Assembly: GCA_051530055.1 (NCBI GenBank)
Contig: CM121341.1
Span: 15,664,784-15,728,783 of the forward strand
Source of the DNA: Neoechinorhynchus agilis
Taxonomy: Eukaryota; Animalia; Acanthocephala
Reading direction: 5' to 3'
DNA: 64,000 nt
Below, in pieces: positions 1 through 64,000 of this stretch. The notes beneath the pieces were generated by a model. The model worked only from the letters and a program-made list of their open reading frames with translations, was not told the origin of the DNA and did no database searches. Position 1 is the stretch's first letter. Every line of letters begins with the position of its first letter. Both the position numbers and the translations under genes were made by a program.

Positions 1-274
1 CAGTCAAATCACATCTACTTTGTAATTTTTAGATGTTAAGTATTAACCTAAAAGTAAACTGACTACAAATTCACATGGACCTATTACAGAAATTATAAGA
101 TCTTTATGCGTGGTTCAGCCGGTTGCCTTTTTATCGAGAAGTTTAAGATTAGAATTATTTTTACCATGCGCGGCCGAATGGACACACAGTCCATCGATTT
201 CGGTCAGGGAAAGCGCTGGTCTGCGCTCAATGCCCATGACCGTACATTTATAAGTTTGTACATCCCTCCGGATT

Positions 275-338
275 CTCAGATACCTCCAGGAGGTGGGACT
301 CATCAGTGAGTTTCCTCCCTTCAGCAGTATTTCGTCCC
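275..338 (-). ncRNA. Non-circularly permuted hammerhead ribozyme, best-preserved copy
   Basis: Minus strand reads GGGAC-GAAA-UACU / 15-nt linker / CUCA-CUGAUGA-GUCCC / 10-nt linker / GGUA-UC-UGAG. Stems I (4 bp), II (5 bp) and III (5 bp incl. one G-U) all pair and the core is invariant. Confidence 0.75.
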
Positions 339-364
339 TTTGGTTGTGCATCATAGGCAGTAAC

Positions 365-375
365 GGATTCGAACC
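365..375 (-). promoter_or_regulatory. Pol III B-box in a tRNA-like head upstream of the permuted hammerhead
   Basis: GGTTCGAATCC on the minus strand followed by GTTACTGCC (tRNA 3'-end-like), ~27 nt upstream of the ribozyme. Confidence 0.6.
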
Positions 376-1197
376 CGTTGACCCAACAAACTGGGATCAG
401 GATCCCTCCGGATTTTCACCGGAGGAATGTACAAATTTCTGACCGTACCATCATGAGCATTGAGCGCAGACCATCGCTTCCCTAACCAAAATCAGTGGGC
501 TGTGTGTCCATAATTCAGCCGCGCATGGTAAAAAATCCTCATCTTACGCTTTTCGATAGAAATGATAAGGTTTATTCGTTAGAAGGCCCAAAGCGAAAGG
601 CTTTATCGTTAAACAGATTCCAACTTCCCCGTCCTTAACAGGAATCACATTGTGAAGCTTAAGCTAAAACTCCAATGGGTAAAACTTAGCTTCCGAAAAA
701 AAATTTTATGAAGATTAACAAAAAGATAGCCATCGTTCTAGTCTTCAGTGTATGCATGAAAAATTATAAGCTCACCTATATCCTTTTTCTAAGAAATAGG
801 AATTTGATCGCGTCGCAATTTTGTATTTGTCTAAAGATCGGACTGAATAACAGCGGCGAAAACGATTTCTAATAGTATTAATCATGAATTTGCTAACCAA
901 AAAGACCGAATCCATTTTATTTTGTCTCACAGAAGGTCGAATTCGGATTGCGTTATCGTTTGAACGGGTTGCGATTTCTCGGAGTATTTATTCGAACCTG
1001 GAATCTCCAACCTAAGTGCAATCACATTATGGTATTTATAATACAAGGTAGGCAAGAAGGGGTTAGGATTTAAGGGGCAATTCGTTGAGCATTTAACAAA
1101 ACTGAACAACAGTGGAGAAAGCAATTTCGCGCAATGTTTATCACGAATTCGCTAACCAAAAAGATCGAATCCACTTTATTTCATTTCATGAAGCATC

Positions 1198-2206
1198 TTA
1201 TTCCGATTGCATAACATGCAAAGCCAGGTCAATTACTCGATTGCTGTATCCATATTCATTGTCATACCACGCAACGAGCTTAACAAAATTATCATTCAGT
1301 CCAATACCAGCTTCCGCATCGACAATGCAGCTGTGAGTATCTCGAAGGAGATCCCGAGAGACAACGCTCTCTTCAACAACCGACATGATTTCGTTGAGAT
1401 CTCCACTCTTGGAATATTCTTTAAGTTTACCAACAATATCCTTGTATGGAGCACCATTGGTCAATCTAACGGTTAAATCAACAACGGATACATTAGGTGA
1501 AGGAATGCGCAAAGCCATTCCTGTAAGTTTTCCTTTAAGATCTGGAATAACCGCTCCAACTGCAACAGCAGCCCCAGTAGACGACGGGATGATATTCAAA
1601 GAACCAGCGCGTCCACCTCTCCAATCCTTCATCGAAGGACCGTCCACTACCTTCTGAGTAGCTGTATACGAGTGAATTGTAGTCATAAGTCCTTCCTCAA
1701 TTCCGTAGACTTTGTGAAGCACCATCGCCAGAGGAGCTAAACAGTTCGTGGTACAGGATGCATTGCTAATTACGCGCATTTCCTTTCGATATTGTTTGTG
1801 ATTGACACCGACGACGAACATCGGAGCGTCCACGGATGGAGCCGTGATTATTACCTTAATCAATTCTGAACCTTTAAGGTGTTTAGACGCATCTATGAGA
1901 CCAGTAAACACTCCTGTGCTTTCCACGACTAAATTAACCCCGTTTTCAGCCCATTTAATACTTTCTGGATCCTCCTCACTAAAGATCTTTACAACCTGTC
2001 CATCCACAATAAGCTCATTATCGTCACTCAAACGGGTTTCCTTGCTAAACTTTCCATGAACGCTATCGTACTTCAAATTGTAGAGCATGTATTCTGGTTC
2101 CATAAATGGTTCGTTTATGACTGCGATTTGAATATTACGCTCTAAACAGCAACGTGTCACGAGACGACCGATACGACCGAATCCATTGATCCCAACAACG
2201 AGACAT
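1198..2206 (-). CDS. GAPDH: Glyceraldehyde-3-phosphate dehydrogenase, intronless core, start unresolved
   Basis: [11 protein letters not shown] upstream of the ORF-track start, catalytic [11 protein letters not shown], and [11 protein letters not shown]. The nearest ATG (2206) is one base out of frame. Confidence 0.95.
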
Positions 2207-4757
2207 CCGGTCGATTTAGAAGTGGCTTCACTGATTGACGTTCTAGGACATGAATTTATGACAAAGTAGACGGACTATGAATTGCGTCTCTTTTGTATTC
2301 GGCAATACCTCAAAACTACTTATCATATTATTAGAAAAATGTTGGTTGGAAAACGGGAGAAATGATTAAAGAACTAAAATTCGAAGAAATAACAACTTAG
2401 TGTATTGTCCTAAGAATTCATGTAATATGTCCGGCATCCTCGTCGTGATTTCCACTTGCTTTGCATTTGCAATGACAATCAGCTTTCTTGCAAACGGAAG
2501 GAGCCATTTTTGCGAAAGCGACGGAGTGAAGTTGTGGATGAGGGAAAGCAAAACGAGATTTACTTGTATGCAAGGTCGCGTGGCTTCGACGTGATGTGAA
2601 TTTGTGTAAGGTTGATTATCACTCCGCTGGAACACGCGTAAATCTCGCTATGAAACTTGACGATATTCTCCCACCATATCATCGGTGGCCAAAGAAGTTG
2701 GATCCACTAAACCAAAGAGCTTCTTGCGACTCAAAATAAAAAAGGAATTTTGGATTTTTTTTAAAGAAATGTACTAAATATGTATTAAGCTTCGAAAATA
2801 GTCTATGACAAGTTCATTTTCCTTTAATCTTTGACAATGGATGTCGACGTCTTGAATAAATACGAACCATCCTGTTGACTAAAACGGAAAGTTAGTATTA
2901 AAATCATTTGCGAATATTTCCATGCGAAAAACATGGTTCAGTAAGGAATGTCAGCATCGCGGAAGAGAAATTTTGTTCCAAAAACCGATTGTTCATCATT
3001 TTTTAGGTAGAGATCAAAATTAAGATTCGTCCCTGCGCTTGGCACGTAAATAATTGACATAAATGCTGAAAAGTCACAATCTTAACTTTTCAAATCGCAT
3101 GGGTGATTTTTTTATAATTTTTGCAGCAACCTTTTTGATCGCTATTCCACACCAAAAAAATATTTTCTCAAATGCCATAGACGAAGAAGTTTATCATATG
3201 GCTCACAATAGACGTTCCTGTAACAACACTGAGGGCGCAAATTGTTGTCGGAGTTACTCGTCATTGGCACTGTTCTTGATGAAACGAGAAAAAACGAACT
3301 ACTCACCTTGGTTCGCATCACATTGTTTCACGGCAGTCATATCAACGATTCGGCGAAACGAAGTACACTTTTCCTACCGAAACTTGCAACGCTTAAGGGA
3401 TACCAAACACACAACTTCCAAAGATCTCACTTTCAGGTAGATTAACATCGTGAAAATTCCCCCGTCGAAAAATAATGAAAAATACGATTTACATACTTAT
3501 ATCCCGGCTCCGTCTATAGATATTGATCTCGTATTTAGACTGTTGTGTTACTGGTGTCTGTAATTGAGATTCACTGTAGATTTTCTTCAAATGGTCGTGG
3601 AATCCAATTTCGCCTTAAAAGTTATTGCATCGAATTCTTGCTATACGAGAAAGCTATCTATCTCTGCATTATAAAATCTGAAATTTGAGCTTAATGCAAT
3701 CGCATTCTTTATGAAACCTTTTGTTCGCGCCCTGCAACCTGCTAATATATTTAAAATGTTATAATAAAAATAGAACGAAAGGTAAGACATATAATCTTTA
3801 ATTCTGCGTTTGGTAAGTATTCTTTTAAATGTTATGTTTGTTCGGCAGCTTCCTTGATGGCCGCGGCATTGCCGCGTTGGATCGCCGCGCTGATTCGCTG
3901 CAACAGGAAAGAATTTGCTGTTTTACGTCAGAAATTGCTATTGAACGATATTCAAAACCAGAAAATATTATTGTGGTTCATCGCAGTGTAATATAAATCG
4001 CTTTATTGTGGTATTTTTGTCACTTTTAAGTCTTTCTAATTTTCAATCATTCTGTTGGTTTTTTGGTTCAAGAACATCAACTTTTCATGTACACTTATAA
4101 TTGATAATTTTTCCGATGAACGTAACTTTTCATTGCTTATGGCAATAAAAAAAGATGAATCAGAAGGCAATTGTTTCGCCAACTTAGATAAAACTAAGAA
4201 AATAGTGAAAGTTTAGCCCATTCGAAAGCAAAGCGCTTTAATATGGTATTTTCGTTACTTTTAAACTATAATTTTTATTGGTTCTGTTGCTTTCAATTCA
4301 ACTGTGATTTCTCAGATACATTGATGAACGTAATTGTCGCCTTTTGCACAGAAAATCGTCAAACCAGTTGGTAGTAGGTAACCCGTTGATCTTAAAACAA
4401 AAGTTGCTTTGTGGGTAAATGTGTACACGCTTAGTTCTATTGTTATTTTGAACACAATCTGTTCTCAATTGATATCAAACGATAAAATACAAATACCTCG
4501 ATCCGTAGCTCTATATTTATCAACTTCTCGCCACTGCGACAAATCAACTTAAAACGAATGGACCTTAAATTTGAGAATATTTCTTTTAATGGCCAGTGTG
4601 CTGTCTTTCAACTAAATAATATTTTATTGCAAAGAAGTTGTTTATGGATTCTTTTTTGTTTATTGATATAGAGATTGATTTGTTATTACTCTTTCACAAT
4701 ATTTCGTCCGTCTCGTCAGACTTCTTTAGGTCTAGGATAATTTATTACTCTGACCTA

Positions 4758-4808
4758 CCTTTAAGACCTGAAGAAGTCCGACGAGATTGGACAAAATATT
4801 GTGAAAGG
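4758..4808 (+). ncRNA. Minimal Penelope-type hammerhead, degenerate (G12A)
   Basis: CUGAAGA-A-GUCC-gacgagauu-GGAC-AAAA-UAUU, with palindromic AUAU stem III and flanking ccttt/aaagg pairing. Confidence 0.5.
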
Positions 4809-5117
4809 GTAATAATAAATCAATCTCTATATTACCAAATAATATTTTATCGACCGGGGGATTATGTTCACCATCACCATTTAATATTTACCATTTCGAA
4901 AGATCTTCTTGATATGATTTGTTCACAAGTTTATTCGTACATTGAAAACCAGAAGCATTGAATTTAATTGATCCCCGATTTTCTGTTCGATTTCTCGATA
5001 AGACGTTCTTTTAGAACAACGGCTATTGGATATCCCAGCTACGAATAAAACAACTACGCTTTTCTCCTTTCTTTCGCACGTAGACATCTCCTTCCAGGAC
5101 CGCACTGAATCTTCAGA

Positions 5118-6527
5118 ATGCGAAAAGTGCGTTTCATGGACATGCATGAACGGAAAAATCGGCGATCGTTGCATGACGAATTGAATGAAAGTGTGCAGAA
5201 ATCGAATTCTTTTATTGATGGTAGAGGTGACGAATCTCATCATCGCAGACGATACAAAGAGACGAACGTCCCTATCGTAGTTGAAGAAAGTTTATGGAAA
5301 AGCGTGATCTCGTACGTCCGTAGTCTTCTTGTTTATCTCTGCAGACAGTTGATATTCAAACCTCCTCAACACAAACTCACTTATTATACGCTGATTATAA
5401 TCGCCTGCTCTGTGATCCACAGTCTTGATATTCCTGATAAATCCGTTTATCTCGCAAACAAAAAGAACATTCTTAATGTACTTTTTATTAAGAACGGGTG
5501 GTTTTGGACGCTGTTGCTTGGCGTTCCGTTTGTTGTTTTAAGTCAGTGCAGCGTCTCTTCATATAATGTGGCATCGATTGCACGAGCAATCTTGAGACTC
5601 ATGGTCGCTACCTTCTTCTGGTACGGAATTACAAGCTGGTTTGAACAAATACGTGAGTGCCGATGCGACTAAATGGAGGGAGGAGATTCTTTTCGTGTTA
5701 TAGGTCGTTTTAATCTACAATGTTCCTTCTATCGATTCCGATCAGTTGAATGTGTATTCATCAAGACAGTGTCGAAAACACCACTCTATTTTAAAATGCT
5801 TAGCTTTCCCTCTTTATATCGAGGATTATATTCGGGTTGTTAGAGATATTTTTGTTATTTAGGTCGTTTGTCGACACCCGAGAAAACAGGGATCGCGCTA
5901 AAGAGACGAATGCGAATAAAACAATTGAATTAAAAATATGACTGATTAAACCGGCCCAAATATACAAATTCGTCTTTAATGCGATCCCTCTTATTGGGTG
6001 CCGACTAGAGACCTAAATAACATCTTTCCCTTTTTAATTTGTCTTCATAGTTTATTTATGTACTATCTGCACAAATAGAAATGTGGACCGGCAGTCATTG
6101 CGTGAATTTGACCTCGGACATCGTGCTGCCTTCTCTCAATAAAAATGACTGTCTCAAGATTCGGAACACTCGCTGGAATCATGCCGGTGTCGATCTGAGT
6201 GGTCATGTATTCCTGATTACGTACAGTTTGTTAATCCTGACCGAGGAAGCTCAACCGTACGTCCGATTCACGTGGTCCAAATCAGATCGAATGAAGGATA
6301 GAACCATCAAGGAGATCAGGAGGAGAATTGGTTCATATACCGATGTTATTTTCATTCTCATGGGCCTTCTCTGTGTTTTATGGGAAGGAATGCTCGTGTC
6401 AACGTGTCTTTACTTTCATAAATTCCTTCATAAAATTACGGCTTACTTGATTACCGTTGCCATTTGGTTTGTCACGTACCAATTCTATTACGTACAATCG
6501 TCCGTTCCAAATCCAGGACTCCCGTGA
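5118..6527 (+). CDS. FITM2: Fat storage-inducing transmembrane protein (FIT family), 2 exons (intron ~5653-6078)
   Basis: YLANKKNILNVLFIKNGWFWT, DLSGHVFL and STCLYFH motifs. The splice joins FEQI-Q-MWTGSHC in frame. Confidence 0.85.
5858..6017. mobile_element. MITE-like element, family D, inside the FITM intron
   Basis: TIR tttaggtcgtttgtcgacacccgaga / ttgggtgccgactagagacctaaa. Related copy at 36799-37204. Confidence 0.75.
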
Positions 6528-6699
6528 ACCGCAAAAAAAGCACATTTTAAGTGTATATGGGAGGAATGAGTGGTCATTTACAGTTCATTTGTCCATCATG
6601 AGCATTGAAAATTTAAACTTTACGACGCACTACAACTCAACAAAAAAAGGTTTTTGTGCCCCTAAAAAGTTTGAAAGCAATAGGGCGAAAAGTTGCGCT

Positions 6700-6958
6700 T
6701 TGCCAAGATCAACTTCGAAATTGCGAAAAAAAGGCGCCGACGAAGTTACCACTCCTGCGGAGCGAAGGAAAGTTGCCAAATACAGCAACTTCACGCAGAT
6801 TTCATCTTTGCGCCGTTCGGCGTCGAAATTTATGGGTCGCTGGGGGAGACGGCTTTGACGCTGATCAAGAGAATAGGGTGGAGACTGGTGAGGATTACGA
6901 GGAATCCTCGCGCCCCAATGTTCTTGCGGCAAAACATTAGTCTTGCCGTGCAACGGGA
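6700..6958 (+). mobile_element. CRE-like non-LTR retrotransposon 3' fragment (restriction-like endonuclease C-terminus)
   Basis: FAPFGVEIYGSLG...FLRQNISLAVQR, homologous to 19859-20653 and 32730-33275. Confidence 0.8.
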
Positions 6959-7045
6959 TTCCCGATGAAGGGATGAAACTCACTGATGAGTCCCGCCTCC
7001 TCGGGAGGTATTTGAGGATCCGGACGCTGATGCGTACAAACTCAT
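6959..7045 (+). repeat. 5'-truncated copy of the permuted-hammerhead repeat (GAAA strand lost)
   Basis: gaaggga-tgaaa-CTCA-CTGATGA-GTCCC-gcctcctcggga-GGTATTTGAG-gatccgga...gtacaaactc. Confidence 0.8.
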
Positions 7046-7280
7046 AATCGTATGATTAAAGGTTTCAAATTATTTTATGCGCTTCCTTGAACCATATCGG
7101 CTGGCTGTATGCCCAACAAAAAAATTATGAACCGTGGAAAAGACCTCACTTCAACACGGAATAAATGTAACCGAATGGCAAGACTTCAAAAAATAGAATA
7201 CAATTATATTGAGTTAAAAAAGCCCAGTGGTTATCATACTAATAGTTATTTTGGATTATTATCCTCGGAGGAAAAGAGAA

Positions 7281-7500
7281 TTTCTTGTGGTAGTTCTGTC
7301 AACCCTCTGATTTAAATTCACTTATTTATTTCCGATATTTCACGTTCCGACATTTCCCCCAAGGTTTGTCATTGTTTGTTATAAAAAAATCTTGAGCGTC
7401 TTTTAATAAGAAACCTTGGGGAAATGTTGGAATTATTCGATGTGAATTATCGGAAATAAGTGAATTTAAATCAGAGGGGTGACAAAACTACCTCAAGAAA
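7281..7500. mobile_element. MITE-like palindrome, family B
   Basis: Outer IR tttcttg..gtagtt.tgtca.ccctctgatttaaattcactt, inner IR ccccaaggttt/aaaccttgggg. Copies at 13724, 17526, 17909 and 52831. Confidence 0.85.
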
Positions 7501-7520
7501 AAGACTAGTAGTAATTGAAT

Positions 7521-7682
7521 GGCGGTTTTTGAACATAATCCCCGGTTAAAGATTCCTTTATTATTGGGAAATATTTCGCGAGTGAACACATGTAAACAAT
7601 GACTAATGAGGCGAGGTTTCTTCGTTCGAGATATTTCAATAAAGGAATCTATAACCGGAGGATTATGTTCGCCACTACCACC
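7521..7682. mobile_element. MITE-like element, family C, adjacent to family B
   Basis: IR gaacataatccccggtta / taaccggaggattatgttc. Near-identical copy at 17741-17900. Confidence 0.75.
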
Positions 7683-8975
7683 ATTCAATATTTACGATCC
7701 CGAAGGATCTTTTTGACATGACTAATATTTATGCTTATTCGGATGTACGCAAACACTTTAATGTGTTGATTTTTACTGATTGAATGCGTACACAAGCGCG
7801 GGTGATGGAAACATACGAATTAATGAAGATCTAAATGAACACAAATGCGATTACGGTGCCTTTTAGCTCTAATTTATGTGTACAACTGTGCGATTTATTG
7901 TTGTTTTAACTCCTAGTCTTGTAAGACGGGTATTTTAATGGCGTTTGGTCAAAACTGCGAGATGTTTTAGACGAACAAGTGAAAATGTACAAAAAGCACC
8001 AAAACATCTATACGACGTAACAAGGATGAACGTGTAGTGACGTCACTTTTTGCGCATTCTTCCTGTTAACTGGAACAATTGTGTGACACGGACGAACTAA
8101 TCTTCGTAGAATGTCTAAATTCGACGTTTTATCCAACCGAGTGAAAACTTCCATGGTGTTATGTGCAAACTCAGAGTTTTCATAGAATTTCATAAATGTT
8201 TTTTACAAAAATTTTCCTTTCAAACATGCAGTTTCGTGATTCATACTTTTAAACATCGTTCTTATGGTTGGTTTTATTAAAGAAGGAGTTACGTCGACTC
8301 CATCGGAGTATCGTATCTTTGGTTGGCGAGAAATGGAAGCTTAAATTTGATTGCCAAAATTCAATGAGGAACATTTCGAAAAAACAACGATATTCATGTG
8401 CCTAATTTATCGATTCACGAAATAATTTTCCCAGTGGTTAAATATCTTCCAAAAAAACACGGAGTTGAACGACATTCCATGGCATCACGCAAATTTCTCA
8501 TAAAGGTGGGTGGTTCTCGGGAATTCATGTGTCAACGCCCGACAAAACACAGTCAAAATCATATCGACACCTCGTCTCTCCCTCAGAGTGTTTTCCCATA
8601 CCATTTCATAACTGTCACAGACACTGTGGTCTCCAACAGGAAATTGTAGCTTTATATTGACTCAGAATGAAAATACGATAAGCGCCTATTCTTAGGCCGT
8701 AAATGGATACTCGCATCATATTTTCGTAGTGCTTTTACATTCTACACTGATCCAGATTACAAGCGTAATCCGCCGTTATACGGAATCTTCACGTAGACTA
8801 TCCCGTTCTCTTCACGTCTAACGACTGTCATCATCCTGAGACCTTTGTCTACCACAACGATGTCCCGACTTGGAAGCTGACTTTAGTCGCCTGAGACCGT
8901 TTGCTTAAATGCTTTTGTTACAAGCACGTAATCGACCTCGCCACCTTGCCTGAACTACTCTCCTTCTCAGCACAA

Positions 8976-11796
8976 ATGAGTTCGATGAACACTTTTATAG
9001 ATATGCTTCGTCATCGCAGGAGTGACACAGACACGGAGATCATGACATCGAGGTCAAATAGATGGCGCGAAATGTCCACAATGGCTGTACTTTTTCTCGT
9101 TAATCTTCTCAATTATATGGACAGATTCACCATTGCAGGTAGATGATGTACGCCGATTAACATCTACCAGAATCATGTTCGTCACTTTAGGTGTTCTTGA
9201 TCAGATTCAAGATTATTTCTCAATCGACAATGCCTCAGGAGGTCTCCTTCAGACGGTGTTTATCTGCTCGTTCATGATACTTGCACCATTGTTCGGTTAC
9301 CTCGGTGATAGATACAATCGCAGAGTCATCATGGCTACAGGGATATTCGTATGGTCACTTACAACGTTTCTCGGGTCGTTCGTGCCATCACATGTATGCA
9401 CTTTTCATCTTTAAAAAGGTTCCCATCCCTTTATACTCCTCTAATGTTTAGCTATTCAGTCTATTTGTTGTTTTACGTGGACTGGTCGGTATCGGTGAAG
9501 CCAGTTATTCTTGTGTGGCACCATCGGTAATCGCGGATCTGTATGACGGTGATGCGAGAAGCAAAATGCTTGCTGTCTATTATCTTGCAATTCCGGTTGG
9601 AAGTGGATTCGGATACGTCGTCGGGTCACGTATTTCATTGGCACTCGGATCGTGGAAGTGGGCTCTTCGGGTACTTATTCGATTGCATGAAAATCACTAA
9701 GACTCTTAATTTAGGTCACACCACCGATTGGAATCCTATGCATTGTCCTCTTCATCTTTCTAATAATCCAACGGGCATCTCTAACGGGAGCTTTTTATAT
9801 CCTTGTGCTATCTTTTTCTTAATTACGCGAACTCAAAAAAATAAGATTTCAAGAAAAGTGTTATCTGAACTATAAAATTGCCCCGTCCTTTTGTATTTCA
9901 ATGAATATTTATTCTAATTTCAAACACCGTAAATGTGAAATAAAAAACCTTTGGTTTTAAACATACTTTATTCTAAGCGCTTAAATTATTTATGTTTTAA
10001 GTCTCAGCCTTAACAATATTGATTTGAAAAAATACTCTTTAGTTTTAAGAGACCAGTTGTTGTCAAAGAGCCACGTCGTGGCCAATCGGAGATCCAAAAT
10101 ACACAGCACCGTTCATCGGGTCAATCCAGCTACCTTGACGACCTTATGTTCCTATGTGGAAACCGAAGCTACGTTGGAACCAGTGTATCATTCACTGCAG
10201 TCGCGTTTTCCATTGGTGCAGTCTCGTGGTGGAGTCCGAATTATATGAAATTGGCATACGAGCTCCGTGCAATTCAAGACCCACAAGCGTCTACCGGGGC
10301 ACCCGTTTCGCTCATATTCGGAGTGATAACGTGCCTTGCTGGAATATTAGGGGTCGTTGTAGGGTCCACAATGAGCAGGAGACTAAAACCTGTTCGCCAG
10401 AATGCTGATCCACTTATATGTGGATTTGCTGTGTTGTTGTCGGTTCCGTTCATGTTTCTAGCCGTCTTTACATCTAGAAGTGTAATTTGGCTTTCTTGGA
10501 TTCTCATCTTCGTTGGAACCACTTTGATATCATTTACGTGGTCTTTAATCGCCGATATAATTCTTTACGGTAGATCGATTGTGTTCTCCATCGATCTCAT
10601 GAACACAATCGATCAATGTATGTTGTTGTGCCGGCAAGAAGAGCAACTGCCGAAGCATTCCAAATTCTAGTCAGTCATTTGTTTGGCGACGCAGGAAGTC
10701 CTTATTTGATCGGACTTGTAAGTATACTTAATTCTTCGTACGGTTCAATTTGAACATGATAAACGGCTAAAAAGATCTAATAATCCTTCTATTAGCCTAA
10801 ACGAATTTCTTCGCTTTTGAAAACATGAAAATGATCGCTGTTAAGAAGAACACCATTACTACGCAATTCGCATCGTTTCGTACCGTTTTACTCTGTAGCA
10901 GTTGTCGGTTACAATTTCCTGGTTTTATAATGGATTAAGCGATTTCGCGTCCTTTTTATCGAGCAAATGAAATACGTGACACTGCATGGAACCCTCCAAA
11001 CGGCGAAACGTTATTGAAATTTTAGTTTTCGCAACTTTTACACAGAAAGCCCCTCAGTGCGGCATGGAGATTTGTAAAATTGAAATGAATGCTATGCATA
11101 AATAATAGAAACCAAGAGCCTGATAAATTAATATTTTGCTTCCCTCAATTAGTTCTTTTACATTGCATCTCCAAATATTGACAGATCTTGACCGCAGATT
11201 GAAAACAAAGCGTATTGATGAATTGTGTGAAAAGAGCTGAGAAACTTCCGATTCGATGTTGATTTCTCACCTGGGGCTACGCTCTGTCGATATTAATGAA
11301 AAGATTTTGTCTAAACATTTAGCGCTGTTTTGGCGTTCTAATGATCAGAATTCCAGTTCTATCATCAGGTAGGATTTTCTCTTGATGGTTTAGGTTTTGT
11401 GTTTGTTTTCTACAAGAAATGACGAATCGAACAAAGTTTTGTTCTAGTAAAAACATTTTTTGTTTTTGTCTTAATCTTTTTTCGATAGATATCGGACAAG
11501 TTGATTAGACCGGGAAGCAGCAAGGACGTATTACGGCAATTTACATCCCTTCAAACCGCTTTGTACATAAACACGTTTGCATTAGTGTTAGCCGGCGCTG
11601 GATTCCTAGTGACCGCATTCTTTATATCAAGTGACCGGCGGTCGGCTGAAGTGTATATGAGAGGCAAGTGCGTTCTTTTAGTTTTTACAAAGTGCTATAG
11701 TTTTTTTAAGGGAATGAACTTGAGGATCCAAGCGACGAAATAGTGAATGGTGATGACGAAGAGACTCAAAAACAAACAGTCGATCATATTCTTTGA
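8976..11796 (+). CDS. SPNS1: Spinster-family MFS lysolipid transporter, multi-exon
   Basis: [45 protein letters not shown] and [10 protein letters not shown] across exons with GT-AG introns. Exact start and last exon are inferred. Confidence 0.9.
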
Positions 11797-12691
11797 ATTT
11801 ACAACCTGGTAAAGTCAATAAAGTCATGTCTTTTTTGCGCGGTCAAATAGTCAACGCCAGCCGTAGTGGCGAAATATTAGGTTGTTACGGTTGTAATGTG
11901 GTCCGCGTAAGTTAAGATCCATCTGTAATCAATGAGGACTATTAATTTTAGACCAATTTTAGAATTCTTAAGATTATTAAGACCTGTTAGGAAATTCGGC
12001 CCTTTTGTTAAGTGTGTGCGTGTTATTCTTCAAAATTCACCCATGATTTTTTTAGGAACGAATCCACTAGGACTACACAGATAGGTTACAAAAGAGAAAA
12101 CTAATTTAGGATAAAAGGATAACTAAATTTTCGCCAAACGAATTGATCGTACTCAATCGTGTTCAATGACGCATACCTCTGGCTCATTGTGTGCTCTATA
12201 CTTTTGATCATTTTCCTGAAAGGAGTTTAGAATCCGTTTGGCGTCGGCTTCATTTACTCCTGGAGTGTGCATATACGCCATCGCTCGCCTTATCTACCGC
12301 AACTTTTTTTAGCATAAGTAATATTAAATAGAAACGTACCCGAAGCTCACTCATTGACTGCATGAGATTCTCAAGTTCTTGGGTGGCTTCGTCTATACCG
12401 CCAGGGAATCCATCATTGGATAACCTAGTCGTTTTATGTCAACTTTACTTGAGACCTAAGGAACTGACCGTTCGCGTCTAATGACATGGTCGTCGGTACT
12501 GGTGTAAAGCTGGTCGATAGTATTGATTGATTCGTCTACCGCGATCAATTGAGCCATCCCTTTTACTCCATTGACCGCGTTTTTATCTGTTGGAGAGAAT
12601 CCTTTAGTCTGCGATCAAGATCTTTACTAACTTGAAGACCTAAGTGAGATGGTATCAGTCGATTTTTTACGGATCACGTTAAAGTGGTTCA

Positions 12692-12763
12692 GGGTCGAAA
12701 TACGTCGATGAACGAAAGTATGAAACTCACTGATGAGTCACACCACCTCGACAGGTATCTGAG
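12692..12763 (+). ncRNA. Permuted hammerhead copy with intact core but two stem II mismatches
   Basis: GGGUC-GAAA-UAC...CUCA-CUGAUGA-GUCAC...GGUAUC-UGAG. Confidence 0.6.
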
Positions 12764-12849
12764 GACCGGATGTACGGATTTTTCTTTCGCCCAAGATACC
12801 GTTTACGTGCTAACCTTCATGTTTGGTTCTATGAGCCTGAAGTTCGCGT

Positions 12850-13135
12850 AACAGTCGATCAAGTTCGTCCAGACTGGCCACAAGCCTTGCTGAATGCACC
12901 ATTGAGGTTTTCGAAGAAGGTACAGCGCATTGCTTGGACGTGGATGCTCGTTCGCAAACGGCTTTGAGGTCATTTAAGAGCATATCTAATTGATGAATTT
13001 TGGCAGTAGCCGGACTAAATGTTCGAACCTAGTTCCTTTTGACTGTCTTCCGTCAAGATGGGAGCAGAGCCACTTGAATCCTCGCGAGATGAGAGCGTCA
13101 TCGCTCTCCTTTTGTCTCCCAAAAGTACCGCAGGG
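12850..13135 (-). mobile_element. Decayed CRE-like endonuclease fragment
   Basis: Minus-strand LCSHLDGRQS resembles LCRLDGRRPDG of the other CRE copies. Confidence 0.5.
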
Positions 13136-13226
13136 TGATTCAGAAGCCAGCGCATGGGAAAACCCCAAAAAAGATGACAAAGTGTGACGTATTTGGTGAC
13201 ACGGTAGAAGACAAAAAGTACATTGA

Positions 13227-16200
13227 ATGAGGTCACCGATTTTATCGGCCTTGGCGATGCACAGGATTGTCTATTTTCCCCTGTGGTATAGACTGAGGAA
13301 AGCAAGAAGACAACGATGTGTTTGTGTGCTCATCGTGGTAATAACGTTTGTTTTTATCGACTTGTGCCGTATAATGCAAAAAGATAACAAATCAATGTCG
13401 TCACAGATTCATGGTGAGTGTGGGCGTTTTAAAATTCTTTCATATCGATACGCCTATCGAAATATAATTTGAAATTGCTTGTTGAAAAAAAATTAAGTTG
13501 CTTTTTTAGGTGATATTAAAAACTCTCAATTTTTAGTTGATTTCAATGCATACTTTTGAACGAGCGCAAAAATTGATTTTCGGTTTTAGAATTATTGGTT
13601 TAGAAATCTTCACTCTGTAAAGAGTTTATTAAGAACGTTCTACGAACCTCCTATGGGGTTCATCATCAGTTTGTCAGTAATCCTAATCGTATACCCCGGC
13701 ACCTCCTCACATATCGACATTATTTTCTTTTTTGATAGTTTTTCCACTCAAGATTTTAATTCACTAATTTATTTCCGATGCTCACGTATTTAGAAACTTG
13801 AAGAAATGTCGGAATTATCCGATGTGAAATATCGGAAATAATTAATTAAATTTAAATAGGAGGGGTGGCGAAACTAAGAAAAAGAATCTTTTTCCCCGAT
13901 AATCAAAGACAAAGTTATTTTGTGTGGAATTAGCCGAAAATTTAAACACGGGAAGAGGCGTGAATGTTTATAAGCTCTTCGTGTTGAAAAAAAACTGATA
14001 AAGCTGTAAAAAAATTTAATTTATAATTTTTATGCTTACTCGTTTTTCCTATTATTTATTGCAAAGAATTTTTTTAAGATCGCAAATGCTCACATTATTC
14101 TAAATTCAAGAATAAGGACGTTTCCTTAAGGGATGTTCCAAGTTTAACGATAAGCCGCTTACAAGGACATTTCTCATATTATTACAAATCTCAGCTGTTT
14201 CTAGTCATTTCTGACATTGACGCCCCCATGAATCTTTGCGTTTTGTTTCATCAATCTTAACAGGTTTCACATGAAAGTAGATCGATTAAAACTAATTTAA
14301 ATAACTAAACGTCTTAGTACTTGAGATTCGATTTCATTTTTCACCTATTTATGAAGAAACTTACTTGAAATTAGCTCTAGGTTTAGAGAATTAAGTGAAA
14401 CAAATCGACGTGCTTTTAAATTAAAACGCAAATTTCGTCCGTTTAATGCTCGTATTCATCTTTGAAATTGACGTACATCAATGAAATTACTCTGGACACT
14501 TTCATGGTGTTCATTTTAAAACGGATTCTGATGGAAGTTTTAAACTCACATTTCAGTATTTTTCGAAAATGATCTGCGAATCTTTGTACGAAAAACGTAG
14601 TTATTATGTTTCTTATCCAAAACTAGAAAACTTTCCCATTTGAGTTTCGTTCCACTGTCCCTTTTAAGCAGATTAGTAACGTATTTAAGAGCAAAGCTCA
14701 TAGGACGCTAATTGTCCCAACGAGTCGTGGTGCGTCTCTTGTAGCTTTGAATACATTCAAGTGGCTTATTGGAAAACCTGTTTTTATATGGCGTAAAAAT
14801 TAAAAGAATTTACTGATTCCGATATTTCGGCACGGTTGTAAAAGTATCAGGTGCGGACTAAACACTTTTACAACCTTGATAAACGCGTACAAGATTGTGG
14901 CTCCGAAATATTGGAATCAATAAATTCTTTTAATTTTTACGCTATTTAAAAACATGAATAGTTCAATCTTCATACATATTGGAAAACCATGGCAAGCTAG
15001 TTCTTTTTTATGTACATAATATATATTTTTTCCAAATAAGTCACTAAAGTCGAAATGATTGTTCCAGTTTAGAAGGCGTACAAGCGACGGCGCGCTTATG
15101 ATAACAAATAAAATGCCACCACTTTTCCACTTGTTTGCTAAATCGAAAAATCCCTCGAAAAATGCTTTTTTTTCACAGACAATTACGGAAAAGGAGGATT
15201 ACCTGTAATATTACCTGAGTCCCTAAAGTCAGAATCTAAACGGCGGTTTAATGAGAACCAATTCGATGTAGTAGCGTCAGACTTGATAGGAATATATCGC
15301 GACGTACCGCATCTTCGACAAAGGAAGTATGCATCTTTTTTGACTTTAGGAATCATCTTATTCACTAGCTTCGTTTGACAAAGGTGTGGGATTATTAGAA
15401 CGTCCTTATCCGAATTGGAGCAGCTTTCGAAAGAAGCTCGAACAAGCGTTATAATTGTGTTTCACAACGAAGCAAACAGCACACTGCTTAGAACAGTATC
15501 AAGCGTTCTTCGTCAAACTCCTTCGTGTCTTATTCACGAGATCATCCTTGTTAACGACGCCAGTACAGTTGGAGGCCATTACTTGGATTCTGAAAATCTT
15601 CAACCAATTCTTGATGGAATCTCAATAGCGACCACTCCACATAAGTGTGGCATATCACCAATACCAGTAGTTCTCATCCAGAATCAAGAACGAGTCGGAT
15701 TAATAAAGTCACGATTAATCGGAGCTAAAACTTCAACCGGTCAAACACTCACGTTTCTGGATGCTCATGTTGAATGCACAAAAGGATGGCTTGAGCCTTT
15801 GTTAGATACCGTTCTTAAATACAACCGAAGTGTAGCCGTGTGCCCGGTCCTTGATGTGATCGATGACACTACGTTTGAGTATCGCATCGGATCCGAGAGC
15901 ACTGTGGGTGGCTTTAATTCAATGCTCAATTTTCGATGGTATTCGATTCCTGAACGTGAGGTAAAGCGAATGAGACACAGTGGAGACCGATGCATGAAGT
16001 CTCCAACCATGGCCGGTGGACTTTACACGATAGATCGTGAGTACTTCTTTAAGATTGGGTCGTATGATGAATTGATGGAAGTGTGGGGTGCTGAAAACCT
16101 CGAGATATCGTTCCGAATATGGATGTGCGGCGGTCAGGTTCTTATTGATAGTTGCTCTCATGTTGGACACGTATTCCGAAAACGAAGCCCTTATACTTTC

Positions 16201-17481
16201 CCTGGCGGAGTAATTTATGATCGGATCCTAACTGTTTGTAATTTGAATCCCGAAAGTAGTAGGTCTTAATGGGAAAGAGAACGTAATCATAATCTTTTCA
16301 TAATGCTTGAAGAAAGCGTATTTAATTTTATCGTGACAGCGATTTTCTATTATTTTCGATATTTCCACCCTTTTTTGTATAAGCTAACGGCTGAATTTTC
16401 TCATAACTGTAAAAGTTTATAAATATCACAATATTAATAAGGATCCTTCTGAACTTTTAAATCCTACAGTTTTGGTGTGGAATAATATTTTTGAAAGAAG
16501 TAAGTAATGCATACCGATGTGTACTGGAACCGAGTTGAAGTTATGTTTCAATCAATATTTTCAGTCTTAAAAAGTCAATAATAATGGATGCACCGTTTCG
16601 CGAACCATGTATTAAGATCCGATCATCGTAAACTATATTATTGGGCACAACTTAAAACGACTGGTTCACGTATGGCTGGAACCCGAACACCTCGAATTTG
16701 TCCACCAATTCGTTCCAGGTACGATCATTTGCATTATCTCAGAACATCTTAAATGCACCATTCGCCCCATTAAGCTATCATTAACGTCGACGGTGGTGAT
16801 CTATCAAGCAGAAGACATCTTCGCACAGATATTCTCAAATGTAAATCGTTTAATTGGTACATAGAAAACATTTATCCGGAAGCTCCGATTCCATCATCCA
16901 ATTGGGCTTTGTACAAATACACGTTCGGGATGCTAACAAACACTCATTGGCGAAAATGTGTCACCTATAACGGAGATGTTAGTACGATGAAGTTTGCGAA
17001 CGATTACCAGGATACCAATTTAACAAATTGCTCAAAACGACCAAACCAAGTAGGATTTTTTTAAATCGTAAATCTCGAACATCAACCTTTTCCACTGAAA
17101 GATTTTCTTTTATAATCGGATGACGGGTCAAATAAGGTGCAACGAGGCTTGTTTGCAAGTTCAACGAAATGGACGCGTAGTCCTTGCTTCGTGCCGTGAT
17201 TCACGTGAGCAATCTTTCCGAATTCAATTCGAGAATGATGAAGAACAGAATAACGTGAGTTTGTATCCATTTTATAAGTATTTTAGCTTTTTTTGTCCTC
17301 GTTTGAGTAATCGTGAGGTCCAAATAATTCAATGTTTTCAGAAATGATCGTACTTTGTAAACTTATTGACCTTTGGCTACGACATAGTCGGCAAAATAGA
17401 AATTATCACGAATTCTACACTTTGTCCTTTTTCGATTCTAAGCCAGCAATACCAACTGAACCCGAATTCGTCCGAAACTGA
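13227..17481 (+). CDS. GALNT: Polypeptide N-acetylgalactosaminyltransferase, multi-exon
   Basis: Putative TM first exon (13227-13415), [29 protein letters not shown] (DxH), [30 protein letters not shown] and a lectin-like 3' part. Terminal exons are uncertain. Confidence 0.88.
13629..13675 (-). repeat. Degenerate arm of the hammerhead fold-back family
   Basis: Minus strand aaaCTGATGAtgaaaccccataggaggttcgtagaacgttc resembles the arms at 58.6 kb and 63.2 kb. Confidence 0.5.
13724..13885. mobile_element. MITE family B, internally deleted copy
   Basis: Shares attcactaatttatttccgat and gaaatgtcggaattatccgatgtgaaatatcggaaata segments with other copies. Confidence 0.65.
14780..14953. mobile_element. 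MITE-like element, family A
   Basis: ~50-bp TIR gtttttatatggcgtaaaaattaaaagaattt...ccgatatttcgg. Relatives at 26034, 27621, 43930 and 60415. Confidence 0.75.
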
Positions 17482-17525
17482 TTATGCTTTATTTTTAAAA
17501 TGTTTCTTAAAACAAGGATTCATTA

Positions 17526-18129
17526 CTTTCTTGTGATAGTTTTGTCAACCCTCTGATTTAAATTCACTTATTTATTTCCGATATTTCACGTTTCGACATT
17601 TCCCCCAAGGTTTGTCATTGTTTGTTATAAAAAAATCTTGAGCGTCTTTTAATAAGAAACCTTGGGGAAATGTTGGAATTATTCGATGTGAATTATCGGA
17701 AATAAGTGAATTTAAATCAGAGGGGTGACAAAACTACCTCGGCGGTTTTTGAACATAATCCCCGGTTAAAGATTCCTTTATTATTGGGAAATATTTCGCG
17801 AGTGAACACATGCAAACAATGACTAATGAGGCGAGGTTTCTTCGTTCGAGATATTTCAATAAAGGAATCTATAACCGGAGGATTATGTTCAAACACCACC
17901 ATTCTTTGGCAGTTTTGTCACCCCTCCGATTTAAATTCACTTATTTCCGATAATTCACATCGGATAATTCAAACATTTCCCCAAGGTTTGTTATTAAAAG
18001 ACGCTTAAGATTCTTTTAATAACAAACAATGACAAACCTTGGGGGAAATGTCGGAATTATCCAATGTGAAAAATCGGAAATTAATTAGTGAATTTAAATC
18101 AGAGGGGTGACAAGATTACTACAAGAAAG
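17526..18129. mobile_element. Composite of MITEs, B-C-B
   Basis: B (17526-17740), C (17741-17900), B (17909-18129), with mutually inverted outer ends ctttcttgt / acaagaaag. Confidence 0.8.
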
Positions 18130-19269
18130 TCTCTTTTCTAACGAAGATATTTAAAACTTACAAGCAATAATTGAATGAAGAAGTCCAGCGTGATTCATAA
18201 AGAATGATTAATGTTAATTTAGATTATATTGATGGCGACAAGTAAATATAACCAATGTCTTACATCACCCGACGGAAAATCACTTTCAGTACGTTCATGC
18301 CGACAAAATGATTCTACACTGTATTGGAAATTTCACTTAAAGAAGTAAATACGCACAAGGACTGCAAAAAATGTTTTAATCAAAGGAAAATAAAATCGAT
18401 CGGTTCACATTGATAGTGAGAGATCCATTTAAGCAGTCCATTCGCTATTTTTAAATGCTTACGTTTTCGATTTCTGCCTAAAGGGGAATTTGTTTACATT
18501 TCCGAAAAGTACAAAAAATTTAATTTTTGAAAGTTCGCTAAATGGAGGCTGATATGACAAAAATTACGATTGCCGATAAAGTCAACAATTATGAATCTTC
18601 ATCTGCTGCAAATGACAAGGGAATTCGTCCGCTTTGGTGACTAAATATTAATTACGTTTCTGTGCCAGAAGGACTGTAGTGAGCAACGAGACACTCGATG
18701 AACGTTCAATTTCGCCTTCATCAAAAATATTGCGACATTTGGAAACTACTACTGTCGACGGGGAAATGTTCCAATAATCGCAACAACGGGAAATCGGGAG
18801 CATCTCCGATATACAACTACCCTTTCTCCCTTGTTATTCAACCAAAATAAAAAATTGAACATATCGAACGAGGATAGGAGCTCTTTCTTTGGTTAGATAA
18901 GAATTCCATCGACGATTATGGTAAATTCCACTACATTTTGTTATATGGCCATCGCTGAAACTAGGCTTGAATTTCTGAGTAATGCCATGACAACTGAGAA
19001 ACAACAAAGTAAGTTACTTCAAAAATAGCTATGCCGGCTGAAACTTCGAGGGCCATTCGGCGCTACAATCGCCGGACAGATCTGTTAAGAAGCACTGGTG
19101 AAATTCCCCAACGGTTATCCAGAATCAGCGGAGGACACGCGATCATCCAAATGACGATATCTTTTTTAGTGGTCTCCTAATGATTTCAAATTGTTTCGGT
19201 TGCATTAAATCTCCTTCAAGATCGAAGATATTGATGATACACGCTAAAATATCGTCGAAGCTAGTAAAG

Positions 19270-19565
19270 GCATCCTTAGAAATCCTTTGTTTCAAAAAGT
19301 CCCCCAACAAAGGATTAGAATGCACCATGACTACGGCATATAGAGAAAACCATCGTTTCAAAGAATTTTTCAACGACAAATCGTGGTGAACCGCGATTTA
19401 GGCATCCCTAGAAATCCTTTATTACAACGTAACTCCAACAAAGAATCGGGATGCACTACGATTACGGCATCCCGAAACAACCATAGTTTTAAAGAATCCC
19501 CCAACAAAGGATTGGAATTCACCATGATTACAGCATCCCGAGAAATCCCTCGTTTCAAAGAATGC
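19270..19565 (+). repeat. Degenerate 66-bp tandem array (~4.5 units)
   Basis: Unit gcatcc.gagaaa.cc.t.gtttcaaagaatcccccaacaaaggatt.gaat.caccatga.tac, i.e. 22 codons. Confidence 0.75.
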
Positions 19566-19819
19566 TCGACATTCAACTCATACCGATCGGAAAGACGTGT
19601 CGCTTTAAATAAAAGTCAATACTCCCAATTTATTTTAATACTTCTAACGGAGCGAGATTCGGCATTGTATTTCAAAGGATCGCCGTTTTCACATCTCGAC
19701 TTTAACCAAGACGATCACATCAAATAGCGTTCATTTGGGGAGTTCTATTTGCCGCTGATCGTTTGAAGCTTTTTTTTCTTTAAAAAAAATTTTTTTAAGC
19801 AAGCATACATAATTTATAG

Positions 19820-20653
19820 TTTCATCAACGCTCCCATTCATCGGCGCTGGCCGAAATGCTAGCCGCATTGCTTCGCTGCACCGTAATGCTTATTTTTTTG
19901 CGCCAAGAACGACGTCGATCTTGGCTCTCCAGTCGCTGCATAAATTCGTTTCCCCAAGTCCTTCAGGGGGGCTAGTGCCGACCCTCTCAAGGCCCCATAC
20001 GTTTCCACACCGAAGGGGGCAAAATGGTAATTTCTTGTTAGCTCCCTGTATTTTGAGCATTTTCGATCTTCTGCAGCCGTCGCCGCTCCTCCTGGACCTT
20101 TTTTCGAGTGGATGATGTTGGAGTTTGCCAACGTGTCCACACACGTTGCATCCCACAACAAACATTTTCCCTCCCGCCAAGGAAATACGGTCACGCCATC
20201 AGGGCGTCTTCCATCTAATCTACAAAGATTAGTGGGTTCCAGAATGTTTGGAAGGGAAAGCGTTTTTAGAGTCCTACTCAGAATGGCATTGATTTCAGCA
20301 TGCCTTGGAAATCGTCCCGATGACGTCTTGCAGTCCACTATAGTGCTGCAGCGGCAGCGATGCGGGATGCAAATCGGTTGACCTAATCTCAAGGATACTG
20401 CGATCCTGACGACTGAGTCAGCAAGGAGATTTCCAAGTTTACCTACAGGGAGAGCATTCAGCCACGCTCCCGACTCCTTCGTGGAATAAGCTACCAGCCG
20501 GACCTGAGACACCTCATCCAGAAGATCTTTGAAAGAGTTGTGAATCTTCTGAACAAGAGGAATGTACCAAGACGACTGTTTGCACTCATTTGCGGGGAGC
20601 TGGTTGATGCCTGTCAATTGATGCCATTGAGATAATCCCGTGGCAAAGATCAA
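19820..20653 (-). mobile_element. CRE-like non-LTR retrotransposon 3' portion (zinc knuckle plus PD-(D/E)xK endonuclease)
   Basis: SGAWLNALP, LRLG, HRCRC, RHAEIN, LDGRRPDGVTVFPW, WDATCVDT, FAPFGVETYG. Confidence 0.88.
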
Positions 20654-21238
20654 ATCAACCCAGATTTATTTTAATAAATTGATCGGAAGTTGTCATAGCG
20701 ACCAATTGGAAAATGATTCGATTTCAAGAACTTCGTTACCCGAGTCTAACATGGAAATGTTATTCAGGCTTTAAATCTCTGCTGTAATTCGCAGTCTTTG
20801 TGTTCACTGGCGGCATTTATGGTCGACCTTCGATGATCGAATATAAACGATTGCAATCAGTAAAGTGTCTTTTCTTTTAAATTCATGTGAAAACTTCAAA
20901 TATATTTAAATAATTTTGAAGAAAGTGATTCGGATGGCTATTTCATTCAGAATTCGGTGATATTGAATGTAAAAAAATAAGCTACGAAGAATGCTCTGCT
21001 TGATTTTTGTAGTTTCTTTAAGATTTTTAATTCATTCGTCAGTTTGAATTGCTATGAAACAAACATTTTACAGTATTAATATGGTGCACTTATTTGCTAC
21101 TGGTTATCAACAAAAAATATTTGATTGGCACTAGTGACGAGAATACATTATGTAATCTCATCTAAGTAGATAATTACCCTCGTTCAAAAACTGCGAGGTT
21201 AACACTGATTTCATCATTGTCTAAATTTCCTAAAAGAA

Positions 21239-21508
21239 ATGGATAACCAAGATAATGTAAACGGCGAACGTCAGTTCCGTCTTAACGTTCGAGAAGCTCT
21301 TCGTGATATTACGAACGATAAATCAATGCATTTAATACGTGTATTTCAAAGGTTTCTCCGGGAGGCGTTACGTGAAGTAGACGAAGAGAACAATGAAGAC
21401 CAAGAGGACGACAATGAGGACGATGAAGACGAGGAGTACAATGAAGACCAAGGGGACGACGAAGACGAGGAGTATAATGAAGACCAAGGGGACGATGAAG
21501 GCCAATGA
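21239..21508 (+). CDS. Short orphan ORF with an acidic 36-bp (12-aa) repeat tail
   Basis: ATG-initiated 89 aa with EDQGDDEDEEYN repeats. No family recognised. Confidence 0.3.
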   Translation: MDNQDNVNGERQFRLNVREALRDITNDKSMHLIRVFQRFLREALREVDEENNEDQEDDNEDDEDEEYNEDQGDDEDEEYNEDQGDDEGQ

Positions 21509-21610
21509 GGGCGAATTTTACTGATCAAGGATAACAATCGCAGCGCTTGCTTAAAGTTGTGAAAATGTTCAATGACGCTGACGATAAAATTGTAAATATA
21601 GTGAACGTCT

Positions 21611-22311
21611 CCTTTGAATACCGCCCAAAATTCACTTCGATGTTTGTTTTTCTACCGATATTCACATAAAATCACATCTTGCATTGAATATGTGTTCTAA
21701 AAATTTCATTTAATAATAAGCTACGCAACCGAGAAAATATTCTGTTCAAATATATTGCCTAAGATCAGTTACTATCTTATGCTTATTTTATTAAATTAAA
21801 GATTTGAAAATAATTTTCAATAAATTTAACACATTCGGCATTTTTTATTTGAAGACAAATTGAAAATCAGGTATATGATATTAGTGATGATAGCTTTGAT
21901 TAGTTTAAACCGGTAAAAAATTCCCATCCGCGCAAATGTTTGCACGTTTCACAAGATTTCTGCATTCTACAACTTTGTACTTATTGTAAACAGAAAGCAT
22001 TGTAAAATTTAAGCCTGGTTGTTAATTGGATTTGATGGCCGGTATTCATTAAATGTTTTACTTCCTCGTTCTATCTGCTCGCTGATGACTCGGAATATAG
22101 CATTCTGATGTTCTTGCATCTGGTTGGAATTGGGGTCTTCTGTCCATTATCTTAGCCAGAAAACGATTCTCGTTCTGCGGCCAATCAGCGCGAGAGATTA
22201 CGATCAAATGTGCTATGTAGCCAATTACGGCACGAGCTCTGAAAACCGCCTCTCCAGCACTTAATAAACCCGTTGGGATTCAACGATAACATATGCTGCC
22301 CAAATCAGACT
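21611..22311. repeat. Dispersed duplicated block, copy 1
   Basis: Near-identical to 29065-29960 from cctttgaataccgccc to caaatcagact. Confidence 0.9.
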
Positions 22312-22689
22312 CTCAAAACCACATTAAATTTATTCATCATTCCGAATGAGATGAGATTACTAGAAAAACAACGGGCAAATTGTTTAAATTCTCGCTTTTG
22401 TTTGGAAAACATCCGGGCCTCTTTTGGACTAATTATATAAGAAAGGGAAATGTTTTCAAAATCTTAATAGCGTATTGACTGTTGCATCCATAAATAAGCT
22501 ACTCAAATTTTGCTTTAAATCAAACGGATTTTGCAATTTATTCTAATTTTTCTCTACAGATCGGAATCAAAAACTCTAGTTGAATTGTAAATAAAACACG
22601 ACCTATGAAAGTAAAATATAAAGTTGTCTAAAACGTGTTATCAACTCGATACCCGAGTTTATGTTTTAAGCGGAACATTTAAGTTTGTA

Positions 22690-23740
22690 GCAGGGCGAGG
22701 CATTACAAGAAAACCTTAAATGGAATGCCCACATTTCATTTACCTTCCCTATAGCAAACCCTCGTCTTTACCTTCTCAAACTCCTCCGGCGTCTCGGCGT
22801 ATCCCCTAAACACCTTGCCCACTTTTATCTTTCTGCCATCCTTCCTATCCTTACATACGCTTTCCCCACTTTCCTCGCCCTCTCCGTCAATGCTCTCCAT
22901 TCCCTCGAGACCTTCCACAAGAGAGAAATGAAAATATGCGGGACTTCACTCCCTCCCCTCGAGGCCCACCTCCACTCCATTTTCTCCAAAAACGCCCTCC
23001 GTCTTCTTCAACCCCCTCCACAATTTTCTTCCTTCATCTCTAAATACTCTTCCTTCGTAAACACCCGTAACCCCAACCCTCGTACCGCCCTCTACCAAAA
23101 ATCTTTCTTCCCCCAAGCACAATCTTTCCTTAATAACCGAAGAACAAGGAAAGGCTCCTAATCGGTCATCTCCTGTACAAAGGCTCCGATCGACATTAAC
23201 ACCCCTTCAAAAACAAGTCCCGCCCCGATCCTTAGATGGGACTCGCGCATTTTGCCATTTACCTCCTCAAACGCCTCCGCCATTTCGGATTCAAATCACA
23301 CGCTCTCTCCAAATTTCACAACAGCAGTATTTCACCCTCTCTCACCTTTGGTCATCTCGTCTTTTGCAACCTGTCCACATCACAAACCCCGTCGCTTTAA
23401 AATGCTTCATAGAAAAGCCTCTAAAATTTGCACAGTTGATTTTCCTCAGGCTCACCGAATGCCTTTGTAAAAATTTCAAAAATCAATCAAAACGCCTCTT
23501 AACCTTGCCACCATAATTTTTACCACATTTTATTCCCCGTCCCAATTCCTTTCATCCTTCTATATCTCGCACCTCCCTCTACCACAGCTCCTTTACAATA
23601 ATGCCCAATCTTCTCAGATATCATAACCGAGATGAATTGTAGGAAAGGTACAACCTAGCAAATTCCCCTATAAACATTAACCACATACTTTCCCACCCGA
23701 CTGCATTCTCGAACAGCACAACTCCGCACGCCATTATTTA
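22690..23740 (+). mobile_element. APE-type LINE (CR1/L2-like) 3' fragments
   Basis: LKWNAHISF...NPRLYLLKLLRRLG, homologous to the 3' part of 34733-36360. Confidence 0.8.
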
Positions 23741-23865
23741 ATCGCAAAAATATATGGTCTAAAAATTGTTAAATGTCAACGCTAGTTATTATATCAATTG
23801 CAAATGTTCTAGAAATTGTAAAGAAATTATTCATTGTAGTTTCAGTTTCGCCAATTGAAACTGTT

Positions 23866-25797
23866 TTAGAAATCAAAAACGATTTTTAAGTTTGTTCCAT
23901 TAACGTTTATTTGCCCAATTGATTTCATTTTTAAGAACGGGGCGTTAAATAGTACGAGAATTGGATTGTTTGACACGTCCAATAGTGTTAAACTTTTTAA
24001 CTCAGACAGATCTTTCGAAGGTACCGAATGAAGTCCATTATTTGAAAGGCTAAGGAAAATTAAGTTGTTCAAACCACGAAAAGAATTTTCATTGTCCATA
24101 TCGTTAAGCTTGTTATGACTAAGATCCAACGCGATTAGTTTTCTCAAACGGGCGAAGGTGCCACGAAGTATGGTTTCGATTTGGTTGAATTGAAGGCTTA
24201 GAAATTTTAGGTCTCCGAGACCGATAAAGTCATAACGATCAACATGTGAGATTTCGTTGTGGCTCATATCAATTGATCTGACGACCGTGTATCCATCAAA
24301 ATTATAGATATCCTTTATAGCTTTCAAGCCAAGTGAGGATGCGTTCAATACAAAGCAGGTCATATTTTCTGAAGGTTGCACGGGAAAATTTAAGGCTGTC
24401 GCAATAGATTTTGGAATTTCATCAATTCGCTGCGTCATATCCATTTTTGCCTTTATAGCTCGAACCTTGTCGTACGTTGCAGTCGAAATGCTGTTATTAA
24501 ACATCTCCATATATCCCACTCGGTTTTTGCCATTTTTATTAATTACTAGTTCGCCAACATGGTTTTTCGCTATTGACAAATAACCAATATGTGGAAGATT
24601 TTCAATTAATTCGGGATTGAACGATTCCAAATAATTTTCAGCCAACAATAACACCTTTAGATTGACATTATTTTTGAAGAGGTTTTGTGGTAGGTCATTG
24701 ATTCTGTTTCCGCTTAGAAAGAGAGATGTTAATTCTCTTAAGTTCCACAATGCCTCTTCATCAATCACTTCGATGTCATTGTACGACAAATCAAGTTTCC
24801 TAAGACTTTGCCAATGGTATAGGTCGTTCGAACGCAACGCGGAAATTCGATTGCCCTTAAAGTTAAGCGATACCATGTTTGCTCTTGTAAACGAATTACC
24901 TTTTGGAACATTTTGCAAATTCGCTTCCAAAATACCAAAGTGCTGAATATTCGGTGCCATTTCTAGCATACGAGAGTTGATAAAGCTGGTAGTTCCACCG
25001 TGAAGCATAAGCTTGCACAGCTTGAGAAAGCTACAATTTTGCTTGAAGAAATCTGCTAGATCACCAGAATTCGAAAATTCCAAAGAGCGCATATTATCCG
25101 GTTTAATATAAAATGATTTAAGTGGATTGCCATACACGCTGACTTCCTCAAGCTTTGTTAAGATTGAACCATCACTGAATTTTGCATTCTCGATGAGATT
25201 GTTGGATACATCGAGAGTTTTCAAATTACTCATTTTTGCGATTATCTCAAAGCTATCGTCCTTCAAACGATTGTTGGAAAGGATGAGATTATGCAATTGC
25301 GGCAAATGGGCATTCATTCTTAAGCCTAGCCGGTATATCTCATTTTCCTTTAAATTAAGTTCCTCGAGATTGTGAAATCCCTGAAATGCGTCATCTTCGA
25401 TCCTTTTTATCAGTCCGTTTTGGATGCGAAGCTTTTTGAGATGTTTGAACCTTCTCATCGCAGATTTGGTCAGAGTTGACAGTTCATTGTATTGTACGTC
25501 TGGCCTAAAAACGAACGCGTCATTGTGAGGAATAATAAAAGCCAAATCGATTGGAATCTCGTTCAAATATGCACCTTCAACTATAATACTGTTAGCTTTG
25601 GGCTTCTCTCTTACACACATGATCAGGTCAATTAGCGGTGATCCGATAATTCCCGTTCCACAATAAATGAAAATTTTATAACCTTTGTTGGCACCGAACT
25701 GAGCACATTGATGTTCCACTTCGTCGCCATTGACCAATGCAGATAGCAACAAATATGTTACCAATGTGCCCGACAAGAAGGAACGCGTCGAGAACAT
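23866..25797 (-). CDS. Signal-peptide-bearing leucine-rich-repeat protein (Toll/slit-like ectodomain), 643 aa, single ORF
   Basis: Hydrophobic N-terminus, N-terminal Cys cluster and many LxxLxLxxNxI repeats. No TM or TIR domain in the ORF. Confidence 0.85.
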   Translation of the reverse strand: MFSTRSFLSGTLVTYLLLSALVNGDEVEHQCAQFGANKGYKIFIYCGTGIIGSPLIDLIMCVREKPKANSIIVEGAYLNEIPIDLAFIIPHNDAFVFRPDVQYNELSTLTKSAMRRFKHLKKLRIQNGLIKRIEDDAFQGFHNLEELNLKENEIYRLGLRMNAHLPQLHNLILSNNRLKDDSFEIIAKMSNLKTLDVSNNLIENAKFSDGSILTKLEEVSVYGNPLKSFYIKPDNMRSLEFSNSGDLADFFKQNCSFLKLCKLMLHGGTTSFINSRMLEMAPNIQHFGILEANLQNVPKGNSFTRANMVSLNFKGNRISALRSNDLYHWQSLRKLDLSYNDIEVIDEEALWNLRELTSLFLSGNRINDLPQNLFKNNVNLKVLLLAENYLESFNPELIENLPHIGYLSIAKNHVGELVINKNGKNRVGYMEMFNNSISTATYDKVRAIKAKMDMTQRIDEIPKSIATALNFPVQPSENMTCFVLNASSLGLKAIKDIYNFDGYTVVRSIDMSHNEISHVDRYDFIGLGDLKFLSLQFNQIETILRGTFARLRKLIALDLSHNKLNDMDNENSFRGLNNLIFLSLSNNGLHSVPSKDLSELKSLTLLDVSNNPILVLFNAPFLKMKSIGQINVNGTNLKIVFDF

Positions 25798-26684
25798 TGC
25801 ACTTAGTTAAGAAGATTTCTTCAAAAATGCCCAGGTACTTATGGTAATGGTATGAGGTGAGTAACTCCTTTAGCAATGCGTTATCTTTAGAATTCTAAGA
25901 AATACACGTTACTTTTTGTGAAGAACTCCGTAGTAGTAAATGAACCTACGATGTCAAAAAATTGTACAATCCGTCACGCATTTTGAAACCTATGTAAATG
26001 ATCAGTTGGTAGATTGTCGACTGATTTTTCAACGCATTCCGATATTTCGGCAAATTATTGTGCTTTCATCAAGGTTGTTCTCAGAGGAAAATACAAGTAG
26101 GCTTTGTACCTAGGCAGAAGATTGTGCCGAAATATTGGACTTCAAAATAAAATCATTTTAATTTCTTCGCCATAAAACAACCAATATGAAACCAGAATTT
26201 CAATCTTCGTGAACAATGAAAAGCAAATATTCTAACTCGTGGCAAGTTTGTTAACGTGATATTTTTAACGGGAAAGAGATAGTAGATTATTTGAACAACA
26301 ATCGTTGATTAAATAGCCATATAAATCATAAAAGCATGAATATTCGTAAGGTATAGAATCGTCTTTAAACTTCTTTGTTTTTAAAGAAAAGCGTCTTCGA
26401 TCTTATAGCATTTTAGGAACTGTGAAAAAAGCAGTAAGATTATTATCGTTTTTTTCGTGCATGTTGATAAGACTAAAGTCGTCTACGTGATCTGATCATC
26501 AATCGAGTAGTCTTATATAGAAAACGATTTCAAATTTTTGTTCCAATTTTTTAACCAATGTGTGGCCTTTTATCACACGGCTGATAATTTTTGGGCACAC
26601 ATCTTACCGATTTGGTTCAGAGAAGTAATTCAATTACTCAATGCACTGAACCAGCCGGTACGAGTTTGTACATTCCTCCGGATC

Positions 26685-26748
26685 CTCAGATACCTCCAGG
26701 AAGCGGTACTCACCAGTGAGTTTTCTCCCTTCAGCGGTATTTCGTCCC
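26685..26748 (-). ncRNA. Permuted hammerhead copy with a core A6G change
   Basis: GGGAC-GAAA-UACC...CUCA-CUGGUGA-GUACC...GGUAUC-UGAG. Confidence 0.6.
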
Positions 26749-26760
26749 CTTTTGGTTGTG

Positions 26761-26827
26761 TCGAGGTGGTTAAGTGGAATGACGCCCGCGATCCCGATTA
26801 AGGGTCAAGTGGTTCGAATTCGTTACC
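26761..26827 (+). repeat. tRNA-like head of the hammerhead repeat, inverted relative to the ribozyme
   Basis: A-box-like TGGTTAAGTGG and B-box-like GGTTCGAATTC. Its reverse complement matches 361-397. Confidence 0.6.
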
Positions 26828-27620
26828 CTTACATTTAGAATATGGTCCACACGATGAGGCTTATCTTCAGCAGGACCATATTCTAATATAGTAGTAACTT
26901 TCTGATTTCAATCTTAATTCATTTGACTCTTTTCCATCCTAGCTCGAACCAACGGCCCGCAGTGGATTAAATTTCTCTTTAATCGTCGACACAGGGCTAA
27001 CGATTACGGTTTTTGTTTTCAATTTAAAAAATTGGCTTAAATCGACGTGTCAGTTGTTATTTGTTGAAAAATATAACGTTAACAAACTTTTTGTTCACGT
27101 AATCATTTAAGTTATTTTCATTTAAACAAACTGGAATGTAAAAAATTAACCACCGACAAAGATGCAGCGTAAATCGTTTATGCTCCAAGAACGATTGACC
27201 ACTAGGTTCTGAGTACAATTTAAACTATTCTATTCTATTTTATACTAACACAGATAAGAAACATTATTAAGGATTGTAATACTTTTGCAGAAGTCTCGTT
27301 TATTTCCAATATGAACAATTGCCTTCTAAATCTTAAATAGTAAAAATAATTAATGTGTTAAACTGTAAAAACGGCTTTCCAGTTTTCAATATTTGTGGTC
27401 AAAACTTTATTTTGAATTGAGAACCGAAAAAGTACATAAAAAAGCAGAAGCATAAATGTAAACGGATTCGACAAATTAGAAGAGAAAAGTGAGTATGCAT
27501 TCAGAGGACGAAACGCCGGAAAGGAGAAATTCTGACGGACAAACAGTCATTAATGTTTAGTGTCCAGTTAGAATATTCGCATTTCATTGTTCACGGAGAT
27601 TGAAATTCTAATTTCATATT

Positions 27621-27779
27621 GGTTGTTTTATGGCGAAGAAATTAAAATGATTTTATTTTGAAATTCGATATTTCGGCACAATCTTCGTGCCTTGCTAACA
27701 ACCTTGATGAAAGCACAATAATTTGCCGAAATTTCGGATTTTAAAACAAAATCATTTTAATTTTTCGCCATAAAACAAT
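27621..27779. mobile_element. MITE family A
   Basis: TIR ttgttttatggcgaagaaattaaaatgatttt / aaaatcattttaatttttcgccataaaacaa. Confidence 0.8.
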
Positions 27780-28700
27780 TAAATAAAAACTGGTTGGAAT
27801 TGCAATGTTGTGAGCTTTCTCTAAATTCCTCATCGTATTAAATATCGTAACGATCAAGCAATCGGGACTTTCTTTAATAACCCGAGTTTCCTCAGTTCGT
27901 CGTTCGCATTCCTTGCGTGTAATTACACTATCGTTCGGAGTTCCAATATAGCTAGGAAAAAGCTTACACAGATTCTGTTTTCCATTATTTGCGAAAATTT
28001 GTATCATTTCGGATTCTTCAAACCGATAACTCACAGCACCGCATTTTTCACATTTGTAGCTCAATGTAAAGTGACATTTGTACGATCCGATCGCAGTCAA
28101 ACAGATATTAGCAAACTCGCCGGAATAATTTTTTAGCAAAGTCATCGATTGTTTGATTTAATGCAATCATCAGGAACTCATTCGCATCGGACTGTCTATT
28201 GAAGTTTATTCCTTTGACAAAAGTAAGTCGTCGAATATGCCGCTTAGCGGCATTGAATGGGCCGAGTTAACCTTTTTCATTCGCCGTAAAATTCTCTTTA
28301 ATTCACACTTGAAACAAATGGCATTATCGTAAATGTCCTAAGTGCATTCTATCTCGGTTTCGGGCGCTGATAAACATTTTTTTCATTTCATTTGAAACTT
28401 CCTCCTCCATCTTCTTTGCATATCGTTCAAATTTCTTTTTAATCTTACTTTTGAATTCCACTTTTCCCAAATTCTTTATGTGGATCCGAAAACCTTCCGC
28501 ATCAGTTTCTTCCATTTCGGCCTATATTTCTGCAACTCGGATTGCCTGAACCAATCGCTATTGAATCTCCTTTTCCATTGTTGTTCTTTTCTGCAACTTT
28601 GATTGTATCAATCTGCTACTTACCAATAATTTAATAGAGAAGGCAACCGCGAGCAATATTATTGAGACCAATAACACTATAATTGTAATGCATTCCCTCA
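27770..28700 (-). pseudogene. Ubiquitin-specific-protease-like relic
   Basis: RQSDANEFLMIAL (Gln-box-like) followed after a frameshift by YKCEKCG..S...EE...I and SPDCLIV. In-frame stops upstream. Confidence 0.45.
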
Positions 28701-29064
28701 AAACAACGAGTACTATTCAGCAGATCCAATTTTCCGAATCTTATGGAGGCTGATATTTTAGAACATTAACTTGTGAGAAAAATGAAAGTAACGTTTAATA
28801 TGAAAATTTTATTTTGCGTTCACGAAATATAAAAACGCCCTAGCCAAAAATTATAATGTTCTTGGTGTTCACCGCTCTATTTTTCAATGCTCATTGTTGA
28901 GCGATGAACCAATAATTGTTCCCGTCTCGCTTGAATGATCATCGAGTCGATTTCCTAGGAACGTTGTATCTAGTGAAGCATTGCTATTTATTGAATACAA
29001 CTGCCTTTCTACTGTCGATATTAACACAATCTGTAAACGATGGAAATATTTAGGATATTGGGAT

Positions 29065-29960
29065 CCTTTGAATACCGCCCAAAATTCACTTCGATGTTTG
29101 TTTTTCTACCGATATTCACATAAAATCACATCTTGCATTGTATACGTGTTCTAAAAATTTCATTTAATAATAAGCTACGCAACCGAGAAAATATTCTGTT
29201 CAAATATATTGCCTAAGATCAGTTACTATCTTATGCTTATTTTATTAAATTAAAGATTTGAAAATAATTTTCAATAAATTTAACACATTCGGCATTTTTT
29301 ATTTTAAGACAAATTGAAAATCAGATATATGATATTAGTGATGATAGCTTTGATTAGTTTAAACCGGTAAAAAATTCCCATCCGCGCAAATGTTTGCACG
29401 TTTCACAAGATTTCTGCATTCTACAACTTTGTACTTATTGTAAACAGAAAGCATTGTAAAATTTAAGCCTGGTTGTTAATTGGATTTGATGGCCGGTATT
29501 CATTAAATGGTTTACGTCCACGTTCTATCTGCTCGCTGATGACTCGGAATATAGTATTCTGTTGTTCTTGCATCTGGTTGGAATTGGGGTCTTCTGTCCA
29601 TTATCTTAGCCAGAAAACGATTTAATCGGGTGGCCGTAATTATCTCCGTTAAATGGACGTTGACTAAGAGTAGCGCTTGTATCGTTGAATCCTTATAAGT
29701 TGCAATCAATGGTTCGAAGTTTACAGCAAAGTTCAACAAAGTTAGTGTTTAGCTCGTTAGTTCGAGATACCAAGTTATGCACGATCTATACAATTCGAGT
29801 TCAATATTATGCTGCAGTGCGTTCTGCGGTTAATCAGCGCGAGAGATAACTATCAAATATGCTATGTAGCCAATCACAGCACGAGCTTTGAAAACCGCCT
29901 CTCCAGCGCTTAATAAACCCGTTGGGATTCGACGATAACATATGCTGCCCAAATCAGACT
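29065..29960. repeat. Dispersed duplicated block, copy 2 (extra ~190 bp internal segment)
   Basis: Matches 21611-22311 and abuts the gypsy fragment. Confidence 0.9.
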
Positions 29961-29964
29961 AACC

Positions 29965-31509
29965 CGTCATGTACGCTTCTGGTAAATTGCAGAAAGCAGA
30001 GCAGAATTACGCTACCATTGGCAAGGAAACGTTGGCAATTATTTTTGGGTTAAAAGATTCAAGCTGTATTTATGCGGACGTCGGTTCACCATACAGGCGG
30101 ATCATAAATCGCTAGAATATATTCTGGGTGCTGATCGTGATCTGACCAAAATGCCGAACAGTCGAGTGGTAAGGTGGGCCATTAGAACCAAGCGAGAATG
30201 AAAGTACACTCCGTTGGGTGCATGAAGAAAAGTCAAGGATTTGTAAGATGACTCCTAATACCTTTGCGGATTACACATCAGGAGATCCGGATTTGTCGCG
30301 AGTGATATCATATCCGAGGGACGGGTGGCCGAAAAAATGGATGGACGTTTCATAGCTTATGCGAGACGAAAAGACGAGCTATAATACGAGAATGGAATTT
30401 GCATGCTGAACGAAAGGATCTTTGTGCCCAAGCCATTACGACAGCATGTGACCGAGACGTTGCATAGAGGTCACCCCGGAGTGGAAGGAATGAAAGCGTT
30501 GGCCCGGTATGTGGTATGGTGGCCAGAATTAGAAAAGGAAATTCGCCAAGTGTTCAATAGTTGCCTCAGATGCCAAAGTAACAGGCCCAATGTTCCGAAG
30601 TTGCCTCTGATTCCATGAAACGTACCAAAAACGAAATGGAGTTGACTTCATATGGATCTGGCAGGTCCGGTCAAGGGGGAGATGTTTCTCATAATCGTAG
30701 ATGCGACAAGTAAATGTCCCGAGATCTTTAGTTTGGGCAAAGAAGCAACGACGACCACGATATTAGTAAGGCTAGGAGAAACCTTCTCGCGATTTGGAAT
30801 ACCACAAAGCATCGTGACGGATAATGGACCTCAATTCATCTCTTCCGAATTCCATCAATTTTGCCGCCAACGTGGGATAGTGCATATACGATCAAGCCCA
30901 TATCATCCCCGATTTCTTTTTTGCCTATCGTAATACACCTCACTCGTCTACTGGGGAAGCACCTGCTGTGGCAATGATGGGGAGAAGATTTAGAGGAGTT
31001 CTAGACCGGATAATGCCTGATAACGAGGACGAGGAGCGAATCGATGAGTACGCGGCTGAGAAGCAGGCTGAAATCGAGAAGCGGAAATTTCAGGAAGGCC
31101 AGGATGTTTGCTTTAAGAGAGATATGGACAGCAAATGGAAGCGAGGAGCGGTAAGAAAACAGAACGGCCCGGTATCGTACACTGTAGAGGACGAGGATTG
31201 AAGATGCAAGAGGACGCATGGAAATTTGGTCCGAGATCAAAAGGAGAATGACGATTTGGGAACGGCGGGAGTTTCAAACAAGGAGGAAGATCATGGACAA
31301 GGAGGATCAGCAGTATTCAATGACTAGCTGAGGATATGCCGCAGTCCAGAGAGGAGGAAATTACTGGTCAATCCGCGATACAACCACCGGTTCCCGACAA
31401 GGACCAGAATACCGAAACGATGGAAGAGGTGGTTGGATTAAGAAGGGGCAAGAGAGTAAGGAGACTTCCGAAAAGACCGTATGACGACTTTTTAAAAGTA
31501 GGGAGGAGA
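29965..31509 (+). mobile_element. Decayed Ty3/gypsy pol (RNase H and integrase) with polypurine tract
   Basis: EQNYATIGKETLAIIFG, HRGHPG...WWP...C..C, DLAGP...IVDATSK, IVTDNGPQF, SSPYHP. PPT aaaagtagggaggaga. Confidence 0.88.
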
Positions 31510-31654
31510 TGTTAAAATGAAGTTGACGTCAGCAACGTCAGCATTGATTTGAGTGTTCGCGCGTAGGTTGTGTGTGTGGTGTGAGTTGTTATCCCGGTAA
31601 AAATAATAGAAAAGTGTCATGGAGTCACTCGCACCCGAAGACAAGAAGATAACA
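31510..31654 (+). repeat. Putative 145-bp 3' LTR
   Basis: Starts TGTTA directly after the PPT and ends TAACA at the junction with LINE sequence. Confidence 0.6.
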
Positions 31655-32580
31655 GAGGTGAAGCTGCAAAAGCTGAGTACGGTGGCGTAATTCGGGAAGG
31701 GGATGATTGTTTGTTGGCGTTTTAGTGAAAGTCAAAAAGTTGCGCATTGATAGAATTTAGTGTAGCAAGGAGATCGGAGTTTGATAGGTTAGAGAAGGGT
31801 TTTTGTCTTTCTATGCTTAGGGCACTTTTCGTGTTTTTCCACCTGAGGTGAGTGGGAGAGGAGGCGAGTTTATGTGCACGAAAGGTCGTGCGCGAATTGA
31901 GAATGTGATGAGCAAGGGTGGATTGAAGGCGGGTCGCCTTTATTTGAAGCATTTTCAAGAAAGGGGAAAAGGCGAATGGTTTTCCAAGGAATATCAGTAA
32001 TCAGAAAGCATAGTTTCCGACGGGTTCGGGTGAAAAATAGATTTTCTGTGTGAAGATAGATTACACGAGACTAATTTGGTGAATGTGAATAAGTGTTGAT
32101 CACTCTTATCCCAGACTATAAAGGGGGATGATCGGACACGTTGAGGAGGAACGGTGGGAGAAAGGATTATTGCGCAATGGCCCGGGGAAGAGATTGAAGT
32201 TAGTTTTTTAGCACCCTTGTATTTGTGAATGTCAGTAAAGATTTTATCACGATGTGAGTTGTGGCGGGTAGGAAATTTTACTAACTTTGCGAAGTCACGG
32301 AGATATATTGGTGTGGGAAGATTATTCACATCACCAAGAAAGATTGTATGTTCAAGGCCAAGAGAGTGAAGATTTGCTATCAGTGCATCAATCTCCTGTG
32401 ATTTTGTAGATTAGCTGAAGGAGGACGATAGATGCCGATAATGGTTAAATTTCGGCTGCCTGAGCGAAGTTTGAGAGAGAGCGTAATTTAATTGTACTCT
32501 GGGTATGGTGATTGGTTAGGAAATGAGGCGGAGGGAATAAGGGGAGCGCAGCGAATGAAAACGGAGACTCCACGTCCTAC
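31655..32580 (-). mobile_element. APE-type LINE fragment (endonuclease region)
   Basis: IIGIYRPP, FLGDVN, FPTR...DKIFT and GH motifs. 3' part is near-identical to 38180-38740. Confidence 0.8.
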
Positions 32581-32729
32581 GCGTTCGTCTCCATAATAGT
32601 GGGAAGAAACGTAGCCAGGAATTGTCGATGATGGAGGAGTGTAACCATGTTTCCGCAGTGACCAAAATATCTGCGTTGGTGGAAGAGACTAATAGCGAAA
32701 TATGATCTATTCCGTGTAAAAGATTTCTT

Positions 32730-33275
32730 TTTTTTAAAGATCAAATAAATGTATTCAATCAATCTTCATTTCTCGACAATTAACACACTCACCACCTCCC
32801 GCCGAATTCCAGCTTTTGTCCTTCCTCGACCGTCGCCATCACGCTGGCAGCATTGCCCCGTTGTACTGCTAGCGAGATATTTTGTCGAAGGAATACGCCT
32901 GCTCTTGAGTCTCCGGTTGCCTCTCTCAATTTCTTCGAGAGATCCTGGAGCAGAGAGAATGCCGAGCTGCCGAGCTGCCGAGCGCTCCATACGCCTCTAC
33001 CCCAAAGGGGACAAAATAGTGAGCCCTCGATAAGTGAAGATATTTCCGTATTTTCCGCCCTTCCGCTTCACTGGCGGCACCACCGGCGATTTCGAGGGAG
33101 TAGGGGATGTTGCTGGCTGCGAGGGTATCCACACACGTGGCGTCCCAGAGAAGGCATTTGCCCTCCCGCCACGGGAAGGCTGAAATTCCATCGGGCCTAC
33201 GGCCGTCTAGTCTACAGAGGTGGGCGGGTTCCAGGATGTTCGGGAAGTTCGCCGTTCTCAACGCCCGGAAAAGAA
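32730..33275 (-). mobile_element. CRE-like 3' fragment
   Basis: LEPAHLCRLDGRRPDG, WDATCVDTLA, FVPFGVEAYG, FLRQNISLAVQRGNAAS and an A-rich tail. Confidence 0.85.
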
Positions 33276-33390
33276 TGGAGGGAAATGGTCGTGTGAATGA
33301 ACTTGAAGGGTATATAGTTTGCTGGATTTGGTTGGTGGAAGAGCTCAATGGATGAATCCTTGAGCGGCTCTTGAGTTCGCGGTTGCGCCG

Positions 33391-33960
33391 ATGGAAATCT
33401 TACCTGAAACTAGCGAAGTTAAAGAGACGGAAGAAATACGTTTACAAAAAATGCTGGATTATCTCGTTTTTAGCACCTCCGTTCATAGGATGGAAGGTAC
33501 GGTCGACGATTTAACTTTTCAGACATCTAAGACAGCTTACGAAGAGGAGTTGCATCGTTACGACGGTTTAGCTGGAGCATCCGCGACGTTCAACTACGCG
33601 TTCGCCCTTATTCTTCAACCGAAAAAGAAACCTGAACTAATAAAACGGGGAAATGAGCTCATTCGTTCATTATATAATGAAAGTCATGATGAACTTGCGA
33701 AACGTGATTATTTATATTACTTGGCGATCGGAGAGGCTAAACTTGGGTTTTTCGACGAAGCGATTCGTTTTGTGGATGCTATCCTTAGTATGGAACCTGA
33801 TAACAATCAAGCATTGGAACTAAAGGAGGAGATAAAACAGATGAGATACCGTGATGGACTCACGGGCGCTGCAATCGCGGGCGGTTTCATTGGAGTAGCG
33901 GGATTATTAGGAGCAGCGATTGTCGGACTGATAACCTTCGGCAAGGGAAATTCAAGATAA
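33391..33960 (+). CDS. FIS1: Mitochondrial fission 1 protein, intronless, with an N-terminal extension
   Basis: FNYAFALI, KRDYLYYLAIG, EPDNNQALEL and a C-terminal GL.GAAIAGG TM tail. Confidence 0.9.
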   Translation: MEILPETSEVKETEEIRLQKMLDYLVFSTSVHRMEGTVDDLTFQTSKTAYEEELHRYDGLAGASATFNYAFALILQPKKKPELIKRGNELIRSLYNESHDELAKRDYLYYLAIGEAKLGFFDEAIRFVDAILSMEPDNNQALELKEEIKQMRYRDGLTGAAIAGGFIGVAGLLGAAIVGLITFGKGNSR

Positions 33961-34419
33961 AAAGAATGATGTACGAAACAACATTACTGCTAAAACTCGT
34001 ATATTCGTCAAAATAAAAAAAGTATCCACTATTATCGAGTTGTTGTTTTTGTAATTAGTCATTTAGCGGTGACACGTAATCAAGACGAAGTATTATTGTC
34101 ATCTACAATGGTCAAATATGTGTTATCCTTCTTTTCGCCAACACAAACCTCCTACGGTAGCACACCGGGCATCCGGAAGAAGTCCTTGCAACAGTCACAA
34201 TAATAACACGTTTATTTGTTTACTAACAAAGAGTATGACTAATGTACCTTTGGGTTCTCATAAACACTAGAGTTCAGATTAAAAAATTACCAATAGAAAC
34301 CGTTCTGGAATTATTGGTCTAAAGCCGATCCGCATTTTCAATGCGATAGACGAAACGGCTGGATTCGCTACCTCTAAAATGCGTAGAAGTAAATCTTACC
34401 TAAAGCTGGCAACGTTGAA

Positions 34420-34635
34420 GAGACACAAGAAGTTCACAGATTGAAAAAATGCGTGAATATCTCGTTTATCTTTGATTTTAGCACCTCCGTTCATAGGATG
34501 GAACGTACGGTCGACGATTTAACTTTTCATACATTTAAGACAGCTTACGAACACGAGATTGATCTTAACAAAGGTTCAGTGACAACATCCGAAACGTTCA
34601 ACTAGCCTTTCGCTCTTGTTCTTAAACCGAAAAAA
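34420..34635 (+). pseudogene. Fis1 5' paralogous fragment
   Basis: tttagcacctccgttcataggatggaa.gtacggtcgacgatttaactttt shared with Fis1. Contains an indel and a stop. Confidence 0.8.
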
Positions 34636-34732
34636 AGAGCTTGAACAAATCAAATTTTGAAATTTGTTTCTTTGTTCTTTATATAAACACGTTTTACTAA
34701 TTAAGAAGAACAATCCATACACTTGCCAGCAT

Positions 34733-36360
34733 CTATCTTTGCTGAAGGTGCCTGGATGTCGGATGTTGAGGCAGGGAGGTGGAACTTGTCTTTGAAGGAG
34801 TTTTACAGGAGAATGACCGATTGGGAGTATTTCCTTGTTCTCCGGTTGTTAAGGAAAGATTGGGCTTGGGGGAAGGAAGATTTCTGGTAGAGGGTGGTAC
34901 GAGCGAGGGGGGATGAAAAGGGTTGGGATTACGGGTGTTTACGAGGGAAGAGTATTTAGAGATGAGGGAAGAAAATTGTAGAGGGTGTTGAAGAAGACGG
35001 AGGGCGTTCTGGGAGAAAATGGAGTGGAGGTGGGCGTCGAGGGGAGGGAGTGAAGTCCCGCATATTCTCGCTGCTCTCTTGTGGAAGGTTTCGAGGGAAT
35101 GGAGAGCATTGGCGGAAACGGCGAGGAAAGTGGGGAAGGCGTATGTAAGGATAGGGAGGATAGCAGAGAGATAAAAGTGGGCAAGGTGTTTAGGGGATAC
35201 GCCGAGACGCGGAAGGAGTTTGAGGAGGTAAAGACGAGGGTTTGTTTTAGAGAGTGTAAATGAAATGTGGGCATCCCATTTAAGGTTTTCTTGTAAAATC
35301 AGGCCCAGTATTCGGAGAGAAGAGGAGCGTTGGATGGGGAGAGGGAGAGGCGCGGGGATAAGATTGCGTTTGGAAATGTGGGGGACAAGCTCAAAAGATT
35401 TGGATAAATTTAGGGAGAGGATTAGGGTGGAGAGCAAGAAAATGAGATGGTTGAGCTCGTCCATGGTTGTGGAGAGGGAGAGAGAGGGAGATGGGATGGT
35501 AATGACTGTGAGGTCATCGGCATAGAGAAAATGTTTGGTAGGGGTAGTGAGGGAATGAGGGTATCTAAGCTGCGCACAAGCGTATCGTAGATGCAGAGGA
35601 GGGCATCAGAACAAGAGTAATTGGGACGGAAAGCGAATTGGGAAGGGGAGATGTTTTTGAGGAAGAAGGGAGGTAGGCGGATTTTAATACATTTTTCTAA
35701 GATTTTAGAGAAAGGTGAGAGGATAGAGATGGGACGAAAGGACGTGGGGAGAAATCGGCTTATCGTTTTTGGGCAGGGGGACGACACGGGCTTCCTTAAG
35801 ACACGATGGGAAAGAGCCCAATAGAAAGCTAAGGTTCGTTATTTGCGTTAGAGGATCGATAAGTTCCGGGATGATGAAACGAGTGGCCCAATTTGGGATA
35901 GTCGAATTGGGGGAAGAATGGCGGGACAGGCGTTTAAGGATCTCTAGGATTTCGAGAGGGGAAACCAAGGAAGGGCATGTATGAATGGACGGGTCCGAAA
36001 GTGAGAAGGGAGGTTGGAACAATGGAGAGGAGGTTTGGGGAGGTCAAAGGTTTTTATTCATGGTGTTGAGGATTGAGAGGAGATCAGATTTGGGGAGAGA
36101 TGCGAAGGGGGTTGATCCACCAAAACCAGTGGCATTTTTTATTTCACGCCACCAGTTTCGATTGGGAACGGACGACATGAGATGAATACTTTGCGGGCTA
36201 TACGGATGCGTTTTGTCAGTGTGGAGTGGAGGGAGGGGTAAGCAAGATTATCTGAACGGAAAGCTTTGGGGACCTGCATTTGAAGGGTTTTTAGAAAAGG
36301 CGAGAATGATTCCTTGAAGAAAATTCATATTGGTGGTGGTCAAAGGCAAGCTCTTGTAAA
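34733..36360 (-). mobile_element. APE-type LINE, RT region with deletions and frameshifts
   Basis: KEARVVPLPK, FRPISILSPFSKILEK, QFAFRP..SCSDAL, LRILGLIL..NLKWDAHI. Confidence 0.88.
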
Positions 36361-36798
36361 TTTTTCGAACTAGTAAATTCCGTAGATGAGCTGGAATATC
36401 TAAGCTCCGCATCTATGTTTTGAGTAGATTGTTCGATTCTTTTTACGGCCGAGGACGTACGACTAAAGTGGACGAAATACCACTGAATGGAAGAAACTCA
36501 TTGACGAGTTTAGCCGTATCCGGAAGGATGTACAGTCATTCACCTGTACGATTATGGGTATTTTTCGCAGATCAGCGCTTCATAGAGCAAATAATTAGTC
36601 CATTCGCCAACATCATTCATGTAAATGGTTTGAATGACTTCAATTATTCTAAAGCTTCAACGGCTGAGCCACACATATGCTAATAATGGTTTGACAGCGT
36701 CAACCGCGATTAAATTCTGCCAAGGATTTCGACCGCTTTTTAATTTTCATGAACTCCTTATCGAGGATTGCAATCGGGTGGTTAGATATGTATTTTTG

Positions 36799-37204
36799 TT
36801 TAGGTCGCTTGTCGACACCCGAGAAGAGGGATCACTTTAAAGACTAATTTATATATTTCGACCGCTTGAATCAATCATTATCAATTCAATCTAAAAAATT
36901 TCATGGGAATTTTCGCGAGAATGACCTAAACGACAAAAATATCTCTAACCCGAATGTAATCATCAATAACGAATATCAATTGATGAGCAATTTTGCCTTG
37001 ATTTTCGAGCAAATTAAAACGCAGTCTAAATCCTTGGCCGAATTTAATCGCGAGTGCGGATTTAGTGCCGACGTACTTGATTATTCAAGTGCGAATGAAA
37101 CACTTTAACAATCGAATTGATAGCATGAATGATTCAACCGGTCGAAATATAAAAATTCGTCTTTAATGCGATCCGTGTTCTCGGGTGTTGACAAGCGACT
37201 TAAA
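36799..37204. mobile_element. MITE family D, long copy
   Basis: TIR tttaggtcgcttgtcgacacccgagaa / ttctcgggtgttgacaagcgacttaaa. Confidence 0.8.
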
Positions 37205-38179
37205 TAACAATGATATTCTTTTAGTTTTCTTGCACAAAGGCGAAAAAAATCTATTTCTTAATAAAATACTGAAAAAGATCACAAAATAAATATACGCTTC
37301 TGAATATCATTTAGGAATTCTCGCACTATTTTGGTTCACAAATATTTATTCCGACCACATTCTTTGAGAAAGAGAAGTAATTTCGACTTTTTTTCGACAA
37401 TTAAGAGTTATCACCTGACCTAAAACGGACCCTTTCGGTCATTAAATATGTTGCTTCGAGAACATCTCGGAAGTTCTGAATTCCACTTTCATAGACATCG
37501 AAGGCAATAATTGATCTTGTTTAATCTCCGTTTCATTCACCAAAGCGTGAAAGAATACGAAATCACCGATGAATCATTTTTTTATCCACATTTAGATAGT
37601 TGCTATGATGACAGAATCATGTTTGGATAAGCAAAGCCGATTGCTTTACGACGGCCCTCCAGGATTCACATCACTTCTTTTAGCCGATATTGGTGACATG
37701 TTCCAAGGTTTTTGGTGCTTGTTCGCTCCAATCGTATGCTCAATCTTCGACCATGTAAGGAGATTTTTTACACTTTTGCTAGGATTTTCCAATCTTATAA
37801 AAGAGGACACGAGTGCATTGTTGCTAATTGCTTTCACGGGATTTTTGGCATTGGCAAACACAATAATCGAACGCGATTACGGCGAATTGATTGCTGTTTA
37901 TGGTGAAGATTAATGTAACAATAAATTGTAAATCATTTCTCGTGAAGTTGAGACTCGATTGGAGGATTTTAAAAGAACGCTGGTTAGAATCCTGATATGT
38001 CCTGAAGCAAAATAAACAATGTTTTAGAAACTATTCGAAAAAAAGAGTACCCGAACTTATGATAAATGCCATTTCGTGTTGTTTAGATTGTCCGCGGATT
38101 ACACTTAAATTACTTTTAAGTCATAAAACTGCGCTTTTTCCGAATTAAATTGTTTGTGATGAATATAGAATTCGCAATA

Positions 38180-39410
38180 ATCCTTTCTCCCTCCGTTGCT
38201 CCTCAGCTTGTCCGGTCATCCTCCTTTACGGTCTGGGATAAGAGTGATCAAAATATATTCGCATTTACTAAATTAGTCTCACGTAATCTATCTTCACACA
38301 GAAAATCTCACTAATATACTCTCTTCTTGCATGACAACATCTATTCCGAGGAAAACCATTCGCCTTGCCAACCGAGACCCACCTTGGATGTCCCCTTTCT
38401 TGAAAATGCTTCAAATAAAGGCGAATAAAGGTTACCACGCATGCAATCCTGATTTCCCCCGCCTTCAATCCACCCTTGCTCATCACATTCTCAATTCGCG
38501 CACGACCTTTCGTGCACATAAACTCGCCTCCTCTCCCACTCACCTCAGGTGGAAAAACACGAAAAGTGCCCTAAGCATAGAAAGACAAAAACCCTTCTCT
38601 AACCTATCAAACTCCGACCTCCTTGCTACACTAAATTCTATCAATGCGCAACTTTTTGACTTTCACTAAAACGCGAAAAAACAATCATCCCCTTCCCGAA
38701 TTACGCCACCGTACTCAGCTTTTACAGCTTCACCTCTGCACAAAGGGTCCATTAAATTATATCTTCCTAAACGTCTCCGATTCCTTGGAATGCCGCACAG
38801 AGATCTTATGCATTTTTATATTTCAACATCCTACCAACGCTCACCTATGCATACGCAACTCTTTGCAATTTTTTATTATATATTCCAAAAACTCAATACC
38901 TTTCACAAGAGATGGCTCTAATCTTTTGCACCGAACTCCTGCCCTTAGAAGAACACCTTTCTCTAATCTTTCATAAGCACTCAAAGCGCCTCCATTCTCT
39001 TCCGATTCAATTTCTACCACACATTTCTCCCTTTACTCACATTTACAGCACTCGTCGCCCCAACATTTTCCATCCCTCAATTCCTCGCACAAATCTGTAC
39101 CTCCGCTCTTCCCCACTGCTCAATCTTCCAAATGCGAATTGATTCGGAGGAAAGAACGGAAGACAACAACTAATAATTAACCAACCAAAATCTCCCACAA
39201 ACAATAATCACCAATTCCCATACGAGCGGACGTCCTCCTGACCGGATATTAACGTAAGAACGGGTATCCCTCGATCGGATATTCCCACCCGACCGAATCC
39301 TTAGTCCTCTTCAAAATAAGCAACCGCACTCGTTTGACAAATCAAAACTCGAGTGCTCATGAGGACCGAGAGGTAGATGGTTCCCCTGTTTGTATCAATA
39401 AAATGTGTTA
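38180..39410 (+). mobile_element. APE-type LINE mosaic fragment
   Basis: Shares ~400 bp with 31655-32130 in reverse, followed by a C-rich 3' region. Confidence 0.7.
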
Positions 39411-39536
39411 TTATTAAGTTAAAACCATTTGATGATGATATTTCCTACCATTGTAATTATGCATAGCCATCATAACTATAACGTTACTATGGAAACAAAT
39501 CGAGATTAAAGAACATTCTATTTTTCTAAAGTAATT

Positions 39537-39899
39537 ATGGTAAGTGTAAAATCATTGCAAATTACGGCGGCTGGATTGTTGGCTATATTCTTCGTTGTTC
39601 ACGTCATTTTACTATATGGCGATTTACATCTTGTTCAGCAAGATCGGGCTATTTGTATGGAGAAAAGTAGCGGATTGGAGTGGTGCAAAAAGCAGCCGTT
39701 ACGCCTGATGATGATTGATGGACGGAGCGAAAGGAAGTGGTTGACCCGTTTGGGGCGATCGCTCTCGTCAAGTCTTTTCAGCTCGTGCCAAAAGTACATG
39801 AGCTGTTTTCGTATATTTGATTTGATTCTACTTGGACAACTGATGTTAGGAACATTAATTATGGCGCTTGGTGTCCAGTCTTTGATTTATAGACTTTAA
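39537..39899 (+). CDS. Small orphan protein with two hydrophobic segments
   Basis: 120-aa ATG ORF with N- and C-terminal TM-like stretches. No family recognised. Confidence 0.35.
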   Translation: MVSVKSLQITAAGLLAIFFVVHVILLYGDLHLVQQDRAICMEKSSGLEWCKKQPLRLMMIDGRSERKWLTRLGRSLSSSLFSSCQKYMSCFRIFDLILLGQLMLGTLIMALGVQSLIYRL

Positions 39900-40544
39900 G
39901 CAAATCGAATTGAGTGATTGTAACATTAAGTTTTAAAGAACGTTTTTATAAATTTGGTATTTTGCAAATGCTCAATCTTTAACTTATAGACTTAAAGCTA
40001 ATCGAGTGAGAGTAAAGAATAGATTTCAAAAAAATTAATTAATCTTGCTTTTGGTTATTCTCAGTCTAAGATTTATAGACTCTGAACAAATGAAACTAAA
40101 TGATAATGTTAAGCTTTTAAAAAGCATTATATAAATTTCGAGCTTTGGGCATACTTAAAACGCACACAGTCAAATTTTCGAACTTGAACAAGAGTGTGAG
40201 TTTACGCTATTTGCCAATTGTTTTACCCTTTGGAAAGTTTATATTACAACAAAATGCAATGAACGGATAGACTGAAGTGAGCTTTACGCATAGTGTTTCT
40301 GCATACACTCACTTTTCTAAAATTTATTCCGTTCCTGCATAAATAAGATACTTGATTTCAAAACGACTAAAAATACTTAACAAGAAATTCAACTTAGAAG
40401 TTGAGATTAAATCCGAATACTCTTGCTTATCCCGGAGTGTTGTAAGTATTTTTTGTCCATCGACAATCATAAATACTGTTTTAAACCGTTACTCCAAATT
40501 TACAACCAGGTTTATCTTCCGCGTTTGAACATTCGTTCTTTTCA

Positions 40545-41474
<930 letters not shown>

Positions 41475-43039
41475 TTAAGTGATGGAAACTAATTCGCAAT
41501 CTAGAATTCGAAGAAAACAGAACATTGCCGCTAGTGTATATTACGTTTGCTTTATTCTCGATTGATTTTCGCATAAACAAACGATGTGGCTGGAGAATGG
41601 CATAAAAGACAACTAAATTGAGCAAACATCAAATTTCGCGAATCTCCACTAATGTCAATCGCAAAACAGTTTCGGCTATAAAATAATTGTTTGTAATTAA
41701 AAAACGCCGTACTTAAAAGACTCATCAAAATGTTAAGTACTTCGGCGTTCTCTACCAAAACGAATGAGCAATATAAAAATGAAGCACATTTAAATCATAT
41801 CATCCTTTCCCTTGCCCAACGAATTTCCTAACACATCAACATGGATCCCATCAATAAATACGTCAGTTCGGCTCAAATCTACAAAGGTGAATAGTTGGAA
41901 AACGTCGCTAAGATTTGTTGCTGAAAGATGAATTTTTTGAAATACGCAAAGGGAGAAATACGAAAACTGTGAGATAAAGGAACTTGGTCGATATTTAATA
42001 GAGCAGATACGATTGGAATGTGAACATACATGGGAGAAGATCGATGAGCGATGGATAAATGCTCAAGGGAAATCGATGTAGATGAAGAGATAAGGAGGCA
42101 TTGATGGAACAGCGCGATCCAGAGGGAATATATACATATTCAAAATGGTGTTCAAAAGCTGGAAATTGATATTTGCGATTGGGCAGAATAAAAAATGAAA
42201 AAGCGAACTTTTTGAGATACATGAAGGACGAAATTTGAAAAAGTAAGGTGTTTAGAACGGAAATGTGAAACTGGCCGATAACTAGAAAACGTAATAGAGA
42301 AATGTTCAAAATTTGCTTGCTATAACAAGGTCAATTTTTGGAGGTTTTTTTTCATGATCGGCGAATTCGATATGACAGTTCAAAGAATCTGTACAGAAAT
42401 AGATGCGTTCGAAGTTCTTTTAAAGAAGCGAATAGCTTTTCTGAGTTTCAACAAATAATCTGTGACAAGCGTTGTAGATTATTTCCAGATTTTTAGTATT
42501 TATAAACTAATGCGTGGATGTTCGTAAATCTGCGTTAAAGCACGCAAAAAATGTTATCTAGGTTCTTTGTTCAGGTTGTCTTCTGCAATCTTCGTTTTGA
42601 ACATGTGAGTATTCGCGCCACTCATCATCTAATCACGGAACATAAATTAGTCGATTTTGAGAACATCGAATACGAGAGTTGCATTTTCATCTTCTCTAAG
42701 CAGCTACAAATTTACATTTTTTATTCTACTAACGATTGAAACAAAAAACTTCTGAATTCCGAAATCACGCGCCTCTTAACAATATATTCTAAAAACAGTG
42801 AAATTATTGAAATTCTCCAAATTGGTTGCGAGAACCCCACCCATAATCCACATTTAACCCCGCGGAACCATCTTAGTTGATTTGTAGTCTTCTGCAAATC
42901 ATTAATGAAATTCTTCCGTTTAGAGACTAGAATAGTGTTTTGGTGTCAGATGGAATGCATCGACTAAGGAAATTGAAACCATTGACCGCTATAGTTTACT
43001 TCATTTTATATCGCTGATAACCTAGAATTTGATAGGTGC

Positions 43040-43340
43040 TCCCTTTCTTCAACCGAAAAAGAAACCTGAACTAATCAAACGGGGAAATGAACTCATTCGT
43101 TCATTATATAATGAAAGTCATGATGACAGTTTAACTGGTAAGTATTTGCTTTACATGGCAATCGCTGAAGCTAAACTCGGATTTCCGGAGAAAGCCATCC
43201 GATTTGGTGATGCAAGAAATGAAAAAACGTGAGGAATCTGCTGCTCCACTTGCCGGAGTGGTCGCCGGTGGTTTAATTTTAGCCGTAACATTGTTGGGAG
43301 CAGCGATCGTCGAACTCTTCACTTTTGGAAATAAAATCGT
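43040..43340 (+). pseudogene. Fis1 3' paralogous fragment
   Basis: LQPKKKPELIKRGNELIRSLYNESHD identical to Fis1, then divergent and internally deleted. Confidence 0.8.
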
Positions 43341-43498
43341 GTTGTTGAATGAAAAGTAAGGTACTTAATATCCTTGATCTTATGGGTTTATAAAAAATAT
43401 GATAAGAAGGACTAGTAGCAAGGCCTTCTATGGAAGGAAAATAGTGTGCCAGAAGCTTCATAGCTGCAAGATTCGTTGAAAATGAATTATTTACTGCA

Positions 43499-43830
43499 AT
43501 GAACAATTTGATAAAAGGAGCTGCATATAAAGACCTTGATTCTTGTATCTACACCATAAAAGCTAAACCACTAAGCTCCGTTGAGAAGAAACGAGATGGA
43601 CATGAAAGCGAAGGTGTGGTGTATAGAATTCCTTGCACTGAATGCAGTAAATCCTTTGTAGGCCAAACAAATAATTTGGAAAGAGGAACCAAAGAACAGA
43701 AACGTGCTCTGAGGAGAGGTACCGATGCCAATTCCGCGATACTCAACCATTTTGCGTAACAAGGCCACGTCGTGGAGATTGAAAATGCCACTATTTTGAC
43801 GCGAAGTGAATTCAAATGGGATCGCGTTAT
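43499..43830 (+). mobile_element. Penelope-like element GIY-YIG fragment
   Basis: GVVYRIPCTECSKSFVGQT...EQKR...SAILNH. Confidence 0.8.
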
Positions 43831-44688
43831 AATTAAAGCCAGATTTATACGCCATGTTGAAGCAGTTGAATGGGAATAAGACGTACTTTAAACTGAATTT
43901 AAATACAGTGCGAATTTCTTTAATAAGGGTACGAAATTGTGCCGAAATATCGGATTTATTAAATTCTTTTAATTTTCCGCCATATAAAAACACGAAAAAT
44001 TCAGTATCCAAACGTATCGGTTATCCGTTGACTGATCGGAATTTCATCAAATGGCGTAATTTTTGGAAATTTTTAGTGCTGAAGAGTATTGAGTTTAAGT
44101 TTACTTTTGCGAAAGCAAACTGAAATTTATTTTTTTATTAATTATCCAAACTCCTGAAGTTTTTTGCAAACTTATTAACCAAAGATTTAAGGCTAATCTT
44201 TATTTTTTGAAACATTCACTTAGAATATCATTTAGTCTGATTGCAGAAAAGGTCATCAGCGACTAAACGAATATGATGATGAGAAGTAAAAAGTGTGCCG
44301 GTGGCGGTATAATATCTGCGATGTCACAGGTGGATGCACCCATTCATCTGAATCTTCTCTATCTTAGTACCCGCAATCGCATTTGAAGTGTTTCATGAAC
44401 AGCGACGCAAAGTTGAACAGCAAGATGCATAATTTATGCACAGCACTCGTGTTCCGCGGTAGATTGCCTCTTGCTGCAATGACAAGAATATCCCATGCTG
44501 GAGTAGCTTGTGCCATACATTGACTATCGGAATGAGAGGAAAGGTGTTTTCTTTGCAATTTGATACGTTGGCACCGAGACGATCGTTATGATAATTTTGG
44601 CGGGAATAAAAGACAGCTCTCAATGAATGGATGCCAGAATCAACAACGCTAAGAATCTTCACTCCTTTTCTCGCTTCTCAACATCACA

Positions 44689-45024
44689 ATGCCCTTCCAA
44701 ATGGCCGAATCTGAACACTGCCCGCGATGCGACAAACCCGTCTTCTTCGCCGAGGAAATGAATGTGGCCGGCAAAAAATGGCATAAAACCTGCTATAAAT
44801 GCGGACTATGCAAACGTTCTCTCGAATCGACTACCTTGGCCGTGTTTGAAAGCAACATTTTTTGCAAACGCTGTTATGCTCGAAAATACGGCCCCAAAGG
44901 CTATGGATTCGGTGTCGGTGCTGGTGTGCTCGGCATGGACTCTGGTGAACATCTTGGAAACAAAGAAAGTACAATGAGCACTCGGGCTCATGAATATGTG
45001 CCAGGAGCCGAAGGAGCTCAGTAA
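44689..45024 (+). CDS. Single-LIM CRP/MLP-family protein (Mlp60A-like), copy 1
   Basis: C-x2-C...WHKTC.KC..C...C..C LIM domain plus the Gly-rich KYGPKGYGFG motif. Confidence 0.9.
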   Translation: MPFQMAESEHCPRCDKPVFFAEEMNVAGKKWHKTCYKCGLCKRSLESTTLAVFESNIFCKRCYARKYGPKGYGFGVGAGVLGMDSGEHLGNKESTMSTRAHEYVPGAEGAQ

Positions 45025-46518
45025 AAGATCGATTGCTGCTGGTTAAGTGATAAACTTCTTTTGTTAGATGAACCTCTCACAGAAATGTAGATGGATACTT
45101 TGACGTTTACTAGATACGACGATTAAATATTTTTTAACTTCGGTAGTTGTGAAAATGCGAGGAAGCAATGTACTTCTGGAAATCCTGCAAGCTATCTAAG
45201 GTTTTTATACCGAATTAATTCAAAATGGTAAAAATACAACTTTATGCAATTCTCATGGCATTTCTCGTTTAAGCTGCTCTGATGTTCCAAAAAATATAAC
45301 ATTGAACGATTTAAAATCTTTATACAAACTTACCGATTATCGCCCTAGACATTATGTGAAAAAACTACTAATTAGAAAACACGAATTGTCACGCATGCAA
45401 TGGATTTCACTATGACGCTTCGTAGACAAAATCCTTAAGATAAGTAAAGCAATGAAACTTTCAATAAATTTTAGTTTGATATTCAAGTATTCTTAAAAGC
45501 GCGTTCTTTTTGGCATTTTAGTTTCATGGATTCTAACTGTTCATAAGACGGTAAATTTCCAAGCCGGATAATAACTCTCCGAAAAAGAAACTAGTTTTTG
45601 TTTTAAAATGTCGACCATAAGTCGCATGTAGTCTCATTAATTGTCAATAATAGTCGATGTACTATCGTATATCAATGTAAATTGTTCCGATTTTCATTGG
45701 TGGTTCTAAGGTTTTGAACAATTTTTATATAACAAAATTAAAAAAGTTGACAGTAACGCATGGGCGAACAAATTGTTTCTACAACCTTGTTGATGAAAAA
45801 TTGTCTTGCAATTATGTAGAAAGTACTTTTGATTTCTGTTTAAAAAATCATTTTAAGTTGATATCAAAAACATCAATTAATTTCAAAAACTCCACTGTCA
45901 AATCATTCACATCATCGCTCTGGATCACTCAGCTGCCGCCCTGGTTGTGAGGTATTAATTTGTATACCGATACTTAAGGGTCAGAATTTCTCTAGATAAA
46001 AACCAAGAAAATTGTACTACAATTCTGGCCATTGTAGAAATAAGGTGAACATTCAAATGCTTATATAGAAACTAACTACCATTAAAAAAACTTATACTCG
46101 ACATACAAAACTAATATTCCCTTTGAACTATCCAATAGAGTTATCACAAGGAATTCAAAGCTCCATACAACACGCATTGAACAAAAACCCGTGATGGAGT
46201 ATAATATCATTTTATGGATTAAAATGCAAACACTATTCGAAAAATTCCCATTGAAGCAAACAAAATGTGTTGCGATTAACAATTAAATGTTTTGGTTTTC
46301 GCTGTAAAGAGTAAAATGGTCGAAGAATGTTGGATATATTTAGTTTAACAATAATCATTAATAATCCTTCAAAATAACATATTAATTCAGTACCATGAAG
46401 AAGTATGAATCGACAAATTAAGCGCAAGATAGAAGCTTTTGCAGGATAAATTTGACTATTGAATAAGCTGAAAACCGGTAGTTGTCGAAGTAAATAATAT
46501 TTTGTAAAAAGATTTAAT

Positions 46519-49500
46519 TTATTCGCGGTGGTATCTTTCGTTCACGATCAGGCTTACCAATGACGTCCATCCGGTAAAAGGTTTCCCGAACTTCCCTTCT
46601 CCTGTTTGATCATCATACTGCTCAAATAAAAATCCAGTCTTTACGAATTGTTCATGAATATTGAAAAGGAGCTTTTGCCGTACACGTGTATAAACCTCTT
46701 TTAGTCTCACTTTTAAATCTTTACTAAGACTGTAGGGTTCATTTATATATTGATAGAATGAACGAAGGAACATATAGTTCATATGAGGCCAGATTGCACC
46801 TCGCCAATAAGGTGGATCATCTGGGGTATTTCGAGCTTGGTAAAAAGATGAATTGGGAGATAACGAGCGAAGACCATAATCCGAGATCAAATGATACTTG
46901 TCGATCAAGTCCATTGCGGCATTAAGTCTACTTTCCAATAAACATTACGTAATTATTGACTATTACAGACGCCGGATATCAATAATTCCGCACTTGGGTT
47001 TTAAATCAGAGTTTTGAGGTTCAATAATCTGAAGCATTATCGGAAATAAATTCACGTATCCGAAATGTTTATCAATAAATTGGAGGCTAAAAGGCTGCCC
47101 GCTCAATTGTCGCCTGCAAGTACCTCTTTGCTGATTTGTCTGCTGATCAATCACGACTCCCTCGACTAGATTGAGATCTTCTGTATGAACTCCATAATCC
47201 GCATACATTTCCCCTGTCCAATGCAATGAATTGAGTAATCCGATGAGTCGCATGTACTCGTTTTTAAACATTATGCTGTCTTCTCCTTCTGAAAGTTTAG
47301 ACAGAATTCGAGCTGCGTAAGTAATCCACGAAAAAAGATCCACGTGGCGTTCATTAAGATCGGAGGGGTGACTTGAACGAGGATAATCATCCAATCCCGA
47401 AGGAAGCGTTGTTGGATTTAAAAGTTCTTTGTACTCGTCGGCAAAACTCTTTCGGCCGCGCCACATATAGGACCCGTCCGGCTGAGACTGTGTTTTATTC
47501 AAGAACATATACCATACTTTCAATCGATCAAATATAGATCGTTTCCATTTAATAATACGCTGCCGATCTTGAGTTTCTTCGATTTTACGCACGAGGTTCA
47601 AAGCGGCGCCCATCCATACCGGTGGATTCGCATGCTTGGAATATTGAATTAGGAATTCGAGCGGAACAAGAATCGATGCCTCATCACCCACTATAAGTTC
47701 TCTTGGAATCCATCCATCCTTGTTCATCAGGTTTACAGTAAGGGATAATCTTACAAAAAGGGTCCGCATTGAAAAAAGGAGATTGAGTCGTTGACTTCAA
47801 CACGTGATTGCATTTTCACTTTCTCAAAGTAATGGAAAATTTAAAAAATAATTTTTTAGGCCATGTCGAAATACAAGTAGAAAAAAAAGGTAATAATTGG
47901 TTTCAAGCGTTTGGCAGCAACAAAGAATTCGTCGTATTTTCCATCAAGAATTATTCTCACGAGGATTCCAGTATGAAGTCACTGTGTTGACTAAAAAGTT
48001 TATTCGCAATGTTCGTTGTGTTCAAAAAGGCTGTTTACCGGTCAACTTTCTCAAAACTAATTGCATTGTATATTGACAAATTATTCACCTCATTAGTCCC
48101 ATATAGAAGATTATCACTTAATAAGTAATTTGAGAGGATTGTAGCGGCGAGTTGATGATCAAATTCCGCAATTACAAAACTATGGAAAGCTTCATCCCAT
48201 AGAAAACCACGAGGAAACTTTGATCTACATGGAGTCGCAGTGAGAAGATTAAATGGACCAAAAGGTTTGAAACCAGATTGGGGCTCCTTGTTATCGGTTT
48301 CGCTGGAGACCATCATCGATCCTGTGAAATAACCAATACCGCCAATCAAATCACTTACAGCTCGTAACACCATAGTTCGATAATCACCAAAACCATACGC
48401 CTCATTAATCTTCCTTTGAAACTCGCTAACTTTTTGTTCAATTTGCACGTCGGCGCCATCATTTAAATCAAGTTTCACATCACAAGGAAACGCAACACAA
48501 GTCACCATGATAACCACATTCTTATGTACATCAGTCTCAGTACCACGGAACTCAATAAATCCTCGTCCTCTAGCCAAATGATCAATTATCTCGTGCTCTG
48601 GTCCGAGCTGGATGTGAGAATCGGTAGCGAAAAGAGAGTATAAGACACGTTGATTAGCTGACATCTTTAATTTAAAATTTTTGAGATCCTTTGTCCAGCC
48701 TTCAATAAACATAAATCGCTTCGACTCACGGATTCGTTTGATCCACCCGTGAGAATCTTGATTTCCGGCAATCCAAATAAGACTCGGATGGCTCGTCGTG
48801 TTGTCCGCTAAAATGCGTACTTTAACCGTCCATGAATGTCCGCCATTCTTAATATATTCTGTCCTTAGAGAAAATGTATTGTCAGCGAGTTCTTGAATTG
48901 CGAGCTCTCGAACATCATGAACAATGTAACCAAAATGCCTTAATCGAAATCTATTTAAATGATCAAGATAATAGTATGAGCAATGGTGAAAACCAAAATA
49001 GATTGCGGACCATTTTGTTATAAATGCTAAAGTAATTAAATCCGGATTATGATCATAAAGTTTAAATTTTTTATAATCGTGACCACCTCAGTGAAAGTTT
49101 TGATTTAGATATCGTGCAATTGTATTAGCCAGAACTGGACTCAAAACCATAAACAGAATTCTCCAAATCGCACTAATCTCCTATTAAAATCGAAGAGCAT
49201 TATTTCTCCAAGGATCTGGTCGACAAAATGAATTTAAGAAAATTCGCATTAATTGAAAGGAATGCGCCACAATTGTTCATATTTTGAACTCTAGCAATAA
49301 AGAGAAGAGCACTATTTGTTGAAGGAATCTATGAACAATAAAACCAAAACTGCCCGAAATTCATAACATTTCTCAAGTACACTTAAATAGATTGCACAGC
49401 ATCATCTCGTAGAGTTGTCTTATACCTGAGATTGAACTTTCCCTGCGTTATGATCTCCAACTGGTCAAACCATGCCAAGTCAATTGTTAAAGGTTCATGG

Positions 49501-49796
49501 TGTTCATCACTGGTCAGATGACTAAGACCAAAAAATAGATGAGGTCGATAGGTGCCCCAGAAAAGACCTTCGTTTCCTTCACTTTTGTATTGAACTTTCG
49601 GAAGGTCAATTAAGCGTGTGATATGTTCAGATTGATCATTAGAATCGCTCATAATTTTGAATGCGGCAAAAGCAACCACTGCAATGACTGATGGAACGAA
49701 AATCATTGTAATGAACCATGCACGCGGTTTACGTTTACCGAGTAGATTTGTCTTCGACTGCGTCCTCAACTTTTTCCCCATTGTCTTATAAAGCAA
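46519..49796 (-). CDS. MOGS: Mannosyl-oligosaccharide glucosidase (GH63), about 5 exons
   Basis: Type II TM, LFWGTYRPHLFFG, PCRSKFPRGFLWDE, GWIPRE, SGLDDYPR, YWRGAIW, FEQYDDQTG, FTGWTSLV. Confidence 0.93.
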
Positions 49797-50418
49797 AAAG
49801 TGAATCTAAATAAGCAAATAACCAGGAAAGCTTTGTATAAAGCATAAAATTCTTTCATTTTTTATACTTTCGAGAATGCTAAAATATGCTATTATTAAGA
49901 AGAATAGGGACCAAAACATCGAAGATGAAGGTTGTATCTTTGAATTTTACTTTTCGGTTCGAAAAATAGATGAGTTTTACAATATAAGTTTGTTCTTCAA
50001 CGGAGAAACGCTGCATCAGTCCCTCCGACCGTTACGCCAAGACGGCAGCTGAGTGATCCAGAGCAATGATGTGAATGTTGGTAAGATTTGGTAGAGATAA
50101 GAGATCAAAATGACTAACGGCTAAATTAGAAAAAGAACTTAAACTTATAATTATTTCATATAACCATCGTTTTGTCCTATGAACGTCTATTTTTATGCTC
50201 AATGAGCAACTATAAAGCTTAACTAGAAATTTGCGAACTTTTTCATCAGCAAAGTCATAGCTGGTGGCTTTATAGCAGAGGGAAGTAATTTTGTCCACAT
50301 CCGCCTTCACAATGTGAAGAAATTATCTTCAATGCCATTTGAGATACACATGTTCCCCCACATTCTCGTCTATTCCTCTTTAATTAAATCCAAAAATTCA
50401 TTAACCGTCAGTGATCTT

Positions 50419-50754
50419 TTACTGAGCTCCTTCGGCTCCTGGCACATATTCATGAGCCCGAGTGCTCATTGTACTTTCTTTGTTTCCAAGATGTTCACCA
50501 GAGTCCATGCCGAGCACACCAGCACCAACACCGAATCCATAGCCTTTGGGGCCGTATTTTCGAGCATAACAGCGTTTGCAAAAAATGTTGCTTTCAAACA
50601 CGGCCAAGGTAGTCGATTCGAGAGAACGCTTGCATAGTCCGCATTTATAGCAGGTTTTATGCCATTTTTTGCCGGCCACATTCATTTCCTCGGCGAAGAA
50701 GACGGGTTTGTCGCATCGCGGGCAGTGTTCAGATTCGGCCATTTGGAAGGGCAT
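50419..50754 (-). CDS. Single-LIM CRP/MLP-family protein, copy 2 (identical protein)
   Basis: Inverted duplicate of 44689-45024. Confidence 0.9.
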   Translation of the reverse strand: MPFQMAESEHCPRCDKPVFFAEEMNVAGKKWHKTCYKCGLCKRSLESTTLAVFESNIFCKRCYARKYGPKGYGFGVGAGVLGMDSGEHLGNKESTMSTRAHEYVPGAEGAQ

Positions 50755-51573
50755 TGTGATGTTGAGAAGCGAGAAAAGGAGTGAAGATTCTTAGCGTTGT
50801 TGGTTCTATCATCCATTCGTTGAGATCTGTCTTTTATTCCTTCAGGAAATATCACGTTATTAATCCTAGTCATGCAAAAGCTCTATACGTTGAATTTCTC
50901 GCTATGCAAAATTCTTTGCGCCATTGCCAAGAATAGTCTTATGCAACCTTAAGGAAGGTAAGATATTCTCGTCTCGCAGAGTGCCGCTGCTACACTTACA
51001 AGTGGCGTAAGACGCGCAATTTTTATGTCAGACACTGTGCCGAATCTTCGACACTTCACGTAAAATATTCCGCTGAGATGGCCTCTTGAAACAACCACGG
51101 GAAATTGGAGCATATTTCTTTATTTATTGCACAATCTCAACAGATTGGAACCATTAGAGGCAACTTAAAGAATGATGGATGCAACTCTTCGTGATAAAGT
51201 ACTACATTCATCTCATTTTACGTTGGCATAATTTGCATGGAATCAACAGAGATTGACTAAACAACTGCTTTTTGATATCTAATTTTCTCCTTTCTAACAT
51301 CACGTTTTTTTCGATTTTTAAGGATATATTTTTGACCATAATTTGTAGATTAGTTGCGACCTTATCCTGGTAGAGAAGTTACCGGATTCCGCGATTTTTA
51401 TTAAGAATCTTTTTGCTTATTTTTTATGTAAATTTTTTCTAAATGTTTACCTATGAATCCTTATTTTGCTGCAGAGTTCTGGGTTGCGTAATCGTGAGTT
51501 GGTCCATTTTATAAAAATGTTTATTTTTCTTTATAGAACACACAGAATTTAATTTTTTATTAAAAATAGATAA

Positions 51574-51641
51574 GAGAAGTGATATAACCACAGTCTCTAA
51601 TGTCGGTTAAGAGTTTAGACTATGTGGTTATATCACTTCTC
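51574..51641. repeat. Short fold-back palindrome
   Basis: gagaagtgatataaccaca / tgtggttatatcacttctc. Confidence 0.8.
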
Positions 51642-51815
51642 TGATGTAATTGGTTTGGCTTTATGCCTAAATAAATAAGCCGGACAAGAAAGGGATTGAC
51701 TAAAATTGAATGATGATAACAATACCGGCTTGCCAGTAAAACTTAAAAAATATTAAAAATAGAGCCTATTTTTTTCTACGCATTCTAATATTTAAAAAGA
51801 AACTCATAAAATATT

Positions 51816-53898
51816 TTACTTCTGAAATTTTTTACGCAATGCTTTGTTCACAAAAAAGTACTTTTTGTATTTAAGCGAGCATTGCACTGATTGTGGCTCT
51901 TCGGCATTCAATTTTTCACTTAATGAAAGCACCAGCTTTCCATCTTTTTCGAATGGTCTATCAATGACACCCGTTTGACCGTTGTCCAAATCAACTTTCA
52001 TCTTTACAAAGGCTTCGACAGCAAAATTGTTCTTGAACATTCCACTAGCTATTATGGCATAACTTGAGATCTTTTTCTCTATTCGGCCGAAACGCTGGTG
52101 CTCATTATATAGACGCAAAACCGACAGGGGTACATCATTATGGCATTCTGGCCAACCGAACAGTTGGCGACCATAGAAAGCGAGGCGGCAAATTTTAGAA
52201 TTCTTGTCGACATCAAGTCTCGATGCAAACATTATAGCATTTTCTGGCCAAAATATAAGTTTGCTTAATTGGCGTGACGGTCACTTTATGAAGAAATAAA
52301 CTCAAATAATGACCGTCATTACTCTGAGGAGCATATAGAAATCTCCCTTTTCCGCTCTGTCAATTTCTTTCACAAAAAGATGATCGTGATCAAGATTGCA
52401 TTCATGACAACGAAACATCGAGACTATCCTACATATTACTGTATTATATGCTACTGTTAAATGATACCTTTGGTTAACTCTTATCTTCAGCATGAAAAAA
52501 TCCACGATTTTGGTTTTCACAAGAACAGACTTGTACTTCTTAACAGAATTAGAATGGCATGCAATACCTCGGTTAATGTTGACTTGAGTCTTTTTAGGCT
52601 GCAGTTCAATTCCTGCACGATCGCCTGTTCTCAAACTCGCCATTGATTTACCGTATACTTGTAATGACCGAATTCTCCATAAAGTTGAATCTATTTCAGG
52701 AAGTTCTATTCTGGAAAGGAGCTTCGTTCGACCATGTTTTACCACTCCTGTAAGTATAGTCGAACCGCTGTGTGTCTTGAAAACATGATCTCTGGCAGTG
52801 AGTGATAACGAACTGAATAAAAAGTGTTTACTTTCTTTTGGCAGTTTTGCCACCCCGAATTTAAATTCGCTGATTTATTTCCGATATTTCACATCTGATA
52901 ATTCCCACATTTCCCCAAGGTTTTGTCATTGCTCCACAAGTGTTGAAGTAGCAAAGTTACAAGTAATGGCAAGTCTTGATAATATCGGAATTATCCGACA
53001 AAATATCGGAAATAAATCAGTGATTTTAAATCCAGGATGGCAAAACAACCAAAATAAAGTCTCGTTTAACCTGAAGACAATAATCAAAAAAGTTTTAGCG
53101 AGCTCATAAAAACTAACTAATAGAAATAGATTGAAAGGTAACGCACAGTAGAAATGTTATATGCGAAGAGTGAGTCCGGAAAAGATTTTTCAATGGACTC
53201 TGGTTTAATATTACACTTAATTTTATCAAAATAAGCAAACAAAAGAAACAATGGTATTAATTCTCCCCATATTCAGGATAGAATCTCAATCACTGCTTTA
53301 TATAAAACAAGAACGGATCATCCATATTTCTGTGAGGAATATAAGATAGCTCCAGAAGAGCATTTTTTAAATTACTAATAAGTTGGTTTTTGGTCGAGAT
53401 TCGAACAACTTTAATGCACGTAAACGAAGATCGTTTCTCAAGCATCGATCGGACTTTTCTCTCCATCATATCAACAACAGTTTCGTCGCATAGATCCACT
53501 TTATTCAGAGCAACTATCAAACGCTTGATAGAAACTATTTCTCCGATTACCATACATTCTCCTGTTTGAGTTTGAAATCCTTTTACTGAATCAATGACCA
53601 ATATCATAATATCAATTATTTGGGCTCCGCCGATAACCGTACGAATCAACGAAGCTTTACCTGGAAAATCGACAAGACTAAAGCGCACTTTGTTGTACCA
53701 GTGTGATATTTGCGCTGGAGCTGCTTCTGTAAACGAAGAAAATCCTAAATCGAGAGTAGTACAACACGCTTTGCTCTGTGGATCCCGATCAAATGACGCC
53801 GTTCCTTCCTCGGCGCTCAATGAACGACACAGTGATGTCTTACCGCTGTTAAGATGCCCAAGAACGCCAACGTTTAAATTCAGAATAGTATCAGACAT
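51816..53898 (-). CDS. EEFSEC: Selenocysteine-specific elongation factor, 3 exons, divergent GTPase motifs
   Basis: NVGVLGH..SGKT, TLDLGFS, ASLIRTVIGGAQIID, QTQTGEC, LRTGDRAGI, H.TV.YNTV, SRLD....CRLAFYG, LKYKKY. Confidence 0.88.
52831..53060. mobile_element. MITE family B inside the eEFSec intron
   Basis: ggcagttttgccacccc.aatttaaattc...ccccaaggtttt...ggatggcaaaac. Confidence 0.75.
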
Positions 53899-54794
53899 TG
53901 CAATAACTTAACTTTATGTGATATCAGTTGCGCCCTGTTCTCAATGAGTTTCTCTTACAATGACTGTGAGTATGATATCATAACTATGGCGTCTTCTAGC
54001 TGCTAAGTGCTTACGTGGATATACAACATATACCAGGGCTTATAGTAGACAAGGTTGATAAAAACTAAATCAGTTAAACAAACCTAACTTTAATTCCAAT
54101 TGAACGGGAAACATTATTAGGAAGTTTCACACGTTAGATATTCAACAAAATCAGAATAAGCTTGATGAAAAGGACGTCAATCCTGTCTATTTATTATCCA
54201 TTATAGTTTGGATCATTTTAGAGCACAAACAAGTTAGCAGCGGAAGCTGCTGCATCTTGTGAACAGAGATATCGAACAGAAAATTCGCATCATTTCCTTT
54301 ACAAGAAAGCGTTCAAGAAACGCTGTACTTGTGGTTGTTAATTACGCGTAAACATTTTGGGGAACAAGAAGTATACGTCCGTCATATAAATCGCAAGTAT
54401 GCGCAGAGGAATAAACAAGCTTTCAACCGACGATATATATGTATATACGTGTACGATCGGTGTATATGCTTTCTCGAAAAGATATTTTTGTGTATTTGTT
54501 TTACAGCCTATATTAATGCCTGTCCAATTTTCGTTTTAGAGATCCTGACCGTTTGCGAACGCATAATGACCTTTTCATCCGTTTTCTAGTTGGTATTCGC
54601 CAAAGTGTACGCATTTTTCCCCGTGTGCACTGCCCACAAGGGCAAAAAATGAGATCTTTGGCGTATAAGTGTCTGTTTCATATTGTGTGCGCAAAATATT
54701 TGTAATTATTTATCAAATTGCTTTCCTTGGGCGCACAGCTCACCGATCAGCGTTAGGTAGTAAATGAGTAACTTAGAGCATTAACCGCACGGTC

Positions 54795-54855
54795 ACGAGT
54801 TTGTACATCCCTCCGGATCCTCAGATACCTCCAGGATGCGGGCCTAATCAGTGAG
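54795..54855 (-). repeat. 5'-truncated, core-mutated (G8U) copy of the permuted-hammerhead repeat
   Basis: CUCA-CUGAUUA-GGCCC-gcauccugga-GGUAUC-UGAG-gauccggagggauguacaaac. Confidence 0.8.
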
Positions 54856-55109
54856 GAGGTATGTATAAACCAAAAACCGTATGGTTCAGGGTATCAAAGG
54901 ATTTACTGCGCTTACCTAGCACAGATCGGTGCGAGGATAATAATCAGCAGTGTTATGATGGCCACTTTAATACTCAATAAAAAGTAACCAACTAGCCAGA
55001 CGTAAGATGAAATTAATATCATCAAATCATCGATGTTTTGTTCTATTTCTATAAAGTTATACGTTGGCGAATTCTGTCCCTGGTGTTGTCGTTACTCATT
55101 TATTTATTT

Positions 55110-55149
55110 GAGAAATATTTCGCAAGGTTTTCTTTGCCTCTTCGGTCTC
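55110..55149 (-). ncRNA. Minimal type I hammerhead (U4C variant)
   Basis: GAGA-CCGAAGA-G-GCAAAG-aaaa-CCUUGC-GAAA-UAUU-UCUC. Confidence 0.6.
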
Positions 55150-55524
55150 TATCTAAAATGGAGATGACATAAACAGCATGCAAAGCCGGTCATGTCTGGA
55201 TGTAGCTCATATCCGCGGGTTTGCTAATACCCAGCAAACAACCCAGCACAAGGTGGATTTTGAAAAAGCGGCATTCCTAACCAGCGGACCGGATCTGAGA
55301 AGAAGACTGATTATTGAGGCCATTCACATCCGGGGAAATTCAACGATGGAAGGCGACAAATCAAACCACACGCTGATGCTACCAAAGTTGCGTAGCATGA
55401 CGAACAAATTAGTCGGCAACAAACCGCAAGAGGTGTACTTCGGGTATTGGCAAACCCGCGGATCTGAGCTACATCCAGACATGACCGGCTGTGCATGCTG
55501 TTTATGTCATCGCCATTTTAGATC

Positions 55525-55564
55525 GAGACTGAAAAGGCAAGGAAAACCCTGCGAAATATTTCTC
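55525..55564 (+). ncRNA. Minimal type I hammerhead (G8A variant)
   Basis: GAGA-CUGAAAA-G-GCAAGG-aaaa-CCCUGC-GAAA-UAUU-UCUC. Confidence 0.6.
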
Positions 55565-56290
55565 AAATAAATAAATGAGTAATGACAACACCGGGGACAG
55601 AATTCGCCAACGTACAATCAAATTCACCCCGAGGACAATGATATGACATTTCTATAAAGTTGGTGCCACCAAAATCCGCTCGATGCTTACATGTCTCTTG
55701 ATGATTAGAGATAGCCGAAGAATGCTCAAATCGACTGCAAGCTTTCTTACGTTGAGCAACCCTCTTCTTAATGCCCTGCATCGTTTGTCCGATGTAGACC
55801 CTTTCACACTGTTCACAGTGAATTCCGTAGATCCCACGAGTCAGCTCAGCTTTACCCTTCTTCTTGAATGCGCTTCTGAGAGCGACTCCTTTAGAATTAT
55901 AGAAACGAATTCCAGCCTTCTTACTTATAATGGAGTAGATCATTTGATTTGTATCATCATCAATGAAGTGCACTCTTTCGAAGCATACAGGCTTGGCAGA
56001 CGATTTTTTGTTGTTGTCATGCGGATGGTAGTTATTGACTCTGATTCCCCGGTCTATAATCCATTTGGGATATCCCCTCATTTTCAGCTCCTGGACTATC
56101 CTCTCCCTTTCCCTAATCCATGCAAATCGAGTGGATGAGATAAGAGGGCCGACATCTACATGCGGGATTGGGAGTCCACTTTCTCGGAGCTTCATAATTA
56201 TGTAAATCGGTGGTGGCGTTATGTGGACGATGTAATCATCCCGACTGACTCAAACAACAACAAAGATTCACTAAATGCTGAACTGATCCC
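55563..56290 (-). mobile_element. Penelope-like element, RT remnant, linker and GIY-YIG
   Basis: WWRYVDDV region at ~56210 (plus-strand remnant). Minus-strand ELKMRGYPKWII and GIYGIHCEQCERVYIGQT. Confidence 0.8.
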
Positions 56291-56879
56291 CGCATTCGTT
56301 GCACATTCGTCGTCGTGTGTAATAACAACACGTATTATTTATATAAAGATGAGGAACCATGTACCTCTGGGTCCTCGTGATCACCTGAATTTAAAGTGGA
56401 TGACGGATCCGGAATTTGGAGTGGATGACGGATCCGGAAGATGACGGTCGACGACGACGAGAGAGGTCGACGAAGTTAATATTAAAAAACGCGTTCAATA
56501 ATAATCTTGTGTTTCTTGTTGCATTCACAAAATTTTTGTTAATGTATTATCTCCTTGTATATTTCCCAGCGAAGTTCCAATGGTGTTTCGGTACTCGTTC
56601 GTGTGCGTATTCATCTCCGTATCCGTTGCGCATTCGTCAACCTTTACGTACTCATGAGCGTGTTTTAAAGTTCCTATACAAAAATAGCGTTCGTTCGTTA
56701 ATACCCGTGTGTTTCGTTCCCGGTCATAACATATTTGAAATATTTCGCGAGGCAACCTTGCATCCTTAGTCATTGCTTTTTCGACCGTTACACCAGGACG
56801 GCAGCTGAGTGATCCCGATAGGTGGTGTGAATGATCTGACATTATCCATTTTGTTGTTAATGCTTAATTAACCTTGTTT

Positions 56880-57230
56880 TTTGGCGTTTCCCTCTGCGCT
56901 TTAGAAAAGAAGGACGGTGGCATTCGTCCGAGTCTCAGAAGGTGTTGCTGAAATTCTTCGTCCAGTTCAACTAGGTTGCTGCACACCTTGCGGGCCGGAA
57001 GCCATATTCCACGCACTCCGTACTTTTGTTATTGAGAACGTCAAACCGTGTGTGATCCTGAAATTAGATTTCCGGAACGCCTTCATTTCCGCTAATCGCG
57101 ACTCGCTCTTAAAAGCTGCCACAGATCACCCACCGGAGGCTTACGGGTATTTTAGAAATTCGTACGGAGCTGCGAAACCTCTTGTATTCAACGATCATAT
57201 CATTCCTTACATGTTCGCCGTTCTTAAAGA
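56880..57230 (+). mobile_element. CRE-like RT fragment
   Basis: LEKKDGGIRP, LRPVQLG...GPEAIFHALR, LKLDFRNAF. Confidence 0.8.
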
Positions 57231-57287
57231 TGGCCAGTATGTCATCTACATATCTAGCGTAAGAACTTAATTGAAACTATATCCAGA

Positions 57288-58087
57288 TTGAAACTCACTG
57301 TTGAAACGTTTGACAGTAATGACTTTCACTTTTTGGATCTTCGACTCTCGCTAAAACCAGATAGACCCCTATCAACCTCAGTATACCATAAGCCATCGGA
57401 TAATGGTTTCTACACTAACTTTGATTCAGTGACTCCATACAAATATAAAAGGTCCGTAGCTGATGCGCTAATCAACAGAGCGATAAGATACTCCACTACA
57501 ACTGAAGATACTAACAAGGAACTTAAGAGGATCAGGCAATCACTAGTAAATGCATCATGCCCAATTAAGGTAGTAGATGATGCAATTAAATGAGCCTACA
57601 AGAAACTTTGTACGCCATTAGAGATTCCAAACGACAACCCAATACCCTTCTACTATGAAACGGACGATCCATCAAACGAGAAAAGAAGGAGCTACAAGAT
57701 ATACTGGATAAACACACATAGCCGACAGACAGCTCGAAAAGAATAGACGTCCGTTGCTTTTACAAAACAAAAACGCTCCACTCATGTTTGACAGAAAAAA
57801 CCAGAACTGCAGTTCTTGACACCTGTAACGTTGTGTACCAATTCACATGCAATAAAGACGGCTGTAACGCGTCTTATGTTGGCTACACAACTTGCAAGTT
57901 GAGTGACAGAATCAAACAACATACATATAAAGCGAGCGCTATTAGGAAGCACATGGATGAATCGCACAATGGATCCTACCCAACGCCATTTGAGAAATGT
58001 TTCAAGATCCTTGTCAAAGATCACGACAAACCAATTATCAATATCAAATTCAATGAGATGTTTAATACTCTCGAATTCTACGATTAG
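57288..58087 (+). mobile_element. Penelope-like element, RT thumb and GIY-YIG, interrupted by stops
   Basis: FLDL...SVYHKPS, LINRAIRYS, NVVYQFTC...CNASYVGYT..L..RIKQH. Confidence 0.85.
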
Positions 58088-58168
58088 TGTGATAATTGAT
58101 TGCTTACGTCAGCTTTAGTTTAACGCTGGGTTCTACGTGCGCGTTTGACAAATTGTGTGACTGTTAAA

Positions 58169-58213
58169 GTTATCCTGAAGATGGAAAGAATAAATTTCCG
58201 AAACGTCGGCAAT
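58169..58213 (+). ncRNA. Minimal Penelope pLTR hammerhead, intact core
   Basis: CUGAAGA-U-GGAAA-gaauaa-UUUCC-GAAA-CGUC with palindromic ACGU stem III, ~90 bp after the GIY-YIG ORF. Confidence 0.72.
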
Positions 58214-58526
58214 TGGGCAACTCTAGCTAAGATAAAAAAAACCATTTAAACAGTTTTAAAATTAGCAAAACGCTCCTGTATTAGAGCGTTGAAACTACAA
58301 TTAAATTATAAAAACAATTCCAAATCGGGCCGCGGTCGTCCACTCGAGCAGGGGCGAATTTTTGAATAAGTCTTAAACTACAGAAAAAAAAACAGATTCA
58401 TTGAAAATAAATTTAAATCAAGTGTCTGAATAAAACAGGAGTTGACGACGATTCATTCTCTTAATTTCTAAACATGCATATGTGTGATCAATAAATTGTT
58501 GCTATTATTAGATTTATTGTGTAGCA

Positions 58527-58687
58527 GTCTTCATCGTGTAAGTAACATTTTAATAAAAACGCTTCGAACCTCGTCGGGCCCATCATACCAATTTGTTGGA
58601 CACTGTCCTTTAATAATTAACAAACTGATGATGAGCTGGATGAGGTTAGAAACGTCTTTAATAAAAAATTAATTACCGGGTGAAGAC
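58527..58687. mobile_element. Fold-back element with hammerhead arms, copy 1
   Basis: gtcttca...tgaagac ends. Right arm AAA-CUGAUGA-U-GAGC..GUUA-GAAA-CGUC-UUU (58622-58659). Confidence 0.65.
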
Positions 58688-60216
58688 CCAAATGTGGAAT
58701 TATTATCCGTTTAGCGATATTTTTCCCGGCAAATCAAGAAATGTAAATTGTAAAAGATTTTTGAGGAATGTCTATGCTAAAACCATGGTGTAGCTAAAAT
58801 CTTAAGTCAATACCGGTTTTTGTTTTTCTAATGAGTAACTTCATTATTAGTCCTACTTCATGTTACTTCAGTGCGTACAACTTCGCACATTTGCATGCGA
58901 ATCTAGTGCGCCACGATTAGGTTAGCAATGAGCGGTCTTGTCAGTAGACTAGCAAAGTGCGAATTCCATTAAGCAGAAAGGAATATTAACAGCTAAAAAC
59001 ACGGTGAACAACGGTTTCAATGTAGGAAATTCGCTTAAGAATAATATTGCACGGAGTCCGAATTGTGTCTAATTCTCAGAAAAGTGGCGACATAACGGCT
59101 CGGAGTGCAAAGTATGGAAATCCGTTTAAGTGATGTGGAACGATGAACTGATTTTTCTGAGCCTTTGTGGCGTATTCGCATTTTGTATTTCGCGAGCGCA
59201 GCTGCACATTATGCTTTATTGCTATTTTGTTCTAGTTTGCGGCTAAGTGGTAGATTTCTTCAAGCTTACAAATGCACATGTTCTAGAAGAGTTGATAAAT
59301 TCAATAATGATTTGTCTAAAAAGAATTTTATTAAAAAAACTATAACGGTTAGAAACAAACACCCATCGATGAGAGAGAACACATCCATAAATGTCACTTC
59401 GCCTACGGAGAAATTACCGCTATCATTATTCACAATCCTGATTTATATTTCTTACACTACTTTCCATGTACAGTAAACAAAGATCTAAAATAATCTAAAA
59501 AGCGTTTCCCATCTAGTTTTAGGATTAGTTTTCTAAAAGAACTGTTCGTCCATGAAAACTGAGGTTCAAAATTTACAGCATGTAAAACAATGACAACGAA
59601 AATATAGATAAGGTTTGACTCCGCACAATGTGTTTTGTAAGCCAAATAGAAGACAACTTAAACGCTTGCTTCCATGTATCATTTTCATATCTAAATACTC
59701 CTAAGGCGAAATAAACAGTCAGGTTCGCAGGGTACACACATGCGCTTAATAGAATCGACCTTCACTGACCCGTATAGAGAATTTGTTGTTTTAAGCCGTT
59801 CTTTCGTTTCCTTATTTAACTAAAACACTTATAATGAGAATCTCAATTTTGTTTGGTGATTGAGAAAATCGAGATTAAACGTATTAATTCCCTTTCCCAA
59901 TATTTCGTACATGAAGAAGTCAGACGAGGCGCACGAAATATTTTTTCAATCACTAAACTATAGTTTATCGATGACCAATTGCAAAATTCATATTGCTGAT
60001 GACCTTTGTTTTTACAAATTTATGGGTTTTTCGGATTACTTTTCTAAGTACTTGCAATTTTTTCATTCGTTCAGCACAAACAAATTTCGTCCTAGCAGTA
60101 AAACTTTACCAAATGTTGAATTACCGTTCAATGCGATAGAATTTTTAACAGTTTAAGTTTTCTTGCCTGAGATCTGCTAGACGATTTTTCTTCTTAGAAC
60201 TAAAACTTTACTAAAT

Positions 60217-60330
60217 TTGTCGATAGGAAAGATAAATGAAATTAAGAATTTATTGATTTGAATCCGAGATAGTGGATCGAAATATCAAATCAATAAATTC
60301 TTAATTTCATTTATCTCTCCTATCGACAAA
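60217..60330. repeat. Fold-back palindrome with ~45-bp arms
   Basis: tttgtcgatagga.agataaatgaaattaagaatttattgatttga / tcaaatcaataaattcttaatttcatttatct.tcctatcgacaaa. Confidence 0.85.
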
Positions 60331-60757
60331 AAACAATGAATTATCTTTTCAACACTTTACTAAATGTTAAAGCAACATTTAATGTGACATTAATTTTAAG
60401 GTTGTTTTCTGGCATAGAAATATCGGATTTTAAAATAAAATCATTTTAATTTCTACTCCAGAAAACAATCAATATGAGCAATTCATTCCTCAAACATTAA
60501 TTTTACGCCAAAATTTAAAAGCAATAGAAATATTTATACCTTTACTTGGATCCGATTATTTTTTGCGATTATATTTTAAGTAGAAGTTGCTTATAATGTA
60601 TTCAATACGTTAATTCGTGGTTACACTTTGAAGTAATCGAACACTATATTTTTTTAATAATTCACTCGGCTCGTTGCAATATTAAAAAATCCTACAGATG
60701 AATAATAACGCAAATCTTGTATAGAACCGATCTTCGTTTCCAGATCCATTAATCCCC

Positions 60758-60985
60758 ATGGATTCCGACGAAAATAGTTCAGTCTATTCCGATGACGAAT
60801 CGTCCAATTCGTTTCTGTATGAATGGATTTCCGATCAAGTTGATCGCTTTTTCGGCCGATCTAGAACTCCCGAAAGCAACATGCAAAATTCACCGGTTTA
60901 TCATACAATTCGTAATAACGGCCACGCATCTCATGGCAATGGATCGTTGGATTCTGGAATCGGCTCAGATGCATCAACGATGTAG
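60758..60985 (+). CDS. Orphan Ser/Asp-rich ORF or exon
   Basis: ATG ORF with protein-like composition containing DSGIGS. Confidence 0.3.
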   Translation: MDSDENSSVYSDDESSNSFLYEWISDQVDRFFGRSRTPESNMQNSPVYHTIRNNGHASHGNGSLDSGIGSDASTM

Positions 60986-61701
60986 GAACACTGTTTGTAG
61001 ATAAATTTACATGATAAGTGTGAGACGATTTGATGTTCCAAAGAAGTTTAAAGGATCAAACTCTTCAGTATGCAGGGAAATAGTAGAAAGATATCATTTT
61101 TGCACTATGAAAAAGGGGCCCTATCGAGCTACGGATCTAATATATTCTATCAAACGTTTAAAAAAAAGCAAAAACTCAAACTTTAGTATCGCTTTTTTGG
61201 TATCCAAAAGACGACATGGTGAGTCGCATATTTGAAATGATCAATTCACACGACGGACTAAATTAATTAGTAAGTTGTCTCTGATTTTTCGAATTTTTAA
61301 ATCCTCAGAAACGACATAATCGGCCAAATAAAGTTTATACAGGCGATCATATCTAGTTTGTTGAAATCAACTTGACAAATTTTCCCATTTAAATTCATGA
61401 GGTTTTACGTTATTTCCATTGAATGTTTATCTGATGAAAAATGGAAAGGCCAACTGTTTTCGATATCAGTACACGAGGGAGAAATGATTATGACTAAAAA
61501 AGCTAACTTAATGGATGAAGATCGAGGTGCTCTGACGAATGGTATTTACAACTTCAACAAGACAAAAAACATTCTAAATTTGCGCTGGTAAGAAAGGTGT
61601 GAAAGGCTTTTAAGAATCATCAATCAAAAAGGGTTTTCTCTAGTAACTTAAGAAAAAGGAAAATTCACACACGCACGGTTACGAAGTATACGGACGAGGA
61701 T

Positions 61702-62574
61702 TCAATCTCTTGGTGATGGATGCATCTTACTGACTAAATCAATAAACTCAGCATGGCTAGCATATAAGGTTCGTTCGTTTAGGACCTGTTTGACAGACAT
61801 CCATTGCACATTTACTGCATCATCTCCAGCTTTAAGATCAAAATGAGCACACACAGAATTATCATTGTCATGGAAATTGTATACACTGGTCTCCATCCAA
61901 GCGTTGTCCGTGTTGCGCGGATCATCTACATATCCTTGATATATGAGTTTGGCTAGCGGCGAAAGGAGCTCATTTACGTATGATGCAGCAGCAGCCGAGG
62001 CACCCATTCCAAGTGCTTCTTCGGCCAATTCTCTTGTAACAGCCGTGGAAACCTTTTCGCCAGAATCTACCATTCCTCCAGGAATGGCCCATTCGCCCGA
62101 ATCCTTTCGTTTGATGGCTATAAACTCCAGGTCTCGATTTTCGGGATTAAAACGAGTTACAATTGCATCGGCGGCGTGATTGGGTCCCCACTTCCCAAGA
62201 AGACCGCGACCACTTATGCCAGTTCGGCCCTCTGGATTTACAGGTCGATTTGTTTGAGGTTCGATTGTGTATTTGCCAATATGGCTCCTTCTGTCTACTT
62301 TAGAAGTTCTCTTTTAGATCATCTTTTTTTACCACTACGCATATCAAGAGAACGCCTAATCCACGCTACCGTCGACGGTGTTAAACTGTAATGTGAGAGC
62401 ATTTTCGGGATCAGCCCATGGGGGCAAACTTAGAACCGTCGAATGAGTGAATTCGAACGGTTTATAGTCTGCCCATTCTTCGGACCAGCAAACTTTGTCG
62501 TCTGGAACTGGAAAACGCTCCACATTCTGTACTGAATTTGATCCATATGCAGAGTTTCTACACTTGGTGTGCAT
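61702..62574 (-). CDS. NUDT9: ADP-ribose pyrophosphatase, 2 exons
   Basis: RFPVPDDKV.W, WADP, NPEGRTGISGRGLLGKWGPNHAAD, WAIPGGMVD, RELAEEA, GYVDDPRNTDNAWMET, AGDDA, LYASH. Confidence 0.93.
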
Positions 62575-63112
62575 CAAAATATTTCTAAAAAATTTCATCG
62601 CCGATACCAAACGGGACGGCGAGAATAAGGAACGCGGCATGCAGCATAAAATACGTTCTAGAATCGATGTTCTCGTCAATAATGCAGTTAGGAAAATACG
62701 AAAAAATCAATACTTTGAATATCAGAAAATTGTGAGTATTTACGCTTATTTATCGATATAAAAATTACAATAACATTTGTATGTAGAGAGAAAAGAGGAA
62801 CGTGAACGAGGTTAGCAGCACAAAATATGTTCTAGAATCGATGTTCGCGTCAATATTGCATTTAGGAAAATACGAAACATGAAAATATTGTAAAGTATGA
62901 GGAAGCGAATATTTCGACTTTTGGAAAATTGTAAACAACGCCTTTAAGTGATCTCCATTAAAAAATTTTCTAAAATTCGTGAGTGAAAACCAAAAGAAAT
63001 ATTTTTTAAATAGCTCTAACATTTTTTTCGTCAATCGAGAAAAGAGGATGATTAAAGGACAAAAATCGTCTTATCAAAATGTCGGTATGTAAGCAAGTAC
63101 CGAACTATATGA

Positions 63113-63284
63113 TTAGAATTATTGTTTAGAAGTCTTCACACGTGATATTTCGAACCTCGTCGAGTTCATCATCAGTTGAGTGTCTATTAAAAACTACGAA
63201 ACCGATGATGAACCCGACGAGGTTCGAAGCGTCTTTAGTCAAAAAAGTATTTACCTGGTGAAGACTTCTAAACAATAATTCTAA
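63113..63284. mobile_element. Fold-back element with hammerhead arms, copy 2
   Basis: Perfect 27-bp TIR ttagaattattgtttagaagtcttcac. Inner IR ttcgaacctcgtcg.gttcatcatc.gtt carries CUGAUGA...GAAA on each strand. Confidence 0.8.
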
Positions 63285-64000
63285 AAATCGTTTTAGGATT
63301 AATATCGCCTTTGTTCAATATTGCATTATAAAAATAAGGGAAACCAGTACTTTAACCATTAGAAAATTCTACTTCGAACTCAAATTGCCTTAAAAAATCT
63401 AATAGTAGCTTTAAAAAACTATCCATGCTATATTAAAAAAATCGTGAATTCGAATGCCGATCAAAGTTTCAATTTCAAGAAGAAAATACCGCTAGACGTG
63501 TTTTATAGGTTCTTAAAATGCTTTTTAGAGTAAGAAATTATCGTTTCGTACAAATCGTATTTTTCAAAGTTTCCGATCATTTACGAAACCGATACTTTGA
63601 AATCCCATTAAAATTAATTCGGCAAAGATTTAAAAATGGTTGATCGCAACAACGATAAAAACCACAAAGGACATTCAAAAAGGGAATGCAAGATGCATCC
63701 TCGAGACAATGGAGATAAAGATATTCCTTCGTATCTTCTTTGAGACATTAGATGTCCATCTAAAATTAAAAATGCGCATATTTAGACCAATTTCGTTAAA
63801 CAAAAATTGCATGAAATCAAAAATCTTAAAACTTTGGAAAATCCATAGTTCATTTTATACCATCCGATCGAAATTCGGCCTTAGGAACCGTAAATCAAAT
63901 CGTAACCCCATGGAAATTAAATACTTTTGTGGAGCAATGTCAAATTGGTCGTAAGTATTAAATGCCACGGAAAGTGATTGTAAAACAAGAGTTCCAAAGT

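Follow-up and report, generated by a model that had tools for sequence, protein, structure and literature searches.

A type-GCS hammerhead-like arrangement in the conserved 3' module of a LINE-linked retroposon family of the acanthocephalan Neoechinorhynchus agilis

Genomic setting

The stretch of DNA analysed here, referred to as the window, covers 64,000 nucleotides of Neoechinorhynchus agilis (GenBank assembly GCA_051530055.1, contig CM121341.1, positions 15,664,784 to 15,728,783 of the forward strand). Host genes appear as long open reading frames (ORFs) at 1198-2160, 23866-25797, 40545-41468, 46963-48712 and 53290-53898; those named are GAPDH, a 643-aa LRR protein, WDR5, glycoside hydrolase 63 (two ORFs) and a translation-type GTPase. 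Since these ORFs are long and uninterrupted, the region can be described as gene-dense and intron-poor. An ORF with a glycosyltransferase family 2 domain lies at 15415-16269 on the plus strand, and on the strand opposite to it ARAGORN calls a 97-nt tRNA-Leu(TAA) (15474-15570, minus strand) that is probably a false positive. A short palindromic MITE-like element is found at about 4640-4860, with the arms ...GAGATTGATTTATTATTACCCTTTCACAATATTT... and ...AAATATTGTGAAAGAGTAATAACAAATCAATCTC..., and is unrelated to the retroposon that is the subject of this work. The retroposon and its LINE partner are represented by the following features, in which blocks C, G and S are the conserved segments defined in the next section:

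132-418, minus strand: copy c1, consisting of the central domain and a ~125-nt 3' tail; the sole copy with an intact hammerhead-like motif
418-557, plus strand: inverted copy of the 3' tail of the element, abutting the head of c1 and predicted to pair with 132-271 as a hairpin of ~130 bp
6693-6968, plus strand: ORF fragment, C-terminal domain of a LINE with reverse transcriptase and restriction-like endonuclease; stop codon TGA at 6966-6968
6966-7084, plus strand: copy c7k, the 3' region of the LINE, with block C at 6979-6994 and block S at 7007-7016 (C17 changed to U) and without block G
12636-12824, plus strand: copy c12k, of a divergent subfamily, with an intact core and two mismatches in helix II
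26618-26809, minus strand: copy c26k, with A6 changed to G, a mismatch in helix II and an inverted head segment
36407-36580, plus strand: copy c36k, with a mutated core (UUGACGA) and block S deleted
54757-54927, minus strand: copy c54k, 5'-truncated at block C, with G8 changed to U

Anatomy of the hammerhead-like site

On the minus strand, from 338 to 275, copy c1 reads GGGAC-GAAA-UACU, GCUGAAGGGAGGAAA, CUCA-CUGAUGA-GUCCC, ACCUCCUGGA and GGUA-UC^UGAG, the caret marking the predicted cut. The site can be divided into three blocks and two linkers, all on the minus strand:

326-338: block G, with strand II' GGGAC (338-334), GAAA (333-330) and strand III UACU (329-326)
311-325: linker 1, GCUGAAGGGAGGAAA, 15 nt, variable between subfamilies; its GGGAGG is complementary to CCUCC of linker 2
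295-310: block C, with strand I' CUCA (310-307), CUGAUGA (306-300) and strand II GUCCC (299-295)
285-294: linker 2, ACCUCCUGGA, 10 nt, with a 2-nt indel between subfamilies and a possible local hairpin
275-284: block S, with strand III' GGUA (284-281), U16.1 and C17 (280-279), the predicted cut at 279/278 and strand I UGAG (278-275)

The hammerhead core of c1 is complete (C3 U4 G5 A6 N7 G8 A9, G12 A13 A14, A15.1-U16.1, H17). Helix II (GUCCC/GGGAC) has 5 bp, helix I (CUCA/UGAG) has 4 bp, and helix III (UACU/GGUA) has 4 bp to which A15.1-U16.1 is added; all pairs are Watson-Crick except for a single G.U in helix III, whose two strands are separated by 41 nt. A sequence-only reading of this DNA had reported the core, the three helices, the cut site, the 41-nt spacing and a strand order termed B-A-C, and each of these was found as described once the minus strand was read. 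No loops close helices I and II in c1; GGGAGG of linker 1 and CCUCC of linker 2 can pair with each other, as each can with several other partners.

The GAAA block is followed by the CUGAUGA block and then by the cleavage-site block, each of them uninterrupted, which is the order named type GCS by Eckert, Friedrich, C. Weinberg and Z. Weinberg (NAR 2023; PMC10085705), the paper to which the sequence-only reading had referred. As the three helices are mutually crossing, the G-C-S order is unreachable by circular permutation of types I-III, and the earlier claim to that effect is upheld. Both the sequence observation and its classification as type GCS are correct. In the same study, types SGC and CSG were validated, with significant covariation and with circular-RNA-like sequences in metatranscriptomes, and type GCS is known from a single sequence of Caballeronia peredens, GCS-1, which shows no covariation, is of unclear biological meaning and cleaves at 0.014 per min in 25 mM Mg2+ (PMC10085705). 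The cleavage of GCS-1 indicates that the GCS topology can be catalytically competent, and its case also indicates that in vitro cleavage by a lone match to a descriptor need not mean a ribozyme with a biological role. No later report of type GCS, and none of a hammerhead in an acanthocephalan repeat, was returned by a full-text literature search.

The Rfam hammerhead models (types I-III, HH9 and HH10) gave no match in the window at the gathering score and none with E<=10 in positions 1-1200; that standard models would miss the site had been foreseen, and such a miss is expected for a non-circular permutation. Programs restricted to nested structures are likewise unable to score the hammerhead fold, since cofolding a separate G strand with a C-S strand keeps helices II and III crossing. 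A second block G was sought at two places, namely downstream of block S, which would make the site a type CSG, and in c7k, the LINE-linked copy, on the upstream side; none fits at either.

A dispersed retroposon family

The motif belongs to a family of dispersed retroposons of ~370 nt, in whose conserved 3' module it is located. Fifteen copies were found in ~180 kb: six in the window and nine, reached via related proteins, in three other loci of the same genome. Additional copies were sought via multi-copy ORFs, the other ORFs of the window being single-copy or not on record, and by a metagenome scan for the pattern of blocks C and S, which returned no match and hence no copies from other species. 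Full-length copies are ~370 nt long with fixed ends. Many copies are 5'-truncated, c26k has its head inverted, several copies form head-to-head pairs and one locus (L006) holds a partial tandem; most copies are either single or paired head to head, and the upstream partial unit at L006 is without the motif. The sequence-only reading had assigned the site to an amplified tRNA-headed animal repeat. The amplified animal repeat is borne out by the 15 copies and the tRNA head is not, as neither ARAGORN nor the Rfam tRNA model recognised a tRNA in the head of the element. The tRNA-like traces consist only of a B-box-like GGTTCGAATCC and AAGTGG, and in full-length copies the 5' end of the element lies ~95-110 nt upstream of the B-box-like sequence. 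The tRNA-derived head that a tRNA-derived SINE carries at its 5' end is thus not recognised in this family.

The arrangement of the copies provides several further observations. Head-to-head inverted pairs are found at locus L002, 19457-19648(-)/19948-20139(+), and at locus L005, 2092-2291(-)/2419-2602(+), the inverted head segment in the window lies at 26618-26828, and the partial tandem at locus L006 (500-1250) includes a perfectly identical stretch of at least 68 nt. The recurrence of inverted pairs, the inverted head segment and the partial tandem fit template switching or twin priming by a reverse transcriptase. At c1, the inverted tails at 132-271 and 418-557 are ~82% identical over ~130 nt, and a transcript across 140-545 is predicted to fold into a hairpin of -224.7 kcal/mol (z -18 versus shuffles); judging from this model, the long hairpin could be a source of hairpin-derived small RNAs. 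In full-length copies (e.g., locus L005, 18150-18800(-)), GAGUUUGUACAUUCC is found close to the 5' end and the complementary GGAAUGUACAAACUC immediately follows block S; a long-range pairing of the two would close the central domain. The 5' region of full-length elements resembles a shortened inverted tail. At 6635-7110 of locus L005, a called gene of 126 aa matches Pfam RdRP_1 and may be an endogenous fragment of an RNA-virus polymerase in the N. agilis chromosome.

A retrozyme or circular-RNA reading was also considered, on account of the partial tandem at L006 and of a 17-nt direct repeat, UGA(A/G)AAUCCGGAGGGAU, which occurs just after the cut site and again at the head of c1. Neither was taken as evidence, because the head of c1 is a copy-specific replacement of the consensus head, the full-length copies have fixed ends and the upstream unit at L006 has no motif.

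The LINE partner

The module is not confined to the short elements. Copy c7k (6966-7084) directly follows the ORF fragment at 6693-6968. According to a full HMMER scan, this fragment belongs to the C-terminal domain of proteins with a reverse transcriptase, and it matches the profile of the LINE family with E 5e-29; the matched proteins have a downstream CCHC...RPD...D...E region of a restriction-like endonuclease. Neither the 91-aa ORF fragment nor a 93-aa ORF across the repeat had given candidates in protein searches, so that the LINE domain was identified by the full HMMER scan only. From the stop codon onward, c7k is homologous to the other copies, first in linker 1 and block C, then in linker 2, block S and the tail; this one LINE copy available is 85% identical to c1 over 82 nt. 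As the ORF fragment is followed by the shared module from the stop codon onward, the module can be identified as the 3' end of the LINE, held in common with short non-autonomous elements; this sharing of a 3' module with an autonomous LINE, which characterises a non-autonomous partner, is seen in a single LINE copy. The LINE-linked copy has GGGAUUCCCGA in place of GGGGACGAAAUACC and thus does not contain GAAA, block G being missing at 6950-6965.

The family was then followed in metagenome contigs with a profile of the C-terminal domain of the LINE, and 80 relatives, from samples of diverse kinds, were confirmed. Over the 390 nt that surround and follow their QRGNA motif, no hammerhead-like arrangement was found in any block order, relaxed thresholds included, and CUGANGA occurred at random frequency (6 seen versus 6.6 expected). 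Other N. agilis LINEs of this family, whose proteins end in ...QRGNAASVMATVEEGQKLEFGGRW, have no motif either. Since it is missing from the relatives, the motif is confined to one lineage of the LINE family.

A second and more abundant LINE of the family is present in the window at ~32700-32914 on the minus strand, within the ORF 32926-33348(-); its protein ends in ...FLRQNISLAVQRGNAASVMATVEEGQKLEFGGRW, and this fragment is without a hammerhead-like motif. In the NCBI gene models of N. agilis, fragments of the second LINE are labelled hypothetical proteins.

Chance expectation

The frequency of such a site was evaluated with a descriptor that accepted all six block orders, required CUGANGA, GAAA and UH with at least 4 bp in helix I, at least 4 bp in helix II and at least 3 bp in helix III, allowed G.U pairs and kept the blocks within 150 nt of each other. 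The c1 site is the sole match in the 64-kb window, and the descriptor found nothing else in ~115 kb of other N. agilis DNA or in 170 kb of metagenome loci. Upon 2000 dinucleotide-preserving shuffles of the window, 238 contained one or more matches at the search thresholds and 34 (1.7%) a match with helices of at least 4/5/4 bp. By stricter criteria chosen post hoc, three of these 34 also had no more than one G.U and one also had a span of no more than 70 nt (0.05-0.15%). The corresponding number of chance matches per 100 Mb is ~27 at 4/5/4 bp, ~2 when at most one G.U is permitted and ~1 when the site must also be compact. The quality of the match is unusual for a single window and is not unusual for a genome-wide scan, and chance is not negligible when many windows are considered.

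Conservation, pairing and covariation

Eleven copies cover the region and were aligned to derive a consensus and to assess pairing. The consensus is hammerhead-competent, reading GGGAC GAAA UACC / CUCA CUGAUGA GUCCC / GGUA UC UGAG. As for individual copies, c1 alone passes the descriptor (1 of 15), and two more do so if helix II is reduced to 3 bp; the remaining copies have core mutations, insertions, deletions or mismatches. Among copies in which all three blocks are found, roughly one in two has an intact core, and block G is present as GG(A/T)CGAAATAC in 11 of the 13 copies covering its position.

Block C is the most conserved stretch of the family, with the consensus base in 0.93-0.95 of copies. 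By element of the hammerhead, conservation amounts to 0.88-0.93 for the core, 0.92-0.95 for helix I, 0.83 for helix III and 0.77-0.80 for helix II, as compared with 0.73-0.78 for the linkers and 0.76 for the 29 nt downstream. When the three-block mask was shifted along the alignment, the true placement was the best of 133. The preferential conservation of core over flanks proposed as a check is therefore present, and the blocks are the conservation maxima of the element; given the correlation between adjacent positions and the lower flank values caused by truncated copies, this result is to be read as suggestive, at about the 5-10% level, rather than decisive. Segments outside the hammerhead, namely GAUCCGGA, UGAGGAUCCGGA and AUGUACAAACUC, of which GAUCCGGA and AUGUACAAACUC lie downstream, are conserved about equally to the blocks.

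Overall, 83% of the alignment cells are paired, from 98% in helix I and 93% in helix III to 64% in helix II. The covariation that was proposed as a further check did not emerge among the 11 copies: none of the 14 pairs is changed on both sides and the values are not above those of shuffles, in a set of related copies with low power. Where cells are changed, 8 of 34 still pair, by wobble, which is about the level of random substitution. In particular, a U-to-C change at 10.2 is common to two subfamilies and is without compensation at 11.2.

In c1, the 91-nt region does not exceed shuffled sequences in folding stability (z -0.15), and the RNAalifold consensus is weak (-5.2 kcal/mol). An alternative hairpin can be drawn with blocks C and S as its arms (GGAAACUCACUGAUGAGUCCCG...CGGGAGGUAUCUGAGGAUCC), in which 91% of cells are paired and one compensatory UA-to-CG change occurs. 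For the consensus 48-mer, this C/S hairpin is predicted as the fold of lowest energy (-17.7 kcal/mol), a value not beyond shuffles (z -1.4). In its extended form, it pairs better than the hammerhead.

Interpretation

The data are probably best explained by a fortuitous hammerhead-like arrangement, not kept as a ribozyme, within a retroposon 3' module whose conservation has other causes. The family comprises non-autonomous elements of ~370 nt and a LINE with the same 3' module, the latter encoding a reverse transcriptase and, C-terminally, a restriction-like endonuclease. In such a partnership, the reverse transcriptase would recognise the 3' end of the RNA to start target-primed reverse transcription, and the module would be kept in active source copies because of this need for recognition. 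The module may in part also be, or descend from, coding sequence for the final residues of the ORF. Following insertion, copies would decay, and the truncated, tandem and head-to-head ones would be template-switching products of the same enzyme. By analogy, the intact c1 or the consensus may cut weakly in the test tube at high Mg2+; weak cleavage in vitro by the intact candidate is a minority prospect, likelier than biological use. Some points count against the fortuitous reading. The blocks are local conservation maxima of an element whose consensus is fully hammerhead-competent, and statistics favour neither of the other accounts, the alternative hairpin or protein coding. Moreover, self-cleaving ribozymes are common in retroelements and the GUCC/GGAC pairing of helix II is common in animal hammerheads. 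Taken together, the coding, hairpin and fold data provide the conservation of the blocks with possible ordinary causes.

The rival that the sequence-only reading had put forward is a working ribozyme. In the form considered here, blocks G, C and S would build the three-helix core, either within one RNA as a triple-crossing pseudoknot or by pairing of two RNAs, and cleavage of the retroposon transcript would take place after AUC. Such a genuine type-GCS hammerhead is unlikely, and with it the role that it would have, i.e., the processing of read-through or tandem transcripts, as is done by HDV-like ribozymes in R2 elements and by hammerheads in Penelope-like elements and retrozymes. The retroelement setting and the existence of partial tandem copies are in its favour, as are the complete core and helices of c1 and of the family consensus, and the fact that the three blocks are the best-conserved parts. 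The linkers, of 15 and 10-12 nt, look long enough by estimate to span the helices, and the pairing of GGGAGG with CCUCC, seen by eye, would tie together the far ends of helices I and II. In addition, one type-GCS sequence cleaves in vitro (PMC10085705). However, the comparative data do not point to a working ribozyme: no covariation is found, helix II is poorly kept and the change at 10.2 is uncompensated, only one of 15 copies is intact, GAAA is missing from the LINE-linked copy, the motif is missing from the 80 related LINEs and the fold has a z of -0.15. Competing local pairings are at least equally stable, and the chance expectation is not negligible. Furthermore, a cut at 279/278 would sever the ~125-nt 3' tail that is presumably needed for reverse transcription; trimming of tandem read-through, as has been proposed for Penelope-like elements, is possible, but in the one partial tandem seen, at L006, the upstream partial unit lacks the motif.

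A coding origin is somewhat likelier than the ribozyme, although it also remains on the doubtful side. The blocks would be, or would have been, codons for the last residues of the LINE protein, with block G corresponding to the nearly invariant QRGNA motif (read Q-R-G-R-N-T) and block C to K-L-x-D-E near the C-terminus, and the likeness to a hammerhead would be a by-product of the codons. Indeed, the consensus frame that continues the LINE-linked ORF reads QRGRNTAEGRKLTDE without a stop, relatives end in QRGNA, 11-13 residues, [KR]L[DNE][ED][IL][FY]xL and a stop, those of N. agilis reading QRGNAASVMATVEEGQKLEFGGRW, and two subfamilies are set apart by indels (+2 and +4 nt) after which the frame again reaches the same stop codon. 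Against this, a profile search is significant for the LINE-linked copy only, with a match that ends at QRD, and over this stretch the DNA of the related LINE aligns with the repeat consensus no better than shuffled sequences do. The stop codon of the LINE-linked copy precedes blocks C and S. Within the blocks, third codon positions vary no more than first and second ones, as would be expected of a nucleotide-level constraint. A coding origin was suggestive by eye, with significance lacking at the protein and DNA levels, and is kept as a rival only. Very improbable, finally, is a rearranged relic of a canonical hammerhead, in which CUCA-CUGAUGA-GUCCC-loop-GGGA would be the helix II hairpin, the segment with GAAA and helix III would now lie upstream, and ribozyme action would have been lost. 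By inspection, on which this proposal rests, the subfamily with a CG insert has a GUCCC-GCCUCCUC-GGGA hairpin directly before GGUAUC, and GGGACGAAAUACC lies 15 nt upstream of block C; the canonical order was not found in any copy or relative, and the rearrangement takes several steps.

Significance

Should the family consensus, against our expectation, be an active type-GCS hammerhead that processes LINE-dependent retroposon transcripts in an acanthocephalan, it would be the first eukaryotic hammerhead of a non-circularly permuted type. Eckert et al. left open whether this permutation is biologically real, and it would then have its first natural family in place of a lone sequence. Activity would also settle whether nature uses G-C-S, the sixth possible hammerhead topology; permuted ribozymes would be known from animals too, and a new partnership would be revealed, that of a hammerhead with a LINE of the restriction-like-endonuclease type. 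As the evidence stands, the case is rather one for caution, as chance alone yields a few descriptor matches per genome that have a perfect core and all three helices; such a motif can be multiplied by a repeat family, and it can coincide with blocks conserved for other reasons. As a by-product, the analysis provides a first description of the N. agilis retroposon family and of its LINE partner.

Comparison with known systems

The conserved 3' module common to a LINE and to short elements is reminiscent of the 3' stem-loop modules of UnaL2 and UnaSINE1 of the eel, and an extended C/S hairpin is possible in N. agilis; in contrast to the eel pair, binding by the N. agilis reverse transcriptase is only inferred, and neither the covariation nor the stability of the C/S hairpin is significant. 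HDV-like ribozymes process co-transcripts of R2 and of further LINEs that have a restriction-like endonuclease. The N. agilis partner belongs to the same broad type of LINE, whereas their ribozymes are of another class and lie at the 5' end; Rfam detected no HDV-like ribozyme in the N. agilis loci. The closest parallels in setting are the Sm-alpha SINE-like repeat of Schistosoma, Penelope-like elements and non-LTR retrozymes, in which, as here, a short motif with a GUCC/GGAC-type helix II is carried by a dispersed or tandem non-autonomous retroelement. Their hammerheads are of canonical type I, are recognised by Rfam and have Penelope-like partners. The N. agilis motif differs from these animal retroelement hammerheads in its G-C-S order, in its partner, a LINE with a restriction-like endonuclease, and in that no regular tandem array is seen.

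Types SGC and CSG (HRIMA-1 and its variants) are also non-circular relative to types I-III, and SGC, GCS and CSG are circular permutations of one another. They have covariation and validated cleavage, whereas the N. agilis motif is known from its sequence and is without covariation. The nearest relative in architecture is GCS-1, with which the N. agilis site has in common the block order, the crossing helices, a single intact sequence and the lack of covariation support. GCS-1 is bacterial, lies upstream of a gene and has been shown to cleave; the N. agilis motif, read from sequence alone, lies in an animal retroposon family whose consensus keeps it.
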